Origin: Ministeria vibrans ATCC 50519
Taxonomy: Eukaryota; Protista; Filasterea
Assembly: GCA_943704425.1 (NCBI GenBank)
Contig: CALSCP010002236.1
Location: 14,328 to 78,327 of the forward strand
Length of the DNA: 64,000 nucleotides
Reading direction: 5' to 3'
The notes below the pieces were generated by a model. The model was not told the DNA's origin. It saw only the letters and a list, made by a program, of their open reading frames with translations, and ran no database searches. Within the stretch, counting starts at the first letter, position 1. Each line of letters opens with the position of its first letter. Shown here piece by piece: positions 1-64,000 of the stretch. The position numbers and the translations under genes were made by a program.

Positions 1-6
1 TGTTAG

Positions 7-3000
7 GTGAGCGATGCGGCACTGCTGTACATTGGTCTGCCATTGCGAGGTCAGGGCAAGTCGGTGACCTATGAAGAGTTCCAACTGAACCGCCTCGGCC
101 GCTTCAGTAGCGACGAGTCCATCACCTCCATCACCGAATTTATCTGTCAGAAGTTTAGTACGCGTCACGACGAGCCCCAGTCGCGACTTGTGTGTGTTAC
201 CGAGGTGTGTCTGGTTGAGCGTGATCCCGCGACCTACAGTGTGGTCACAGTGCGCGACTTCAACGACATTTTTGCGTTTGTACGTGACGAAGAGGACCTC
301 CAGGGTCTTTCGATTGAGTACAAGAATGGCGATGTGCGCGTGTATCACTCAACTGAGCGCGACTCGCTCCTTGCCGCCGTCCTCGATGCCGCGCGCACTG
401 CCGGCAACCGCGATGCCTTTATCAAAATGAACAACACCAATCGCGGCCATCGCATCGGACCACTCTATGCGCCCGTCGACGAAGACGTCGAGTCGCTCTG
501 GCTCAAGACCATCATCAGCGGTGCCAGTGGCCAGGGGTCGGGCGCAGCAGGCGACAAGACCAGTGCCGGTGCACTCCTTGTGCGCTTCAACACCAACATT
601 GGCTACTCGGGTTTGCGCCACACACGCACTTCTGAAGGTCTCTTTGCCGAGAACAAGGAGCGCCTCATCACAAGCGCTCTGCAGGCCCTCATGGCTCTGA
701 GTCAGACGGTCGCCGATAGCGACGTGTCCACACTCGTAGAGATGTTCGAGGCGACGCGACGTCTCGTCTCGTGCAAGACAGGCTTCGAGGGCTTCACTAT
801 GCTCACCGGCTGTCGCGAGGCCATTGGTCGCATGGTCATGCGGGGCTTCAAGACGCAGAGCGAAGGCGCCGCGTACAGTGCCGTTGATATGCTTGGTGCC
901 CTCATGCAGCCCATGCACGACAACTACGACCTGGCGCAGGAGAGCGACAACAAGCGCTCGCTGCTCAGCAGCAAGTCGTTTCTCACGAACCTCGTCGACC
1001 GTCTGGCACACTACGCCAAGACGGGCACGGGTGCGCTCGTGACCGTCGCCCTGCTGGACTTTCTCACGTTTGCACTGTGTCCCCCTTACGCTGAGACCAC
1101 GGACGCCGAGCAGTTTGACAATCTGCTTGAGACGGTGGCACACCTCGGTCGCGTTCTCTTCCGCCTCTTCCAACACCCCTCCATGGCCATTGTCAAGGCG
1201 GCCGGTCTCGTGATGCAGGCACTCATCGAGGAGGGCGACGAGGAGACGGGTCGTCGCATGCAGGCGCTGGCTCTGTCCGAGGGTGCGCTGCTGCGTCATT
1301 TCATCACGGCCGCTTTTACACGCTCGCAAGACACGCGAATGTTGGCGCATCGCGAACTGTCGCGTCACCTGGTGGGCCTGTGGGCAGCCGGCAATGTGAA
1401 TGCGTCGCGTCTGTTGCAGCGCATGCTGCCTGCCGGACTCATTGGCTTCCTTGAGCTTGACATTGACGAGCACCCCGTGCCTCAAGACGAGTCGGTGAAG
1501 TACTCGCAGCGCGACACGCTCAAGACAGCCGTGGCGCTTACCGAAGCAAAACGCTCCGTGTTTGCCCATTGGCGCTCCAAGATTGGCTTCAAGCGCAAGG
1601 AGGACAAGAACCTCAATCGTCCCGTGACGCTGCGTCGTCGTCGCCAGCGCGTCAAGAAGGAGGGTCACTGGGCGCTCTTCTTTTACCACATCGCACGCGA
1701 TCACAACCGCACGGATCTCATTTGGAACAGCAAGACTCGCGAGGAGCTGCGCGACGCATGTGAGGCCGAGCTGCGCGCCTTCCACGTCGACCGTGACCTG
1801 CGCAACGACGAAGTGATCGCTTGGAACCACGTTGAGTTTGTCGTCACGTATCCGTCGCTTGCCGAGGAACTCAAGATTGGCGACCACTACGTGCGTCTGT
1901 TGCTCGAGTTTGGGGCGCAACGCGAAGAGATCCACGAACCCGTGGTCTTCTTCAACGACCTCTACCATCGCTTCCTGCTTGCCTCCACCGACACCATGCG
2001 GTCGTTGTGTCTGCAGGCCATGGCCAGCGTCTACACAACGTGCTTCGACGAGATTGGTACCTTCAACGACATGCCCGCCATCACAGCAATGCTTGCGCGT
2101 GCACCCAGCAAGATGCAACGCGACCGCTTGGTGCTCTTTATTGAGGCGCTGCTCCTCGACGAGAACAACGTGCGTCTCTTCATCGACGCCAACGGCATGC
2201 GTCAAATGATCGATCTCATGACCGTGGCGCACCTACACGTCGACCGCGAGCTGACGCCACTCCAGCAGAATGTCATCGAAGCGGGTGCAGACATGCTGCG
2301 TGAAGAGGAACGTGAGTGGTACTACACGGATCCACAGGAGCAACGCGCCGGTCCCTTTAACTTGACCGAGATGCGCGGTCTCTACGACAGCGGCACCATT
2401 CGCGACGCGACGCGGTGTTGGGCGCAGGGTATGGGCGCGTGGCGTCCGCTCGACACCATTCCGCTTCTTAAGTGGACGCTCACGCCCGCCGGCGAGCAAT
2501 CGGGTGTGCTCAACGAGACGGCACTGGCGCGCGCGGCACTCGACGTGCTCATTCGTGTCAGCTCGCACTACCCAAGTCGCGACCTTGAGGGTGCTATCAT
2601 TCGGCCGTTGCCCCGTTGCAAGCGTGCCCTCTCCGACATGTCGCAGTTGCCACACCTTGTCAACGTGCTGCTCACGTTTGCACCGCCGCTGGTGGAGCGT
2701 GTTGCTTCGCTTCTCACGCTCATCATGGAGGACAACCCGGATCTACCACGTCTGTACACGACGGGCGCCTTTTACTTTGCTCTGATGTACACCGGCTCGA
2801 ACATTGTGCCTATCAGCAAGTTCCTCGAGAGTGCCCACATGAAGCAGGCTCATCGCCAGGATGAGGAGTCCGCACAAAGCTCCCGGTCGCGCTCCATTCT
2901 GGCGCCGCTCCTGCCCCAGGCCATGGTGTGCTTTCTCGAGCATCATGGTGCCGCCAAGTTTAGCGAGATCTTCTTGGGCGAGTTTGACACGCCCGAGGCC

Positions 3001-6000
3001 ATTTGGAATGCTGAGATGCGCCGCATGATGATTGAGAAGATTGCCGTGCATCTTGCCGACTTTTCGCCGCGTCTGCAGGGCAATCCTCGTGCCCTCTACC
3101 AGTACTGTCCCATTCCCCGCATCAACTACCCCCAGCTCGAGAACGAGCTCTTCTGCAACGTCTACTATTTGCGTCATCTTTGCGACGAGACGAAATTTCC
3201 CGACTGGCCCATTCGCGATCCACTCGATTTGCTCAAGAGTTTGCTGCAGGAGTGGAAGAACGAGGTGGAGAAGAAGCCGCCGGGGATCACGTCAAACGAC
3301 GCGCTCGAGACGCTCGGCCTGGAGCCCGGCTCGTCGCCCACCGACGCAGTCATCCGCAAAGCCTACTTCAAGCTCGCGACCAAGTACCATCCCGACAAGA
3401 ACCCCGACGGTCGCGACATGTTCGAGAAGATCAACGGTGCCTACGAGTTTCTGTCGGCGCGCGCCGCCCAGTCGGTGGTCGATGGACCCGACCCGCGTCG
3501 TATTTTGTTGCTGCTGCGCGCGCAGAGCATTCTCTTCCGCCGCTACGCCGCCGACCTCGAACCGTACAAGTACTCGGGCTACCCCATGCTCATCAAGACG
3601 ATTCAGTACGAGGCTAACGACGAGCAGCTTTTCAGCAAGGACACCCCGTTGCTGCCGGCCGCCGCCGAGCTTGCCTACTACACGATGCGCGTGTCGGCCC
3701 TCAATGCCGAGGAGCTTCATCGCGAGGGTGGCATTGATGTGCTGACGGATGCGTTTGAGCGATGTGTCTCGGTGGTGGGCCAGGAGACAACCGAGGAGGA
3801 GACCAACGCGCGCATTTGTGTGCACCTCATTCGCTGCTTTACGACTTCGGCGCGCTTCGAGACGTGCCGCGACAAGCTCGCGCAGTTGCCGATTGTGGCG
3901 CGCGAAGTGGCGCGCTGCCTTACCATTCCCAAGGCACCCGTGCTGTCGCGCACGGCCGCCGAGTGCGTGAGCGCCTTTGCGATCGACCCGCGTCTGCAGG
4001 AGGCAGTGGTTGCGGCGGGTGCGCTGTGGCATTTGGTGCCGCCGCTGTTTGAGTACGACTACACTCTCACCGAGGCGGGTGTGGAGACGTCGGCCGAGAC
4101 GAACACCCAGGAGGCGAAGAATGAGCGGGCGCGCGTGTGTCTGTATGCTTGTGCGCGCCTGGGCGGGTTCCTCTCGGAAGAGGAAGCATCGCCCGAAAAC
4201 CAGCTGGTGCGGCGGTCGATGGCGGCCCTGCTGACGCCCTACCTGGCGAGCAAGCTGCGCGACAACAGTCCCGAGGAGACGCTCAAGTTGATCACGAGCA
4301 ACGCCGAGAACCCGCATCTCATTTGGAACAACGGCACGCGCGCCGAGCTTCTCGAGTATGTGGTGCGTCAGCGCGACAACATCTCGCGAGGCGAGCATGA
4401 TCCTCAGGCGGCGCCTTCCTTTGTGTTTGCGCAGCTGCGCGACGAACTCAAGATTGGCGGTGTCTATGTGCGCGTGTACAACTCACAGCCGGCCTTTGTA
4501 CTGCACGACGCCAACCGCTTTGTGCGTTCGACCATTGGCTGGCTTGAGAAGGCGTCGGCGGCCGTCAAGGGACCTGCTGCGGCACCCAAGCCGGTGACGT
4601 ATGTTGAACCGCCCAAGAAGGACGAGGACAAGCTGGACGAGGAGGAGGTTGAGGAAGAGAAGGAGGGTGAGGAGAAGGAGGAGAAGGAGGAAGGAGAAGG
4701 CGTGGAGGCAACGGCGGCGGCGGCTGAGGAGGAGGAGGAGGAGGAGGAGGAGAAGGAAATGTCGACGGAAGACGACAAGGCGGCGAGCAAGCCAGCGGCG
4801 AGCGTGGGCACTGAGCGTTCCAAGGTGCTCGAGTGCATGCGACAGACACTGCAGGCGCTGCGTCATTGCTTCATGAACAACCCGGGCACTGAAGTGCACA
4901 CAGTGCAGCGCATGCCACTCATGTTTTCGTTGTTGTCGCTGTCGGAGAACGAAGCGGTGCAGCTGCGTGCGCTGGAGTGCATTTTGTGCATCAGCGGCAG
5001 CGCACAGTGCCTGCAGGGCATGGCGACGTCACTGTCGGTCATCCCACACCTCACGCTGCTCATGGCGACGGTGCCTGCGTCGCACGAGACGGCGCTCAAC
5101 ACACTCATTGCATTGGCTAGTGTTAGCAAACTTGTGTCGGAGCTGCTGCTGCGTGGCGCCGTGCTGTTCACGCTGGACGTGTTCTGCAACAGTCCCAAGC
5201 AGCAGATCCGTCTGCTTGCCGCGCAGACCATCGGCAAGCTCACGGGCGACAAGCTCGTTGGTCCGCGCATTGTTCTCTTTGTCAACAAGATCCTTCCGCA
5301 GATCTTTGTTGACTCTATGCGCGACAACGCCGAGGCGTCCGTCAACATGTTTGACACGAGCCACGAGAACCCCGAGCTTATCTGGAATGATGATGCACGC
5401 GACAAGGTACCCAACCTAGCTGTGTGTGTATGTGTTTTTGTATGTTCTGTTTTTTTTTTTTTTTTTTTTTTTTTTGTGAATTTTTTGAGTGTTGGTGGGG
5501 ATTCAGGTTTGTTTGTACACCTTCTTTTTTTTATTCCACTTACTCTCACACACCCTCTCTGTCAGGTGTGTGCCGAGGTGAGTCGACTGCGTGCTCAGTT
5601 TGCGGAGAAACAAGCGACGAATATGGGTGCCAAGTTTGCACTGCCGGAGGACTTCTCGGTGATCTACGAAGACCTTGACGGGGAGGTGTGTGTGGCGGGA
5701 GTGTACTTGCGGCTGTTCCTGGCGCAACCAGGCTGGGCTCTGCGATCGCCGCGCATCTTCCTCAATGCGCTTATTGAGAAGTTTGTCGCGGCGGCCGGAA
5801 AGGATGCATCGACGCCCGGTGGGATTGAAAATGCCGACGACCAGTTCCAGTTGCTGGGGGGCTCCCTTGTGCATCTGCTGCGCCAGCAGAAGCAGCTGGC
5901 CGAGCAGGTTGCCTCCATTGGCGTCATTCCAAAGCTGTTAGGCGCAGCGAAGAAGTGCCAGAGCTCGGCAGCACGACGGGCATCGGCGGATGTGCTGCAC

Positions 6001-6168
6001 ACGCTGAGCGAAAACGCCAGCTGCGTCGACGGCATGGTTGCCGCCAAGCTCATTCCGTCGTTGCTAATCGTCGTTGACTCCACGCCCGAGGCGGTTGGCG
6101 TTGTTGCCGAGACCATCAAACGCTCGGTGGGCTTGGCCAATCCTCAGAAGACAAACATTGTCAAACAG
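7..6168 (+). CDS. DNAJC13: RME-8 / DnaJ homolog subfamily C member 13, main body. The 5' end is outside the window and the C-terminal exons are at 25624-26243.
   Basis: Four IWN repeats (LIWN, AIWN, LIWN, LIWN), a GYF_2-like segment (WYY..GPF..WAQGM..W), a central J-domain with HPD (YHPDKNPDG) and ARM-like repeats. An acceptor AG precedes base 7. An in-frame, stop-free intron lies at 5407-5565 (GT..AG, 159 nt, poly-T). A phase-0 donor GT is at 6169. The ORF-track tail 'VCVCVC' is (GT)n intron sequence. Confidence 0.95.
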
Positions 6169-6181
6169 GTCAGATCGAGTG

Positions 6182-6194
6182 GTGTGTGTGTGTG

Positions 6195-6291
<97 letters not shown>

Positions 6292-6331
6292 GGTGTGTGT
6301 GTGTGTCTGTCTGTCTGTCTGTCTGTCTGTG
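6182..6331. repeat. (GT)n then (GTCT)n microsatellite in an intron; candidate mis-join point
   Basis: Dinucleotide and tetranucleotide run read directly from the sequence. Confidence 0.95.
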
Positions 6332-6360
6332 TTTGCTGAGTGTTTGTCCCATTTGCGTAG

Positions 6361-7835
6361 TTCCGATTGTGACATTGGAGTACGGTACTACCTGTACGAA
6401 GGAGTGTTCATCAAGCAGAAGAACAATAAGGAGCTCTATGCGTTCCTTTGCAATGATGTTTTGGTGCTCACGAAACGAACGAGAGACACAACGGGTAAAC
6501 CGGGGAAAGAAAACGCAATTTTATATGACAGTGAGGTGCTGATTCTTTGGGTGCACATAGGACTGGGGATTGTGAAGAAGGAAGCGGGATTTCAGTATCA
6601 GCAGTACAAGAAACCACTCAAGGTCAACACACTCAAGTTCATCAGTGAACCGGAAGGGAAAAAACGTAAGCGCTTTAGCGAGAGGGAGAGAGAAACGAAA
6701 TGATAGAGAGGGAGGAGAGAGAAAGAATCAAAGTGATGGGCGCGGAAGTCTAACTCTATCTGTGTCTGGTCTCTCCTTGTCTCTTTTTTTTCATTTTAGC
6801 GTCCAATCCGTGTGCGTTCCAATTGATCAGCGCGCAGATTGAGACCAAGTTTAACTTTCTTGCAGAGTCGCTCAAGGAAAAGGTTGAATCATTATTATTA
6901 TCAATGGTTAGTCTGGGACTTACTTGTTCTTTTGTGTGTTTGTGTAGAACAAATGGGCGAAAAAGATCAACGATGCGAGTCACAAGTACACTGAGACAAT
7001 TGCACGGTCGACGGGCAAACGACAAGCGACGAAACTGTTAAGTGGACTGAGTAGCGGTGGAAGTGGATTGGGAGCGAGCGGAGGGGATTCGAGTGAAGCA
7101 ACGTCTTCGCACGAACACGGCCATGGGCACAAGCACAAGGGAACGGGTGGTTCGAGTATTGGTGCGGGTGCATTGGTGAGTGGCAGTGCGATGAGTGGGG
7201 ATATGCTTCGTTCTACGAGTGTGGTTGCTGTGGGTACGCTTGCCGTTGTCATTGTCAGTGCAAAGTCGTTGGCTGCCGTAAGTCTATATACACACACCCC
7301 CTTTCCCTGCACTCGATCTTATCTCTTGTTGATTATAGGATTCGACGTCGGGTGGTGAGGCAAACCTCTTCCCGTACTGCACTGTGGAAGTGGGGTTCCA
7401 GCGTGAGTCGACCCATGTACTTAAGGGCACTGTGAATCCCGTGTGGAACGCAGAGGTAACAACACTGCGTGAACAGTGAATGCCGTTTGTGTGTGTGTGT
7501 GTGTGTGTGTATGTGTGTGTGGAATTCTGACACTGTTCACTTTTTTTTTTTTTCTGTTGCTGTTGTTTTAGCGTGTTTTGAGTGTGCCCACTCTTGAGGA
7601 GAAGCTGCGCGTGTCGGTGTATGGCGAAGTGACGCACACCGAGACGTGCAAGGAAGACGACTTCCTTGGGGATGTCTCTGTCGACCTCCGCACTCTGCTT
7701 GCACGTCAGAAGAGCGAGCGTCAGCTCCAGAGTAAGGTCACGCTCCCATTGCACAACACGAGTAGTGGTGAGATTACCCTTGAGCTGGAGTTGAGAATGC
7801 TCCACAGAGACGCAACGGGTGGATTTTCATTTTAA
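6361..7835 (+). CDS. 3' part (PH + C2 domains) of an intersectin-like DH-PH-C2 protein; 5' part absent
   Basis: Spliced exons give 'YLYEGVFIKQKNNKELYAFLCNDVLVLT...QYQQYKKPL', which resembles the intersectin PH domain (NKELYGFLFNDFLLL..QYKMYKTP). The C2 domain reads 'GTLAVVIVSAKSL..PYCTVEVG..GTVNPVWN..DDFLG..LPLHNTSSGEITLELEL'. The first exon (6361) is phase 2 and has no compatible upstream exon. Confidence 0.8.
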
Positions 7836-7966
7836 AACATCAAGCGACAGAGAGAGGAGAGCGAGAAGAGGGGGTTTTTTAACATCATGACATTCTTTTT
7901 TTAAAACAATGGAATACTAAGAAGTGGGTATACATTAAGAATAATTATAATCATTGTTGCTTGAAA

Positions 7967-8260
7967 CTAGACCGCTTTCTGACTGAGTCGTTCGCGTTGC
8001 TTCTCTTCCGCTTTTGCACAACACACTTTGAAATCTGCAATCTCTTTTGCACACTTCTCTTGCTGGAAGTTTTTCCACTGAAGACAGTCTTGAATTGCGC
8101 ACGCCTATATAATAATAATAAAGCGTGTGTGAGAGATCACTTTGAGACGGACGAAAGACATAAATAATACATGGAGCACCCAAAAGATGCTCACAACGCA
8201 CATCTGTCGAACCTGAGTTTTGCACACCCGACCACAAAGATCCCTTTCCCCGCCTGGCAT
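7967..8260 (-). CDS. CMC4: CMC4/p8-MTCP1-like twin CX9C mitochondrial intermembrane-space protein (61 aa)
   Basis: Exons 8260-8213 and 8104-7967 give MPGGERDLCGRVCKTQ|ACAIQDCLQWKNFQQEKCAKEIADFKVCCAKAEEKQRERLSQKAV*. It has two CX9C motifs and resembles the CMC4 pattern C..QAC.IQ.CL......KC...I.....CC. Not in the ORF track. Confidence 0.8.
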
Positions 8261-8276
8261 TTCCTCGTCAATGGCA

Positions 8277-8625
8277 CTACAGTGCCCGTTGATAGGAGTT
8301 TCCGTGCTCAAAGCGCCACGACTCGGCTTCAACGAGGCGCAGGAGAGCAGCGCCGTTCAAATCTGAATGACGAACGAAACAAGACACTCAGAGCTGTTCT
8401 CTCCACTCGTCTGACGTGGCTGCGTACCTCCCAAGGGCGCTTTCTTAGTCGGCTCGGTGGCTGCTATTGCAAGGACGTCTTCAACAGCTGCACGAGCGAA
8501 CGAGCGAGAGAGAAAGAGAGAGAGAAATGAGCTGATTTGAAAGAAAAACTAACTCAATTCGTACAGATAGAGGGCACGTCTGGGAGAGGTAATGTTTGGT
8601 CGGCCGTGTCTCTTTTGTCAGACAT
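8277..8625 (-). CDS. Small 68-aa protein (3 exons) with an APC16-like C-terminal motif
   Basis: Exons 8625-8565, 8487-8428 and 8362-8277 have GTACG donors, pyrimidine-rich CAG acceptors and matching phase 1/1. Translation: MSDKRDTADQTLPLPDVPSISVEDVLAIAATEPTKKAPLGDLNGAALLRLVEAESWRFEHGNSYQRAL*. 'LVEAESWRFE' recalls APC16 'LEADEWRFK' (weak match). Confidence 0.6.
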
Positions 8626-8824
8626 TCACGGTAGACAAAAGAAAGAAAGAGAAAAAGTAAATTCAAACTTGAATGGAACAAAATTTTATCGAGTGAGACG
8701 AAAGAGAAAATAAGCAAAATACTACGGAAAATCCTCGATTTTGGCACCCAGTGATTATTGTGTACTGTTTAGGCACTAGAATTTATAGAAGGAGAAACTA
8801 AACAACGTATAACCTTTCAATAGT

Positions 8825-10459
8825 TCACAGCTCATCGACAAAGTCTTTTTCCTCCCTCAGACCATCGGTGGGGCTATCAGTGGTGGCACACTCAGGCAAA
8901 TGGTCGTCGTGGAGCGTAAGGTAGGTGGGGAATGCGTTGGGGCGCACACAGCCCGTGAGGGCGCGGTTGAGGGCGACGTTGAGGAGGGCGAGTCGCGGAA
9001 GACGGGCGAGACTCGGCGGGACATCGCCTGTCAAATCGTTGTTTTGCAGCTGAAGGTGCTCGAGGCGTGTGAGCTGTCCGAGAGAGTCCGGAATGGGCCC
9101 GTGGAGGTCGTTGTTGAAGAGATCGAGGGAGCGCAGCTTGGGCCAGTCAGTGCCAATCCAGTCGGGAATGGAGCCTGAGAGGAACGTCCCGTCCACCCAA
9201 AACTTCTCAATGCGATGCCAGTTGCGAAGGGACTCGGGAATGGGGCCCGAGAGAGAGTACTGACGGCAGATCCAGGGGTGTTCTGTCGCGTACTCAGCGA
9301 CCGACTGGTAGAGCGGGCGACAGAACACTTTGGGGTCCTTGGGGGGGCAAGGCACCCGTCCCTGTTGGAACGCCACGAAGACACGCAGGCTTTCAAGGGC
9401 ACCCCACGCCGACGGGATCGCCGTGTTCATCAGATGGTTTCCGCTGACTTCGAGACGCACGAGAGACGTGAGCGCCCCAATGCACTCGGGCAGTTCGCCC
9501 ACGTAGCCCATGTTGAGCATGAGGACGCGCAGTTGCTTCAGCTCACAGATGGGACGGATCACATGAAAAGGTGCGAGCTCGCGCGTGGCGTACGACAGCT
9601 CAAGGAAGCGCAGGTTTTTGAGGCTGGCAAAGGCGGGCGGCATGAGCGAAGATGAGGGCGGCATCGACAGCATCTCGAGCTCTGTGAGCTTCTCGATGCC
9701 CACTGGCCAGTGACCCTTGATTCCGTTGAGGCTCACGTCAAGCACGCGCAGTTTTGCCAGGTTTGTGACGCAGCTGGGCATAAAGTTGGTGAGGTTGGCG
9801 CGCGGAAGGACCAGACCGACAATGCGACGCTCGTCGCCGACCGTCTCACAGATGACGTTGGAGCATGCACAGGGGTTGTCGCTGCCATGCCGCTTGCACA
9901 CGGTCCAGTAGGGACCTCCGGTGCCGTCGTAGATGCAGCGGAACGCCTCGTGGTCGTGCTCGTTGAGCGGCGCTGCGTCCTCCACACTGGCGCCGTTCCT
10001 GCGGCGGCGCTCGTCGCGCTTAGCCAAGTGGTACGCCGGAATCCAACGCTCAATCAGGTTGTTGCCGAACGCAGCGCGCGCGTCGTCGTCGTTCTCCCGA
10101 AACACCTCGCGGCGCGACGTGGTGAAGGCGCGGCTGATCTTCTGTCCGAGCGCCGGTTGTTCATCAAACAAGTTGAGGTTTTTCCAGACCTCATCTGCGA
10201 GATCAAACGTCACATGCCGGCACGACGCCGCCGAGCCGCACACACAGGAGAGCCCTCGACAATTCTCCAGCAGCTTCTGCTCCAGTTGCGCGTTGTGTTT
10301 GATTTTGTTGGGACATTTGAGTTGGCTGTAAAATGTGGTAAATTCGCTTTTGACAAACTGCACTTCGCGCTTCATGGCTGCCTGCTCAGGCTTGCTCTGA
10401 GGGACCGCGGCCAACACACACCATACGGCAGTGGCGACGACGAGCAATGCCGTGCGCAT
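8825..10459 (-). CDS. Secretory-pathway leucine-rich repeat protein (plant-type LRR), ending in ...VDEL
   Basis: Signal peptide MRTALLVVATAVWCVLA, repeated LxxLxLxxNxLxGxIP units (LRSLDLFNNDLHGPIP, LEHLQLQNNDLTGDVP), no TM segment, single exon. Confidence 0.85.
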   Translation of the reverse strand: MRTALLVVATAVWCVLAAVPQSKPEQAAMKREVQFVKSEFTTFYSQLKCPNKIKHNAQLEQKLLENCRGLSCVCGSAASCRHVTFDLADEVWKNLNLFDEQPALGQKISRAFTTSRREVFRENDDDARAAFGNNLIERWIPAYHLAKRDERRRRNGASVEDAAPLNEHDHEAFRCIYDGTGGPYWTVCKRHGSDNPCACSNVICETVGDERRIVGLVLPRANLTNFMPSCVTNLAKLRVLDVSLNGIKGHWPVGIEKLTELEMLSMPPSSSLMPPAFASLKNLRFLELSYATRELAPFHVIRPICELKQLRVLMLNMGYVGELPECIGALTSLVRLEVSGNHLMNTAIPSAWGALESLRVFVAFQQGRVPCPPKDPKVFCRPLYQSVAEYATEHPWICRQYSLSGPIPESLRNWHRIEKFWVDGTFLSGSIPDWIGTDWPKLRSLDLFNNDLHGPIPDSLGQLTRLEHLQLQNNDLTGDVPPSLARLPRLALLNVALNRALTGCVRPNAFPTYLTLHDDHLPECATTDSPTDGLREEKDFVDEL

Positions 10460-10679
10460 TCCGAAATATTTCGAATATTTTTAAGTTTTTACCAATTAAA
10501 TCATAGTCATAATTATTGACATTGATTGAAAAAGTGTTCGTCTGTGTAACCGCAAGAAATAATAATCATCGGTCATTGTGATAATCGATTTCTGTCTCGC
10601 CTAAGATCGCACATACTGCAATGGACTGACATACACAACAAGAGTTTATACATAGAGTGGCGTGGAGATTCATTTGTAC

Positions 10680-10967
10680 TCAATCGGTTACATTTGCGGA
10701 GGCCTCTTTTCGCAATCGGACTTTCTCTGCACAACACACCAGGATCAGCATTCGCGGCTGCACACACTCACACTCACACATAGACACATTTGGAGAGAAA
10801 CCGTCTCACAAAAGATCAAACGAAGAACTGAGTTGGAACTCAATCTCTCAAATACAAATACAACCCACACCGCACTGCGACAATACACCAGAACACTCTC
10901 ACTGTCCCTTGACAGCTCTACCGCAACACAAACCCCCTCTCTTGTCCGTACACTGAGAGACTTGTTC

Positions 10968-11016
<49 letters not shown>

Positions 11017-11476
11017 TCTGTCTCTCTCGCTCTCAATCTGTCTCTCTCTCTCCCATTCCCGCGCCCCCACACGCAAGCCCGCCCCTGCCCCTGCCCCCTG
11101 CGTACCTTGATACGCCAGATACTCCTCCAGGTAGTCCGCTTCCGCCTTTTCTTTCGATGCCCAGTACGACATGTTTGTTTTCGTGTACCATAGCCCCACG
11201 GGGATGCCCACCAGCGTCGCCATCACGTGGTACTGCGGTCCTGCACACATTCCACACCCACACCAAAGAAAACGACCAATACAGTTAGACCAAAATTCAC
11301 ATTTTTCTTTCTATCGTTTTTTTTTCTTTTTTTTTTAAAAGGATTTTCGTACGGAAAAAGTAAGGCCTGCCCATCACACCGTTGGTGAACACGGCACCGA
11401 AGAACCCCGAGCAACAAAAATACGCGGTGTAGCGCACCAGCTTCTTCGTATCGATCTCAAAATTCCCTTCTTCCAT
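10680..11476 (-). CDS. Probable complex I accessory subunit B14.5b (NDUFC2-like)
   Basis: Exons 11476-11353, 11240-11106 and probably 10726-10680 (phase 1/1) give MEEGNF..GFFGAVFTNGVMGRPYFFRPQYHVMATLVGIPVGLWY..YLAYQEKVRLRKEASANVTD*. Two hydrophobic helices flank an N...RPY..RP..HV motif like plant/protist B14.5b. The last exon is uncertain. Confidence 0.55.
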
Positions 11477-11777
11477 AATACGATTAATTTTAATGATGAA
11501 TTTGATCGCTTTTGAGTTTTGGAATTCGTATTTGACATTTTCAATTCTGAGTACCGTTCTCGACTATATTATCCGTGTTCTTGTGTAGTTTGCTTTAAGT
11601 ACATCGATAATCGATTGCCTTTGCATTTGACAGTGAGTTGGCAATCGACATATCTTACCTTATATGAGTTACAAATTACAAATGAGTTAACAATTACAAC
11701 TTACATAACTAACGTCCCTCTTTTAAACTCTTCCTCTCTCTTTATTAATTCTTATTTCCAATCATGTAGTCCATTGC

Positions 11778-14700
11778 CTAGACAACATCATAATGAAGAA
11801 TGTGAACCGCACCATTGTTGACCGAATCGGGACTGCCCACAACAAAGGTCCGCTGCGACGCCGGTGCGGTCGTCGAGCGGCTCCCCGCAGCCACCGCAGC
11901 CCCACCATTGGCCGTGAGTGCCTCCGCTGAGTCGTCCTGAAATACCCGGATCGCATTGCGCACTGTCCCGTCACGCGAGAGCATCGCCAGGTACGCCTCG
12001 CCTTGCTCGGGCAGTCCCAACAGCATATCGTCAATCCCGTCGCCATCAGCGTCACCCACATGGGCCACAGACGCCCCAAGTCGCGCCCCGACCCCTCCTC
12101 CCGCCAACACCGTCTCCATCCCTCCCGTCACCCCCGTCAGCAGCTGCTCGCCCAGCGCATACCCTGTTTCATTCAGAAACACAACAAACACCCCGGAACT
12201 CCCAGATGCATCACTCGCATTGTACGCCCCAATAGCAATATCGCTCACTCCGTCGCCATTCACATCGTTCAGTCCAGCAACAGACCTAAACAGCACACAG
12301 AGACACACACAAAGACACACACAAAGACACACAGATAAAAGACTGAACTGATCACTGCTTGTAAGACTTACGCGCCAAAACGGGAGTTTGCCCAAAGAAG
12401 ACCGTTAAAATTGCCCTCCTGAGGAGCCAGAATGACATGAGACTGAGCCGCGCCAATGGCAGGACGCAGCTGGTTGCGCATAAAGGTGATGAGGACAGCG
12501 CCGTGGGAGCCGTAGCCGGGCATGCCAATGGCAAGCTCATCGACATCGTCGACGTCGAGACTGCCCAGCGACGCAAGTGACGCGCCAAACTGCAGACTCT
12601 GTCCGCCGTTGGGATTGGTCAGCCCAAAGTCGGTCTCGGGTGTAATGACTTGCACGAGCGTCTCGGCGCCGGTACGGTCAAGGGAGACGGCATACACAAC
12701 ACCGTTGCCGTAGAAGGGCGCGCTGATAAAGACCGTCGCGTGCACTGCGGTGTAACTCAGAGACGGCGAGATGAGCTGGTCGTAATCGGGGAAATTGAGG
12801 ACAGCAGCGCCAAAACCATCGAACGAGAGCGCAAGAGGCTGTCCCAGAGACACACGCGAGATCCACCGCAGATCCTTAATCTCACCTGTGCTGGTGGGCC
12901 AGACGAGTGCAACTGCGCCCTGCGACGCACGCGTCTGTGCGCCCACGAGCATGTCCTCGATGCCGTCGCCGTCCACATCGGTCACCAGTGCAATGCTAGT
13001 GCCAAACCCAAACGCATTTGAGGGCTGTGAGATGTGCATCGAGCCGTGTGCGGGTGAGATGCGCTGTTGCACTTTGACGGATGTCGAGCTCCCAGCAAGC
13101 AGAATCAGACGCACTTCGCCAGTGCGAAGAGAGGTACCACTGAGTAAGCCCACAGTGGCGTCCGGCATGCCCATGGCAAAGTCGTCGGTGCCGTCCAGAT
13201 CGAGATCACCCAGGGACACCAAGGCAAACTGGGTGTCGTCAAAGTCGGTACCAAGCGTCTGAAGACCACCCAGCACGTCAAACGTGTACTGACGGTAGTT
13301 CGAGAAAAAAAAATTGCCGGCAGTCGCATCCAGCAAAACATCTTGCACAGTGAGCGCTGTGGAGGACCCGACCTGAGCCGATGTGATCAGAAGACGTTTG
13401 CTCAGAGGCATGTACGCAATGGCCATGCCCTGTCGATGTCCCGCAATGCCCGCTGAGACGGAATCCATTCCTTGCGAGGTAGCAAAGGCTCCCGTTGTTT
13501 CCACACGCACTATCTGCACGCGCTGGCCCGCGCTCGCGTGACGGGGCACAGTTATTATCACATCGTACGTGCCGTCTCCATCAAAATCGCCCAATGAAAT
13601 CACTGAAGCGCCCACCATAGCGCTTGCCTGATTGGAAATTGTTGAATCACGATTTAGAGACACAGCATTGCCCAACGGCGCACCATCGGTCCCCAGCTCA
13701 AACAGAAACACCGCACCGAGAGGCACGTCACACACAATCACCGAGGGTGCTCCGTCGTTGTCCATGTCCCCCACATACGCAACGCTGGTTCCAAAAGCGA
13801 AGACAGTCTCGCCCAAGAACTGCGTTGTGGGGTCGATCCGAGTGTGTGCTGCCACTGTGCCGTTGCGGTGCAGGAACAGGACATACGCGCGGTTGCCCAG
13901 TCGGTTTCCTAACGTGAGAGAAGGCAATAACAAGTGAGTAGGCGGAGGAAACAAAGTGATAGAGATAGAAACTCAGAATAAATCACGTAGTCAGAGCGCT
14001 GACACAGATGGCGTACCAACAAGAAGATCGGGTATGCCGTCGCCATTAAGATCTTGAAGGGCCGCCAGAGAGAACCCAATGCCACAGTCGATGACGCTGC
14101 ACTCATCAAACCCCGTCTGCAAAGAACATTTGAAATCTGTCATCCACACCACGAACACACTAAACTTTGAAGGCTATACCGAGACCACCGACTTGTATGT
14201 CCCGTCGCGATTCAAGAATGCAATGTACACTGCGCCAAATTTGGAGTTGTCGCCAGACGCACCAATGGCCAAGTCGGGAATGAAGTCGCCGTCCACATCC
14301 CCAACCCTAACAGAGAGTGAAAGAATAGAAGAAAGAGGGACAGTCAGTGCAGGGTGGAAAGCAGCGGGAGAGAGTTTACAACAATACACACACACACACA
14401 CACACACGAAGGAGAAAATTAAATATTAGTAGTATTTTAATCTCTTGCTTGGAAGGTGAACATTTGTGTGATAGAGCTTACAGTGCTAAGGCGGTACCAA
14501 ACAAGCCTCCGTCGACGGCGGGGTAAGGGAAGGGCAGCGTTGTCTCGTCGAGAGGAAAGTGTGAGACAGGCACAATGGCAGCTGTGAGGTTGCCACCGGC
14601 ACAAACCGTTGTCGAGTCGGCCACGAAGCCGTCATGGCAAGCACATCGAAACGCACCGGGCCCCAAGTAGAGGCAGGCGGCAAAGGGGCCGCAGTTGTGC

Positions 14701-15196
14701 GACAATTCAGTACAGTGATTGACGGGAGTGCACACCAGACCGGATCCTCTGAATCCTTCGCCACACGTACACCGCGTCCCATAAACGCCACCGGCCGGCG
14801 TGCAAATGGCGTTAGCATCACACCGGGTGCAGTTCATGGCAGAGGGCGCGGGCGAGACGGCCGCTGCTGTCTCCAGCAGCGCCAAACGCACTTCGGCCGA
14901 TGACAGACGACTCTCCGCCGAGTCAACGCGACTCCCCACGTCGCTCCCGTCGCTCAATACCAGCCGCCCTTCAACCCACACTACTCCCGATGCAGGTGGC
15001 GATGGAGCAAGCACCAGCTTTCCTTCGTCGTTGTATCTACAGACGCACAAACGATCGAAACACATAAACATCGAATCTTCGGGAGGAAAAAGAAAAGAAA
15101 AAAAAACGCAAAGTATCAAACTCACATTTGTGCATCCTCTGCGCGGCAGCATGACGCAAGTGCCATGCCCAGCATGAACAGTTTCAACATGGACAT
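11778..15196 (-). CDS. Secreted EGF + FG-GAP (integrin-alpha-type propeller) repeat protein, multi-exon
   Basis: Signal peptide MSMLKLFMLGMALASCCRA (ATG 15196), a short coiled coil, 2 EGF-like domains, then about 12 FG-GAP blades with Ca loops (GDVDGDFIPDLAIGA, DLNGDGIPDLLVG, DVDGDGIEDMLVGA, DVNGDGVSDIAIGA). Ends HILHYDVV* with no TM or GFFKR motif. Confidence 0.85.
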
Positions 15197-16409
15197 GTTG
15201 ATTTTTGGTAGGACTTGACTGTTTTTTTTTATTTTGACTTTTGAGTGAGTTAAGTCACTCACTTGAGAGACAGATTAAAAATCACTCAAAGTATTACCCC
15301 AAATAATCATTCTCAAAAATAAATTAATAATCTCATTATAACAAATATAAAAATAAATTTAAAAAAAAAGAATTATTTACGTCAATATGAACTCGTGGTC
15401 TCTTGAATCGGAGTTGGTGCTGCTACGGAGCGTCATCGCGCACGAGCTCTTTCACATCTCCAAGAAAGCTCCTCAATGGAAAAGTGTAAATGACTGAATG
15501 TTTTGTCCTGTTTTGCGCGCGTGTGTGTGTCTTTGTGCGCCGCTACACGTGTGTGCTGTCGTGCTCACACGTAGACGCCTCTGAGCGCCCGCACGTGTAT
15601 TAATTGTTTGAGTTTGTGTTATCGTGACACACAAAAAAAAATTCAACAAAAAAAAATACACAAGAGAAAAAATTGCATACGTATGTGTGTGTCGTGAGCT
15701 CTACGTACTCGCAACATGCTCAGCGTCTTCATGTGCAGTCGTGCGTGGGGCGTTACAATAGCCGTTTCGCCGGCAGAGCAATCGCCACAATGGACTGTTT
15801 TCGTCGGAAAGAAAAACGACTCTGGATTCGCTCTCTCCTGCTCTGCCGTGCACATGGCAGTGTAGCCCACACATGCATGCATCGCTGGGCTGTGTCAGCG
15901 TTGCCCATAGAGCCCTCTCTGTTATTGTATTTGTGGTCAAAGCTGACCAAAAAAAAACTTTTCACTTCTCTCTCACTTCTCGTCGCAAATCAATATAAAA
16001 CATACCGAATAGCGCGCCACAGAGGATGCCAAGTCGGCCCCGCCGGCGTCCAGGAATCGTTCCTCATTCCATATTTATTTTGTTTCTGTTGCATTTTATG
16101 TGTTTTCTGTTTTATCTCGTCTGCTTTGCGCGCTGCCTCCCTCCCATCCTCCCCATGTGGGTGCTGCGGTTGCGCTCCAGCGCTAAATTCGACCTATTTC
16201 TATTACGCAAATATCATTTTTCTCTATTTGATTTGTATGTTATGATTCAGACTGATTTGCTCTTGTGGATGAATCGATCTTTTCTTGTCTCTTCATTCGC
16301 CAGTTACACCTTCAGCTACTGCTGCGCCACTGCTCATTTCACACGCGATTTTTTTTTTTTTTCTGCATTCGTTTCTGTCTTACTGTGTTACACAACACTG
16401 TTAATATAG

Positions 16410-17894
16410 GTGATTGAAGACTGCCGCAAAGAGCTGGGCGAAACGTCGGGCGTTGACCTGTCGATTCCACTGGTGTTTGCTAAAGTGCGTGGCATGCTGG
16501 GGGGCATGTCGAGGCGCAAGCCGACGGAGAAGGAGATGCAGCGCGAGGTCACGCCCGAGCTGGCCGAGAGCGGCGTGTCGCTCGCGTGGCGCATCAAGCA
16601 CAACAAGGTCGCAGAGAAGTGGCAGTTGCTCAAGGAACTCGACGAGAAGCGTCACAAGCCACCGCCGACGGCTGCCGCACTTGCCGCCAAGAATCGCATT
16701 GAAGGTGGTCCCATGCCCGACACGATCATCACAACAAAACGCGCTCGCAAGAAGAAACGCACCTTTGACGATGCGAGTTTCGACGACGAAGATGAAGACG
16801 ATGACCTTCTCGACGCCGACGACGACGACCGATACTCGTCCTACAGTGAACGCAATGGCGGTGGTAGTGAGGCCACTGGCGGTGGCGGCGATGGGGGTGG
16901 AGGAGGCGGTGAAGGGAAGACGAACGGGGCGAGCACACACCACCACCACAGTTCCAGCAGTGGTCGTCGCCACAATCATAGCTCATCGGGCCGTAAGCAA
17001 CACCGTCAGCAGCAGTCGCAACATCGACAGAACAGCCAACATCACCACCCACACCACCCCAACTCGAGCTCGCACTACCCTAGACGTCGATCGCATCATC
17101 GCTCGTACTCTTTTTCAGACTCGGACGACTCACATGCCTACTCTGGACCCGAACCGCTCCCCTGGGCATCTCCTCGACCGTACACCGAGGACCGTGCGCG
17201 CTTTGGCAATGGCACGGACACCTTTACACGAATGGATCTCAATGTGCTGCGTGAGATCACACGTGAGGTGGTGGAGCCCATCCGTGAGCTCACCGACAAC
17301 GTTGTACACCCCATGGTCAACGGCATGGTTTGCATGATGCAGCAGTTTCAGCTGCACAACAGTGCTCTCTCGCGCACCCCCTTCGAGCAGACCCATCGTC
17401 TTTCTGCCCTTGTCAAGACCCTCCACCACTCTCTCAGCTCTTTTGTAGACCACGACCATCCCCACTTGGCGCTCGTCCAACAGATTGCTGCTCAGATTAC
17501 CCAACTTCAAGTGCAAATGTCGCAAGAACCCGTCGGTGAGCCAGACACGGCGGCGGCGGCAGCAGCAGCAGCAGCAGCAGGCTTGTCGTCCAACGTAGAG
17601 AAAGCCCTCTCCGGCGACAACAACAAAGCCAATAATGATGATGATATTGACGACGACACAGCAGTGCGTCGCATTGAAGACCTTGCCGCCCCACACGGCA
17701 CCACTGCTGACGTCGACAATCCACCACCGCTGTCGAGCGTCGCTCTTCTCGACCATTTTCTCCACGAATCCGACTCGACTGCCGCAGTGTCTGCAATGGA
17801 CGTCGATGGCTCCAGACAACAGCAAGAACAACAACAACAACAGTCTGTGCCGACTTCCTCTCTCGCTCGTCGCTCAGACAAATCTGCCGAGTAG
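16410..17894 (+). CDS. Hypothetical protein with basic NLS-like, acidic, Gly-, His/Ser- and Ala/Gln-rich tracts, possibly nuclear; 5' exon(s) unresolved
   Basis: Long GC-rich open frame starting after an acceptor TAG (16407-16409). Contains KRARKKKR and low-complexity blocks. No domain recognised with confidence. Confidence 0.65.
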   Translation: MIEDCRKELGETSGVDLSIPLVFAKVRGMLGGMSRRKPTEKEMQREVTPELAESGVSLAWRIKHNKVAEKWQLLKELDEKRHKPPPTAAALAAKNRIEGGPMPDTIITTKRARKKKRTFDDASFDDEDEDDDLLDADDDDRYSSYSERNGGGSEATGGGGDGGGGGGEGKTNGASTHHHHSSSSGRRHNHSSSGRKQHRQQQSQHRQNSQHHHPHHPNSSSHYPRRRSHHRSYSFSDSDDSHAYSGPEPLPWASPRPYTEDRARFGNGTDTFTRMDLNVLREITREVVEPIRELTDNVVHPMVNGMVCMMQQFQLHNSALSRTPFEQTHRLSALVKTLHHSLSSFVDHDHPHLALVQQIAAQITQLQVQMSQEPVGEPDTAAAAAAAAAAGLSSNVEKALSGDNNKANNDDDIDDDTAVRRIEDLAAPHGTTADVDNPPPLSSVALLDHFLHESDSTAAVSAMDVDGSRQQQEQQQQQSVPTSSLARRSDKSAE

Positions 17895-18065
17895 AAAGAC
17901 TTTTTCTATGTGTTTTCTTTTTTTATTGTGCATTACAACCGAAACCCCCCCCCCTCTACATTGCTCTTCTCTCTCTCTCTTTTCTTTCTCTAATGATTTA
18001 TCTCTCACGCACACTTAGTTTTTTCTCCCTCTCTATCACATTCTCTATCACATTCTCTACCACAT

Positions 18066-18072
<7 letters not shown>

Positions 18073-18161
<89 letters not shown>
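18073..18161. repeat. (CT)n microsatellite
   Basis: Read directly from the sequence. Confidence 0.95.
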
Positions 18162-18163
<2 letters not shown>

Positions 18164-18171
18164 GCTCCAGG

Positions 18172-21100
18172 CTAGAAATTGGAACGATCCGAGTCGCGGG
18201 CAAAATGGACAAAAATTTGATCAAGAGTGACCTGAGAGACAGAATAGTCTTCGACGAGCTCACGGATTGTCTCATGGTCAATGACGGCAAAGAGACGACC
18301 CACTGGCGCAGACGCAACAGGAACGCGCAGCTCCAGCTGTGTCTCGTGCTCATCGAGAATCTCACTGTCGGGTAGCTCCGACTGCAAATGCGCTTTGATC
18401 TTTATCAGTCCTTCGGATGTGTGGCTCTTGCAGATCAGTTGGTTCCCTTGGCCATACAGTGACTAAATACACGATAGAAAGTTAGATAGGTAAATTGGCT
18501 CAATTTGAGAGTCTGGTGAGAACATGACATGACAAGAGGGCAAGAAACTTCTTAATGAGGGCATAACACATAATCCACTTGTACCTTGAGATGAGCCAGC
18601 GTTCCAAGACAGCGCAACACACCATTGTGCATGATGCACATGCGCGTGGACAGTGCCTCCATCTCCGGCATCGAGTGCGATGTCACAATCACCGATGTAC
18701 CCTGTGCGCGCACCGACAACAGCACGTCCCACAAGAAGCGCTGAGCTTTGGGATCCTACCATGCAAAACAAATCATATTGTTCAGAACGTCGCTCTCTAT
18801 AGTTTCTTTCTCCTTTTTCTCCTTTCTCTCTCTCTCACACACACACACATACTCTCCCTCTGTCTTTATCACTTTGTTTCTCTCTCCCTCCTTTCTCTCA
18901 ATCGATAAATCATTTATTTTCGTTGCTTGTACCATTCCACTGCTGGGCTCATCGAGCAAGAGCACTCCTCGTGTGGACCCCACAAGCGCTGCCGCAACCT
19001 GAAGTTTGCGCTTGTTTCCGCCCGAGTAAGTACCGCATGCGCGGTCGGCAAAGAGACGCAGCTGCAGCTTGTCCAGACCCCAGTCGACCATGGCTGCGAC
19101 GTCCGCTTCGTCTGCGACGCCGCGCAGACGTGCGTACATGGTCAGCACTTCACGACCCGTCAGCAGCTCGTTGAGGGCGTCAAATTGCGGGCAGTAGCCT
19201 AGTGCTTGGCGGAAGTGGGCATCGGAGCGAATGGCATGGCCGTCGATCCAAGCGTCGCCCTCGGTGACGGCCAGATCGCCCGTAAGCATGCGAAAAGTGC
19301 TCGTCTTGCCGGCACCATTAACGCCAAGCAGACCAAAACACTCGCCACGCGCAACCCCCACTGTCAGTCGGTTCACCGCGACCTTTTCCTTCTTGCCGCG
19401 TCGGTACACCCGCGACATCTGATCAATGACCACCGCATACGCACCCAGACGGTGTCCACTGACAAGTTCAGCGACATGCTGGCGCTCCGCAAGCACATCT
19501 GCGTCCTCAAGACCCTCTCGGTCCGCCTGGCTTTCCGCAATGGCTGCCGCGTCCGCCTTGGAACACGCCACGCGACGGCGCATGCTCCACTTCTCGGTAA
19601 ACAATACCAGCGCCGCAAAAACCACTGCCGTGATGGCCATGAAAAGCAGATTGCGACCCGTAATGACAAAGTCGCTGACAGCATGGCCACTTAGCTGATA
19701 AACCCCAAACTGATTGCCAACCTTGTTTAGATTGTACGTGTACGAGATGTCCATGATACCCCGCCCCATCGCATAGTTAGGAAACACCAGAAAGACCCAT
19801 TGAAGGTATTTATTGGCATTGACCAGGTGCGGCTGATCCGGAAAGAAGTCCAGCACAAAGGTCGCAGTGGATGTGCCAATGCCCACAAAAATGTTCAGGA
19901 CCACCAGCGACACATAGGCAGTGCTGGGAACACTGAAGAAGCGCGAGAGGAAGTACATGAGCGGGGTCATGGAGAGGCCGTACATGAAGAAGAGCGCAAT
20001 AACATAGCCGATGTTCGCGCGGAACGCCTCGATGTTGAAGACCCACACAAAGAAGACACAGAGAAACATGGAGAGCGAGAAGAGGACCATGTCCCACACG
20101 TAGCTGGAGAGCCAATAAATTTCCGTGTTGACACCCGCAATGAACTGGAGAACTTTGCCCTTGCTGACACGTTCGCTGACAAGGAAAAGCGAGAAGCTCG
20201 CGGGGATGAAAGAAAAAGCAATGATAAGGTTCACAGCAATGACAAGATTGATGCCGGACTCGTCGTTCTCGTCGACCAGCTGACTGCTCGTCTTGGGCAG
20301 CGGGTGCTCGGTGAGCGTGATGCGCGCCTGCTCTGGGTTGGCGCCCATGAAGCGTGGGTAGACGGTCGCCGACCACCACTCGTTGACGACGAGGAGCGGA
20401 GAGTGCCACGCAAGATTCAAGAAGTAGCCCTTGGCAAGCATCGAGGGTGCTGCCGTAGCGCCTCCGGACAGCTCCGAGGCGTTGGCGCCGCTAAACACGG
20501 TAAAGGTTTGCTCTTCCATGGAGTAGTAGTTGTCGGCGATCCACTGGGTCGTGTTGGTCGAGACCTCGAGCGAGACGTCGTTGACCGTGAGTGGACCACC
20601 GAGTGCTGCGGTTGCATACTGCGTCTGCATATTGAGCATGCCTGTCGAGAACTGCGCCACCGGGTCGACCAGACCCGGTAGCACGGCGTACGGGACGATA
20701 GAGGCGCCACTAATCATGCCGGGTGAGTAGGTGAGCGGCGGCCAGTCTGTGGGCGGCGGGTAGATCGTGGCAAGGGCCATGGCTATGCACACGAAGAAGG
20801 CTGGCACCAGGAATTGCGAGACAAAGCCTTTCTTGTCGCGTCGGTTGTGGTGGAATCGCTTGGCAATGAGTGCACGGAATTGACGCGCGCGCCACTGCAT
20901 GCCACGCACCGCTGGCTTGACAGCGGGCGCAGCGGCAGAGACGGCGGCAGCCGCCGATTCGCCAAGGAGTGCGCGAGTGGTTTGCGAGCGCAACAGAACC
21001 TCGTGCTGCACTGCGTCTGTTGCGGCGCCGTCCGCGAGCAACGCGGCGGTGGACTTATTTTTGTTCGCCGCGCTCAAGTCTCGCATCGCAATCGACTCGG

Positions 21101-23311
21101 AACGACCGGCTGAAGTAGTCGCAATCATCGAGTCGTCATCTGTCAGTCGACTCGACGTCTTGACACATGACGGGAAGAGACGTGCCCACACGGAGGTGCG
21201 ACGACGCCGTTCCTCGGCATGAATGCGCTCACGTTCCTCCTCCTCCGCCTGCGCAGCGGCATCACGTGCCACCACAAGAAAGACCTCCTCAAGCGAAGTC
21301 GACGACAGACTGTAATGCTCGACGCCCAGTTGCGTTTTGGTCTCGTCAAAGTCACGGAAAATGGCACCGTAGCGTGACTTGTGCTCGTGGGGCAAAACAA
21401 AAGTGATCTCACGGCCAAGTGCTGAGTGGACGGTGCCCTCGGCGCCGTGTTTGCGGAAGAAGGGCAGCATGATTTCGTTGGCGTAGACGAGGGGCGCAAG
21501 CTCCGTCACAGGTGCAGTGGAATCGTCAAGTGGTGTGTCGGCGTCGTCATTGACGCCCTGTTGTTGTTGTTGTTGTTGTTGTTGTTGTGAGAGGGGTGAA
21601 ACGATACGTTGGATGACCACCTGGTAGCCAGCACCAAAGTGGTGCTTGAGAAAGATGCTTGAACCGACGCACTGGAGACGACCGTGTGCAAGCATGGCAA
21701 TGCGATCGGCAAGCACATCCGCCTCGTCCATGTGATGTGTGGAGAGCAAAATGGTACGTCCCATCTTGCGGAAGGTCGTGATGATGTCCCAGATCTGACG
21801 ACGCGCCGACGGGTCCACGCCTGCCGTGGGCTCATCAAGCACAACCACTTTAGAGCCACCGAGAAAAGCAATGCCGACACTTAAGCGACGCATCATGCCA
21901 CCGGAGAGCTCGTGAGCGCGCGACGATGACTTCTCTTCAAGGTCCACCATGCGCAGCATGAGTGAGACCTCGGCAGCAATGTCACCATCGGGCACTCCCT
22001 TGATGGTCGCGAAAAACTCGAGGTGTTCGCGCACCGTCAGCAGATCAAAGAGGGTATTGTACTGTGGACAGAGTCCCAGCGAATCGCGTGCAGCCGCAAT
22101 GTTGTGTGTCACAGAGTGCCCATTGATAAACACATCACCCGACGTGGACGGATACAGACCCGTCATAATAGACATGGTCGTCGTCTAACACGGAAGGAAG
22201 ATGTGAGAAAAAAAATTTCTTAAGAAAAAAGAAAATCGTACCTTTCCAGCACCGTTTGTGCCAAGAAGGGCAGTGACATGTCCCTGGTAAAGATCGAGGG
22301 AGACGTCGCGCAGAGCCACTGTGCCATTGCTGGGGTACACCTTCTTGAGGTTGACAATGCGCACGCCAATGGGACGTGTGGTATTCAGCTTCTCAAAGGT
22401 CACTGCGCCGACCTCGCCGACCTCGCCCGGGGTGTGTGTGACCGTGTGCGTGTTGGAGGAGGATGAGCCGGTGGACGAGGCGGGGGACTCGTGGGCAAGC
22501 ATCTTCACGGTGCTGTCTGCTGCTTTGGCATCGGTTGTATCGGGAGCAACGGCATTCGCTTGGGCACTCGAGAGGGACCAGTAGGAGCGCTGAAGTGGGA
22601 AGTACCAGGGACGAGGAACGCCAATCTGACCGGGCCATACGGCCGAGATGTACCAGGCAAGGACAAGGTAGAGAATTGCGTCGATGATGTAGAAGGCAAA
22701 GACGTCGACCATAGTGAAAGATTGTCCGAGAAACGGTGATTGGTTGACGTTGTGCCAGTGCAGACCAATGCCCAGTTCCTCCCAGCGCGCAATGTACGAA
22801 CTGCCAATGCCAAAGTTAGTCGTGGACACGAGCGCCGCCAAACTGACAGTTGTCTTGGAGAAGTCGCGCAGACCACGCTCGACAAAGATGTACGGGAGAT
22901 AGGAACAGAAGTAGATAAGACCCGCAACGGCCGCGGCAATGCGCGCACGGGAGAAGAACACAGAGAGCAGATAGGAGAGTGCAACGGTCGCAAAAGAGAA
23001 GAGCAAGAAGGACACAAAGACGGGCCCAAACGATGAGTTTGGCATAATCTTGCCAAACTTGATGATGAGCGTAATGAAGAGAATGGACACAGTCGTCACA
23101 ATGACACTCGTGATGAACCATCCCAGCCATAGCACAAAAGGTCGCATTCCCATCATCATCATTGCTTCCTTCAGACGGCTCTCCTGAGGTCCAGAAAGCA
23201 AACAATGAGAATCAGTGAGAGACATAAATAATTATATTTTTATTTTCTTTTTCGTTGTTTTTTTCTACCTTTTCAGCGACAACTGATTTAGTCATTAGAC
23301 TCACAGTCTAT

Positions 23312-23347
<36 letters not shown>

Positions 23348-23486
23348 CGTATTAATAAATAAGAAGAGGAAAACCAAACGAAATAGTGCTCGCTCAAACG
23401 ATGATACATCAAACTCTGCGTCACTGTCACTTTCACACACTTTCTGTCTGTCTCTCTGCCTCTCTCTATCTCTCTCTCTCTGACTG

Positions 23487-23525
<39 letters not shown>

Positions 23526-24543
23526 CGTACGTAGATCCAAGCGAGGGTCATAAAGAGGGGCAGAGTGGTTGAGATGGCGCCAATAAAGTCATCGGCAATG
23601 TACTCGGGATGGGGGAACCGCTCAATGTTGAGGAAGATGTCGCTGGTGGAACGACCCGAACGCAGTTCGATGATGGACCGGTCGATAAGGTCTTGCATTG
23701 TGGGTGCCCAGGAGTCCCAGTAGCGGGCGGAGGTGAAGGGTCCCTATGCACACAGACAAGACAAGATACACTATTATTGACTGGCAATGCATTGCTGCCA
23801 TCTGAGCGCACCTGAACGTCCCAGTCGGGGTACTGGAGTGTTGTGTCACGACACTTATTGGAAGGGGGGCGGATAGTGTAGGCGACGTTGAGGGACGAGG
23901 AGAGGTTTGTCGAGGGAAAGACCACGCCCAGATAGACACTGTTGGGGTTGGCGATGGCATAGGCGACCAGATCCTCTTCCGAGCCGAATCCGATAAAGAG
24001 CGAATCAAGGGTGCCGGCCGACACGCCGCGCGTGGTCTCCACCTTGGCCTGCACCAGCCCCATGACCGTCTCAACGTCGCTTGTGTTCGTGTGCGGTGAG
24101 TACAGAATCGCCCGACTGAAACTCGACGCAGTCTTCTGCGAGCCTTCGCACAGACTCCCCGGCGTCGTCATCATGCACCACTCGGAAAAATAGTCCTAAG
24201 CAAAGAAGCCATAGAGAAACAGGCAGTGTGCGGGTTTTTTGGTGGTGTCAGAGATGTATGGGAATTTTTCTCGAATCGACGAAGGGACAAAAAAAAAGAA
24301 GATGACACAGCGAGCACACAGCCATACCGGTCCACGTGTTGTCTTAGTGACGGACGCACGCACGAGGGCGAGCAGCACGAAGAGGAAGATGGGCAGGAAC
24401 AGCTCAATGCAAAGGGCGCACGGCCGACGGGTCTTGAGACGGCGGCTCTTGGTCAGCACCGCCCCTAGCTGCCTCAGCGCGCCGCGTCCCGCCCGCGCAT
24501 CAACCTCTTCGATAGGCAACGGAGCGCCCGCTGATGTGCTCAT
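18172..24543 (-). CDS. ABC transporter subfamily A (full-size, 2 TMD + 2 NBD), multi-exon
   Basis: NBD1 GTNGAGK|[33 protein letters not shown]2 [26 protein letters not shown]|DP. ABCA hallmarks [25 protein letters not shown] and the final [17 protein letters not shown]. Confidence 0.95.
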
Positions 24544-24654
24544 CGATGTAGATAAAAATTGTGAGATTTATGATAAGAATTAAGATGACAATGGCTCACA
24601 CTCAGTCTCACTGACTCTCACAGCTACAGTCGGCTCACTTCTGTTTCTCCTACG

Positions 24655-25099
24655 ATGTCGTTTCTCTCCAGCGACTCGGTCGTCCACAACGAGTCGGGCA
24701 TGGACCTCCTCTGCTCCGGCTACATGAAGGACGCCATGGGAGTCATGCAATACAGGTTTGCTTTCGCTCATGACTTCCTCCTTCCTCCTTTGTCTCTTGC
24801 GCCCCCACTCCTGCCCACCCCCGGCTTGGTTTCTTACACAGCCGCTCGTGCTGCTGGTTGCACTCACCCACCCACTCACTCACTCTCTCTCTCTCTCTCT
24901 GTCTGTCTCTCTCTCTCTCTCTTGTCGTTCGTTCAGAGTGACCATTCGCATTAACCATCCGTCGTACTCTGCGCCCGGCGAACGCGCCGAAACCTCAATT
25001 GACAGGCGCTACACCGAATTCCGCGATATGTACACTAGATTGCGCGCTGCGACGAGCCTGGCGCTGCCGCGCTTCCCCAAGAAGAAGCTGCGACATAAG
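24655..25099 (+). CDS. 5' fragment of a PX-domain protein (sorting-nexin-like), truncated at a repeat/assembly gap
   Basis: Two exons: MSFLSSD..VMQY|RVTIRINHP..IDRRYTEFRDMYTRLRAATSLALPRFPKKK. RRYxEF and PxFPxK are PX motifs. The donor at 25100 runs into (CT)n and Ns. Confidence 0.75.
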
Positions 25100-25112
25100 G
25101 TGCGCACGCCAG

Positions 25113-25114
<2 letters not shown>

Positions 25115-25185
<71 letters not shown>

Positions 25186-25326
25186 AACTCTCTCTTGAAC
25201 TCTCTTGAACTCTCTTGAACTCTCTCTCTTGAACTCTCTTGAACTCTCTCTCTTGAACTCTCTCTCTCTCTCTTGAACTCTCTCTCTCTTGAACTCTCTC
25301 TCTCTTGAACTCTCTTGAACTCTCTT

Positions 25327-25377
<51 letters not shown>
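25115..25377. repeat. (CT)n interspersed with TCTCTTGAAC units
   Basis: Compound repeat read directly from the sequence. Confidence 0.9.
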
Positions 25378-25387
25378 NNNNNNNNNN
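25378..25387. other. Assembly gap (10 N)
   Basis: Run of n characters. Confidence 1.
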
Positions 25388-25550
25388 TGTGGTGTGTGTG
25401 GTATATGTGGTGTGTGTGTATGCGTGTGTGGTATATGTGGTGTGTGTGGTATATGTGGTGTGTGTGTATGCGTGTGTGGTATATGTGGTGTGTGTGGTAT
25501 ATGTGGTGTGTGTGTATGCGTGTGTGGTATATGTGGTGTGTGTGTGTGTG
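25388..25550. repeat. GT-rich minisatellite (TGTGGTATATGTGGTGTGTG.. units)
   Basis: Tandem units read directly from the sequence. Confidence 0.9.
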
Positions 25551-25623
25551 TTTTCTCTGCCTCTTGTGTATGTGTGTGCTAGGTGCTGACTTTTGTGATT
25601 GCTGACTTTTGTGATCTCTGTAG

Positions 25624-26243
25624 GCGCTGGACTCCAAGGCAGTGCCAAAGCTGCTTGATTTGCTGTCCCGCCCTGCATTTCCGGGTGTGGAGAACATTTC
25701 GGGAGTCAAGGTAGAAGAGCAATGCCACACACACGCATACCTAACTCATCTCTCCTGTGTTACAGGCGCATATTGTGCAAGCGATCAAAGCAATGACAAA
25801 CGACCTTGAATACGGAGCAGAGGTAGGAGGACAGCAATCACTCAATCGCTCAAAACTCACATATATATTATATAAATACGGCTTTGTCTTGTTCTCTGTC
25901 TATCTGTTTTCATAATAATTGTTATGTTTTTTTTCTTCTCTTTTCTCGCTTTCCCTCCGCTCAGGTGACCGCACTGCTGGAGGGCAATGCCGTGTGGGCA
26001 CAGTACAAGGACCAGAAGCACGATCTCTTTATCACCAAGACCTCCATTGCCGGCTATCTCACTGGTCCCACCAGTGGCCCTGTTGTACGTCACACACGCA
26101 CACTAGATTTGTGTATTGTTGACACTCTGCACTATTGTCGTTTTTTTTAGGGTTATCTCACTGCGGGTCCTTCGTCAACACTGTCGAGCAAGCCAGCTGC
26201 GTCGCAGAACGAGCCACCGCCAATTGAGAAGGATGATGAATGA
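25624..26243 (+). CDS. DNAJC13: C-terminal four exons of RME-8/DNAJC13
   Basis: Exons 25624-25710, 25766-25822, 25965-26084 and 26151-26243 are all phase 0. They give ALDSKAVPKLLDLL..|AHIVQAIKAMTNDLEYGAE|VTALLEGNAVWAQYKDQKHDLFITKTSIAGYLTGPTSGPV|GYLTAGP..PPPIEKDDE*, matching the conserved RME-8 end (W..[FY]KDQKHDLFI...AGYLTGP..GYLTAG). Confidence 0.92.
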
Positions 26244-26445
26244 TTCGGGAGCGTGTGTGCGTGAAAGAGAGAGAAAGAGAGATTACAAGCAAAAATATTC
26301 AAAATTCAAATCAATTTTTCTTCTATTATTATTCGTTCCGTTGGTCGCCGACTCACCCGCAGTGTGAATTCTCACACTTTCTGTGTTCTCACACTCCTCA
26401 TTTTTGGCATCGATCGATCGTAGCTTGGATTCTTCAGTCGTGGCA

Positions 26446-29325
26446 ATGGCACTACTTCTGAGTGACATTGATGTCCTTGAGCGACGAATGTACGACTCCC
26501 TCGCCCACCCAGCTCATTTCACCCGATGCTGGTCTCCTCTTAGAGATGCGTTGAAGGCGACGAGCACGCCAGAGAGGATTGAGTATGGCCACATGACTGT
26601 CCGTCACTCACTGTCAAAACAATCTCAAAAATATTCAAAATGTTCAAAACAAAAACCCAACACATCAACACCTGTAGAACGTGCGAGCGGGAGATTGCCA
26701 GACTCGAAACCGAAACGGAGGGTGTCAGCGACGATGCTGATCAGGTATTGGGGACTGTACATGTCGATTCGTCCGTCTGTAACCTCTTTCTGTACTTAGG
26801 TGTTGTGCGAAGAGCGTCTTCGCGAACTTCGCGTCAAACTCAACGAAATGCGAACACCCACAGTGCCGATTATAAGTGAGGAAGGCGATGAAGACAGCGT
26901 GGAGCAGCAGTACTTGCAACAGTTCAACGACGACGACGACGATGTCGATCTCGAGGGCGACGATTCGCTAACCATTTCCACGTCCACTGTGTCGCAGCAG
27001 GAGCCAGCTAGTGCAGACGAGCCGGTGCCTATTCATACTAATATTGTGGCCGAGCATGCTCATCGTGGTGAGAGACATAGCCATGACATCCAAGCCAACG
27101 GGATTGGTGATGAGGTGGCTGCGGATGAGGTCGAAGAGGCAGACGGGGTTGACGAAAGGGAGGAGCCGTCGCTGGGCGACGAGTCGGTGTACACGGTGGA
27201 AGGCAACGATGAAGGCATTCCCTACATTGCGGTGGCTTTGTACGCGTACGAGGCGCAGGATGAAGAGGAGCTCTCCTTCCAGCCCGGTGATCGTTTCTAC
27301 ATCATTGACAAGAGTTCCGACTGGTGGTGTTGCAAGCGAGTCGATGGCAATGGAAACGAAGGCTTTTGTCCCTCCAACTTTCTCGAGGTATAATTATATC
27401 ACAGTATACACGAATAATAATAATAATAACAGTAACAATAATAATAATAATAATAACAATAACAGTAACAATAATAATAATAATTATAATAATAATAATA
27501 ATTTTATTATAATAATTATTATTATTAATATGAGACTGATCAAAAAAAAAACCGATTATTCTGTTATGGCTCGATATCGAGTGGTTATCTGGGCCTGATA
27601 GCCCGTTTTTTCCACTTTCTTTTGCACCGTTGATCACCCAATTTGGTGCACAACTTCCACTTCTCGCTTGCGTTCCAAAATCCCCTCTTTGTGACAAACA
27701 ATAGCAAATCACAAGTTTCAAAACGTTTTTACTCGATATCGAGTTTTTGAAAAAAATCGGGGTTTTTTTTGATCATATTTTGATAATAATAATAATAATA
27801 ATTATTATTATTATATTTTTTTTTGTAGCTGCAATTGGACGACTCGCACGGAGATGTAAACGTGGACGTAAGCACACACAGAGCATCGGACGAGGGATCG
27901 CTCGATCGCGAGCACACGCAATCACACGCTATGGGCGCACCCATGCATGGCGGCGCTAGTAGGACTAGTAGGGCACATGGTAGTTCACACGCCACGTCCA
28001 ATGAAGACTACCTCAAGAGCTTTGCAGGCCTCCCATCCGGCTTCCGCGAGACCTCTCTGCTTGTCTCAGTTGCAGGGCCATCCGCAAGCATCCGCCCGTC
28101 CTTGAGCGAGCTGCACTCGCGCCCGAGTGCACTCGCGCTCGATTTTACCAGTGCCCACTCGACTGGCTCCGGGACGCCTCGACTGCGTGCGTCCACGCCA
28201 CGCACCGACCGCCTTGTCACTGTTATGGACGCGCGCAACATGCCACAGCTGAACACTGCGTCGACCAACGTCAACGTGTCGCTGCACATTGGGCTCTGTC
28301 GTGTCGTCGTGTGCGACCGCGACCAGGGCACATTTGGCTCCAATACCCTTACAGTGAGTGCAGCCGACGTTTGCGATGGACCTCGCTGGTCGTTTGTGCG
28401 CAAGAGCAAGAGCCGTCCAAGTCACGAGCCACGCGATCGATCCTTTATTGTCCGATCGGACGGCGACCCCGACCGACTCAGTCTGGTGTTTGAGCTGGCT
28501 CTCTCGTACACAGGCTCCGTGCGTGGGCAGGTCACGTGCGGCTGGGCCATGCTGCGGTTGTCTGAGGCGGCGCTCAATCGCACCCACGCACTTGATATTC
28601 ACGGTGGACTGCCCTTTGACGACGCGGGCATTCCCATCGACGCTGGTGCCCGTGCGCGCTCCGCCGACCGACACGCCTCGTCCAAGGCAGCGCGGCTTTA
28701 CGTGAAGACCTCCGCTGTCCCTCGCTCATCTCGCACTGACCTCGCTCTCATGCCCTCGCCCGCTCTTCTTCCCCTCCACGCAGTGCCCGTCGTTGCAGCG
28801 TATCGCGAGGCAGCCCTCGACGCGCTTATTCCAACTAACAACTCACGCTCTCCCTCAGCTGCCACCTCTGGCGGCGCTGGCACTCATGGCCATCATGGCC
28901 ATTCTGGGGGTAGTGGTGGTACAGCTCTTAGCTTGCACCTCGACTCGTCCTTCGCACCTTCTTCGAACATTCTTCTTGCAGCCCTTCCTGTGCTTGCCGA
29001 TGACCCTGAGCTTTTTGGGGCTCTGTCGGCATTGTGGTCCGAGCGAGGGCGACTCTTTAAGCGCAGCGACAAGAAGCCCCGCGAAACGCGCACCGAGCAT
29101 CTCACGCGTGTTGTCGTTGACTTCCTTTGGCCACTCGTGCACTGTCCGGTCATTGCTCAGAGTCCCACCGACCCTCGCACACTCATGGAGGAGCACAAAC
29201 GTCACGATCTCATCCGCGACTTTGTGTCTAAGGGCTCACCAAAGGGACTCGCTCTGCCCACGGGCGCCTTTGCCAGCGAGCCTTTTGATGTTGCCGAGAC
29301 TCTTTTTGACGTCACTCTCATGTGA
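26446..29325 (+). CDS. NPHP1: Nephrocystin-1 (ciliary transition zone protein)
   Basis: N-terminal coiled-coil exons with consistent phases, an acidic tract and an SH3 domain (ALYAYEAQDEEELSF..DWW..GFCPSNFLE). The NPHP1 homology region follows (LPSGFRETSL, FIVRS..LVFELALSY..GQVTCGW..L.IHGGLPF, C-terminal EPFDVAETLFD). Confidence 0.88.
27413..27530. repeat. (AAT)n/(ATT)n microsatellite in an NPHP1 intron
   Basis: Read directly from the sequence; a second run lies near 27783-27812. Confidence 0.9.
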
Positions 29326-29577
29326 ATTTCAAACGCCAAACTAAATAATTACTCATACTAGTTTATTTTATTCTTAATCAATTTATTATTATTAAAGCGA
29401 AAAAGAAAATTAATAATAATCCTTATTAAAATATTATTAATATTTTATTTTTATAGTGTACTCTCCTCCAGCTCTCTCTCACCACTCACAAACGTACTTC
29501 TCTCTCTCTCTCTATCACTTTGACTCTTTCTCCCTCCTCCCTCTCTCTCTCTCTCAATGATAGTTCTTTCACGATCC

Positions 29578-32500
29578 TTAGAGGTAGTCATCATCATAGT
29601 CATCATGATGATCCTCAAACCGGAAAATGTCGTTTGAGGGTGCCGTCTTCAGGATGGGCTTAGGAGGCGCCTTGGCACTGCTTGCGGTCGAGCGCGGGGC
29701 ACCTTCATTGGCCACCTTGGGACCTTCGTCAAAGGTGACACGCGAGCTTCGACGCTCCATCGGTGTGGTCGTGCTCTCGTATGTGTCGACAAATCCAGCA
29801 GGTCCTGCGTAGGCCATAGGGTCACCGTCTTGTGCTGCCATGGCGCTAAAGTCAAGACCTCGACGGGTGTCGGTGGTGTCCATTGGATCGAGCGGATCGA
29901 GGTCCACCAGGTCGCTCTCAGGCTCAAAATGGAAGGCCGACGAGGTCCCGGCCGCCGCCACTGGCATGTTCACATTGGCCTGTGTGTAGCTGTCGCGGAT
30001 CGACGAAGTTGTCGAGGAGGGGCGAGCGCCTCGGCTGACGGGCACGTCGGGGTACGATGAGAGTGGCGCGCGCGCGTTGTAGGCACCCATCGAAGTGTCG
30101 TCCATCGCCGGAACCATGTGTGAGTTTTGGCTGTTGCTGCGGCCCACAGGTGCTCCAAAGCTCGCAATCTCAGAGTCACGGTACGACGATCTCGACGCTA
30201 GCTGCTCCTGCGGCGACCCTGGCTGCTGCTGTTGCTTCTTCTTCTTCTTCTTCTTCTCCATGGGGTCTTCACGAGTGCCATAACCCATGTTTTCGATGCT
30301 GTCATAGTCGTGTTCAACAGGCGCGGCTGGCAGCACGCCAGGCGTAGGACCCAGGTCCTGACGGCTGTCCTCGTCGACGTAGGCAAACGACGATGCCACC
30401 TGGTTGCCCACGAGCAGGTCGCGGGTCACCACCACAGCACCATCCTCAGCGGCAGCACGCACCTCCTGGCGTCGATTTGCCACGTAGTTCAAAGGCTCGC
30501 CAAAGCGCTCGTAGGCATCGTCCTCGAGCGCGCCAAACATGGCACGACGTCGCTTCTCTTGCTCGGCCGCCTCGCGCTCCGCCTTGAGCTGATTCTCGCG
30601 CTGCTTCTGTCGTTCCTTCTCAAGCTCCGCCTGACGGAGACGCTCTTGCTCTGCAATAAACGTGAGGTGTGCCGCTCGCTCGGCGGCCTCCTGCTCTTCG
30701 CGTTGGCGGCGCTTCGCCTCCATCTCTGCACGTTTTTGGCGCTCCGCATCGGCACGTCGCTGCTCCTCCGCCCGGCGACGGTTCTTCTCCTCCTCCTCTT
30801 CGCGTGCGGCGTTCTTAGTCTCAATGGGCATGCCGTACACATCTACGCCGTCAATGGGGTTTCCGTAGATGTCGACGTTGCCCGCTGGCGCCGTCATTTC
30901 CGTCGAGCCGCGCCACGACGAATGACGGTCGCGCAAGTCTTGCAAGTGACGATCCTGTTCCGAGTCAAACACCTTGCTTTGAACTTGAGCCGCCTTGCGC
31001 TCGGCCTCGAGCAGCATGCGCTCACGCTCAATGGCCGCAGCCATCTCGCGCTCGCGCCCCGCCGACGCCGCCGCTCGTTCGCGAGAAATGCGTTCACGTT
31101 CGCCCGTAAGTGCCGCCAGCTCCTCCTCTTGCCGTCGCAGTGCGGTCTCCGCGTCGCGGTGATGGCGCAGCTCGTCGTCCTTCTCGGCGGCTGCGCTCTT
31201 CACCAGCGGATTGCTCGCCAGCTCCATCATGTTCTGTTCCATCACGTACGGCTGGTAGATGCTGTTCTTGCGATCGCGCTGGCGTCGCCTGTCGCGACAG
31301 CAGCAGCACCAGCAAATAAGAATCAGCAGCAGAAGCAGCAGTGCGAGACACACCGCGAGCACAATCCACTTCCAGCTGTCGCTCGAGCTTGACATCTGTC
31401 CTCCTGAGCCACCGTCGCCGCCGCCCGACGACGGGCTCACTGTCAGTGGGAAGGTACCGCTGTTGCTACCGCCCTGGTTGCTCACCGAGAAGGCCACCGT
31501 AAAAGGTGCGGTGCCAGTGGACGAGCCGGTGGCACGTCGGCGCGACGTAGCACTGATCTCCTGCAATGGCTCCAGCCAAATGAGCGTGCCGTTGCTCGGA
31601 TCCATCACCATGCCAAGCGGACCCGACGTGAGTGTCCACACGTTGGTGCCGCCCACGCCTGAGCCCGCCTCAAGCTCAATCTTTAGGTAGTAGGGCGTGC
31701 CTTCTTCGGCCGCCGTCACATTGGGCAACGCATACGACGATGTGTCCACAACGGGTGCCGACACGCTGAGTAGAAGGAAGGAGCCGGTGCTGCAGGAGAC
31801 GGCATTGCACACTTGCGCCGTGACGTTGTACAAGGTGACACTCGCAACGGGGCTTGGCCAGAGCACGTCGCCCGTTCCCGGATTCACGGACATGCCCGTC
31901 GGCGATTTGGTCAGTGTCCACACGAAGGGCCCTGTGCCCGACGGGGTCGCCAATGCCACAGTGTACGGCGTGCCGTGAATGGCAGTTGCCGAAGTGGGCA
32001 GCGACGCCGGATTGAGCACCGCAATTTCATTGACAATGGCCGTGAAGGTGACGGACGACGTTGCAATTTCGTTGGTGGCACTCACCACAATGGAGTAGGG
32101 GGTCGTGCTTGCCACCGTGTTAGGCCACACAATGGCACCCGTCGCATTAATGGTCATACCGCTTGGTCCGGTCACCTGCCACACAATGGTGCCCGTACCC
32201 GAGGTGAGCGTTGGCTGCGTGCGGAACGTAGAGCTAGCCTCAATGGCGACGCTGGAAAGCGAACTCGCCAGAATTGCAGGTTTGTCAAAGATGTGCAGGG
32301 TTACGGTGGCCGTGTCTGAGCTAATGGCATTGGTGACTCTCACTTCCACCGTGTAGGGTGTGTTGCTGGCGACGGGCGACGCCCACGACACCTCGCCGCT
32401 CAGCGAGTTGATGGTCATGAGAGCAGGCGCCGTGACAAGCGACCAGGTGGGTGTTGAGGCAGCACCACTTGAGAGCGCCGGGCTCAACGTAAACAGTGTG

Positions 32501-35500
32501 TCGCTGGCGTGCTGCACCGTTGCCGTCGGCAACAACGCATCGTTGATGGTGACCACATCAAAGACGTAAACTAAGAATGTGATCACGTCGCGTCCCACCG
32601 AGTTGCTCACCTCGATCACAATTTGGTGAGGCGAACCCACCTTGTCGGCGGTTGCCCACGACACAAGACCCGATTGGCTCAGCGCAAATGACGGCGGCGC
32701 TTCAAGAAGAGTCCACGTAAGCGGCGGCGCACCGGCCAGCAGCGTAAACTGGTGCACCAACGAGGCGCCAGTGACCCGGTCAAAGCGTGCCTGGACCGAC
32801 GCGGGATTCACCACGGGCTTGGCGAGCACCGCAAGCGAGATGGTCGTCGAACACACATTTCCGTACGCATTTGTGGCGCACACCTCAAAGGAAAATGGCG
32901 AGTTGGTCGTGTCCGTCGCAACATACGAGATGACACCCGTTGCCGAGTCGATGGTCATGTTGCCCGGAGGCGCACCCTGCAGGGTGTACACAATAGGCAG
33001 CGTGCCAGAAGCAAGTGCCACCGAAAGGGTGTACGTGGAGCCTTCGTTGACATTTTGTGTGGTCGAGGGAACACTGGAAGTGTCAAAGACAGGTGTCTCC
33101 GGCGAAAGCACCTGTGTACCGGTGAGCACGTTGCCGCAACCGTCGGTCACGGTGAATGTGCGCGTAATCGACGTGGCCACCGTGCACGCTGCATTCGCGG
33201 GCGTCGTCACGTCGTTTGTCGTGTACGTCGATGAGCCGCCGACAGCAAGACACAGTGCATCTTCGTTGGTGACAACCGGCTCGCCAGTGACGGCGGTTGC
33301 CGCCGAACAGTCTGAAAAGGAGGTGGCCGCCGGGAAGACCACGGTGGGCACGGGTACAGCGAGGTCCTCGTCAATAAGGCCGTCCATGTCGTCGTCCAAA
33401 CCGTTGAGAAGTTCCTCGTCGACGCGTCCATCGCAATCGTTGTCCACACCGTCCTGCGCAACAGTGGTCGTCGGGGAGCAGTCGGAGCCAATTGAGGCGT
33501 AGCGCGACGACGCCGGGTACCCAAAACCGTCAAAGGTCTCGAAGCCATGCAACGACACCACCATCGCAACAATCACCTCGGTGTGCGACACAGTCACAAG
33601 CTGACTCTGTGACACCGATGTCGACGAGACCGAGTAGCCACTGGTGCCAACGGCGCTCCAGGTGGCGGTCACAGCGGCGTCGTTCACGCGCACGCCTGCC
33701 GTTTTGGCCGACGGTACCACCACGTTGACAAGGCTGGAGAATGTCGAGGGGGTCGCCACCGTAATGCGGTTGCTTGCCTGCTCCACCGCAGGCACCACAA
33801 TCATCAGCGGTCCGCCGTACGTGCCACCCGCCTGCCCGGCACCCGTCGCGTATTGCACTACCTGCACCTTGTGGGTGGCGTTCACGTAGAAGGCGGTGCT
33901 GCCCGAGGCAGACAGGTGCAAAAATTCTCCCTTGTTTACCGTGAGCGTCTGCACAACAGCCGAGGTCGACTGCTGCACGTACACTGTGGTGGCGTCCATA
34001 CTTCCCACGATGCGAATAACATTGTTGTTGTTGGGTCGCGACGCGAGCGGTGACACCACATAACGTGAGCCCCAAGCATGCGTCGGCACCAATTGCTCGA
34101 CAAGGTGACCGCATTTCGACGCGGTGGTGGGCACAGCTGCACAGTCATGACCACTAATCACCACCACACGTTTGTTTGCATTGATACGCGTGCCAGTGAG
34201 GTCACCCGAACCGGCCGTGCGCACCGAAAGCGTCTGGCGCTCGCGCAACTCCACCACGTGAAAGGTACCGGCAACGACAGTCTGGCCATCAATCGTCACG
34301 TCGGCCGTGACCGTGATCGCGACCGACGTGTCGTTTTCCGTGGCCATCAGGGCAAACGAACTGGCGTACAAATTGGGGTTGGTAGCTGGCGAGCCATAGG
34401 AAGCAATAAAGTATTCGGTGCCCAGTGCGTCCAAGGGAATGGCCAACATGGATTCGGTGCTCTCGCTCTTCGCGTTGCGCACCGCCACCGACATTTCGCC
34501 GTCCGACTCGACGTAGAGGCCGTTGGAGGCAACCTCACCGAGCGAGTTGAGACGCAAGCCGTTGGGCACCGTGACACTCACTGAAGTACCCGACGGCACC
34601 GTCACCGTGTTGGTGTAGCCTTGGGCGGGCGCTGACAGCGACACGGACACACCCGAAATGAATGCGGAAAGTACCACTTGGAGGGAGCCGCTGTCACCGC
34701 CGTCGGGACGGTTCTCGAGGAATGGCACGAAAAATTTGCTGCCAACCGAGTCGCGCGCTGACGTGCCCAAAGCAATGGTGGGCGAGCCCGAAACGCTCAG
34801 CGTAATGGTGCGCTGACTCTCGCTCACACGGTTGTTGGCCGCAAAGATGATGGTGTACGGTGAACCGCTGCCGGTGGGTGCCTGCCACGTGATTTGACCG
34901 GTGGCCGAGTCAATGACCATGCCCGACGGGGCCTGTACCAGCGACCACGTGATTACGCCAGTACCGCCCGAGAGAAGCGGCGACGCACTGAACGGGAAGT
35001 TTACAAAGGTCGACGGGTTGCTCGCGACCGACGAAGGGTCGATCACGGCCGAGTCGAGCACGCGCAGTGCAAGCGAGGCGGACGTCGAACCAACGCGGTT
35101 CGACAGGGTCACATTTACTTCGTAGGCAACAGCATTCACCAAAGGATTCGACCAGGCAATGGTGCCCGTGTCACTGCCAATACTGAGACCTGGCGCGTTG
35201 GACGAGACGCTCCACGTGAGTGGTGCCGTGCCAATCGTCACGGCCAGCGTCTTGCTCATGGCAACGCCGCTTGCCTGGTAGAGCAGACCGGAGGTGCCAA
35301 AGGACTCGACATTAAGGACAGGAATGTCCTCGACAATGACACTAAACGTGGCAGTGGTCGACGAGACGTCGTTTTCCGCGCGCAAAACCACCGTAAACGG
35401 CGAACCACTGCTCGTGGGACTCTGCCAGGCAATCACCCCCGAGACGGAATCCACCGACATGGTTCCAGGAGACTGTGTTAGCGACCAGGCGACGGGGGTT

Positions 35501-38500
35501 GCGCCAGAACTCACAGCGGCGGAAATGGAGAGCGCCTGACCGACGGCGACGACCACGCTAGGCTGCGGGAGCGACGCGCCATCGATCACTACCACTTCGC
35601 GCACAAGCAACGAAAAGGAATAGTGATCGTTGCCGACCGCATTGCTCACGCTCACCGACACGTTGTAGGCGACTGCATTGACGACGGGCGACGGCCACAG
35701 CAAGTCGCCCGTGCTCGGGTTCACCGTCATGCCGGACGGTGCCAGAGTGGTGTCAAGGGAAAAGGTGCGCGGGAGCGAGCCCGCCGAAAGGGGCACGCGG
35801 TACACGAAAAACTCGCCGCCGGCGGTGCGGCGTTCGCTGCCAATGGTAGTCGTGTCGAAAACTGGCAGTTCCGCGACGGTCAATGAGAAGGTGTGCGTGC
35901 TTGCGCCGGCTCCGTTTGTCGCCACAATCGAGACGCTGTGAGGCGAGCCGACTTCGACGGGCGACGCCCAGCTCACGACGCCCGTTGACGAGTCAATAGT
36001 CATGCCTGTGGGACCCGACAGAGTCCACACAATGGGCAGCGAACCAGACGAGAGAGACGGTGTCACGCCAAACGCCTCGCCAGCAATGGTGGCGGTGCTC
36101 GTCGGCGGCACGCTGCTCAAATCAATCACGGGAATAGCACGGACAGTGAGCACCAACGTGAGTTCGCTTACGTGCGCACTGTTCGAAGCGCGCACGAGAA
36201 TGTTGTAGGGTGATGCGCTCGGGTCTGCCGAGGACCAGGCCATGGCACCAGTGGACGCGTCGATGGTCATGCCAGAAGGCACCGATCCGCCCAGAGACCA
36301 ACCAATGGGCAGTGTACCTTGCTGCAGCGTGGGCGCTAAAGAAAAGCTGGTGCCCTCGTTGACGAGCGTCGTGCCGGGCACGGAACTGGGCAAAATCATG
36401 GGAGGCAAGGTGAGGAGAAATTGCGTGTGATGCAAAATGGCACCACAGCCGTCGACGACGGTGTAGAGACGCTCGATGTAGGGGATGGCGGGACAACCAA
36501 AGGCACTGGGAGGAGTCGTGTCCACAAAGGTCACGGTCGGCTCGCTGCCGTACAAAAGACACAGGTCGCTGACGGCCACCACGGCGAGTGTGCCGGTGAG
36601 CTCGGGGCGCACATCCGAGCAGGTAGTGAGCGTAAAGTTGGCCGGGCCGCTAATGACGGGTGCCGGCACAATGAGATCTTCGTCGATGAGACCATCACCA
36701 TCGTCGTCGATGCCGTTGAAGAGTTCCTCGTCGATGCGTCCGTCGCAGTCGTTGTCGAGGCCGTCGCCACCTTCGCCCGTGGCCATCACGCATGTAGATG
36801 CAATGGGCGCAAGACGCGTGCCGAGAAGCGTGGCAAAAGACGTGCGTGTTCCCCAGCCGTAGACGTGTGCCATGAGCACCACATTGGCACGGATGTGCGT
36901 GACGCTCACCGTGGTGCTGCTGGTCGAAATAGCAATGCGTGCGGCGCTGTAGCCAGTCGAGGCAAGAGGGAACCAGGCAGAGCCGCTAACAGTAGCCCTA
37001 TTCAGACGTACGCCGTCCATGTCGTCTGTTCGTGCCACAATGTTGACGTATTGCGACGTGCCCAGCACAGTGGGGTAGGTGGACAAAGCGGCGCGCGAGG
37101 GCCACAACGACACGGGCGGCACAATGGCCATGGAGGGCGACCCAAAGGTCTGCAAGTCTCCGGCGCCCTGACTCTCTTGCAGCACCAACACTGGTTTGGT
37201 GGCCGACAGGCGGGCAAACGTGCTCATAGTAAGGTCCACAAAGGCTCCCGCCGCAATAGTATGCGACACGGAGGTTGCGGTGTCCAACACGCCCGTCAGC
37301 ACCGTCGCGTCTTCGGCGGCAATGATGCGCAGTACATTGTCCGTGGTGCGGCCCGTCATGGCCACCGCCACAAACTCGGTGCCCCAGGTCGACATTGGAG
37401 GCAACTGTTCTGCAAGAATGCCACAGCCTGTGGTGCTCGGTAAGACATTGGCACAGGTGTGCCCGGCCACAACCGAAGCGGCGCCCGTCGAGCGAATAAT
37501 AAGTCCCGTCGTGTCCGTCGCCTCACTGCCAATGCCCGCCAACACATCGCCGCTATCCAGCTGAAAGATGGTCTCGGTTGTGACGGTCTGACCGGCGATC
37601 AGCAGCGTCTGGCCTGCCTTGGGTGCAATCGCCACACTGGCACCGTCCACCGCCGACATGACCGTAAAGAAACTACGGCCGCCCGAGGACGATTCAGAGC
37701 CCTGCGTGGCGCCCACAAGCATATACTCGAATCCGAGCGCGTCCGTTGGCAACACAACGTAAGCGTCGCCAAAGCGAGTTGTGTCGTCGTAGACAGCAAC
37801 TTGCACTGCCTCGTCGCTGGTCACGTACGCACCGTTGGGTCCAATGGCGGCACCCGACGTCACCACAAAGTCAATGGCAATGCGCAGCGTTGTGCCATTT
37901 GCAACGTACGTATTGGTCTCGAGCATCACGCCAGATGAAAGCTGTTGGACGCTGACGCGAGCGTTTCCGTTGGCAGCACTCACGGCAATGATACTGGTGC
38001 GCGTGCCCACAAGGCCCACCAGCGGTGGCGCGACAAAGAAGTCGGTGCCCATTGTGTCGGGTGCCGAATCGCCCAAGTTGAGCGTAGGTGTCGGGTCGAC
38101 AATGAGCTGGTAACTCACCGTGCTGGTGCCCACCTCGTTCGTGGCCTGAGCGGACACGCTAAAGGGACTCCCGGCATTGGTGGTGTCTGGCCAGGAAATG
38201 AGGCCCGTCGTGGAGTCAATTGTGAGCGACGCAGGTCCTTGGAGAATGCGCCACGACACCGTGCCGCCACCAGCCTGCAGAGACAACTGCAACGAGTGCG
38301 GGAATCCCTCAAAGATGGTCACGGACGGGGAGACGGGTGTGATTTGGGGCACGTCAATGGCCACGATGGAGAGGGTCGCCGTGTCCTCGGCAACACTGTT
38401 GGTCAGGCTCACCACGACCGAGTGGGGCGAACCAACCACCTCGACGGGCGACCAGCTGACAACACCCGTGGCAGACACGCTCATACCGATGGGACCCGAC

Positions 38501-41500
38501 ACAAGCGCCCAGCTCAGGGGTGTGGCGCCATCGAGTACGGAAAAAGCATGCGAGAAACTCGCACCAGATGCCATCTCAAATGGGGTCGTGGGCACGTTGC
38601 CAATGCGTGGCGATTGAAGTACCGTCACAAAGAAGGTCCACAAGTTGGAATCGAGCGAGTTGGAGGCAAGCACTGAGACTTGCAGCAAAATAACTGGTGT
38701 CGGTGACGTCCACGAGATGGTACCCGTCGTCTGATTGATGGTCATGCCTGGCTGCGCGGAGAAACCCGCAGGGAACGTCCAGAGGATGGGAGGCGAGCCG
38801 GCAAGCAGACCGGGGGTCACTTCGTAGTCGACACCCGATGCAATGGTGACGGCAGGCAACGACGAAGGATCGATGACGACCGCCTGCTGCACCTGAATGT
38901 CAAACACAACGGCGTGCTCCGAGACACCGTTCGACACGGTTGCAGTCACGGTGTAGTCGAAGCCGGGGTACTGGGGCGTGGGCCAGCTGATGACGCCCGT
39001 CTGACTGATGACCAGACCCGACGGAAGCGAAGGCGACACTGCAATGGTCCAGGTCATGGGACCCGTACCGGCGGCGAGACTCAACGAAATGGACAGCGGA
39101 ACATTCTCGAGGGGTGTCGCAGGCTGAGATGGAACGCTCGAAAGGTCCACAAGCACACCCTGAAGGCTGGTCAGGGAAAATGAGTGCGAGTCGGTGCTCG
39201 CGTCGTTGCTGGCGCTCACCACAAAGTCAATGGGAGTGGACGAGTGCGCCGCCACAGTCCACGTCAGATTACCGTCCACCGGCGAAATCTGACTGCCAAT
39301 GGGTCCCGAGTCCAGTGCCCACAGAATGGGCTGGCTGCCCGAAGCGCTCGCCTGCCGTGTGTAGTACGTGCCTTCAAGAATATTCTCCGATGGCAACGAT
39401 GAGGCGGTCACGAGGACGCCCGATTGGACGACCAGCGTAAAGTCAACAGCGTCCGAACCCATATTGTTGAGAGCTTGAACCGAAATGATAAAGGGACTGC
39501 CCACGACGGACGCAGTCGGCCAGTTGATGGCTCCCGTCGACGTGTCAATGACCATTCCCGAAGGTTCGCCCGAGAGTGACCAGCTCACCGGCAGGCTACC
39601 CTCGGAGAGCGTCGGCTGCAAGCTGTACTGCGATCCGTCACCAATCGTGACAACACTCGTGGGCAGACTCGTCGTCGAGATGACCGGAATGGCTCGCACC
39701 GCCAGTGTAAATGTCTCGTTCGTAGAGGATGCCGAGTTGCTCACGCCAATCACAATGGTGTACGGCTCGGTACGCAATTCGGTCGAGCCCCAAATGAGCG
39801 TGCCGTTGCTACCAGTCTGCTGCGACAGGAGCATGGTAGAGGGCGCGGAAATAAGAGTCATCGTGATGGGCTGGCTACCGCCCGTGATCGTAAGGGGCAT
39901 CTGGAAGACGGTGTTTTGCAGAACACTCTGGTCGGCAATGGGGGCAATGGTGGGCAAATCTTGTGCGAGCACAAGGAAGCTCACCTGGTCACTGCCCACC
40001 AAATTGCTCAACTTGACGGTGACGGTGACAGCGCTAGGAGTCGGGATCGGCGATGCCCACTTCAGCGTGAGCGAGCCAAAATCACTCGAGGAGACCACCA
40101 TGCCAGTGGGTGCGGTGACAAGTTCCCAGTTGCTGGGCGGCGAACCGCCCGAACGCAGCAGGGTAATCGAGTACGCTTGCGAGGTGGGCACATGTACCGT
40201 GCCGGTGGGCACGCTGTTGACATCGATGACGGGCAGGTCGTCGACTGTGAGCACAAAGGTGACGTTGTCGCTGCCGACAAGGTTGGCGGCATTCACAATC
40301 ACGGTGTAGGGACTGCCATTGCTGGTGGGCTCGGCCCAGTCAATGGCGCCCGTCGAAGAGTCAATGGTCATGGAAGCGGGAGCGCTCAGGAGCGACCACG
40401 TGATGGTGTTGGAGCCAGCTGTGAGTGTTGGCATGCGAGCGAATGCCGAAAACGACTTGATTGTCTCGTCCTCAAGGGTAGATGCATTGATTGCGGGTAC
40501 GGTGTCCACGCGCACCGTAATCGATGTTGTCTTGGCCCCCACAACGTTGGAAGCAATCACATTGATGGTGTACAGACCCTCGACGGCGGAGGGCCACACA
40601 AAGCTGCCGATGAGCGATGTGCCGGTCACTGAGCTGCCAGCGGGCGGCGACCCACTCAGCTGCCAGATGACAGGCGAGGCGCCGCGTGACGCGACAAAGT
40701 TGTAGCTAAAGGAAGCACCAGTGGTGGCCTGGAACGCCGAAACGGGTGTCGAGGGCACAACGAGAGCGGCGAGAACCTCAAGCTGGAAAGATGCTTGCGC
40801 CTGCGTGTGAGTGTTGCTCGCGAGCACTTCGACGGTGTGCGTATCGATGTTTCCCGTGGGAATGGCATCGTCAAAGGTAAGCACGCCCGTTGACGAGTCA
40901 ATGGTCATGCCCACGGGGTTTTGCGTGAGTGTCCACAGAATGGGGGCAAGACCAATTGCCGAAAAGATGTGCGTAAAGGTCGCACTCTCAAACACCTGCT
41001 GCGGTGACGTCGGCACCGAGCTACCCACGATGACGACGGCCTCGCCACGCAGGTACTGCACGTCCATTCCCACATTGCCACAGCCATCGGTAACGGTCCA
41101 TGTGCGCGCAATGACCTGCGTCGCCGGACACACGCTTGAGGAGTCGGTGTAGGTCACGACGGGTGTGGGGTTTCGCTCCACACACGCGGCCGACTGGGTG
41201 AGCACAATGGGTGTGCCGGTGAGCACAGCCGAGCCCAGGTCACTGCAATTGCCATAGGTAGTGTTGGCCGGGAATTGAATGAGCATGCCAGCAACGGCAA
41301 GATCTTCGTCAATGAGACCGTCACCGTCGTCATCAATGCCGTTGGCGAGTTCCTCGTCAACGCGGCCGTCACAATCGTTGTCGAGGCCGTCGGCGGGCAC
41401 ACCTTCGCAGCTAGCGCACGCCACACCGTCGTTGATGGTGCGCCAGAAACCACCCACACTGATGCCAAATGCATCATTGGTGGGAGCCATTGCAAAAACC

Positions 41501-44500
41501 ATGGCCCACATTTTCAGGTTGATTTTGTCGTGCTCGAGCACCACATGACCCACTGAGGAGGCCAGAGCCACCTCGAGGGTTTCCCAGCCACTAGTGTGAA
41601 TGGGAGTCCACGTGCCGCTCACGGCGACACCATTGAGGTGCACATCACCGCCTGTGTTCTGCGGCGCAAACAATCGCACATACTGCTGCGTAAAGTCCGT
41701 TGCAAACGTTGGCGGCACGGCAAACTGGTAGCGGTTGCGGAACTGCGTGGTAGGCACGAGGTAGGTAAGAAACGGATCACCAAGGGTACCGCTCGTGACT
41801 GCTGCGCCCTCCGTAAGAAGTGCCAGCAGAATGGGCGCATTCGACGAGATGACAGCGCCTTCAAAGCTAGCCGACAGCTCAAAGGTCGTGGGTGCATTGA
41901 AGGTGGTGCTGAGGAGAACAACGCCGTCGTTGGCCGTCACCGTGATCGAAGCGGTGACGCCCAGGGTCGCCGGCACGGCGCGGTACGTTGCGGGCGCGCC
42001 ATTGTGGGTGCCCACGAGTTTACTCGAGACAAACTTGGTGCCCATGGTCGTCGTGGGTGGCAGCTGGGCGGCCAGGTGCGAACAGTCCTTGTTGGAGCGC
42101 GGCACATTGGCACACTCGTGGCCCGCAATGAGCACAATGGGAGCAGAGGCGTTGATGCGCGAGCCCGAAAGATCGCTCAGCTGGGTGACACGCGACGAAA
42201 TTTGCAGCGTCTCCAGGCGATTCATCACCACCGTGCCAGACTGACCAGAAGTGAGAAAGCCCGAGCCGGTCGGAAAGTCCACAATTTGGCTGCTGGAGAC
42301 GGTGACAACGGTGTTGTCCTCAGTTGCCACAATGGAGTATTCGGTGCGCACTTCGCTTGGGTAGCCGGTGGGCTCACCCGTCGTGAGCACAACGTAGTCG
42401 TCGCCAAGCGAGCGCAGCGGGTACACGGGGTGGCCGTCGGTCGAGCCGGTGCGACTGTTGTAGGCAAAGACAGTGACGTCGGTGTCGGCCATCACATGTA
42501 CACCCTTGTCCTCGACTTGGCCACTGAGAGCGGCACGCAGCGACACCGGCAGTGAAACGTACTCAGTGGCGCCCGCTGCTACCGTGAATGTTTGCGACGT
42601 GAACAACGACGCGGCCGAGACAGTGACACTCGCGGCGGAGCCTGTCGACGAAATGGAGAGGACGAGCGTGTCTCGCGCGGTGCTTGTGACAAAGACGCGG
42701 TTCGACATGAAGGCGACCACAAACTCCTTGCCGGCATTGTCAATGTTGCTGGCAACACACGCCTGGTTGACACCACAGGGTGACTCGTTCGCCGGACACG
42801 AACACGTGTAGCCATTGAGCTGGTCAATGCAGGAGCCACTGGAGCCGCACGGGGACGAGGCGCACTCGTCAATGTTGGTCTCGCACTGAAGTCCGGTCGT
42901 GCCGAGCGGACAGCTACAGGAAAATGCACCAATATTGTTGGTACATACGCCTCCAAAGGCACACGGAGACGAAGCGCACTCGTCCGAGTCGGTCGAGCAG
43001 GTGGCGCCGGCATAGCCAATGACACAGGTACATACAAATGTGTTGAGAGTCGGCGTCGTGCAGGTACCGCCATTCTCGCACGGATCCGACTGACACTCGT
43101 CGATGTCGGTGCTGCACTGTACACCTGTGAAGCCAGCAACGCAGTCACACGAGTAGCTATTGACATTCAGGGTCTGACAGGTGCCGCCATTTTGGCATGG
43201 TGCCGACGCGCACTCGTCAATGTCCGTCTCGCATTGCGCGCCCGTGAAGCCGGCAAGACAGCTGCAGCTGAAAGCGTCAAGCTGAGACGAGCATGTTGCG
43301 CCGTTCTCACAGGGCGCCGAGGTACACTCGTCAATGTCCGTCTCACAAAGTGTTCCCGTAGTGCCCGCCACACATGTGCAGGCAAAGCCATCGACAGCGT
43401 CGACACAGGTCCCCGCATACTGACACGGTGACGAAGCACACTCGTCGACATTGACATCACAGTGCATCCCAGTGTAGCCGAGCACACAGGCACACGTGTA
43501 CGACGTGACGCCGTCCACGCAAGTAGCACCATTCTGACACGGCATTGACGCGCAGTCGTCCACGTTGGTCTCACACGTGTCGCCGGTGAAACCCGACGGA
43601 CAAAGGCAAAAGTAAAAGTTGATGGCATTGGCGCAGGAGGCGCCATTCTGGCAAGGCGTCGACAAACACTCGTCAATGTCCGTCTCACACCGCGTACCGG
43701 TGTAGCCAAGGACGCAGGCGCACGCGAAAGAGTTGACCGATTCGCTGCAGGTGCCGCCAAATTGACAGGGCATCGAGGCGCACTCGTTGATTTCCGTCTC
43801 GCAAAAGGGTCCGGTAAAGCCGGCGGGACACTCGCATGTATACGACTCGATACCGTCGCGACACACCGCACCGTTGATGCAGGGTGCCGAGAAGCAATCG
43901 TCGATGTTTGTCTCGCACTGAAGACCGCTAAATCCGGCGGGACACATGCATGCGTATGAGGCAAACTGGTCGGAAAGCTCGGAGGGACATGTGTCCACGA
44001 GCGACTGGGAGCCAAACGAAGAGGGCACCGCCAGCTGGGACGCATCGTTGTCGCCAAAGCAGACGAGACCCGAATCGGAGACGCGCTGAGCACACACAAA
44101 GTTTTCGCCGGCGCTGGGGCTGCGCATGGCACCCGCGGGAATATTGTTAAAGATGCTTGTCACGTCGTTTGTGTCACCAAAACACGTCAGTGCACGACCC
44201 GCCTGGAGTACGGCACACGAAAAAGCCTCGTTGGCAGCAATGTCGTGCACCACACCGGATGGCACGTCACCGACGCTGACTGAATCACCCCAGCAGAGCA
44301 GCTCGTGGTTGTCGGCACGCACGCCACAGCCGTGCACCGTGCCAATGGCAATGCGAACAAAAGTGTGTGCGCCCGACACTGAAGTTGGCGGGACGCTTGG
44401 CACACCCGTGCTATGGCACACAATCACACCAGCGGGTGTAAGACCGCACAGCACTGAGAGCGAGTTGAGGGCAATTTGTGTGTAGGGTCCGGCACCCTGA

Positions 44501-47500
44501 ACGGAATTGGGCACCGGCGAGCTGTAGGGGTTGACGCCGAGCGCTCCCACACACAGAACGGTGGAGTCACTTGTGCGAAGGCCACACACAACGCCTTGCG
44601 ACGCCACAAGCGTACCAGAAGCGATAGGTGATGCCAGCGTAAATGTGTTGCCAAAGCCCGTCCCACCAAAGTCTGTGTAGTCGCGACCCCAGCAGATAGT
44701 GGTGCCGTCGGCCTGACGACCGCACGCAAAGTCGCCACCCGCAACTGTTTCGACGAATCCTGCTCCACCGTTGACCACGGCAAGCTGCGAGAAGGAATTG
44801 GTGCCGCCCCAACAACGGAGAATGCCGTCCACCTGGGCAATGGCGCATGTGAGTGAAAAGCCCGCGGAAAAGTAGGTGCATGCTCCGTCAAGGGTGTCAA
44901 TCGACGACTCGGAGCAACTTCCGCCGTGCTGGCAGGGTGTCGACGAGCATTCGTCAAGATCACTTTCACAGTGGGCACCGGTGAAACCGGTGGCACAGGT
45001 GCAAAAGAATGCATTGATGTTGTTGACACACGTGGCACCATTGATGCAGGGTGTCGACTGACACTCGTCCACCTCTGTTTCGCAGCTTGTGCCGACGTAG
45101 CCGGCAACACACACACACACAGACGAACCAATGCCGTCCTGGCATGTGGCACCGTTTTGACATGAATGTCCCAGGCAATCGTCTACGTTGGTCTCACACA
45201 CAACGCCCGTGAACCCGGTGGCGCATGTGCATGCGTAGTTGTCGACCGCATCGACGCAAGTGCCACCGTTGGCGCACGGTGTTGATGCACACTCATCGAC
45301 ATTGGTCTCGCATTGGACACCGGTGAAGCCGGGAAAACAGCCGCACTGGAAGGCGTCCACAAAGTTGAAGCAGGCTCCATTGATGCAGGGAGACGACGAG
45401 CACTCGTCAATGAGCGTCTCGCAGAGTACGCCCGTCACGCCTGCCGGACAGGTGCAGGTAAAGCCGTCGACAAGGCCAACACACGTGGCGCCGTTTGTGC
45501 ACGGCAGCGACGCACACTCATCGATGTCGCCGTTGCAGGTGACGCCGAAAAAGCCAGCGGCACACGCACATTCAAAACTACTAACACCGTCGGTGCATGA
45601 CGCACCGTTCGAACAAGGGCTTGACGCACACTCGTCGACGTTTGTTTCGCAGTGGACGCCCACGTAGCCCTCGACACACTGACACGAGTACTGGGCAACG
45701 TCGTCGACACACGTGGCACCATTTTGGCAGGGCATCGAAGAGCACTCGTCCACCACCGTCTCGCAAAGAGCTCCCGTGACACCAACGGGACAGGTGCACA
45801 CATATGCGTCAACCAGATTTGCACACGAGGCGCCATTGGAACACGGCGACGAGGCACACTCGTCGACCTCCGACTCACACGCGTCTCCTGTAAAGCCCGA
45901 TGCACAAAGACACACAAAACCATCGACGTCGTCGACACACGTGGCGGCATTGGAGCACGGCAACGAAATGCACTCGTCAATGTCCGTTTCGCAATGGACG
46001 CCCGTGTAGCCGGCGGCACACACGCACGCGTACGAGAAGTCGCCGTCAACACAGCCGGCGCCGTTTGAGCAGGGCGACGAGACGCACTCGTCAATGTTTG
46101 TTTCGCACGCAATACCATTGAATCCATTGAGACAGGCACAGGTGTATCCATCAATCAAGTCGGTACAGGTACCGCCATTGTGACACGGTGTTGAGTCACA
46201 CTCGTTGATGTCAGTGTCACACTGGGTTCCGGTGAAACCACTGGCGCACACGCAGCTGAATCCGGCGACAAGATCCGAGCAGGTGGCACCGTTTGAGCAG
46301 GGCGACGACAGACACTCGACCGCCTCGACGGCACAGTCGACGCCGTTGAATCCCGTGGCGCAGTCGCAAGTGTAGCTGTTGACACCGTCGACACACGTGG
46401 CGCCGTTGCTGCACGGTGACGAGGAACACTCGTCGACATTGCTCTCACACGTGACTCCCGCGAAACCCGAATGACACGTACACAAAAACCCATCAATAGA
46501 ATCGGTACAGGTGGCAGCATTGGCACACGGCGACGAGCCGCACTCGTCAACGTTGACATTGCACGAGGCACTCTAGTACCCCGCGACACAGGCGCACACA
46601 AAGCCGTTGACGGCGTCGGAACACGTGCCGCCGTTTTGGCAGGGCTGCGAAAGGCACTCGTCGAGGTCCGTCTCGCAGAGGAGGCCCTCGTAGCCCGAGG
46701 GACACACACACTGGTAGAAATCGGTGAGAGGCACCTCGGAGATGTCGCGGTACTTGAAGGTTGGGCCAAAGTACTTGAACGAGCCCGACGACTGTGGGTT
46801 GCCGCAAAAGGACAGCGAGTTGGCATTGCACAGGTTTCCACCAGTCCAGGTCATGTCGGAGCTTGAGGCAAACGTGACGGTGCTTGTGTCAAACTCAAAC
46901 TGATCGTTGGCACCTTGGATGCTGAAAAATGCCACGATAGTAAAGGTGCCACTCGAGGCGAGTGTCACGTCGTTGCCGAGCACAGACACGTAGCGGAATT
47001 GACCGTCAAGGGACGCTGAGGTGCCGGCGGGCACAGAGGCCGAGACAAGGAGTGCGCCGCTGCCGCTGTCGTAGATGCCAATGGAGTGGGGAAAGGCAAG
47101 GCCGTCTTGGTTGTGGTCATAGAGGCCCAGTTCGCTGATGAGAAGCGCCTTGCTCGTGGTGAAGGTCCAACCGTACACGCGATCGACTGTGCCGGGTGCG
47201 GCGGTCGACACGCCGAACGGAACAAAACTTTGGACGGCCGCGTTGTCGACAATCAGCGTCGACGTAGCCTTGCACTGTCCACCGTTCGAACAAGGGCTCG
47301 ACGCACACTCATCGACGTCACTTTCACACTGGTCGCCGACGAAGCCGGTGGGACACGCACACGAAAATTCGTCGACACCGTCGGAACAGGTGGCACCGTT
47401 GACACACGGGCTTGAAGCGCACTCGTCGACATCACTCTCACAGACGTCGCCAACAAAGCCGCTGGCGCAGACACACTGAAAGAGATTCAGCGTAGGTGTC

Positions 47501-50500
47501 GCGCAAGTGGCCCCATTGGAGCAAGGGCTTGATGCACACTCGTCAATATCCGTTTCACATTGAGTGCCGGTAAAACCATCGATGCAAGTACACTGAAACA
47601 GATTTGCCGAGCCCCCCTGCGAGCAGGTAGCACCATTGGAGCAGGGAGACGAGGCACACTCGTCCATGTCAGACTCGCAGTGGGTACCGGTGAACCCCCC
47701 AAGGCAGACACACTCGTAGGCGTTGGCAATCGTGCCCTGGACACAGTTGGCGCCATTGAGGCAGGGCGCCGAAAGACACTCGTCCACCTCAAGGTGGCAG
47801 TTGTCACCGGCAAAACCGGCAACGCACTGACACTGCCAGTGGTTTGCCTGGCCATTGTCGATACAGCTGCCGCCATTGGAGCAGGGCGACGAGACGCATT
47901 CGTCCACGTCCGACTCACAATGGACGCCCACGAATCCATCGGCACACATACACGCGTACAAGTCGGCCGTCTGACTGACGGTACAGGTGGCGCCGTTGGA
48001 GCAAGGAGACGAGGCACACTCATCAATGTCCGACTCGCAATTTGTTCCGGTAAAACCCGAGACGCAGCTGCACATGTAAAACTCCACGGTTGTCGACTGC
48101 GAGCAGGTAGCACCGTTGGTGCAAGGTGATGAAGCACACTCGTCAATGTCCGATTCGCAAACGGTTCCGGTAAAACCAGGCGCACACACGCACGCATAGG
48201 AGGCGAGCGACGTCCCTTGCGAGCAAGTCGCACCATTGGCGCACGGCGACGAAGCGCACTCGTCAATGTCCGATTCGCAAACGGTGCCGGTGAAGCCGGC
48301 GGCACACACGCACGTGAACACGTCCGCAACAGCATTTGTGTCGACGCAGGTGGCACCATTGGCACAAGGCGACGAGGCGCACTCGTCGACAAACTGGTCG
48401 CACTGAGAGCCGGTAAAGCCCGCAACGCAAGCGCACGCGTAGGCGTTTGGAGATGAAGGTGTCGTCGAGCAAGAGGCGCCATTGGTGCATGGTGACGAAG
48501 CACACTCGTCAACATCACTGTCGCACAGCGTGCCAAAGTATCCGGCGCTGCAGAGACAGTCAAAGCGCGCAAGTTGAACGGGATCGTCGACACACGAGGC
48601 ACCGTTGGAGCAGGGCGACGAGGCACACTCGTCAATTTTCGACTCGCAACTGATGCCCGTTGTTCCGAGGGGACAAAGACACTGGTGAGAGTCGAGTCCA
48701 TCCAGACAGGTGCCACCGAAAAAGCAGGGCTTTGAGGCACAGTCGTCGGGATTGGTCGAGCACGTCGCGTCGGAAAAGCCGGTGGCGCAAGAGCAGCTGT
48801 AGCTGTCAATCAAGTCCACGCATGTGCCAGAATTCTGACAGGGATTCGATGCACAGTCGTCAATGTTTGTCTCGCACAAGATACCGGTCAGGCCGGCAGG
48901 ACAGGCACACGTGAATCCGTTGACAATGTCATTGCAGGTGGCAAGCTGACTGCAGGGTGTCGAGGCGCACTCGTCAATGTTGGTCGAGCACACACTGTCC
49001 GTGTAGCCCGGAACACAGGCACAAGTAAAGCCATCGACCGTGTCGGTACAGGCTGCGCCGTTGGCACACGGCGACGAGGCACACTCGTTCATTTCGCTCT
49101 GGCACACGACGCCGCTGAATCCCGATGCACAGGTGCACGCAAAGCCATCGATCCCGTCGACACATGTCGCACCATTGGAGCAGGGTGACGAAGCACACTC
49201 GTTCATTTCGCTCTGACACGCAACACCGGTGAAGCCGGAAGCGCAGGTACAGGTGTAGCCATCGACATTGTCGGTACACGTCGCGCCATTTGAACAGGGA
49301 GACGACGCACACTCATCAATGTCCGACTCGCACGTGACGCCGGTAAAGCCCGCGTGGCACGCGCACGAAAACCCGTCGACAGCGTCGGTGCATGTTGCAG
49401 CGTTTGTGCAGGGAGACGAGGCGCATTCGTCCATATTCGATTCGCAGGTAACACCGGTAAAGCCCGAGTGACACGCGCAAGAAAAGCCGTCGACGGCATC
49501 CGTACACGTCGCGGCGTTGGTACAGGGGGACGAGGCGCACTCGTCCATGTCCGACTCGCATGCGACTCCGGTGAAGCCTGAGTGACAGGTACACGTGAAA
49601 CCGTCGACGGCATCCGTACACGTCGCGGCGTTGGAGCAAGGAGACGAGGCGCACTCGTTGATGTCCGACTCACAGGTGACACCGGTAAATCCCGAGTGAC
49701 AGGCGCAGGTGAAACCATCGACTGCGTCGGTGCACGTCGCGGCGTTGGTGCAAGGCGACGAGGCACACTCGTCAAACTCGCTTGAGCACAACAGACCTGT
49801 AAAGCCCGAGGCACAGCCGCACGAGAAACCGTCGACGGCGTCCGTGCAAGTCGCACCATTGGCACAGGGCGACGAGCCACACTCGTCAATGTCAGTCTCG
49901 CAAATGGTGCCAGTGAAACCTTGAGCACATGTACAGGAGTAGGATGCCACGCCGTCGTTACAGGTGCCACCATTTTGGCAGGGCAACGAAGCACACTCGT
50001 CCACATTGGTTTCGCACGAGAGTCCATCAAATCCGGAGGGACAAGCGCACGAAAATGAGCCGATGTTGTCGGTGCACACGCCGCTATTGGCGCACGGAGA
50101 CGATGCACACTCGTCAATTTCCGACTCACACTGCACACCAGTGTAGCCAGCGACGCACGAGCACTGATGAGAACCTTTGTAAGTGGCGCCGACGAGCAAA
50201 TCGTCGACCCACCATCCATCGCCGCCAGTCCCTGCGTCGGTTCCGTAGCGAAAACGGAGGAGCACGGTGAGGCGTGCGAAGAAGGAGGGAACGGAAATAC
50301 GCGTGCGGATGTAGGCGCCCGCGTCGAAACCGGCGCTCTTGCCGGTAAAAGCCATGCGTTGAACGGCGGTACCACCGCCGTTGTTGGGATTGTATAGGGG
50401 ATAGTTGGGGCCGAACGGCTCGTTGTCGACGAGACAAGTAAGCTGGCCATTGTAGCCATTCTCAAGGAAGGTCATGCCGAGTGCGGTGATGTCGTCCCAC

Positions 50501-51077
50501 GACTCGCCGGAAATGTTGATCTCAATGACGCCACCGTCGCACGACGTCTCAGTGTTGTAACGATGGTAAAACTCGATGATAGTGGACGAGTCGGCAACGA
50601 ACACGGGAAGGACGAGGTAGGAATCAACGGTGGTGTCGGGATCGGGAAAACGCGCGGCATTCAATGGGCTGTGGTAGCTCAGACCCGACTCGATTTTCCA
50701 GTCGACCTGGGCATACGTGATGCGCGAGTCGGTCGAGACAGCGGACGACGTAGAGAAGCCCGCAGGCAGGGACGTTGAAGCATCAAAGTCCTGAAGGACA
50801 TCTTCCAAGAGTGCACTACAAGTGGCAGCGTTGGCACACGGGCTACTGTTGCACTCGACATCTTGCGCACTCTACACGACAATCACAAGGCAATCAGTGG
50901 TATGAGCAGAATCACCGAGAAGGATAGAAGAGAAGAGATGGTGAGTGGGAGGAGAGGGGAGGGGGAAGGGAAAGATGCGTTCATCGAGTGCGCGACACGT
51001 CCAAACAGTCTTACCGCAATCTGTGCGAAAGAAATCAACGCCAGGGCAACTAGCACGAGGCCCAAAGGACGTGACAT
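29578..51077 (-). CDS. Giant type I membrane adhesion/receptor-like protein (~7100 aa) with one in-frame TAG at 46573-46575
   Basis: Exon 1 (51077-51015) encodes the signal peptide MSRPLGLVLVALALISFAQIA. Intron 51014-50872 is phase 0. Exon 2 (50871-29578) is one frame: ~50 Ca-binding EGF repeats with three inserted domains, then 3x [IgGFc-binding-like, DxDNDCDG Ca loop, HYR-like, He_PIG/cadherin-like Ig repeats], the TM WIVLAVCLALLLLLLILICWCCCC and a cytoplasmic tail. The 1411-aa and 5635-aa ORFs are in the same frame (90 nt offset). Confidence 0.88.
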
Positions 51078-51669
51078 AATAGGTCTATGGTACAAGAAGG
51101 TGGAATAACGTGGAGAGAGGAGGATCGTGAGAATCATGAAATATATAATTATATATATATAATTATATTAGAAACACGTTGCAACAGAGCGACAGAGCGC
51201 CTGTGTGCGCGCTACGGCGGACTTGTGCGCACATGACGCGCTCAACACAGGGCACGCCTATGCCGGACGGCACTGCCCCGGGAGCAAAGAGCGACAGCCC
51301 ATGGCTCTAAAGTCACTCTGCGGTTTTCTTTTTTGAGCGGTGCACGCCGTGACGAAGGCACAGCAAAGCGAAAAGCATCGCAAGGGCTTGCAGATCACGC
51401 GACTGAGCTGCGTGCGGCTCAGCGCATGCGGCAACCAATGCGCCTGGGCCGTTGCAAGGGCGAGTGCCAGCAAGACGTGCGATGGTTTACGGCTCTTGAT
51501 CGGAGACTGCTCGTCGCAAAAAAAACCTACTCTGCGCATTTGACGAGCGAAGCAGAGCGGACGGCATATGGAACGCCACCCCTCGGTTCATTGCGTACGA
51601 ATATCCGCACGTGTTGATCTCGACCATGCGAGAAAAGCGTCAAGCGCTGACTGGAACTGAGTCAAAGAT

Positions 51670-51671
<2 letters not shown>

Positions 51672-51705
<34 letters not shown>
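51672..51705. repeat. poly(A) run
   Basis: Homopolymer read directly from the sequence. Confidence 0.9.
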
Positions 51706-51707
<2 letters not shown>

Positions 51708-52342
51708 ACTGTCACTTGCGTCACGATCGAAGTTTAAAAAAAAACATTATGCCGTTAAAGAGAGACGCACAAATGACGATGCGCAGTGTGCAGCGGGCAG
51801 AAAAGTGCACAAAGCGCGTGGCAGACGGGACGGGTAGCAGGGGCGACGGCGGGTTTGACAGCCGCTGGAATACCAAAAAAACGGCGATGTTGTTTTGAAA
51901 AAATAGAGCCGTTGTTGACAATACGGCGGCTGTTGTAGCAAGGTGGGCGGGTATTCTCAGGGTCACTGTGGCCATCAAAGGGTAAAGTGGTTGGTTTTAA
52001 GGCTGGAGAACGACCAGACCAGCATTTCGCTTTTTGGTATATTTTTTTTTTCCCAATAGTTTGAGGTAAAAAAAAAACCGAAAATGGCGCATAAACAGGG
52101 TCTTTGGGCGTGGCGAATAGTGAGGGGGGAAAGAAGAGCAAGATGGCAAGGGAGAGCCGGTGCCGGCCGGGGAGCGGGTGGCGGGATGAGCGTTTCGGAG
52201 ATGGCCCGAGTGGATGACGTATGGATTTTTTTTTATCTCGTTTGACTGAGGCATAGCGGGACGAAAATGGATGGCATTGGAGGTGCAAAAGGGGCCCAGA
52301 TGGGATCGATGGCAGCGTAGCGAGGACAAGAAGAGGCGTTAC

Positions 52343-52480
52343 CTCGCGAAGAACCGACGAATCCTTGATCGGAATCTGAGCGCCGTCAGCGGTCACAGCC
52401 GTTGTCGCCGATTTGAGGATGGCTGGAATCTGATAGCCCTCTGGGGCCATCGCCCAAACCCACTTCCCCTCTAAGCTCAT
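52343..52480 (-). CDS. Orphan first exon resembling a myosin N-terminal SH3-like region
   Basis: MSLEGKWVWAMAPEGYQIPAILKSATTAVTADGAQIPIKDSSVLRE followed by a GTAAC donor. The G.WVW.....PA........V...DG pattern is typical of myosin N-termini. No motor domain was found downstream. Confidence 0.4.
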
Positions 52481-52790
52481 ACTTGTGAGTCAGAGGAGAC
52501 TAGATTTAGAAAAAAAGAATGAAGAAGAAGTCGATTGAATGAATCGAATATTCTGAAAAGTAAAAACTAAAAATCCAAAATTAATAGTGTCTCTATATCG
52601 TGTTTGTGTGCTTTCGGATTGCTTCGATTAGAGAGCTTCACACCACGTCTGGGCGATCGCGCTTTCATTTTTTCACTGTGACAATCTCTCTTTTTTTGTC
52701 TCAATTGATACCCAAGTAAGCCACTGGCCCACCACGCATCATCTGACTCTGCTCTGCCTAGTCATTAGCAGAACACACCGCAAGAGAGCA

Positions 52791-54057
52791 ATGGCTGCTA
52801 GCGGGTTGAGCCACTGGGAAGGTATGTGACGGCTCAAAACTGAGGTTTTCCCTTTTTTTTCAATCTCATTTGCACAATGTCGTTTTTTTTTCAATCGTCA
52901 GAGCTGAGGAGATCGGCGAGACAAGTCGAGAATGAGATAGAGGCAAAATTAACAGCGTTTGGCAAACTTGGCGCGGGGTTTCGACAGTCGAGTCGACGCG
53001 GGTGAGACCCAAAGAGTTTATTGTGTCGTGGCGACTGACTCGGCGCTTCTCTCTCTATTATTATGTACAGAGAGGGGCCAGAATCAACCATGGGTGCCGA
53101 CCACACTTTTGAAACTATGTCACGAGAGCTTGGAGAACTCTTATCTAAGGTTTGGAGAGTGATTTTGTCATTGATGATAATACTTATTGTCTCTGCCGTG
53201 TTGATTGTTTCGTTAGCTGACTGCCGTCAATAACAAACTGTGCGACGTGGCTGCTGAAGATATGGGACACTCTGCGTCCGTGTCACACACAGTAGACAGT
53301 ACGGATAAACTCGCTAGTAATATTTCGTAATTTTCTTGTCTCTCTCTCTCTGTCTCTCTCTACTCCTCTATTTGTCTCTCTCTACTCCTCTATCTGTCTC
53401 TCTCTACTCCTCTATCTGTCTCTCCATCTCTCTGTGCAATATTATAAATACCTTTAGGGCATCGGAACATTCTCGATGACTATGAGCAAGAATTCCGCAA
53501 AACCAAGACGATGATAGGCGAAATGCGAGCGAGGCAAGACCTGCTCGCGTCGCAGTCGGGCTCGCCTGCGTCGATGCGGCGCCCCGCCAACGCAAACGAC
53601 TACTACCTATCCGAGAACCAGCGCATCCACTCTTCCCATCGCATCACCGATGACTCCATCGGGTAAGGACATGCGATACTCGCAACACACACATAATTAT
53701 ATATAATTAATAATAATAATAATATTATTATTATTACTATTATAATATTATATAAATTAATGATTATTATTATTATAATAATTATTAATTATAATTGTAT
53801 ATACGCACTTTATATACTTATATATACATACTCTCTTTGTTGCTGCTAGAGCGGCAGTGGCGACCAAAGAGGGGCTGGTGCAGCAACGGGCCATGTTCAA
53901 CTCAGTCAACTCGCGCGTCACGGGTCTCTTTAGTCGCTTTCCTGCCATCAATTCTCTTGTGCAGCGCATCAATGTTCGCAAACATCGCGACTCGCTTATT
54001 CTAGGCTCGGTCATTGCCGTCTGCCTCATCATCCTGTTCTTATATCGTCTGTACTAA
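52791..54057 (+). CDS. GOSR1: Golgi SNARE GS28/Gos1
   Basis: Spliced: MAASGLSHWE|ELRRSARQVENEIEAKL..HRNILDDYEQEFRKTK..RFPAINSLVQRINVRKHRDSLILGSVIAVCLIILFLY. Matches the GOSR1 N- and C-termini. Confidence 0.93.
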
Positions 54058-54121
54058 TGTTTATTTCAATTCAAGACAAATTTTTTTTTTTCTACAACGT
54101 ATTATTAAATAAGTGAGAGAA

Positions 54122-55408
54122 TCAGCTCTTGAGACGCACTGCTAAGCGGGCAATGACACACACTGCCACAAGCAAGGGCAACGGGGCCCACGTGTCGTCG
54201 CCCGTCACATCAACAAGCACACCCACGGCCATCGCAAGGATCCCCATGCCCAGTTGGCGCAGCGTCGCACTCACTGCAAGCACAGTGCTGGCACTGTGCA
54301 CGCCGATGCGACGCTGGCTCTCGCTCAACAGCGCTTCGACCGACGTCACACTGAACACTCCCCAGGAGGCAGCCATGGTTACACCTGCAGCAAGTGCCAC
54401 GCAACGCAGACCAAACACAGTGTGTGCAATGGGGCCCACCACGAAGGCCACAAGTCCCGTTGCGCACGCGATCACAAGTACACGCTGAGCAGGAACCGAG
54501 GCGGGTACAAGTGAATCCACAAGAATACCACTGATGGCACTCACCATACTCACGGCGACCACACCGGCAACAAGGGCGTCGCGTTGAAGACCGAAAAGTG
54601 GCAAAAATAGCGTCGAGTAAAGGTAAAAAACTTCGCCGACAGCAGCAAAGAATGCCGTCACCATACACAAACGCCACAAGTGCGAGTCCTGTGCGCGTCG
54701 ATCCCACATGGCACGCAGACTGAGTGGTGATGATGCGTGCGCTGCGGAGGTTGGTGTGCGTCGTCGAAGAATGAGTGCAAGTATCAGAGACAATCCAGTA
54801 GGGACAATGGACATGTGGACAAGATAGGGTCCTCGGCTCAGTGCGGTCGACTCGTGCGCCGTCGACGTTGTACCGCTCAGCGGTGATGTCCATGCGAGAA
54901 GTGCCGCGGCGATGAGCGGCGCGAAAATGTCGCCAAGGTCACCGGCAAGGTTGATGAGCGACAGACTCTGGCGAATGGACACACGGCCGCGCGTGCGATC
55001 GTGCGCTGCTAGGGTCTCGGCCGTGCCGCTGAGAAAGGCACTGCTAAGGCCCGCACAAAGAGAGTAGAAAAGAAGCAAGAAGGGCGTGGAGAGTCGCAAG
55101 GAGACGTCGAGAAGGAGCAGGTCGGCCAGGGACGCAGCGCACGCCAAAACCAGCATGGATGTGGCGCCCACACGATCGCATAGAATGCCCGATGGAACTT
55201 CTGCTGCAAACGCCGTCAAGGAGACACCTCCCAGAAGGAGACCGGCCAGTGAGGCGGAGCCAGTCGCCGCAACAAGCGACTAAAAGGACGTAAGAAGCAG
55301 TTTGGGTTGTGTGGTTGCCGTTCTTACCTCATAAACAAACGGCAAAAACAGCTCGAGGCGTTGCAAAAAGACGACGAGACATAAAGCACCGAGGTCCACT
55401 ACATGCAT
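54122..55408 (-). CDS. Major facilitator superfamily transporter
   Basis: EVPSGILCDRVG (motif A-like), AFLSGTAETL and ~12 hydrophobic segments. A short first exon (ATG 55408) ends at a GTAAG donor. Confidence 0.82.
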
Positions 55409-55532
55409 GAATATTGACACAGAATTGTGACTTTGTGAGATAAGTCTAAGATTGACAGGTTTTCAAATATTGTGTCGAATGAATAATGAACATTACAGTT
55501 AACACTACTCAAATTTTCTAGAATCAGAGCTG

Positions 55533-56582
55533 ATGTTGGGTGGGATCAATGCAAGATTGGGTCAGTTTGTGCGAGCTCTCAGACGGGTGACGATCACGTA
55601 TTCGAATGAAGCGGACAGTGTTGGCGTGAGGTACGCACACGAACGGTTCTTTTCTCTCTGTGCAGCAGAGAATGATCCCGCCGCCCCCCCCTCCCACCTT
55701 CATCCCTCTCTTTCCTTCTCTCTTTCTCAAGCGCGCGTTCTGTTTTGACACACTTCTCACTCGCAACTTTTCCAACTTTTTTTTTTTGATGTAGAAATTT
55801 CCTAAACGAACATCTTGTCGCATTTGCAAAGGCGAATAAGTCTGTCTCTATCGTTGTGTCGTATCAGCCGCGAACAGTTCCCATTATTGCGGCCGAATTC
55901 AGTACGAAGAGGGCCGTTTTTTACGTTTATATATATTTTTTTTGACAAAGGCATTCTCAAAAGTCATCAAACGTCTCTTTTGTGTTTTGTCGCAGTGAAC
56001 GAACGGGGCGGAGAGCAAATGGTGCGACAAATCAACCGAGCGGACTCGGACGGAATCAACGCAATGCTGGCGGACTGGCGAGAGCGTGGTGGTGTGGAAA
56101 GGAAGAAGCGCGTGAACAACGTCTCGGTGGAGTCGCTGGACCTGAGTGTGCAGGGCACTTGGACGCCGTTTTCGACCAGCGACGTCGTTGTGGGCGTGGA
56201 ACGAAAGCAAAGCGAGCGGATGGGTAGTCGCAAGCTATTGCTGCGCAAGGGATTGGTGCCCGGCAAGGGACCCATGCCAGAGCGACACAGGCTGTTTGCC
56301 GAGTACACCAAGTGGGCGGAGGAGAACCCCGAGAAGGACTACGAAGAACAGCGACGATACGCACCTGGACGACACCCCTACCTGCAAGACCCCAATGCCC
56401 AAGTGAAGAAGGTGCTGCTCAAGCAACACGTCGCATGGGCGGCGCCGCGCGAGCAAGTGCGTAAGGCGCAAGCGGCCGTTGACGAGGCACGCCGCAGTGG
56501 CGATGCCGACAAGCTGCGCCAGGCTGAGGAGGCGCTGGCAACGGCACGCGCCGATGTTATTCATGCCAAGGACATGCTCTAG
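55533..56582 (+). CDS. MRPL43: Mitochondrial ribosomal protein mL43 with C-terminal extension
   Basis: Three exons: MLGGINARLGQFVRALRRVTITYSNEADSVGVR|NFLNEHLVAFAKANKSVSIVVSYQPRTVPIIAAEF|..SVQGTWTPF. Matches mL43 motifs (G.[YF]V..L.R; S.G.R.F; SIQG.W.PF). Confidence 0.85.
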
Positions 56583-56671
56583 TGGCATCATGTCAACAAA
56601 AACCGAGAGCGTCTGTATAGTGAAAAGTAAATTGAAATAGAAAATTACAAGTACACATAAGGAGAGTCGTT

Positions 56672-57391
56672 TCAATAGCGGCGATGGCCGGCGGGATAGA
56701 GAGTGCTTGCGAGCCCACTATCTTGTTTTTTCAGTTGCTCTGGCGACGGTTGTCGTCGAAGTCGCGTTCGCACTGGTGTGGGACTCAGTGGAGCAGAGAG
56801 AGACTCAATGATGGCGCTGGGCGACGCCTCACGATCATTGGCGGGCGGAGCGCGTCCTCTCACTGGCGCAACCACCGCTTTGGCCCACGGCGCTTCGTGA
56901 TTGTGTTCTCGCTGCGCCGCTCCTGCTGGCATTCCCGGGGCACTGTTGAGGAAAAGCAAAATCAAAATGAGGTGAGTAATTAAGTCAAATGTACATACAC
57001 AGGTCGTGAAAATGGTTCACTTGCTTGTTTGTCCCAAGGATTCGCTTCTCGAGGCCGCGGTGGCGCTTGTCTAACGCTCGATGAGACAAGAGACAATCAG
57101 AGACAAATATCATACACAACGAAGCAATATTTCATTTATATGGTACCTCACTGGCGCAGGCTCGGGTGCAGTCGGGCTTGGTTTGACAAGTCTCTTACCG
57201 CACCTACAAAAATCGGAGAGTGATTAACGTTTCTCAACCTTGCTGTGTACTCACGTCTTGACTGTAGCTGGTCCTTCTTCCCAAGGAGATTTGTGCCGTT
57301 GTGCATTCACATTGTCGTTGCGAGCCTTGCGCCCACAAGGTCTGCCAAACCACAATTTTTTAATAAATCGTTGCCATGACGACAGTTTCCA

Positions 57392-57425
<34 letters not shown>

Positions 57426-57508
57426 TCGTACGCCTGTTGATCACTACTCTCTTTGCTCCATGGCGCAACAGTAGACGCTGCTGGTCGGAATTTTCCTGGT
57501 CGAGGCAT
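56672..57508 (-). CDS. Small Pro-rich multi-exon protein with repeated xPW motifs
   Basis: About five exons: MPRPGKFR..APWSK..|PCGRK..SPWEE..|CGKRLVKP..|..NPWDK..|..APWAK..GHRRY*. GT-AG junctions are present, but not every junction phase was confirmed. Confidence 0.5.
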
Positions 57509-57563
57509 TAAAAAAATGAATATCCACTCAATGATCAGTCACTCTTTTAATCTTTTTGATTGG

Positions 57564-58682
57564 ATGCATAGTGCAATTGTGGAAGCACAACAGCGGGTCG
57601 CGGACATTGTCCAACAGCAAGTTGTGGTGAGAACGTTGATCGAAGTCTTGTCGGCCGCACAGGATCTCGACACAAACGAAATTGGCCAACAATGTTCCAA
57701 CATTCGTCGCCAATTGCAACCGTTGGACGTACAGCTCGAAGTACGTCTCGTTGCCCTGACCCTCCTCTCAGCGTAACCCCCCTCGCCACCACCCTTCCTT
57801 GTCTCTCGATGTGTCGTGCAGGAATTCAAGACACAAGTGGTAGAATTGCGTGCGCCCGACGCCATTGTCGGGCAAGTCAGGGCTCTCTTTGATCGGCAAA
57901 AAGCCCAAATTGAAGGGTACGCGTCATCACTTGTCGATACACGCCACCGCCTTGCCTTACCGCGCCTCTTACCTTTACGCCAGTCTTCAGGTATCGTTTC
58001 GTGTTGCCGTGTTGGGAGCACAAAAGAAACTCACAGAGGCAAATGAGCGCAATCGTCAAGAGCTGCTAGGCGACCAAACGACTAACATTCCGCGCAAGCG
58101 ACACACACAGACACGGTACCACGACCACCACCACCGCCGCTGCCGCATCATATTCATATTATTCATATTATTATTCATATTATTATTATTATTTATTATT
58201 ATGATGTTCATGATGATGTTCATGATGATGTATTGTGACTCACGTCTTCTTTCTCGCTTCGCAGCGACCAAAGAGCGGCCATGGATACAACACACGCCAT
58301 CACAGCGTCCCTTCAGCGCACCACTCGCCTAATGGCCGAACAGACCAAACAGAGTGCAGCGACTCTTCAAATACTCGACGACTCCAGCAAGAAGGTCAGA
58401 AAATAACGATTCACACACGCACACACCCACTCTCATTCGCACGCACCGCCTTTCTGTGTTTCGTTCTCTCTATCTAACTCTTTTCTCTCTCATACACATC
58501 AATACAAACAGGTGCAAGCAATCGGCAGTGAGACAGACACTCAGCGCTCAGTGATTGTGCGCGGTCGACAGCTCATCTCCAAACTGTTCCGTCGTGAGTC
58601 CACTGACCGTCTGCTCGTCTTTTTCGGCGTCGCCATTTTTGTCCTTACAGTGCTTTACATTTTGAAAAAGCGACTGTGGTAG
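57564..58682 (+). CDS. BNIP1: ER SNARE Sec20/BNIP1
   Basis: Spliced C-terminus AITASLQRTTRLMAEQTKQS..|..GRQLISKLFRRESTDRLLVFFGVAIFVLTVLYILKKRLW* matches Sec20/BNIP1 (GRKLI.K..RRE.TDKLL..TVLYI.KKRL). Confidence 0.9.
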
Positions 58683-58755
58683 TAATTAGAGTATATAATA
58701 AAGTTATTATTGTAATTAAATAGTATTAATAATTAAAGTAAGGCATAAAATGGGA

Positions 58756-59006
58756 TTAAGCTTTGAAGAGAAAGTCCCACTGAGCGCGAGTGAGTTGATC
58801 GGGCTCGACGAGGTCAGAGGCGTCGCGCACAATGCGCTGGCTTGCGTGCGTCTTAGTGGTCTGCAGGGCCACAATACGCTCTTCAACGGTCCCCTCACAC
58901 ACGAACGAGTGCACTTCGACGCGTTTGGTCTGGCCCAGTCGGAAGATTCGATCACTCGCCTACAGCACAGGTTGTAAGCATCAACAACAATCACTCTTAT
59001 TGATTC

Positions 59007-59082
<76 letters not shown>

Positions 59083-61608
59083 ATTGTATGTGTGCGTTTA
59101 TACCTGACTCTGCAGCTGTGGGTTCCAATGTGCGTCGACAAAGAAGAGGCGGTTTGCGCGCGTGAGATTGAGTCCGACGCCGCCGGCACGAAGCGACAAC
59201 AGCATGACACGGGGTGACACAGTACCGTCGTTGCGCTCTTCGTCGTCCTCGTCACCGTCGCGGTTGTTGTTGTTGTTGTTGCTGTTGAAGCGCGCAAGTT
59301 GGTGAGTGCGTTCGTCGGCAGTGAGTGAGCCGTCGATGCGCGCGAGGGCAGTGTGAGGTGCCAGACGACTTGCAAGCAGATCGAGCACACTGGTCCATTC
59401 GCTGACAATGACGCACGCGTCGTCGGGGAAGTCGTTGAGAGCCTGCTCAATGTGCTGCTGAAGTCTGTCCAGTTTGCTAGAAGGGACGCTCTTGGGTATG
59501 GACTCGTCCACAAGCGAGGTGTGGATGCAAGTCTGGCGCAGACGCAGCAATCGTGTGAGAGGATTGAGTGAGGCGTCTGATGCAATGCGTGAGTACACGG
59601 TACGTTCGTGCGCGTCAAGCGTCACAGTGTGCTCGACCACCTTGCGCGGAGGCAGTTGAACGAGAGGCGAGCCATCGGCAAGGCGGTCTGTTTTGCAGCG
59701 GCGCAAGAGGATGGCGTCCAGAACAAGGGCAAGGCGCGACGACGAGGCAGCAAGCAGATTGGCAAAGACAGCCGGGGTGGAGAAGGGGCTGAAGCGCAGA
59801 AAGGCCAGTGGGGTCTGCAGATCGTCAAGGGCATTGTGCATGGGAGTGCCCGTGAGCATCCAGCGACGCACACCTGGCAACGCCACCACTGCTTGCGTGG
59901 TGGCACTCTTGGCATTGCGCAGTGAGTGAGCCTCATCAAGCACAATGCGCGACCACACAACACGACTCAGAGCCTTGATTGACGACGACGAAGACAACGC
60001 TGATGACGACGAAACACGCTTGTGGTAGCGGGCCTCGGTCTCAATCATGCCGTAGGTGGTGAGCACAAGGTCGGCAGAGCACAGCTGCTCGGCAGTGGCT
60101 CGCCTCGCAGTGGCGCCGTGCCACACGAGCACCGACCACCGTTGTCGCGCTGCGTGCAGTGTAATCTCATCACGCCACTGACTTAATAGTGAAGTCGGCA
60201 GCACCACCAATGTACCACCAGTGCTTGACTCGACAGAGCTGTCGCCACGACAGCCCTGGTGCGCCAACAGAGCGAGCATGCTCACCGTCTTGCCCAGTCC
60301 CATGTCGTCGGCCAGGATGCCTCCACGCGGTCCTTCGCTCAAGCGCTCTTCACGCATTGTCATCCATGCCAAAGCCACTTGCTGATGAGGCAGCAGTGTG
60401 CACGCGAGCGGAGACACCATTGCTGTCGACGATGCCTTCTGCCACGCTTCCTCACAGACGCGTCGCGACTGTGTGATCATGGCTCGCACGCGCGCCAGGT
60501 CTGATTTCGACACACCCACCGTGTCTGCAATTGACAGCGTTGTAAGTGCAGCACTAAGACCGCTATCAGTCTCATCGTCGTCGTCGCTGTCACCGAGAAA
60601 CACAACACTGGCTGCGGGCTCTTGTTGAGGTTTGGGCGCAGGCGGCTGCTCCGCAGCCGCTCGCTGGGGCACTTGCAGACACAGCTCATGACGGAGCTGT
60701 GCAAGGCGTCGACGGAATTCCTCCCGCTTTTGTGCGGGAAACCCACCAATGTTCATGAGTCGTTGCAATCGGGCCATTTCACCATGTTTCTCCGACTCGG
60801 TCACGGGCGCGCGACGTGTCGTTGAACCTGCTGTTAGGGTAGTGGTAGTAGCAGGAGTAGTAGAAGGCGCAGCATCGGTGTGTTGCGTTGTAGTTGTTTC
60901 CGTCGTGGGGATGGCACGAGGAGTACTGGTGGCTTTGGCACCAAATGTTGTGGTGGTTGTGGCTTTGAGGGCAGCTTCGACGGTGCACGGGACACCAGCG
61001 GCAAGGGTAGGGGCAGTGGTGGCCGTCGTTGTCGCGGGCGTGTGATCACTCCGATCATTTTCGTCTTCTTGTTGATGTGCGACCGGAGCGGGCAGCGGCG
61101 TGGACTCGGACGAGGGCACATAGGCTGGGGTGGAGTCGACCGTCGCACTCATGGGCGGCGCAACCTTCGCTGCAGCGGACGATGCGGAGATGCTCGAGCG
61201 ACAGCACCAGCCTGAGCCGGATATTTTGGTACATCTAAGGCTGACTGCACCGTCGGCGGCGACGGCGCGCACACTGACGAGGCCATCGAGGTGGCGAGGA
61301 CACACGGCGGAATTTCGAATCTCCTCGAGAAGCGGACCGTCGCGTACGGGCTCACACGAGCTGCATCCGTGGCGGGTGCCGCGCATGGAGCACACAAAGA
61401 AGGATCGGCCTCGGTTGCGCACATCCTTGGTCGATGTCTTGACCCAGCAGCGCCGCTGGTGTCCTGCGCAGTTCGGCACTGCGTTTGCCGCTGCCGCACT
61501 CAGTCGCTTCGCGGGCGGGACACTCGCCCGCGCACTCTCTTTGCACCTTCCCTGAGTATCTTCAATCTGGCCCACCGCCACAAACGGACGTCGCGTCACC
61601 GGGTCCAT
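58756..61608 (-). CDS. TTF2: Transcription termination factor 2 / Lodestar-type SNF2 ATPase
   Basis: N-terminal zf-GRF (C..H...C..K.....N.GRSFFVC), GGILADDMGLGKT, DEAH, LTGTPMHN, LSLRAGGVGLNL and WNP. No RING insertion. The last exon, after a (GT)n intron, reads ASDRIFRLGQ..TVEERI..LFKA*. Confidence 0.88.
59009..59078. repeat. (GT)n microsatellite in a TTF2 intron
   Basis: Read directly from the sequence. Confidence 0.95.
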
Positions 61609-61777
61609 GGGAATTGAGGGTTCTTCTTTTTTGAATTTAGAAAAAATAAAATTATTTATGTTTGCTATTAATTATTAATTATACGAATTGGAATGAATAT
61701 AATAATATTTTAATACGTCGTGTCTTAATTCTCATTACTCAATATTCAATACGCAGCAATCAAAATAATCATCTTCA

Positions 61778-63961
61778 ATGGAACCGTTGCCGGACACTGC
61801 CATTGATGAGTTCCGGTCGCTGCTCCGTCGGGCGGTCGAAGCATTTGATGCTACTCATGGTACAGACAAGCAACGGCATCTGTGCCACTGTTTGCGTCGA
61901 CTGCTTTTGTGGGGGCTTACACGAACGAGTGTCGTGAGCAGGGTTGCGCCCATGCCTCCCACTCCTCAATGCGCCTCTGTTCTTTTTTTTGGGAGTGTTT
62001 TTTTGTTTTTTGTCTTGGAGAGAACGCTCTTTTTTTTTTACCTCAACCGCATTTCTCGGCATCTTTGCAGTCCCCACCACGAGCGTAGCACGCTACAACG
62101 ATCTCATCGACACCGCATCGTCGTCTGAGCTGTCGCGATTCCTCCGTGCTGCCGGTGCAACGGCAGAACTGACGAGTGAGGTGTCGGCTGTGGCTGCGCG
62201 TCGCTTCCTCAAGCATCGCGAGGCGTACGACGGCCACTCGCTCAATGCGTACGACTTGGGCGACGACCTGCGCTCCGGCGTCCTCGTGATGCCCGGCGGA
62301 GCATGCGTCGACAACACTGGGGCACAGGTTGGAGCAAAAAAGAGAGAGCGACAGAAAAAAAAAAAAAAAGAAAAGATGATGTATGTGTCTCAAACAATCG
62401 TTTGGTGACAGGTTGTTGTCTTCTCGGCGAGAAAACACTCGTCAAAGGTGCGCACGGCTGATCTCATGCGCTACCTGATTGAATCGGCCACAACGACGCG
62501 GATCACGCTCGTCTACGACCTGACGGGTGCTGCCTGGGAGCACCTTGACATTGGCGTGCAAACGCGCGTTTTCCACGGCCTCGGAAATACCCTTCCCGTC
62601 TCCATTCACAGAAGTAAGATTAGGCCATGAGAAAGAAAGTGTTAAAAAGAAAGTGCCAGAATAGAGAGTGAGAGGAGAGAAGCAAAGTGGCAGAGGAGGG
62701 AGAGCGAAGCAAAGAGATAGAGGAGTGAGTGAGAAACCAAGTGATAGAAGAGGGAGAGGAGGGAGAGCGAAGCAAAGTGATAGAGGAGTGAGAAAGGAAC
62801 AAAGTGATAGAGGAGACAAATGATACGGAGAAATTAAGACACTGTACAATTTGATTTAGTTTTGCTTGTCAATGCACCCTGGTGGATCCGGCTTCTCATT
62901 CCCGCTCTGCAAGCTGTTGTGCGAGGTTAGTTTACGATCTATGACCCCCCCCCTCTACGCAACGAGTGTACATGTGTTCTGACACGTTTTCGGTTTTAGG
63001 AGACATTTTGTCGCGACTGGAGCAGGTGACACTGTCGCAACTGCACGAGGTAGTGTCGCCTCTTCACTTGCCGAGCTGTGTGAACCTTGGGGGTGCACTG
63101 GATTTTAATCTGGGGGCGTTTGTAAAAGAGAGGGAACGCGCGGACAGCACGCCGCAGGGTCAACGGCCCGTGGCAGTACCGGGCACGATGATAGTGCGCG
63201 AACACGATGGGACAGATGGGGCGGGCGTGACGACGCAAGAGTCGTGTGTGGTGCGTGTGAGTGGTAGTCAGTTGCGCTACCTTAAGGGGTGTACGGGAGA
63301 CGCAAGCGAGGGTGACTTGGTCATGGGCGACACGGCGACTGTGGTTGAGCTGGGCGACTGTTCGCATGTGAGTGTGACGGACACGGCAAGATCACTGTTG
63401 TCGTGCGAGGAGCACATTGTGTGTTTGCACCGTGCGTCGACGGGCGACAAGTGCCTTGAGATTGTGACCGACTCGGAGAGCGAGCGCTCGGCATGGGTGA
63501 CACGGCTTCGCGAAGGCATTGCCTCAGTCTCAGACAAGCGCGAGAATACGCGTCGCAACATTGTCATGGAAATACTCACGACAGAGCGCACATACGTACA
63601 AACGCTTGAGATGGTCCGCTCCGTCTTTGAGATGCCTCTGCGCACTGCGTACAACGAAGGCCATCCCGTCATTGACGACAAGGAGATCAAGTCTATCTTC
63701 TTAGAGCTTGAAGGAATTCTTCAAGTCAATCACGCGGTATGTTTGCTTTATTCTCGTAGTTGTACATTCAATCTCATTCCTTGTTTTTTCTTCTTTTTTT
63801 TCGTCCGTTTTGTAGCTTTTGGACGGACTTGAGAAAAGAATAAACAACTGGAGTCCCGAACAGTGTGTTGCGGACGTATTTCAGAATGTACTTGCTCACA
63901 TGAAGGTAATCAAATGAGAGACAGAGAGGAGGGGGAACGAATAAGTGAGAACTCAAGTATT

Positions 63962-64000
<39 letters not shown>
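61778..64000 (+). CDS. Sec14/CRAL-TRIO + PH + DH (RhoGEF) protein, 3' end outside the window
   Basis: CRAL-TRIO: LSRFLRA, LVYDLTG, LVNAPWW, LP...LGG. PH: SESERSAWVTRLRE. Start of DH: RRNIVMEILTTERTYVQTL..IKSIF..LEGILQVN. Confidence 0.8.
62660..62825. repeat. Purine-rich degenerate tandem repeat (GAGGAGGGAGAGCGAAGCAAAG.. units) in an intron
   Basis: Duplicated units read directly from the sequence. Confidence 0.7.

What the first reader, a model, noticed from the sequence alone, without database searches (positions are those of the whole stretch)
7967..8625. Candidate bicistronic mRNA: spliced 68-aa ORF (APC16-like motif) followed by CMC4, with a leaky-scanning signature
Seen in sequence: two spliced ORFs on the minus strand are separated by only 16 nt (TAG-tgccattgacgaggaa-ATG). 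There is no AT-rich spacer of the kind that separates other genes here. ORF1's ATG has a poor context (cgtga ATG t, pyrimidine at -3). The spliced ORF1 plus spacer contains no other ATG in any frame, so the next AUG a scanning ribosome meets is the CMC4 start (gaggaa ATG, purine at -3). Read-through cannot fuse them, because TAG TGC CAT TGA follows and CMC4 is in a different frame. Established: this arrangement typifies nuclear bicistronic loci translated by leaky scanning, as described in green algae. Inference: one mRNA makes a possible APC16-like protein and a mitochondrial twin-CX9C protein. Neither gene is visible in the ORF track.
Basis: partly seen in the sequence, partly recalled or inferred. 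Interest (0 to 1): 0.78.

Follow-up and report, generated by a model that had tools for sequence, protein, structure and literature searches.

The report
Two small proteins, one spliced mRNA
In what is likely a single-celled relative of animals, spliced RNA contigs join an unknown 68-codon reading frame to the small mitochondrial protein gene CMC4 only 16 bases downstream, so one mRNA likely makes both proteins, a known kind of eukaryotic two-gene message; the proposed cell-cycle (APC16) identity of the first frame found no support.

Summary
The anatomy is real. All three introns are removed in RNA-derived contigs. In 5 of 8 runs laid (4 studies), one contig spans ORF1's stop, the 16-nt spacer and the CMC4 start. 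ORF2 is CMC4 (Pfam PF08991, E 7.5e-10).

ORF1 looks selected. A 68-codon ORF arises in 0.6% of shuffles of the leader, and ATG-free stretches of this length are rare in this genome's coding DNA (2 of 72). But ORF1 has no homologue in any search of its single-exon pieces, its codon-pattern score is not significant, and APC16 was not hit.

Leaky scanning is the likeliest route to CMC4. Reinitiation or a separate CMC4 start site are not excluded, and the organism's start-codon preference is not established.

CMC4 abuts a second ORF in 10 of 35 metagenomic CMC4 clusters, usually as the first ORF. A fly CMC4-like uORF is already published. The host is probably a unicellular holozoan (best RME-8 hit Capsaspora). 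Verdict: a new member of a known kind, with the APC16 label unproven.

The parts
8626..8653 (-). Pyrimidine-rich 5' leader, at least 28 nt; true start site not mapped; an in-frame TGA lies directly before ORF1's ATG
   Evidence: Furthest 5' reach of a spliced contig (X5 record 9); sequence
8565..8625 (-). Exon 1 coding part: ORF1 start (T at -3, T at +4)
8488..8564 (-). Intron 1, 77 nt, GT..AG
   Evidence: contiguous record positions across it in X1, X6, X7
8428..8487 (-). Exon 2, 60 nt, inside ORF1
8363..8427 (-). Intron 2, 65 nt, GT..AG
   Evidence: joint in 7 of 8 runs
8277..8362 (-). Exon 3, ORF1 part: predicted helix ending in the EAESWRF motif, stop TAG 8279-8277, 64 nt before the last splice junction
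8261..8276 (-). 16-nt spacer between the ORFs, no ATG, holds a second in-frame stop
8262..8297 (-). Predicted RNA hairpin (-15.6 kcal/mol) with ORF1's stop at its loop, ending one base before CMC4's AUG; a lead only
   Evidence: z about -4; 7 of 30 control coding pieces hold one at z -4 or stronger
8213..8260 (-). Exon 3, CMC4 part: start codon (G at -3) and first 16 codons
8105..8212 (-). Intron 3, 108 nt, GT..AG, inside CMC4
   Evidence: joint in 7 of 8 runs; no contig covers the intron
7967..8104 (-). Exon 4: CMC4 core and stop
   Evidence: PF08991 E 7.5e-10, 39.4 bits against cut-off 28.9; PDB 1hp8 E 0.0075
7926..7966 (-). 3' untranslated part as far as one contig reaches; poly(A) site not mapped
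   Evidence: X5 record 9 ends at 7926

Best explanation
One spliced transcript carries a 68-codon first frame and, 16 bases later, CMC4, and it likely yields two separate small proteins by leaky scanning: some ribosomes would start at ORF1's predicted weak AUG behind a short leader, and the rest would scan 223 AUG-free bases to the CMC4 AUG. Shown: the splicing, contigs that bridge both frames, the CMC4 family match, the lack of intervening ATGs and the different frames. Inferred: that ORF1 is translated and selected as a protein, that scanning rather than reinitiation feeds CMC4, and that CMC4 goes to the mitochondrial intermembrane space like its family. ORF1 is most likely a small non-globular protein with a C-terminal helix that binds a larger partner; an APC16-type APC/C subunit is one candidate (about 25%), not a result. 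The two products would have unrelated jobs and share a promoter. CMC4 translation across the last junction would shield the message from decay triggered by ORF1's stop, which lies 64 nt upstream of that junction.
For: Contigs spanning introns 2 and 3 together in X1, X3, X5, X6 and X8 (5 of 8 runs, 4 studies). In X5 a 480-nt contig covers 7926-8653 apart from both neighbours; the same-strand LRR gene 200 nt upstream lies on separate contigs in X1, X3 and X5. No contig enters intron 3, and the rest of exon 3 has no A+T-rich stretch or tested poly(A)-like hexamer, so an ORF1 message most likely runs through CMC4. ORF length is beyond chance (0.56%), and ATG-free 220-nt pieces are rare in local coding DNA (2 of 72, or 9 of 161 with the EGF-repeat gene). 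Two introns lie inside ORF1 and its GC by codon position is 0.65/0.46/0.57. Family precedent: a second ORF of 80 or more codons starts within -15..+35 nt of the CMC4 stop in 10 of 35 clusters, against 0-3 in each of seven further 50-nt bins. A p8MTCP1-like uORF is described in fly CG9865 (PMC2276209). The layout matches algal leaky-scanning bicistrons (PMC11291117).
Against: No homologue of ORF1's pieces in Pfam, PDB, 1.84 billion representatives (one hit, a bacterial repeat protein), the atlas, 115 CMC4 loci or 47 longer CMC4 proteins. ORF1's codon-pattern score is reached by 21% and 10% of stop-free shuffles under two training sets (CMC4 itself 7% and 5%). All 8 runs are 99% or more identical to the window, so no substitution test was possible. 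Contigs can join overlapping transcripts, and do so here: X1 and X3 run on into the convergent gene. A single ATG in the leader is not rare by itself (33% of shuffles). CMC4 as the second ORF is not enriched in the metagenomic set (0 of 20 clusters in the nearest bin). The start-context preference of this organism is unmeasured.
Confidence: 0.55

Rival explanations
1. ORF1 is not a functional protein. It is a long regulatory or incidental uORF in a twice-spliced 5' leader of an ordinary CMC4 gene, and only damps CMC4 output.
For: No homologue in any search. Codon-pattern score not significant. Lack of ATGs is expected of any 5' leader, and the window's finding was picked after the fact.
Against: An ORF of this length arises in 0.56% of leader shuffles. 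Two introns join into one open frame while the other two frames are closed. The protein databases also lack this organism's own CMC4 exon and any close RME-8 relative, so a blank for ORF1 is weak.
Confidence: 0.2
2. The mRNA is bicistronic, but CMC4 is made mainly by ribosomes that finish ORF1 and restart 16 nt downstream, possibly helped by the hairpin around ORF1's stop.
For: The stop-start distance is inside the 20-nt range given for viral termination-reinitiation (PMC10275272 passages). The strongest hairpin of the mRNA sits on the stop and spacer. AUG depletion also fits reinitiation in part (PMC11892635 passages).
Against: Reinitiation works best after uORFs of a few codons (same passages), and ORF1 has 68. 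ATG absence covers all of ORF1, not only the stop region. Hairpins at z -4 or stronger occur in 7 of 30 control pieces.
Confidence: 0.13
3. ORF1 and CMC4 are two overlapping genes: ORF1's 3' UTR covers CMC4, and CMC4 protein comes from its own shorter mRNA starting inside ORF1.
For: Contigs cannot show start sites, and they merge overlapping transcripts at this very locus. FlyBase describes polycistronic loci with alternative monocistronic transcripts (PMC4528330 passages).
Against: No contig begins in or retains intron 2. Low-depth runs cover the ORF1 junction (7 of 8) as often as the CMC4 junction (7 of 8), a weak hint. No A+T-rich promoter-like stretch lies in exon 3. ATG absence across ORF1 would be unexplained.
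Confidence: 0.12

Closest known systems
Green algal bicistronic loci translated by leaky scanning (Duenas et al., PMC11291117 / PMC11892635; Gallaher et al., PMC7896298)
   Same: Short ORF1 (204 nt; algal medians 291-357), short spacer (16 nt; medians 40-183), short 5' leader (at least 28 nt; medians 54-83), no AUG before ORF2, small mitochondrial protein as a partner.
   Different: Host is probably a holozoan. ORF2 is as small as ORF1 (algal ORF2 medians above 1,100 nt). No CMC4 entry was found in the searched supplements of the two PNAS papers (one file not searched). No long reads, ribosome profiling or conservation data here.
Drosophila CG9865 uORF1, a putative p8MTCP1 (CMC4) homologue, and other twin-CX9C conserved-peptide uORFs (PMC2276209; plant group 8 uORFs, PMC2075485)
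   Same: A CMC4-type twin-CX9C gene sharing a transcript with an unrelated ORF, with partners that differ between lineages (same pattern).
   Different: There the CX9C protein is the upstream ORF ahead of a long main ORF; here CMC4 is downstream of an unknown small ORF.
CDC26-TTM3 bicistron of plants and algae, and the Chlamydomonas APC15-domain/SNM1A pair
   Same: A small APC/C subunit gene sharing an mRNA with an unrelated gene; this is the precedent that makes an APC16 reading plausible.
   Different: Those ORFs match their Pfam or InterPro families; ORF1's pieces match none.
Human CMC4/MTCP1 locus
   Same: CMC4 shares a transcription unit with an unrelated ORF (PMC2276209 passage).
   Different: Unrelated partner. 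From recall, not from a call, the two human products come mostly from alternative splicing.

Membership tests
CMC4 (p8MTCP1) family | Match to Pfam PF08991 above the curated cut-off | tested here: met
   39.4 bits against 28.9, E 7.5e-10, last exon alone
CMC4 (p8MTCP1) family | Twin CX9C motif | tested here: met
   C13-x9-C23 and C34-x9-C44 in the spliced ORF2; PDB 1hp8 hit E 0.0075
CMC4 (p8MTCP1) family | [quoted passage not shown] | not testable with these tools
   Follows from family knowledge only
APC16 (ANAPC16) | Sequence match to the APC16 family profile or to solved APC16 chains | tested here: inconclusive
   No Pfam family and no APC16 chain for exon 1 (20 aa) or exon 3 (28 aa) at E up to 10. 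Exon 2 and the full spliced ORF1 were not scanned, and the pieces are short, so the blank is weak. The W-R-F resemblance is recalled and comes from no call.
APC16 (ANAPC16) | One extended helix of about 40 residues that lies along APC3/APC7 (PMC11473103 passage) | tested here: inconclusive
   A single-sequence model of a 36-residue piece (8 residues intron-derived) gives one 24-residue helix, mean pLDDT 73; compatible but unspecific
APC16 (ANAPC16) | Binding to the APC/C TPR subunits | not tested
   No APC3 or APC7 sequence of this organism was at hand
Leaky-scanning bicistronic mRNA | Both ORFs on one transcript | tested here: met
   Spliced contigs bridge both in 5 of 8 runs, 4 studies. Contigs are not single molecules, so this is met at contig level only.
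Leaky-scanning bicistronic mRNA | No separate monocistronic ORF2 transcript | not testable with these tools
   Only contigs were served; they cannot show start sites
Leaky-scanning bicistronic mRNA | AUG depletion before ORF2 | tested here: met
   0 ATG in 220 nt after ORF1's start; 2 of 72 and 9 of 161 local coding pieces are ATG-free
Leaky-scanning bicistronic mRNA | ORF1 start weaker than ORF2 start by the organism's own consensus | tested here: inconclusive
   T versus G at -3; only 17 of 28 unverified candidate starts have a purine there
Leaky-scanning bicistronic mRNA | Both ORFs translated and conserved | tested here: inconclusive
   CMC4 conserved; ORF1 longer than chance but without homologues; no ribosome profiling

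The most novel reading that the evidence does not exclude
ORF1 is a divergent APC16, which would move this APC/C subunit from animals back to their single-celled relatives and make it the third small APC/C subunit found on a two-gene mRNA after CDC26 and APC15. Its partner CMC4 is a gene that has been paired again and again with unrelated neighbours across eukaryotes, which points to a hidden class of unannotated bicistronic microprotein genes in unicellular holozoans.
Probability: 0.2. Interest if true: 0.65.

Novelty: new member of a known kind. Interest (0 to 1): 0.42.

Why it matters
Bicistronic nuclear mRNAs are described in green algae, plants, flies and humans; two searches listed no paper on them in unicellular holozoans, though the library lacks most subscription journals. 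A case with RNA support in a probable close relative of animals suggests that small subunits scored as lost in such genomes may be hidden in leaders. A 2011 survey found APC16 only in jawed vertebrates and APC12, APC13 and APC16 not in Capsaspora or choanoflagellates (PMC3195147 passages). The survey of CMC4 loci gives a ready list of further candidate bicistrons with different partners, which makes the question of why CMC4 is so often paired testable.

Tried and rejected
No RNA holder listed on record: the run search labelled every holder's RNA status a guess or unknown. I take the laid runs as cDNA because they lack exactly the GT..AG introns. Substitution test on ORF1: not possible, the four extra runs labelled as other organisms or unknown are 99% or more identical to the window at this locus. 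Whole-genome work: no genome held. Homologues of ORF1: Pfam on exons 1 and 3, PDB (two designed repeat proteins only), representatives (the one hit P0001 is a 2,426-aa bacterial-type repeat protein, rejected), atlas (top score 0.90, unnamed), tblastn against 115 CMC4 loci (best E 0.086, on the opposite strand), motif scan of 57,106 nt upstream of 113 loci (no strict hit), 47 longer CMC4 proteins as possible fused annotations (none). Close CMC4 relatives: none by word search; best core identity 17 of 29 among 59 clusters. Read-through or splice fusion: rejected by frames and the second stop. Upstream extension of CMC4: its frame is open for 32 codons upstream with near-cognate codons, not favoured because the ATG gives a family-typical N-terminus. 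Three-gene message with the upstream LRR gene: rejected, separate contigs with a gap. Codon-pattern test: looked strong against wrong frames but not significant once shuffles were made stop-free. Hairpin at the spacer: not unusual in strength. Earlier findings: three look-ups, nothing returned. No fold search was run, since a lone helix gives meaningless matches; no complex prediction was run.

Full report
Observation. Three GT..AG introns (8564-8488, 8427-8363, 8212-8105) define exons of 61, 60, 150 and 138 nt from ATG 8625 to TAG 7967. Spliced, they give a 68-codon ORF1, a 16-nt spacer and a 61-codon ORF2 in another frame. Only two ATGs occur in that stretch, the two starts. A second in-frame stop follows ORF1's TAG after two codons. 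ORF2's last exon matches Pfam CMC4 above the cut-off (39.4 against 28.9 bits) and the solved p8MTCP1 chain (E 0.0075, ranked beside CHCHD1/mS37 chains). Its cysteines form a twin CX9C (C13-C23, C34-C44).

RNA evidence. The run search listed 21 runs, none on record as RNA; I laid 8 of them, from 7 studies. All are assembled contigs. Intron 2 is skipped in 7 of 8 and intron 3 in 7 of 8. Intron 1 was dropped from the joint tables as a repeat, but record positions run on without a gap across it in X1, X6 and X7, and X5's coordinates leave room for exactly the 60-nt exon. One contig spans introns 2 and 3, and so ORF1's stop, the spacer and CMC4's start, in X1, X3, X5, X6 and X8 (5 of 8; 4 studies). 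In X5 a 480-nt contig covers 7926-8653 on its own. The same-strand LRR gene, whose stop lies 200 nt upstream, is on separate contigs in X1, X3 and X5. No contig enters intron 3, and the 64 nt left in exon 3 after ORF1's stop are 45% A+T without the poly(A)-like hexamers I tested. An ORF1 message therefore most likely continues through CMC4. Limits: contigs are not molecules and cannot show start sites, and in X1 and X3 the same contig runs on into the convergent plus-strand gene, so merging of overlapping transcripts happens here. A shorter CMC4-only mRNA is not excluded.

Is ORF1 a gene? For: in 20,000 dinucleotide shuffles of the 251-nt spliced leader, a complete ORF of 68 or more codons appears in 0.56%, and with a single ATG in 0.095%. 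In long coding frames of the window, 2 of 72 pieces of 220 nt (9 of 161 with the EGF-repeat frames) lack any ATG, so ORF1 is long for a leader and ATG-poor for a coding region, the pairing expected of a scanned-through first ORF. It holds two introns and has GC 0.65/0.46/0.57 by codon position. Against: at most one ATG alone is common in shuffles (33%). A three-periodic model favoured the right frame, but 21% and 10% of stop-free shuffles scored as well under two training sets, and CMC4 itself was borderline (7% and 5%). All laid runs are 99% or more identical to the window, so selection could not be measured. No homologue was found for exon pieces in Pfam, PDB, 1.84 billion representatives (one hit, a long bacterial-type repeat protein) or the atlas. 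The spliced ORF1 found nothing in 115 CMC4 loci or 47 longer CMC4 proteins. These blanks are weak: the organism's own CMC4 exon found no candidate, and no close relative appeared in the RME-8 search. I put functional translation of ORF1 at about 70%.

APC16? The resemblance rests on a short helix ending in W-R-F near the C-terminus and is recalled; no call showed an APC16 sequence. A single-sequence model of the exon-3 piece is one helix, compatible with APC16 being a single extended helix (PMC11473103 passages) but unspecific. The full spliced ORF1 was not scanned against family profiles. Precedent helps: CDC26 and an APC15-domain protein are listed at algal bicistronic loci (supplement searches of PMC11892635 and PMC7896298). 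A 2011 survey found APC16 only in jawed vertebrates (PMC3195147 passages); a nematode orthologue, emb-1, is recalled and seen only as a search term in a listing. About 25%.

Host. A 401-residue region of the neighbouring RME-8 gene hits Capsaspora best (54% identity, 495 bits), ahead of animal and unnamed proteins (469 bits and below; best 120 of 538 listed). This is a best hit, not a tree: a unicellular holozoan is likely. An identical spliced contig occurs in one seawater run (X6).

CMC4 elsewhere. A cysteine-pattern scan of metagenome contigs returned 115 loci from 40 of 64 parts of the collection; it sees only cores without an intron. I dropped 2 (a repeat and one with an internal stop), and the other 113 fell into 59 clusters at 80% core identity. 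Of 35 clusters with 700 nt or more downstream, 10 have a same-strand ORF of 80 or more codons starting -15 to +35 nt from the CMC4 stop, against 3, 2, 1, 2, 0, 1 and 1 in the next seven 50-nt bins. Four of the 10 partners match Pfam above cut-off: a carboxylesterase (L007), DUF938 (L009), acylglycerol kinase (L041) and a myosin TH1-like domain (L044, 30 ORFs scanned). Two more are conserved at 56-60% between members of their cluster (L021/L055, L026/L058), two share a 20-residue match (L051, L060), and two have no support (L020, L029). The length filter favours long transcripts, so 10 of 35 overstates the rate, and these loci hold 0-8 ATGs between the starts. Upstream pairing, as in the window, is not enriched (0 of 20 clusters in the nearest bin). 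One group of five loci does carry a conserved, unnamed 57-aa ORF ending 3, 3, 63, 4 and -4 nt from the CMC4 start with 0-1 ATG between. None has an ORF1 homologue, and none is a close relative (best core 17 of 29).

Mechanism. Leaky scanning fits best. The leader is short (at least 28 nt), ORF1 has pyrimidines at -3 and +4, no ATG lies on the path, and 68 codons is long for reinitiation, which works best after a few codons (PMC11892635 passages). The weakness of ORF1's start is assumed from other eukaryotes; 17 of 28 unverified candidate starts in the window have a purine at -3. ORF1's AUG lies in the loop of a predicted 11-pair stem. Its stop lies at the loop of a -15.6 kcal/mol hairpin that ends one base before CMC4's AUG (z about -4). 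It is the strongest of 110 windows in the mRNA, but 7 of 30 control pieces hold one at z -4 or stronger. That hairpin and the 16-nt gap keep termination-reinitiation alive as a rival (PMC10275272 passages; PMC11952965 abstract). ORF1's stop is 64 nt before the last junction; translation of CMC4 on the same molecule would clear that junction, in line with the decay-immunity idea for polycistronic transcripts (PMC3951408 abstract). Whether junction-dependent decay operates in this organism is unknown.

Comparison and novelty. It works like the green algal leaky-scanning bicistrons (PMC11291117: abstract, first third of Results, passages) and meets their sequence-level features at contig level, but exclusivity and translation are untested. 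CMC4 on a shared transcript is already in print for Drosophila CG9865 (PMC2276209 passages), and a related twin-CX9C uORF changes partners between lineages (PMC2075485 passages and one section). Small polypeptides are over-represented at fly polycistronic loci (PMC4528330 passages). PMC13303939 (passages) does not mention CMC4 or APC16 in its main text. Searches listed no paper on this pair or on bicistrons in unicellular holozoans; most subscription journals are missing, one supplement of PMC7896298 could not be read, and other supplements were not searched.

Verdict. Real, RNA-supported, probably bicistronic locus; a new member of a known kind. Confidence 0.55 in two proteins by leaky scanning, 0.2 in the APC16 reading with its wider claim. 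Interest 0.42.

Noticed in passing
window:6168-7835 (+): The RME-8 match stops about 100 residues short of the Capsaspora protein's end and is followed by PH (PF16652, E 1.3e-10) and C2 (E 0.0023) exons. Contigs covering the C2 exons run more than 2,400 nt beyond 7000, more than the exon space before RME-8, so RME-8 may be fused to a PH-C2 tail; its likeness to intersectin's tail is recalled.
   Followed up: partly
window:8704-9069: One low-depth contig in X5 skips 8791-8860 with GG..AG ends on the + strand; the 3' end looks like a plus-strand acceptor. Possibly an antisense RNA from a bidirectional promoter with an unusual donor, or an artefact; 1 of 8 runs.
   Followed up: no
window:7816-7966: CMC4 and the convergent C2-domain exon end about 130 nt apart; X1 and X3 contigs join them, X5 keeps them apart, suggesting overlapping 3' ends in some samples.
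   Followed up: no
L007:647-1372, L009:441-1061, L041:241-1539, L044:324-986: CMC4 directly followed (-11 to +28 nt) by a carboxylesterase, DUF938, acylglycerol kinase or myosin TH1-like gene: further candidate bicistrons with CMC4 first.
   Followed up: partly
L031:1231-1401 (also L034, L036, L073, L076): A conserved, lysine/alanine-rich 57-aa ORF ends 3 to 63 nt before (or overlaps) the CMC4 start with 0-1 ATG between; no Pfam match and no atlas hit above 0.83.
   Followed up: partly
L021, L055, L051, L060, L026, L058: Unnamed 87-177 aa ORFs with a hydrophobic stretch start within -1 to +20 nt of the CMC4 stop and are conserved between loci.
   Followed up: partly
window:29581-50871 (-): Two very long open frames (5,664 and 1,432 codons) with cysteine-rich EGF-like repeats by eye; not annotated further.
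   Followed up: no
window:7862: A C-to-A difference from the window in X1 and X3, outside the finding; probably a strain variant.
   Followed up: no
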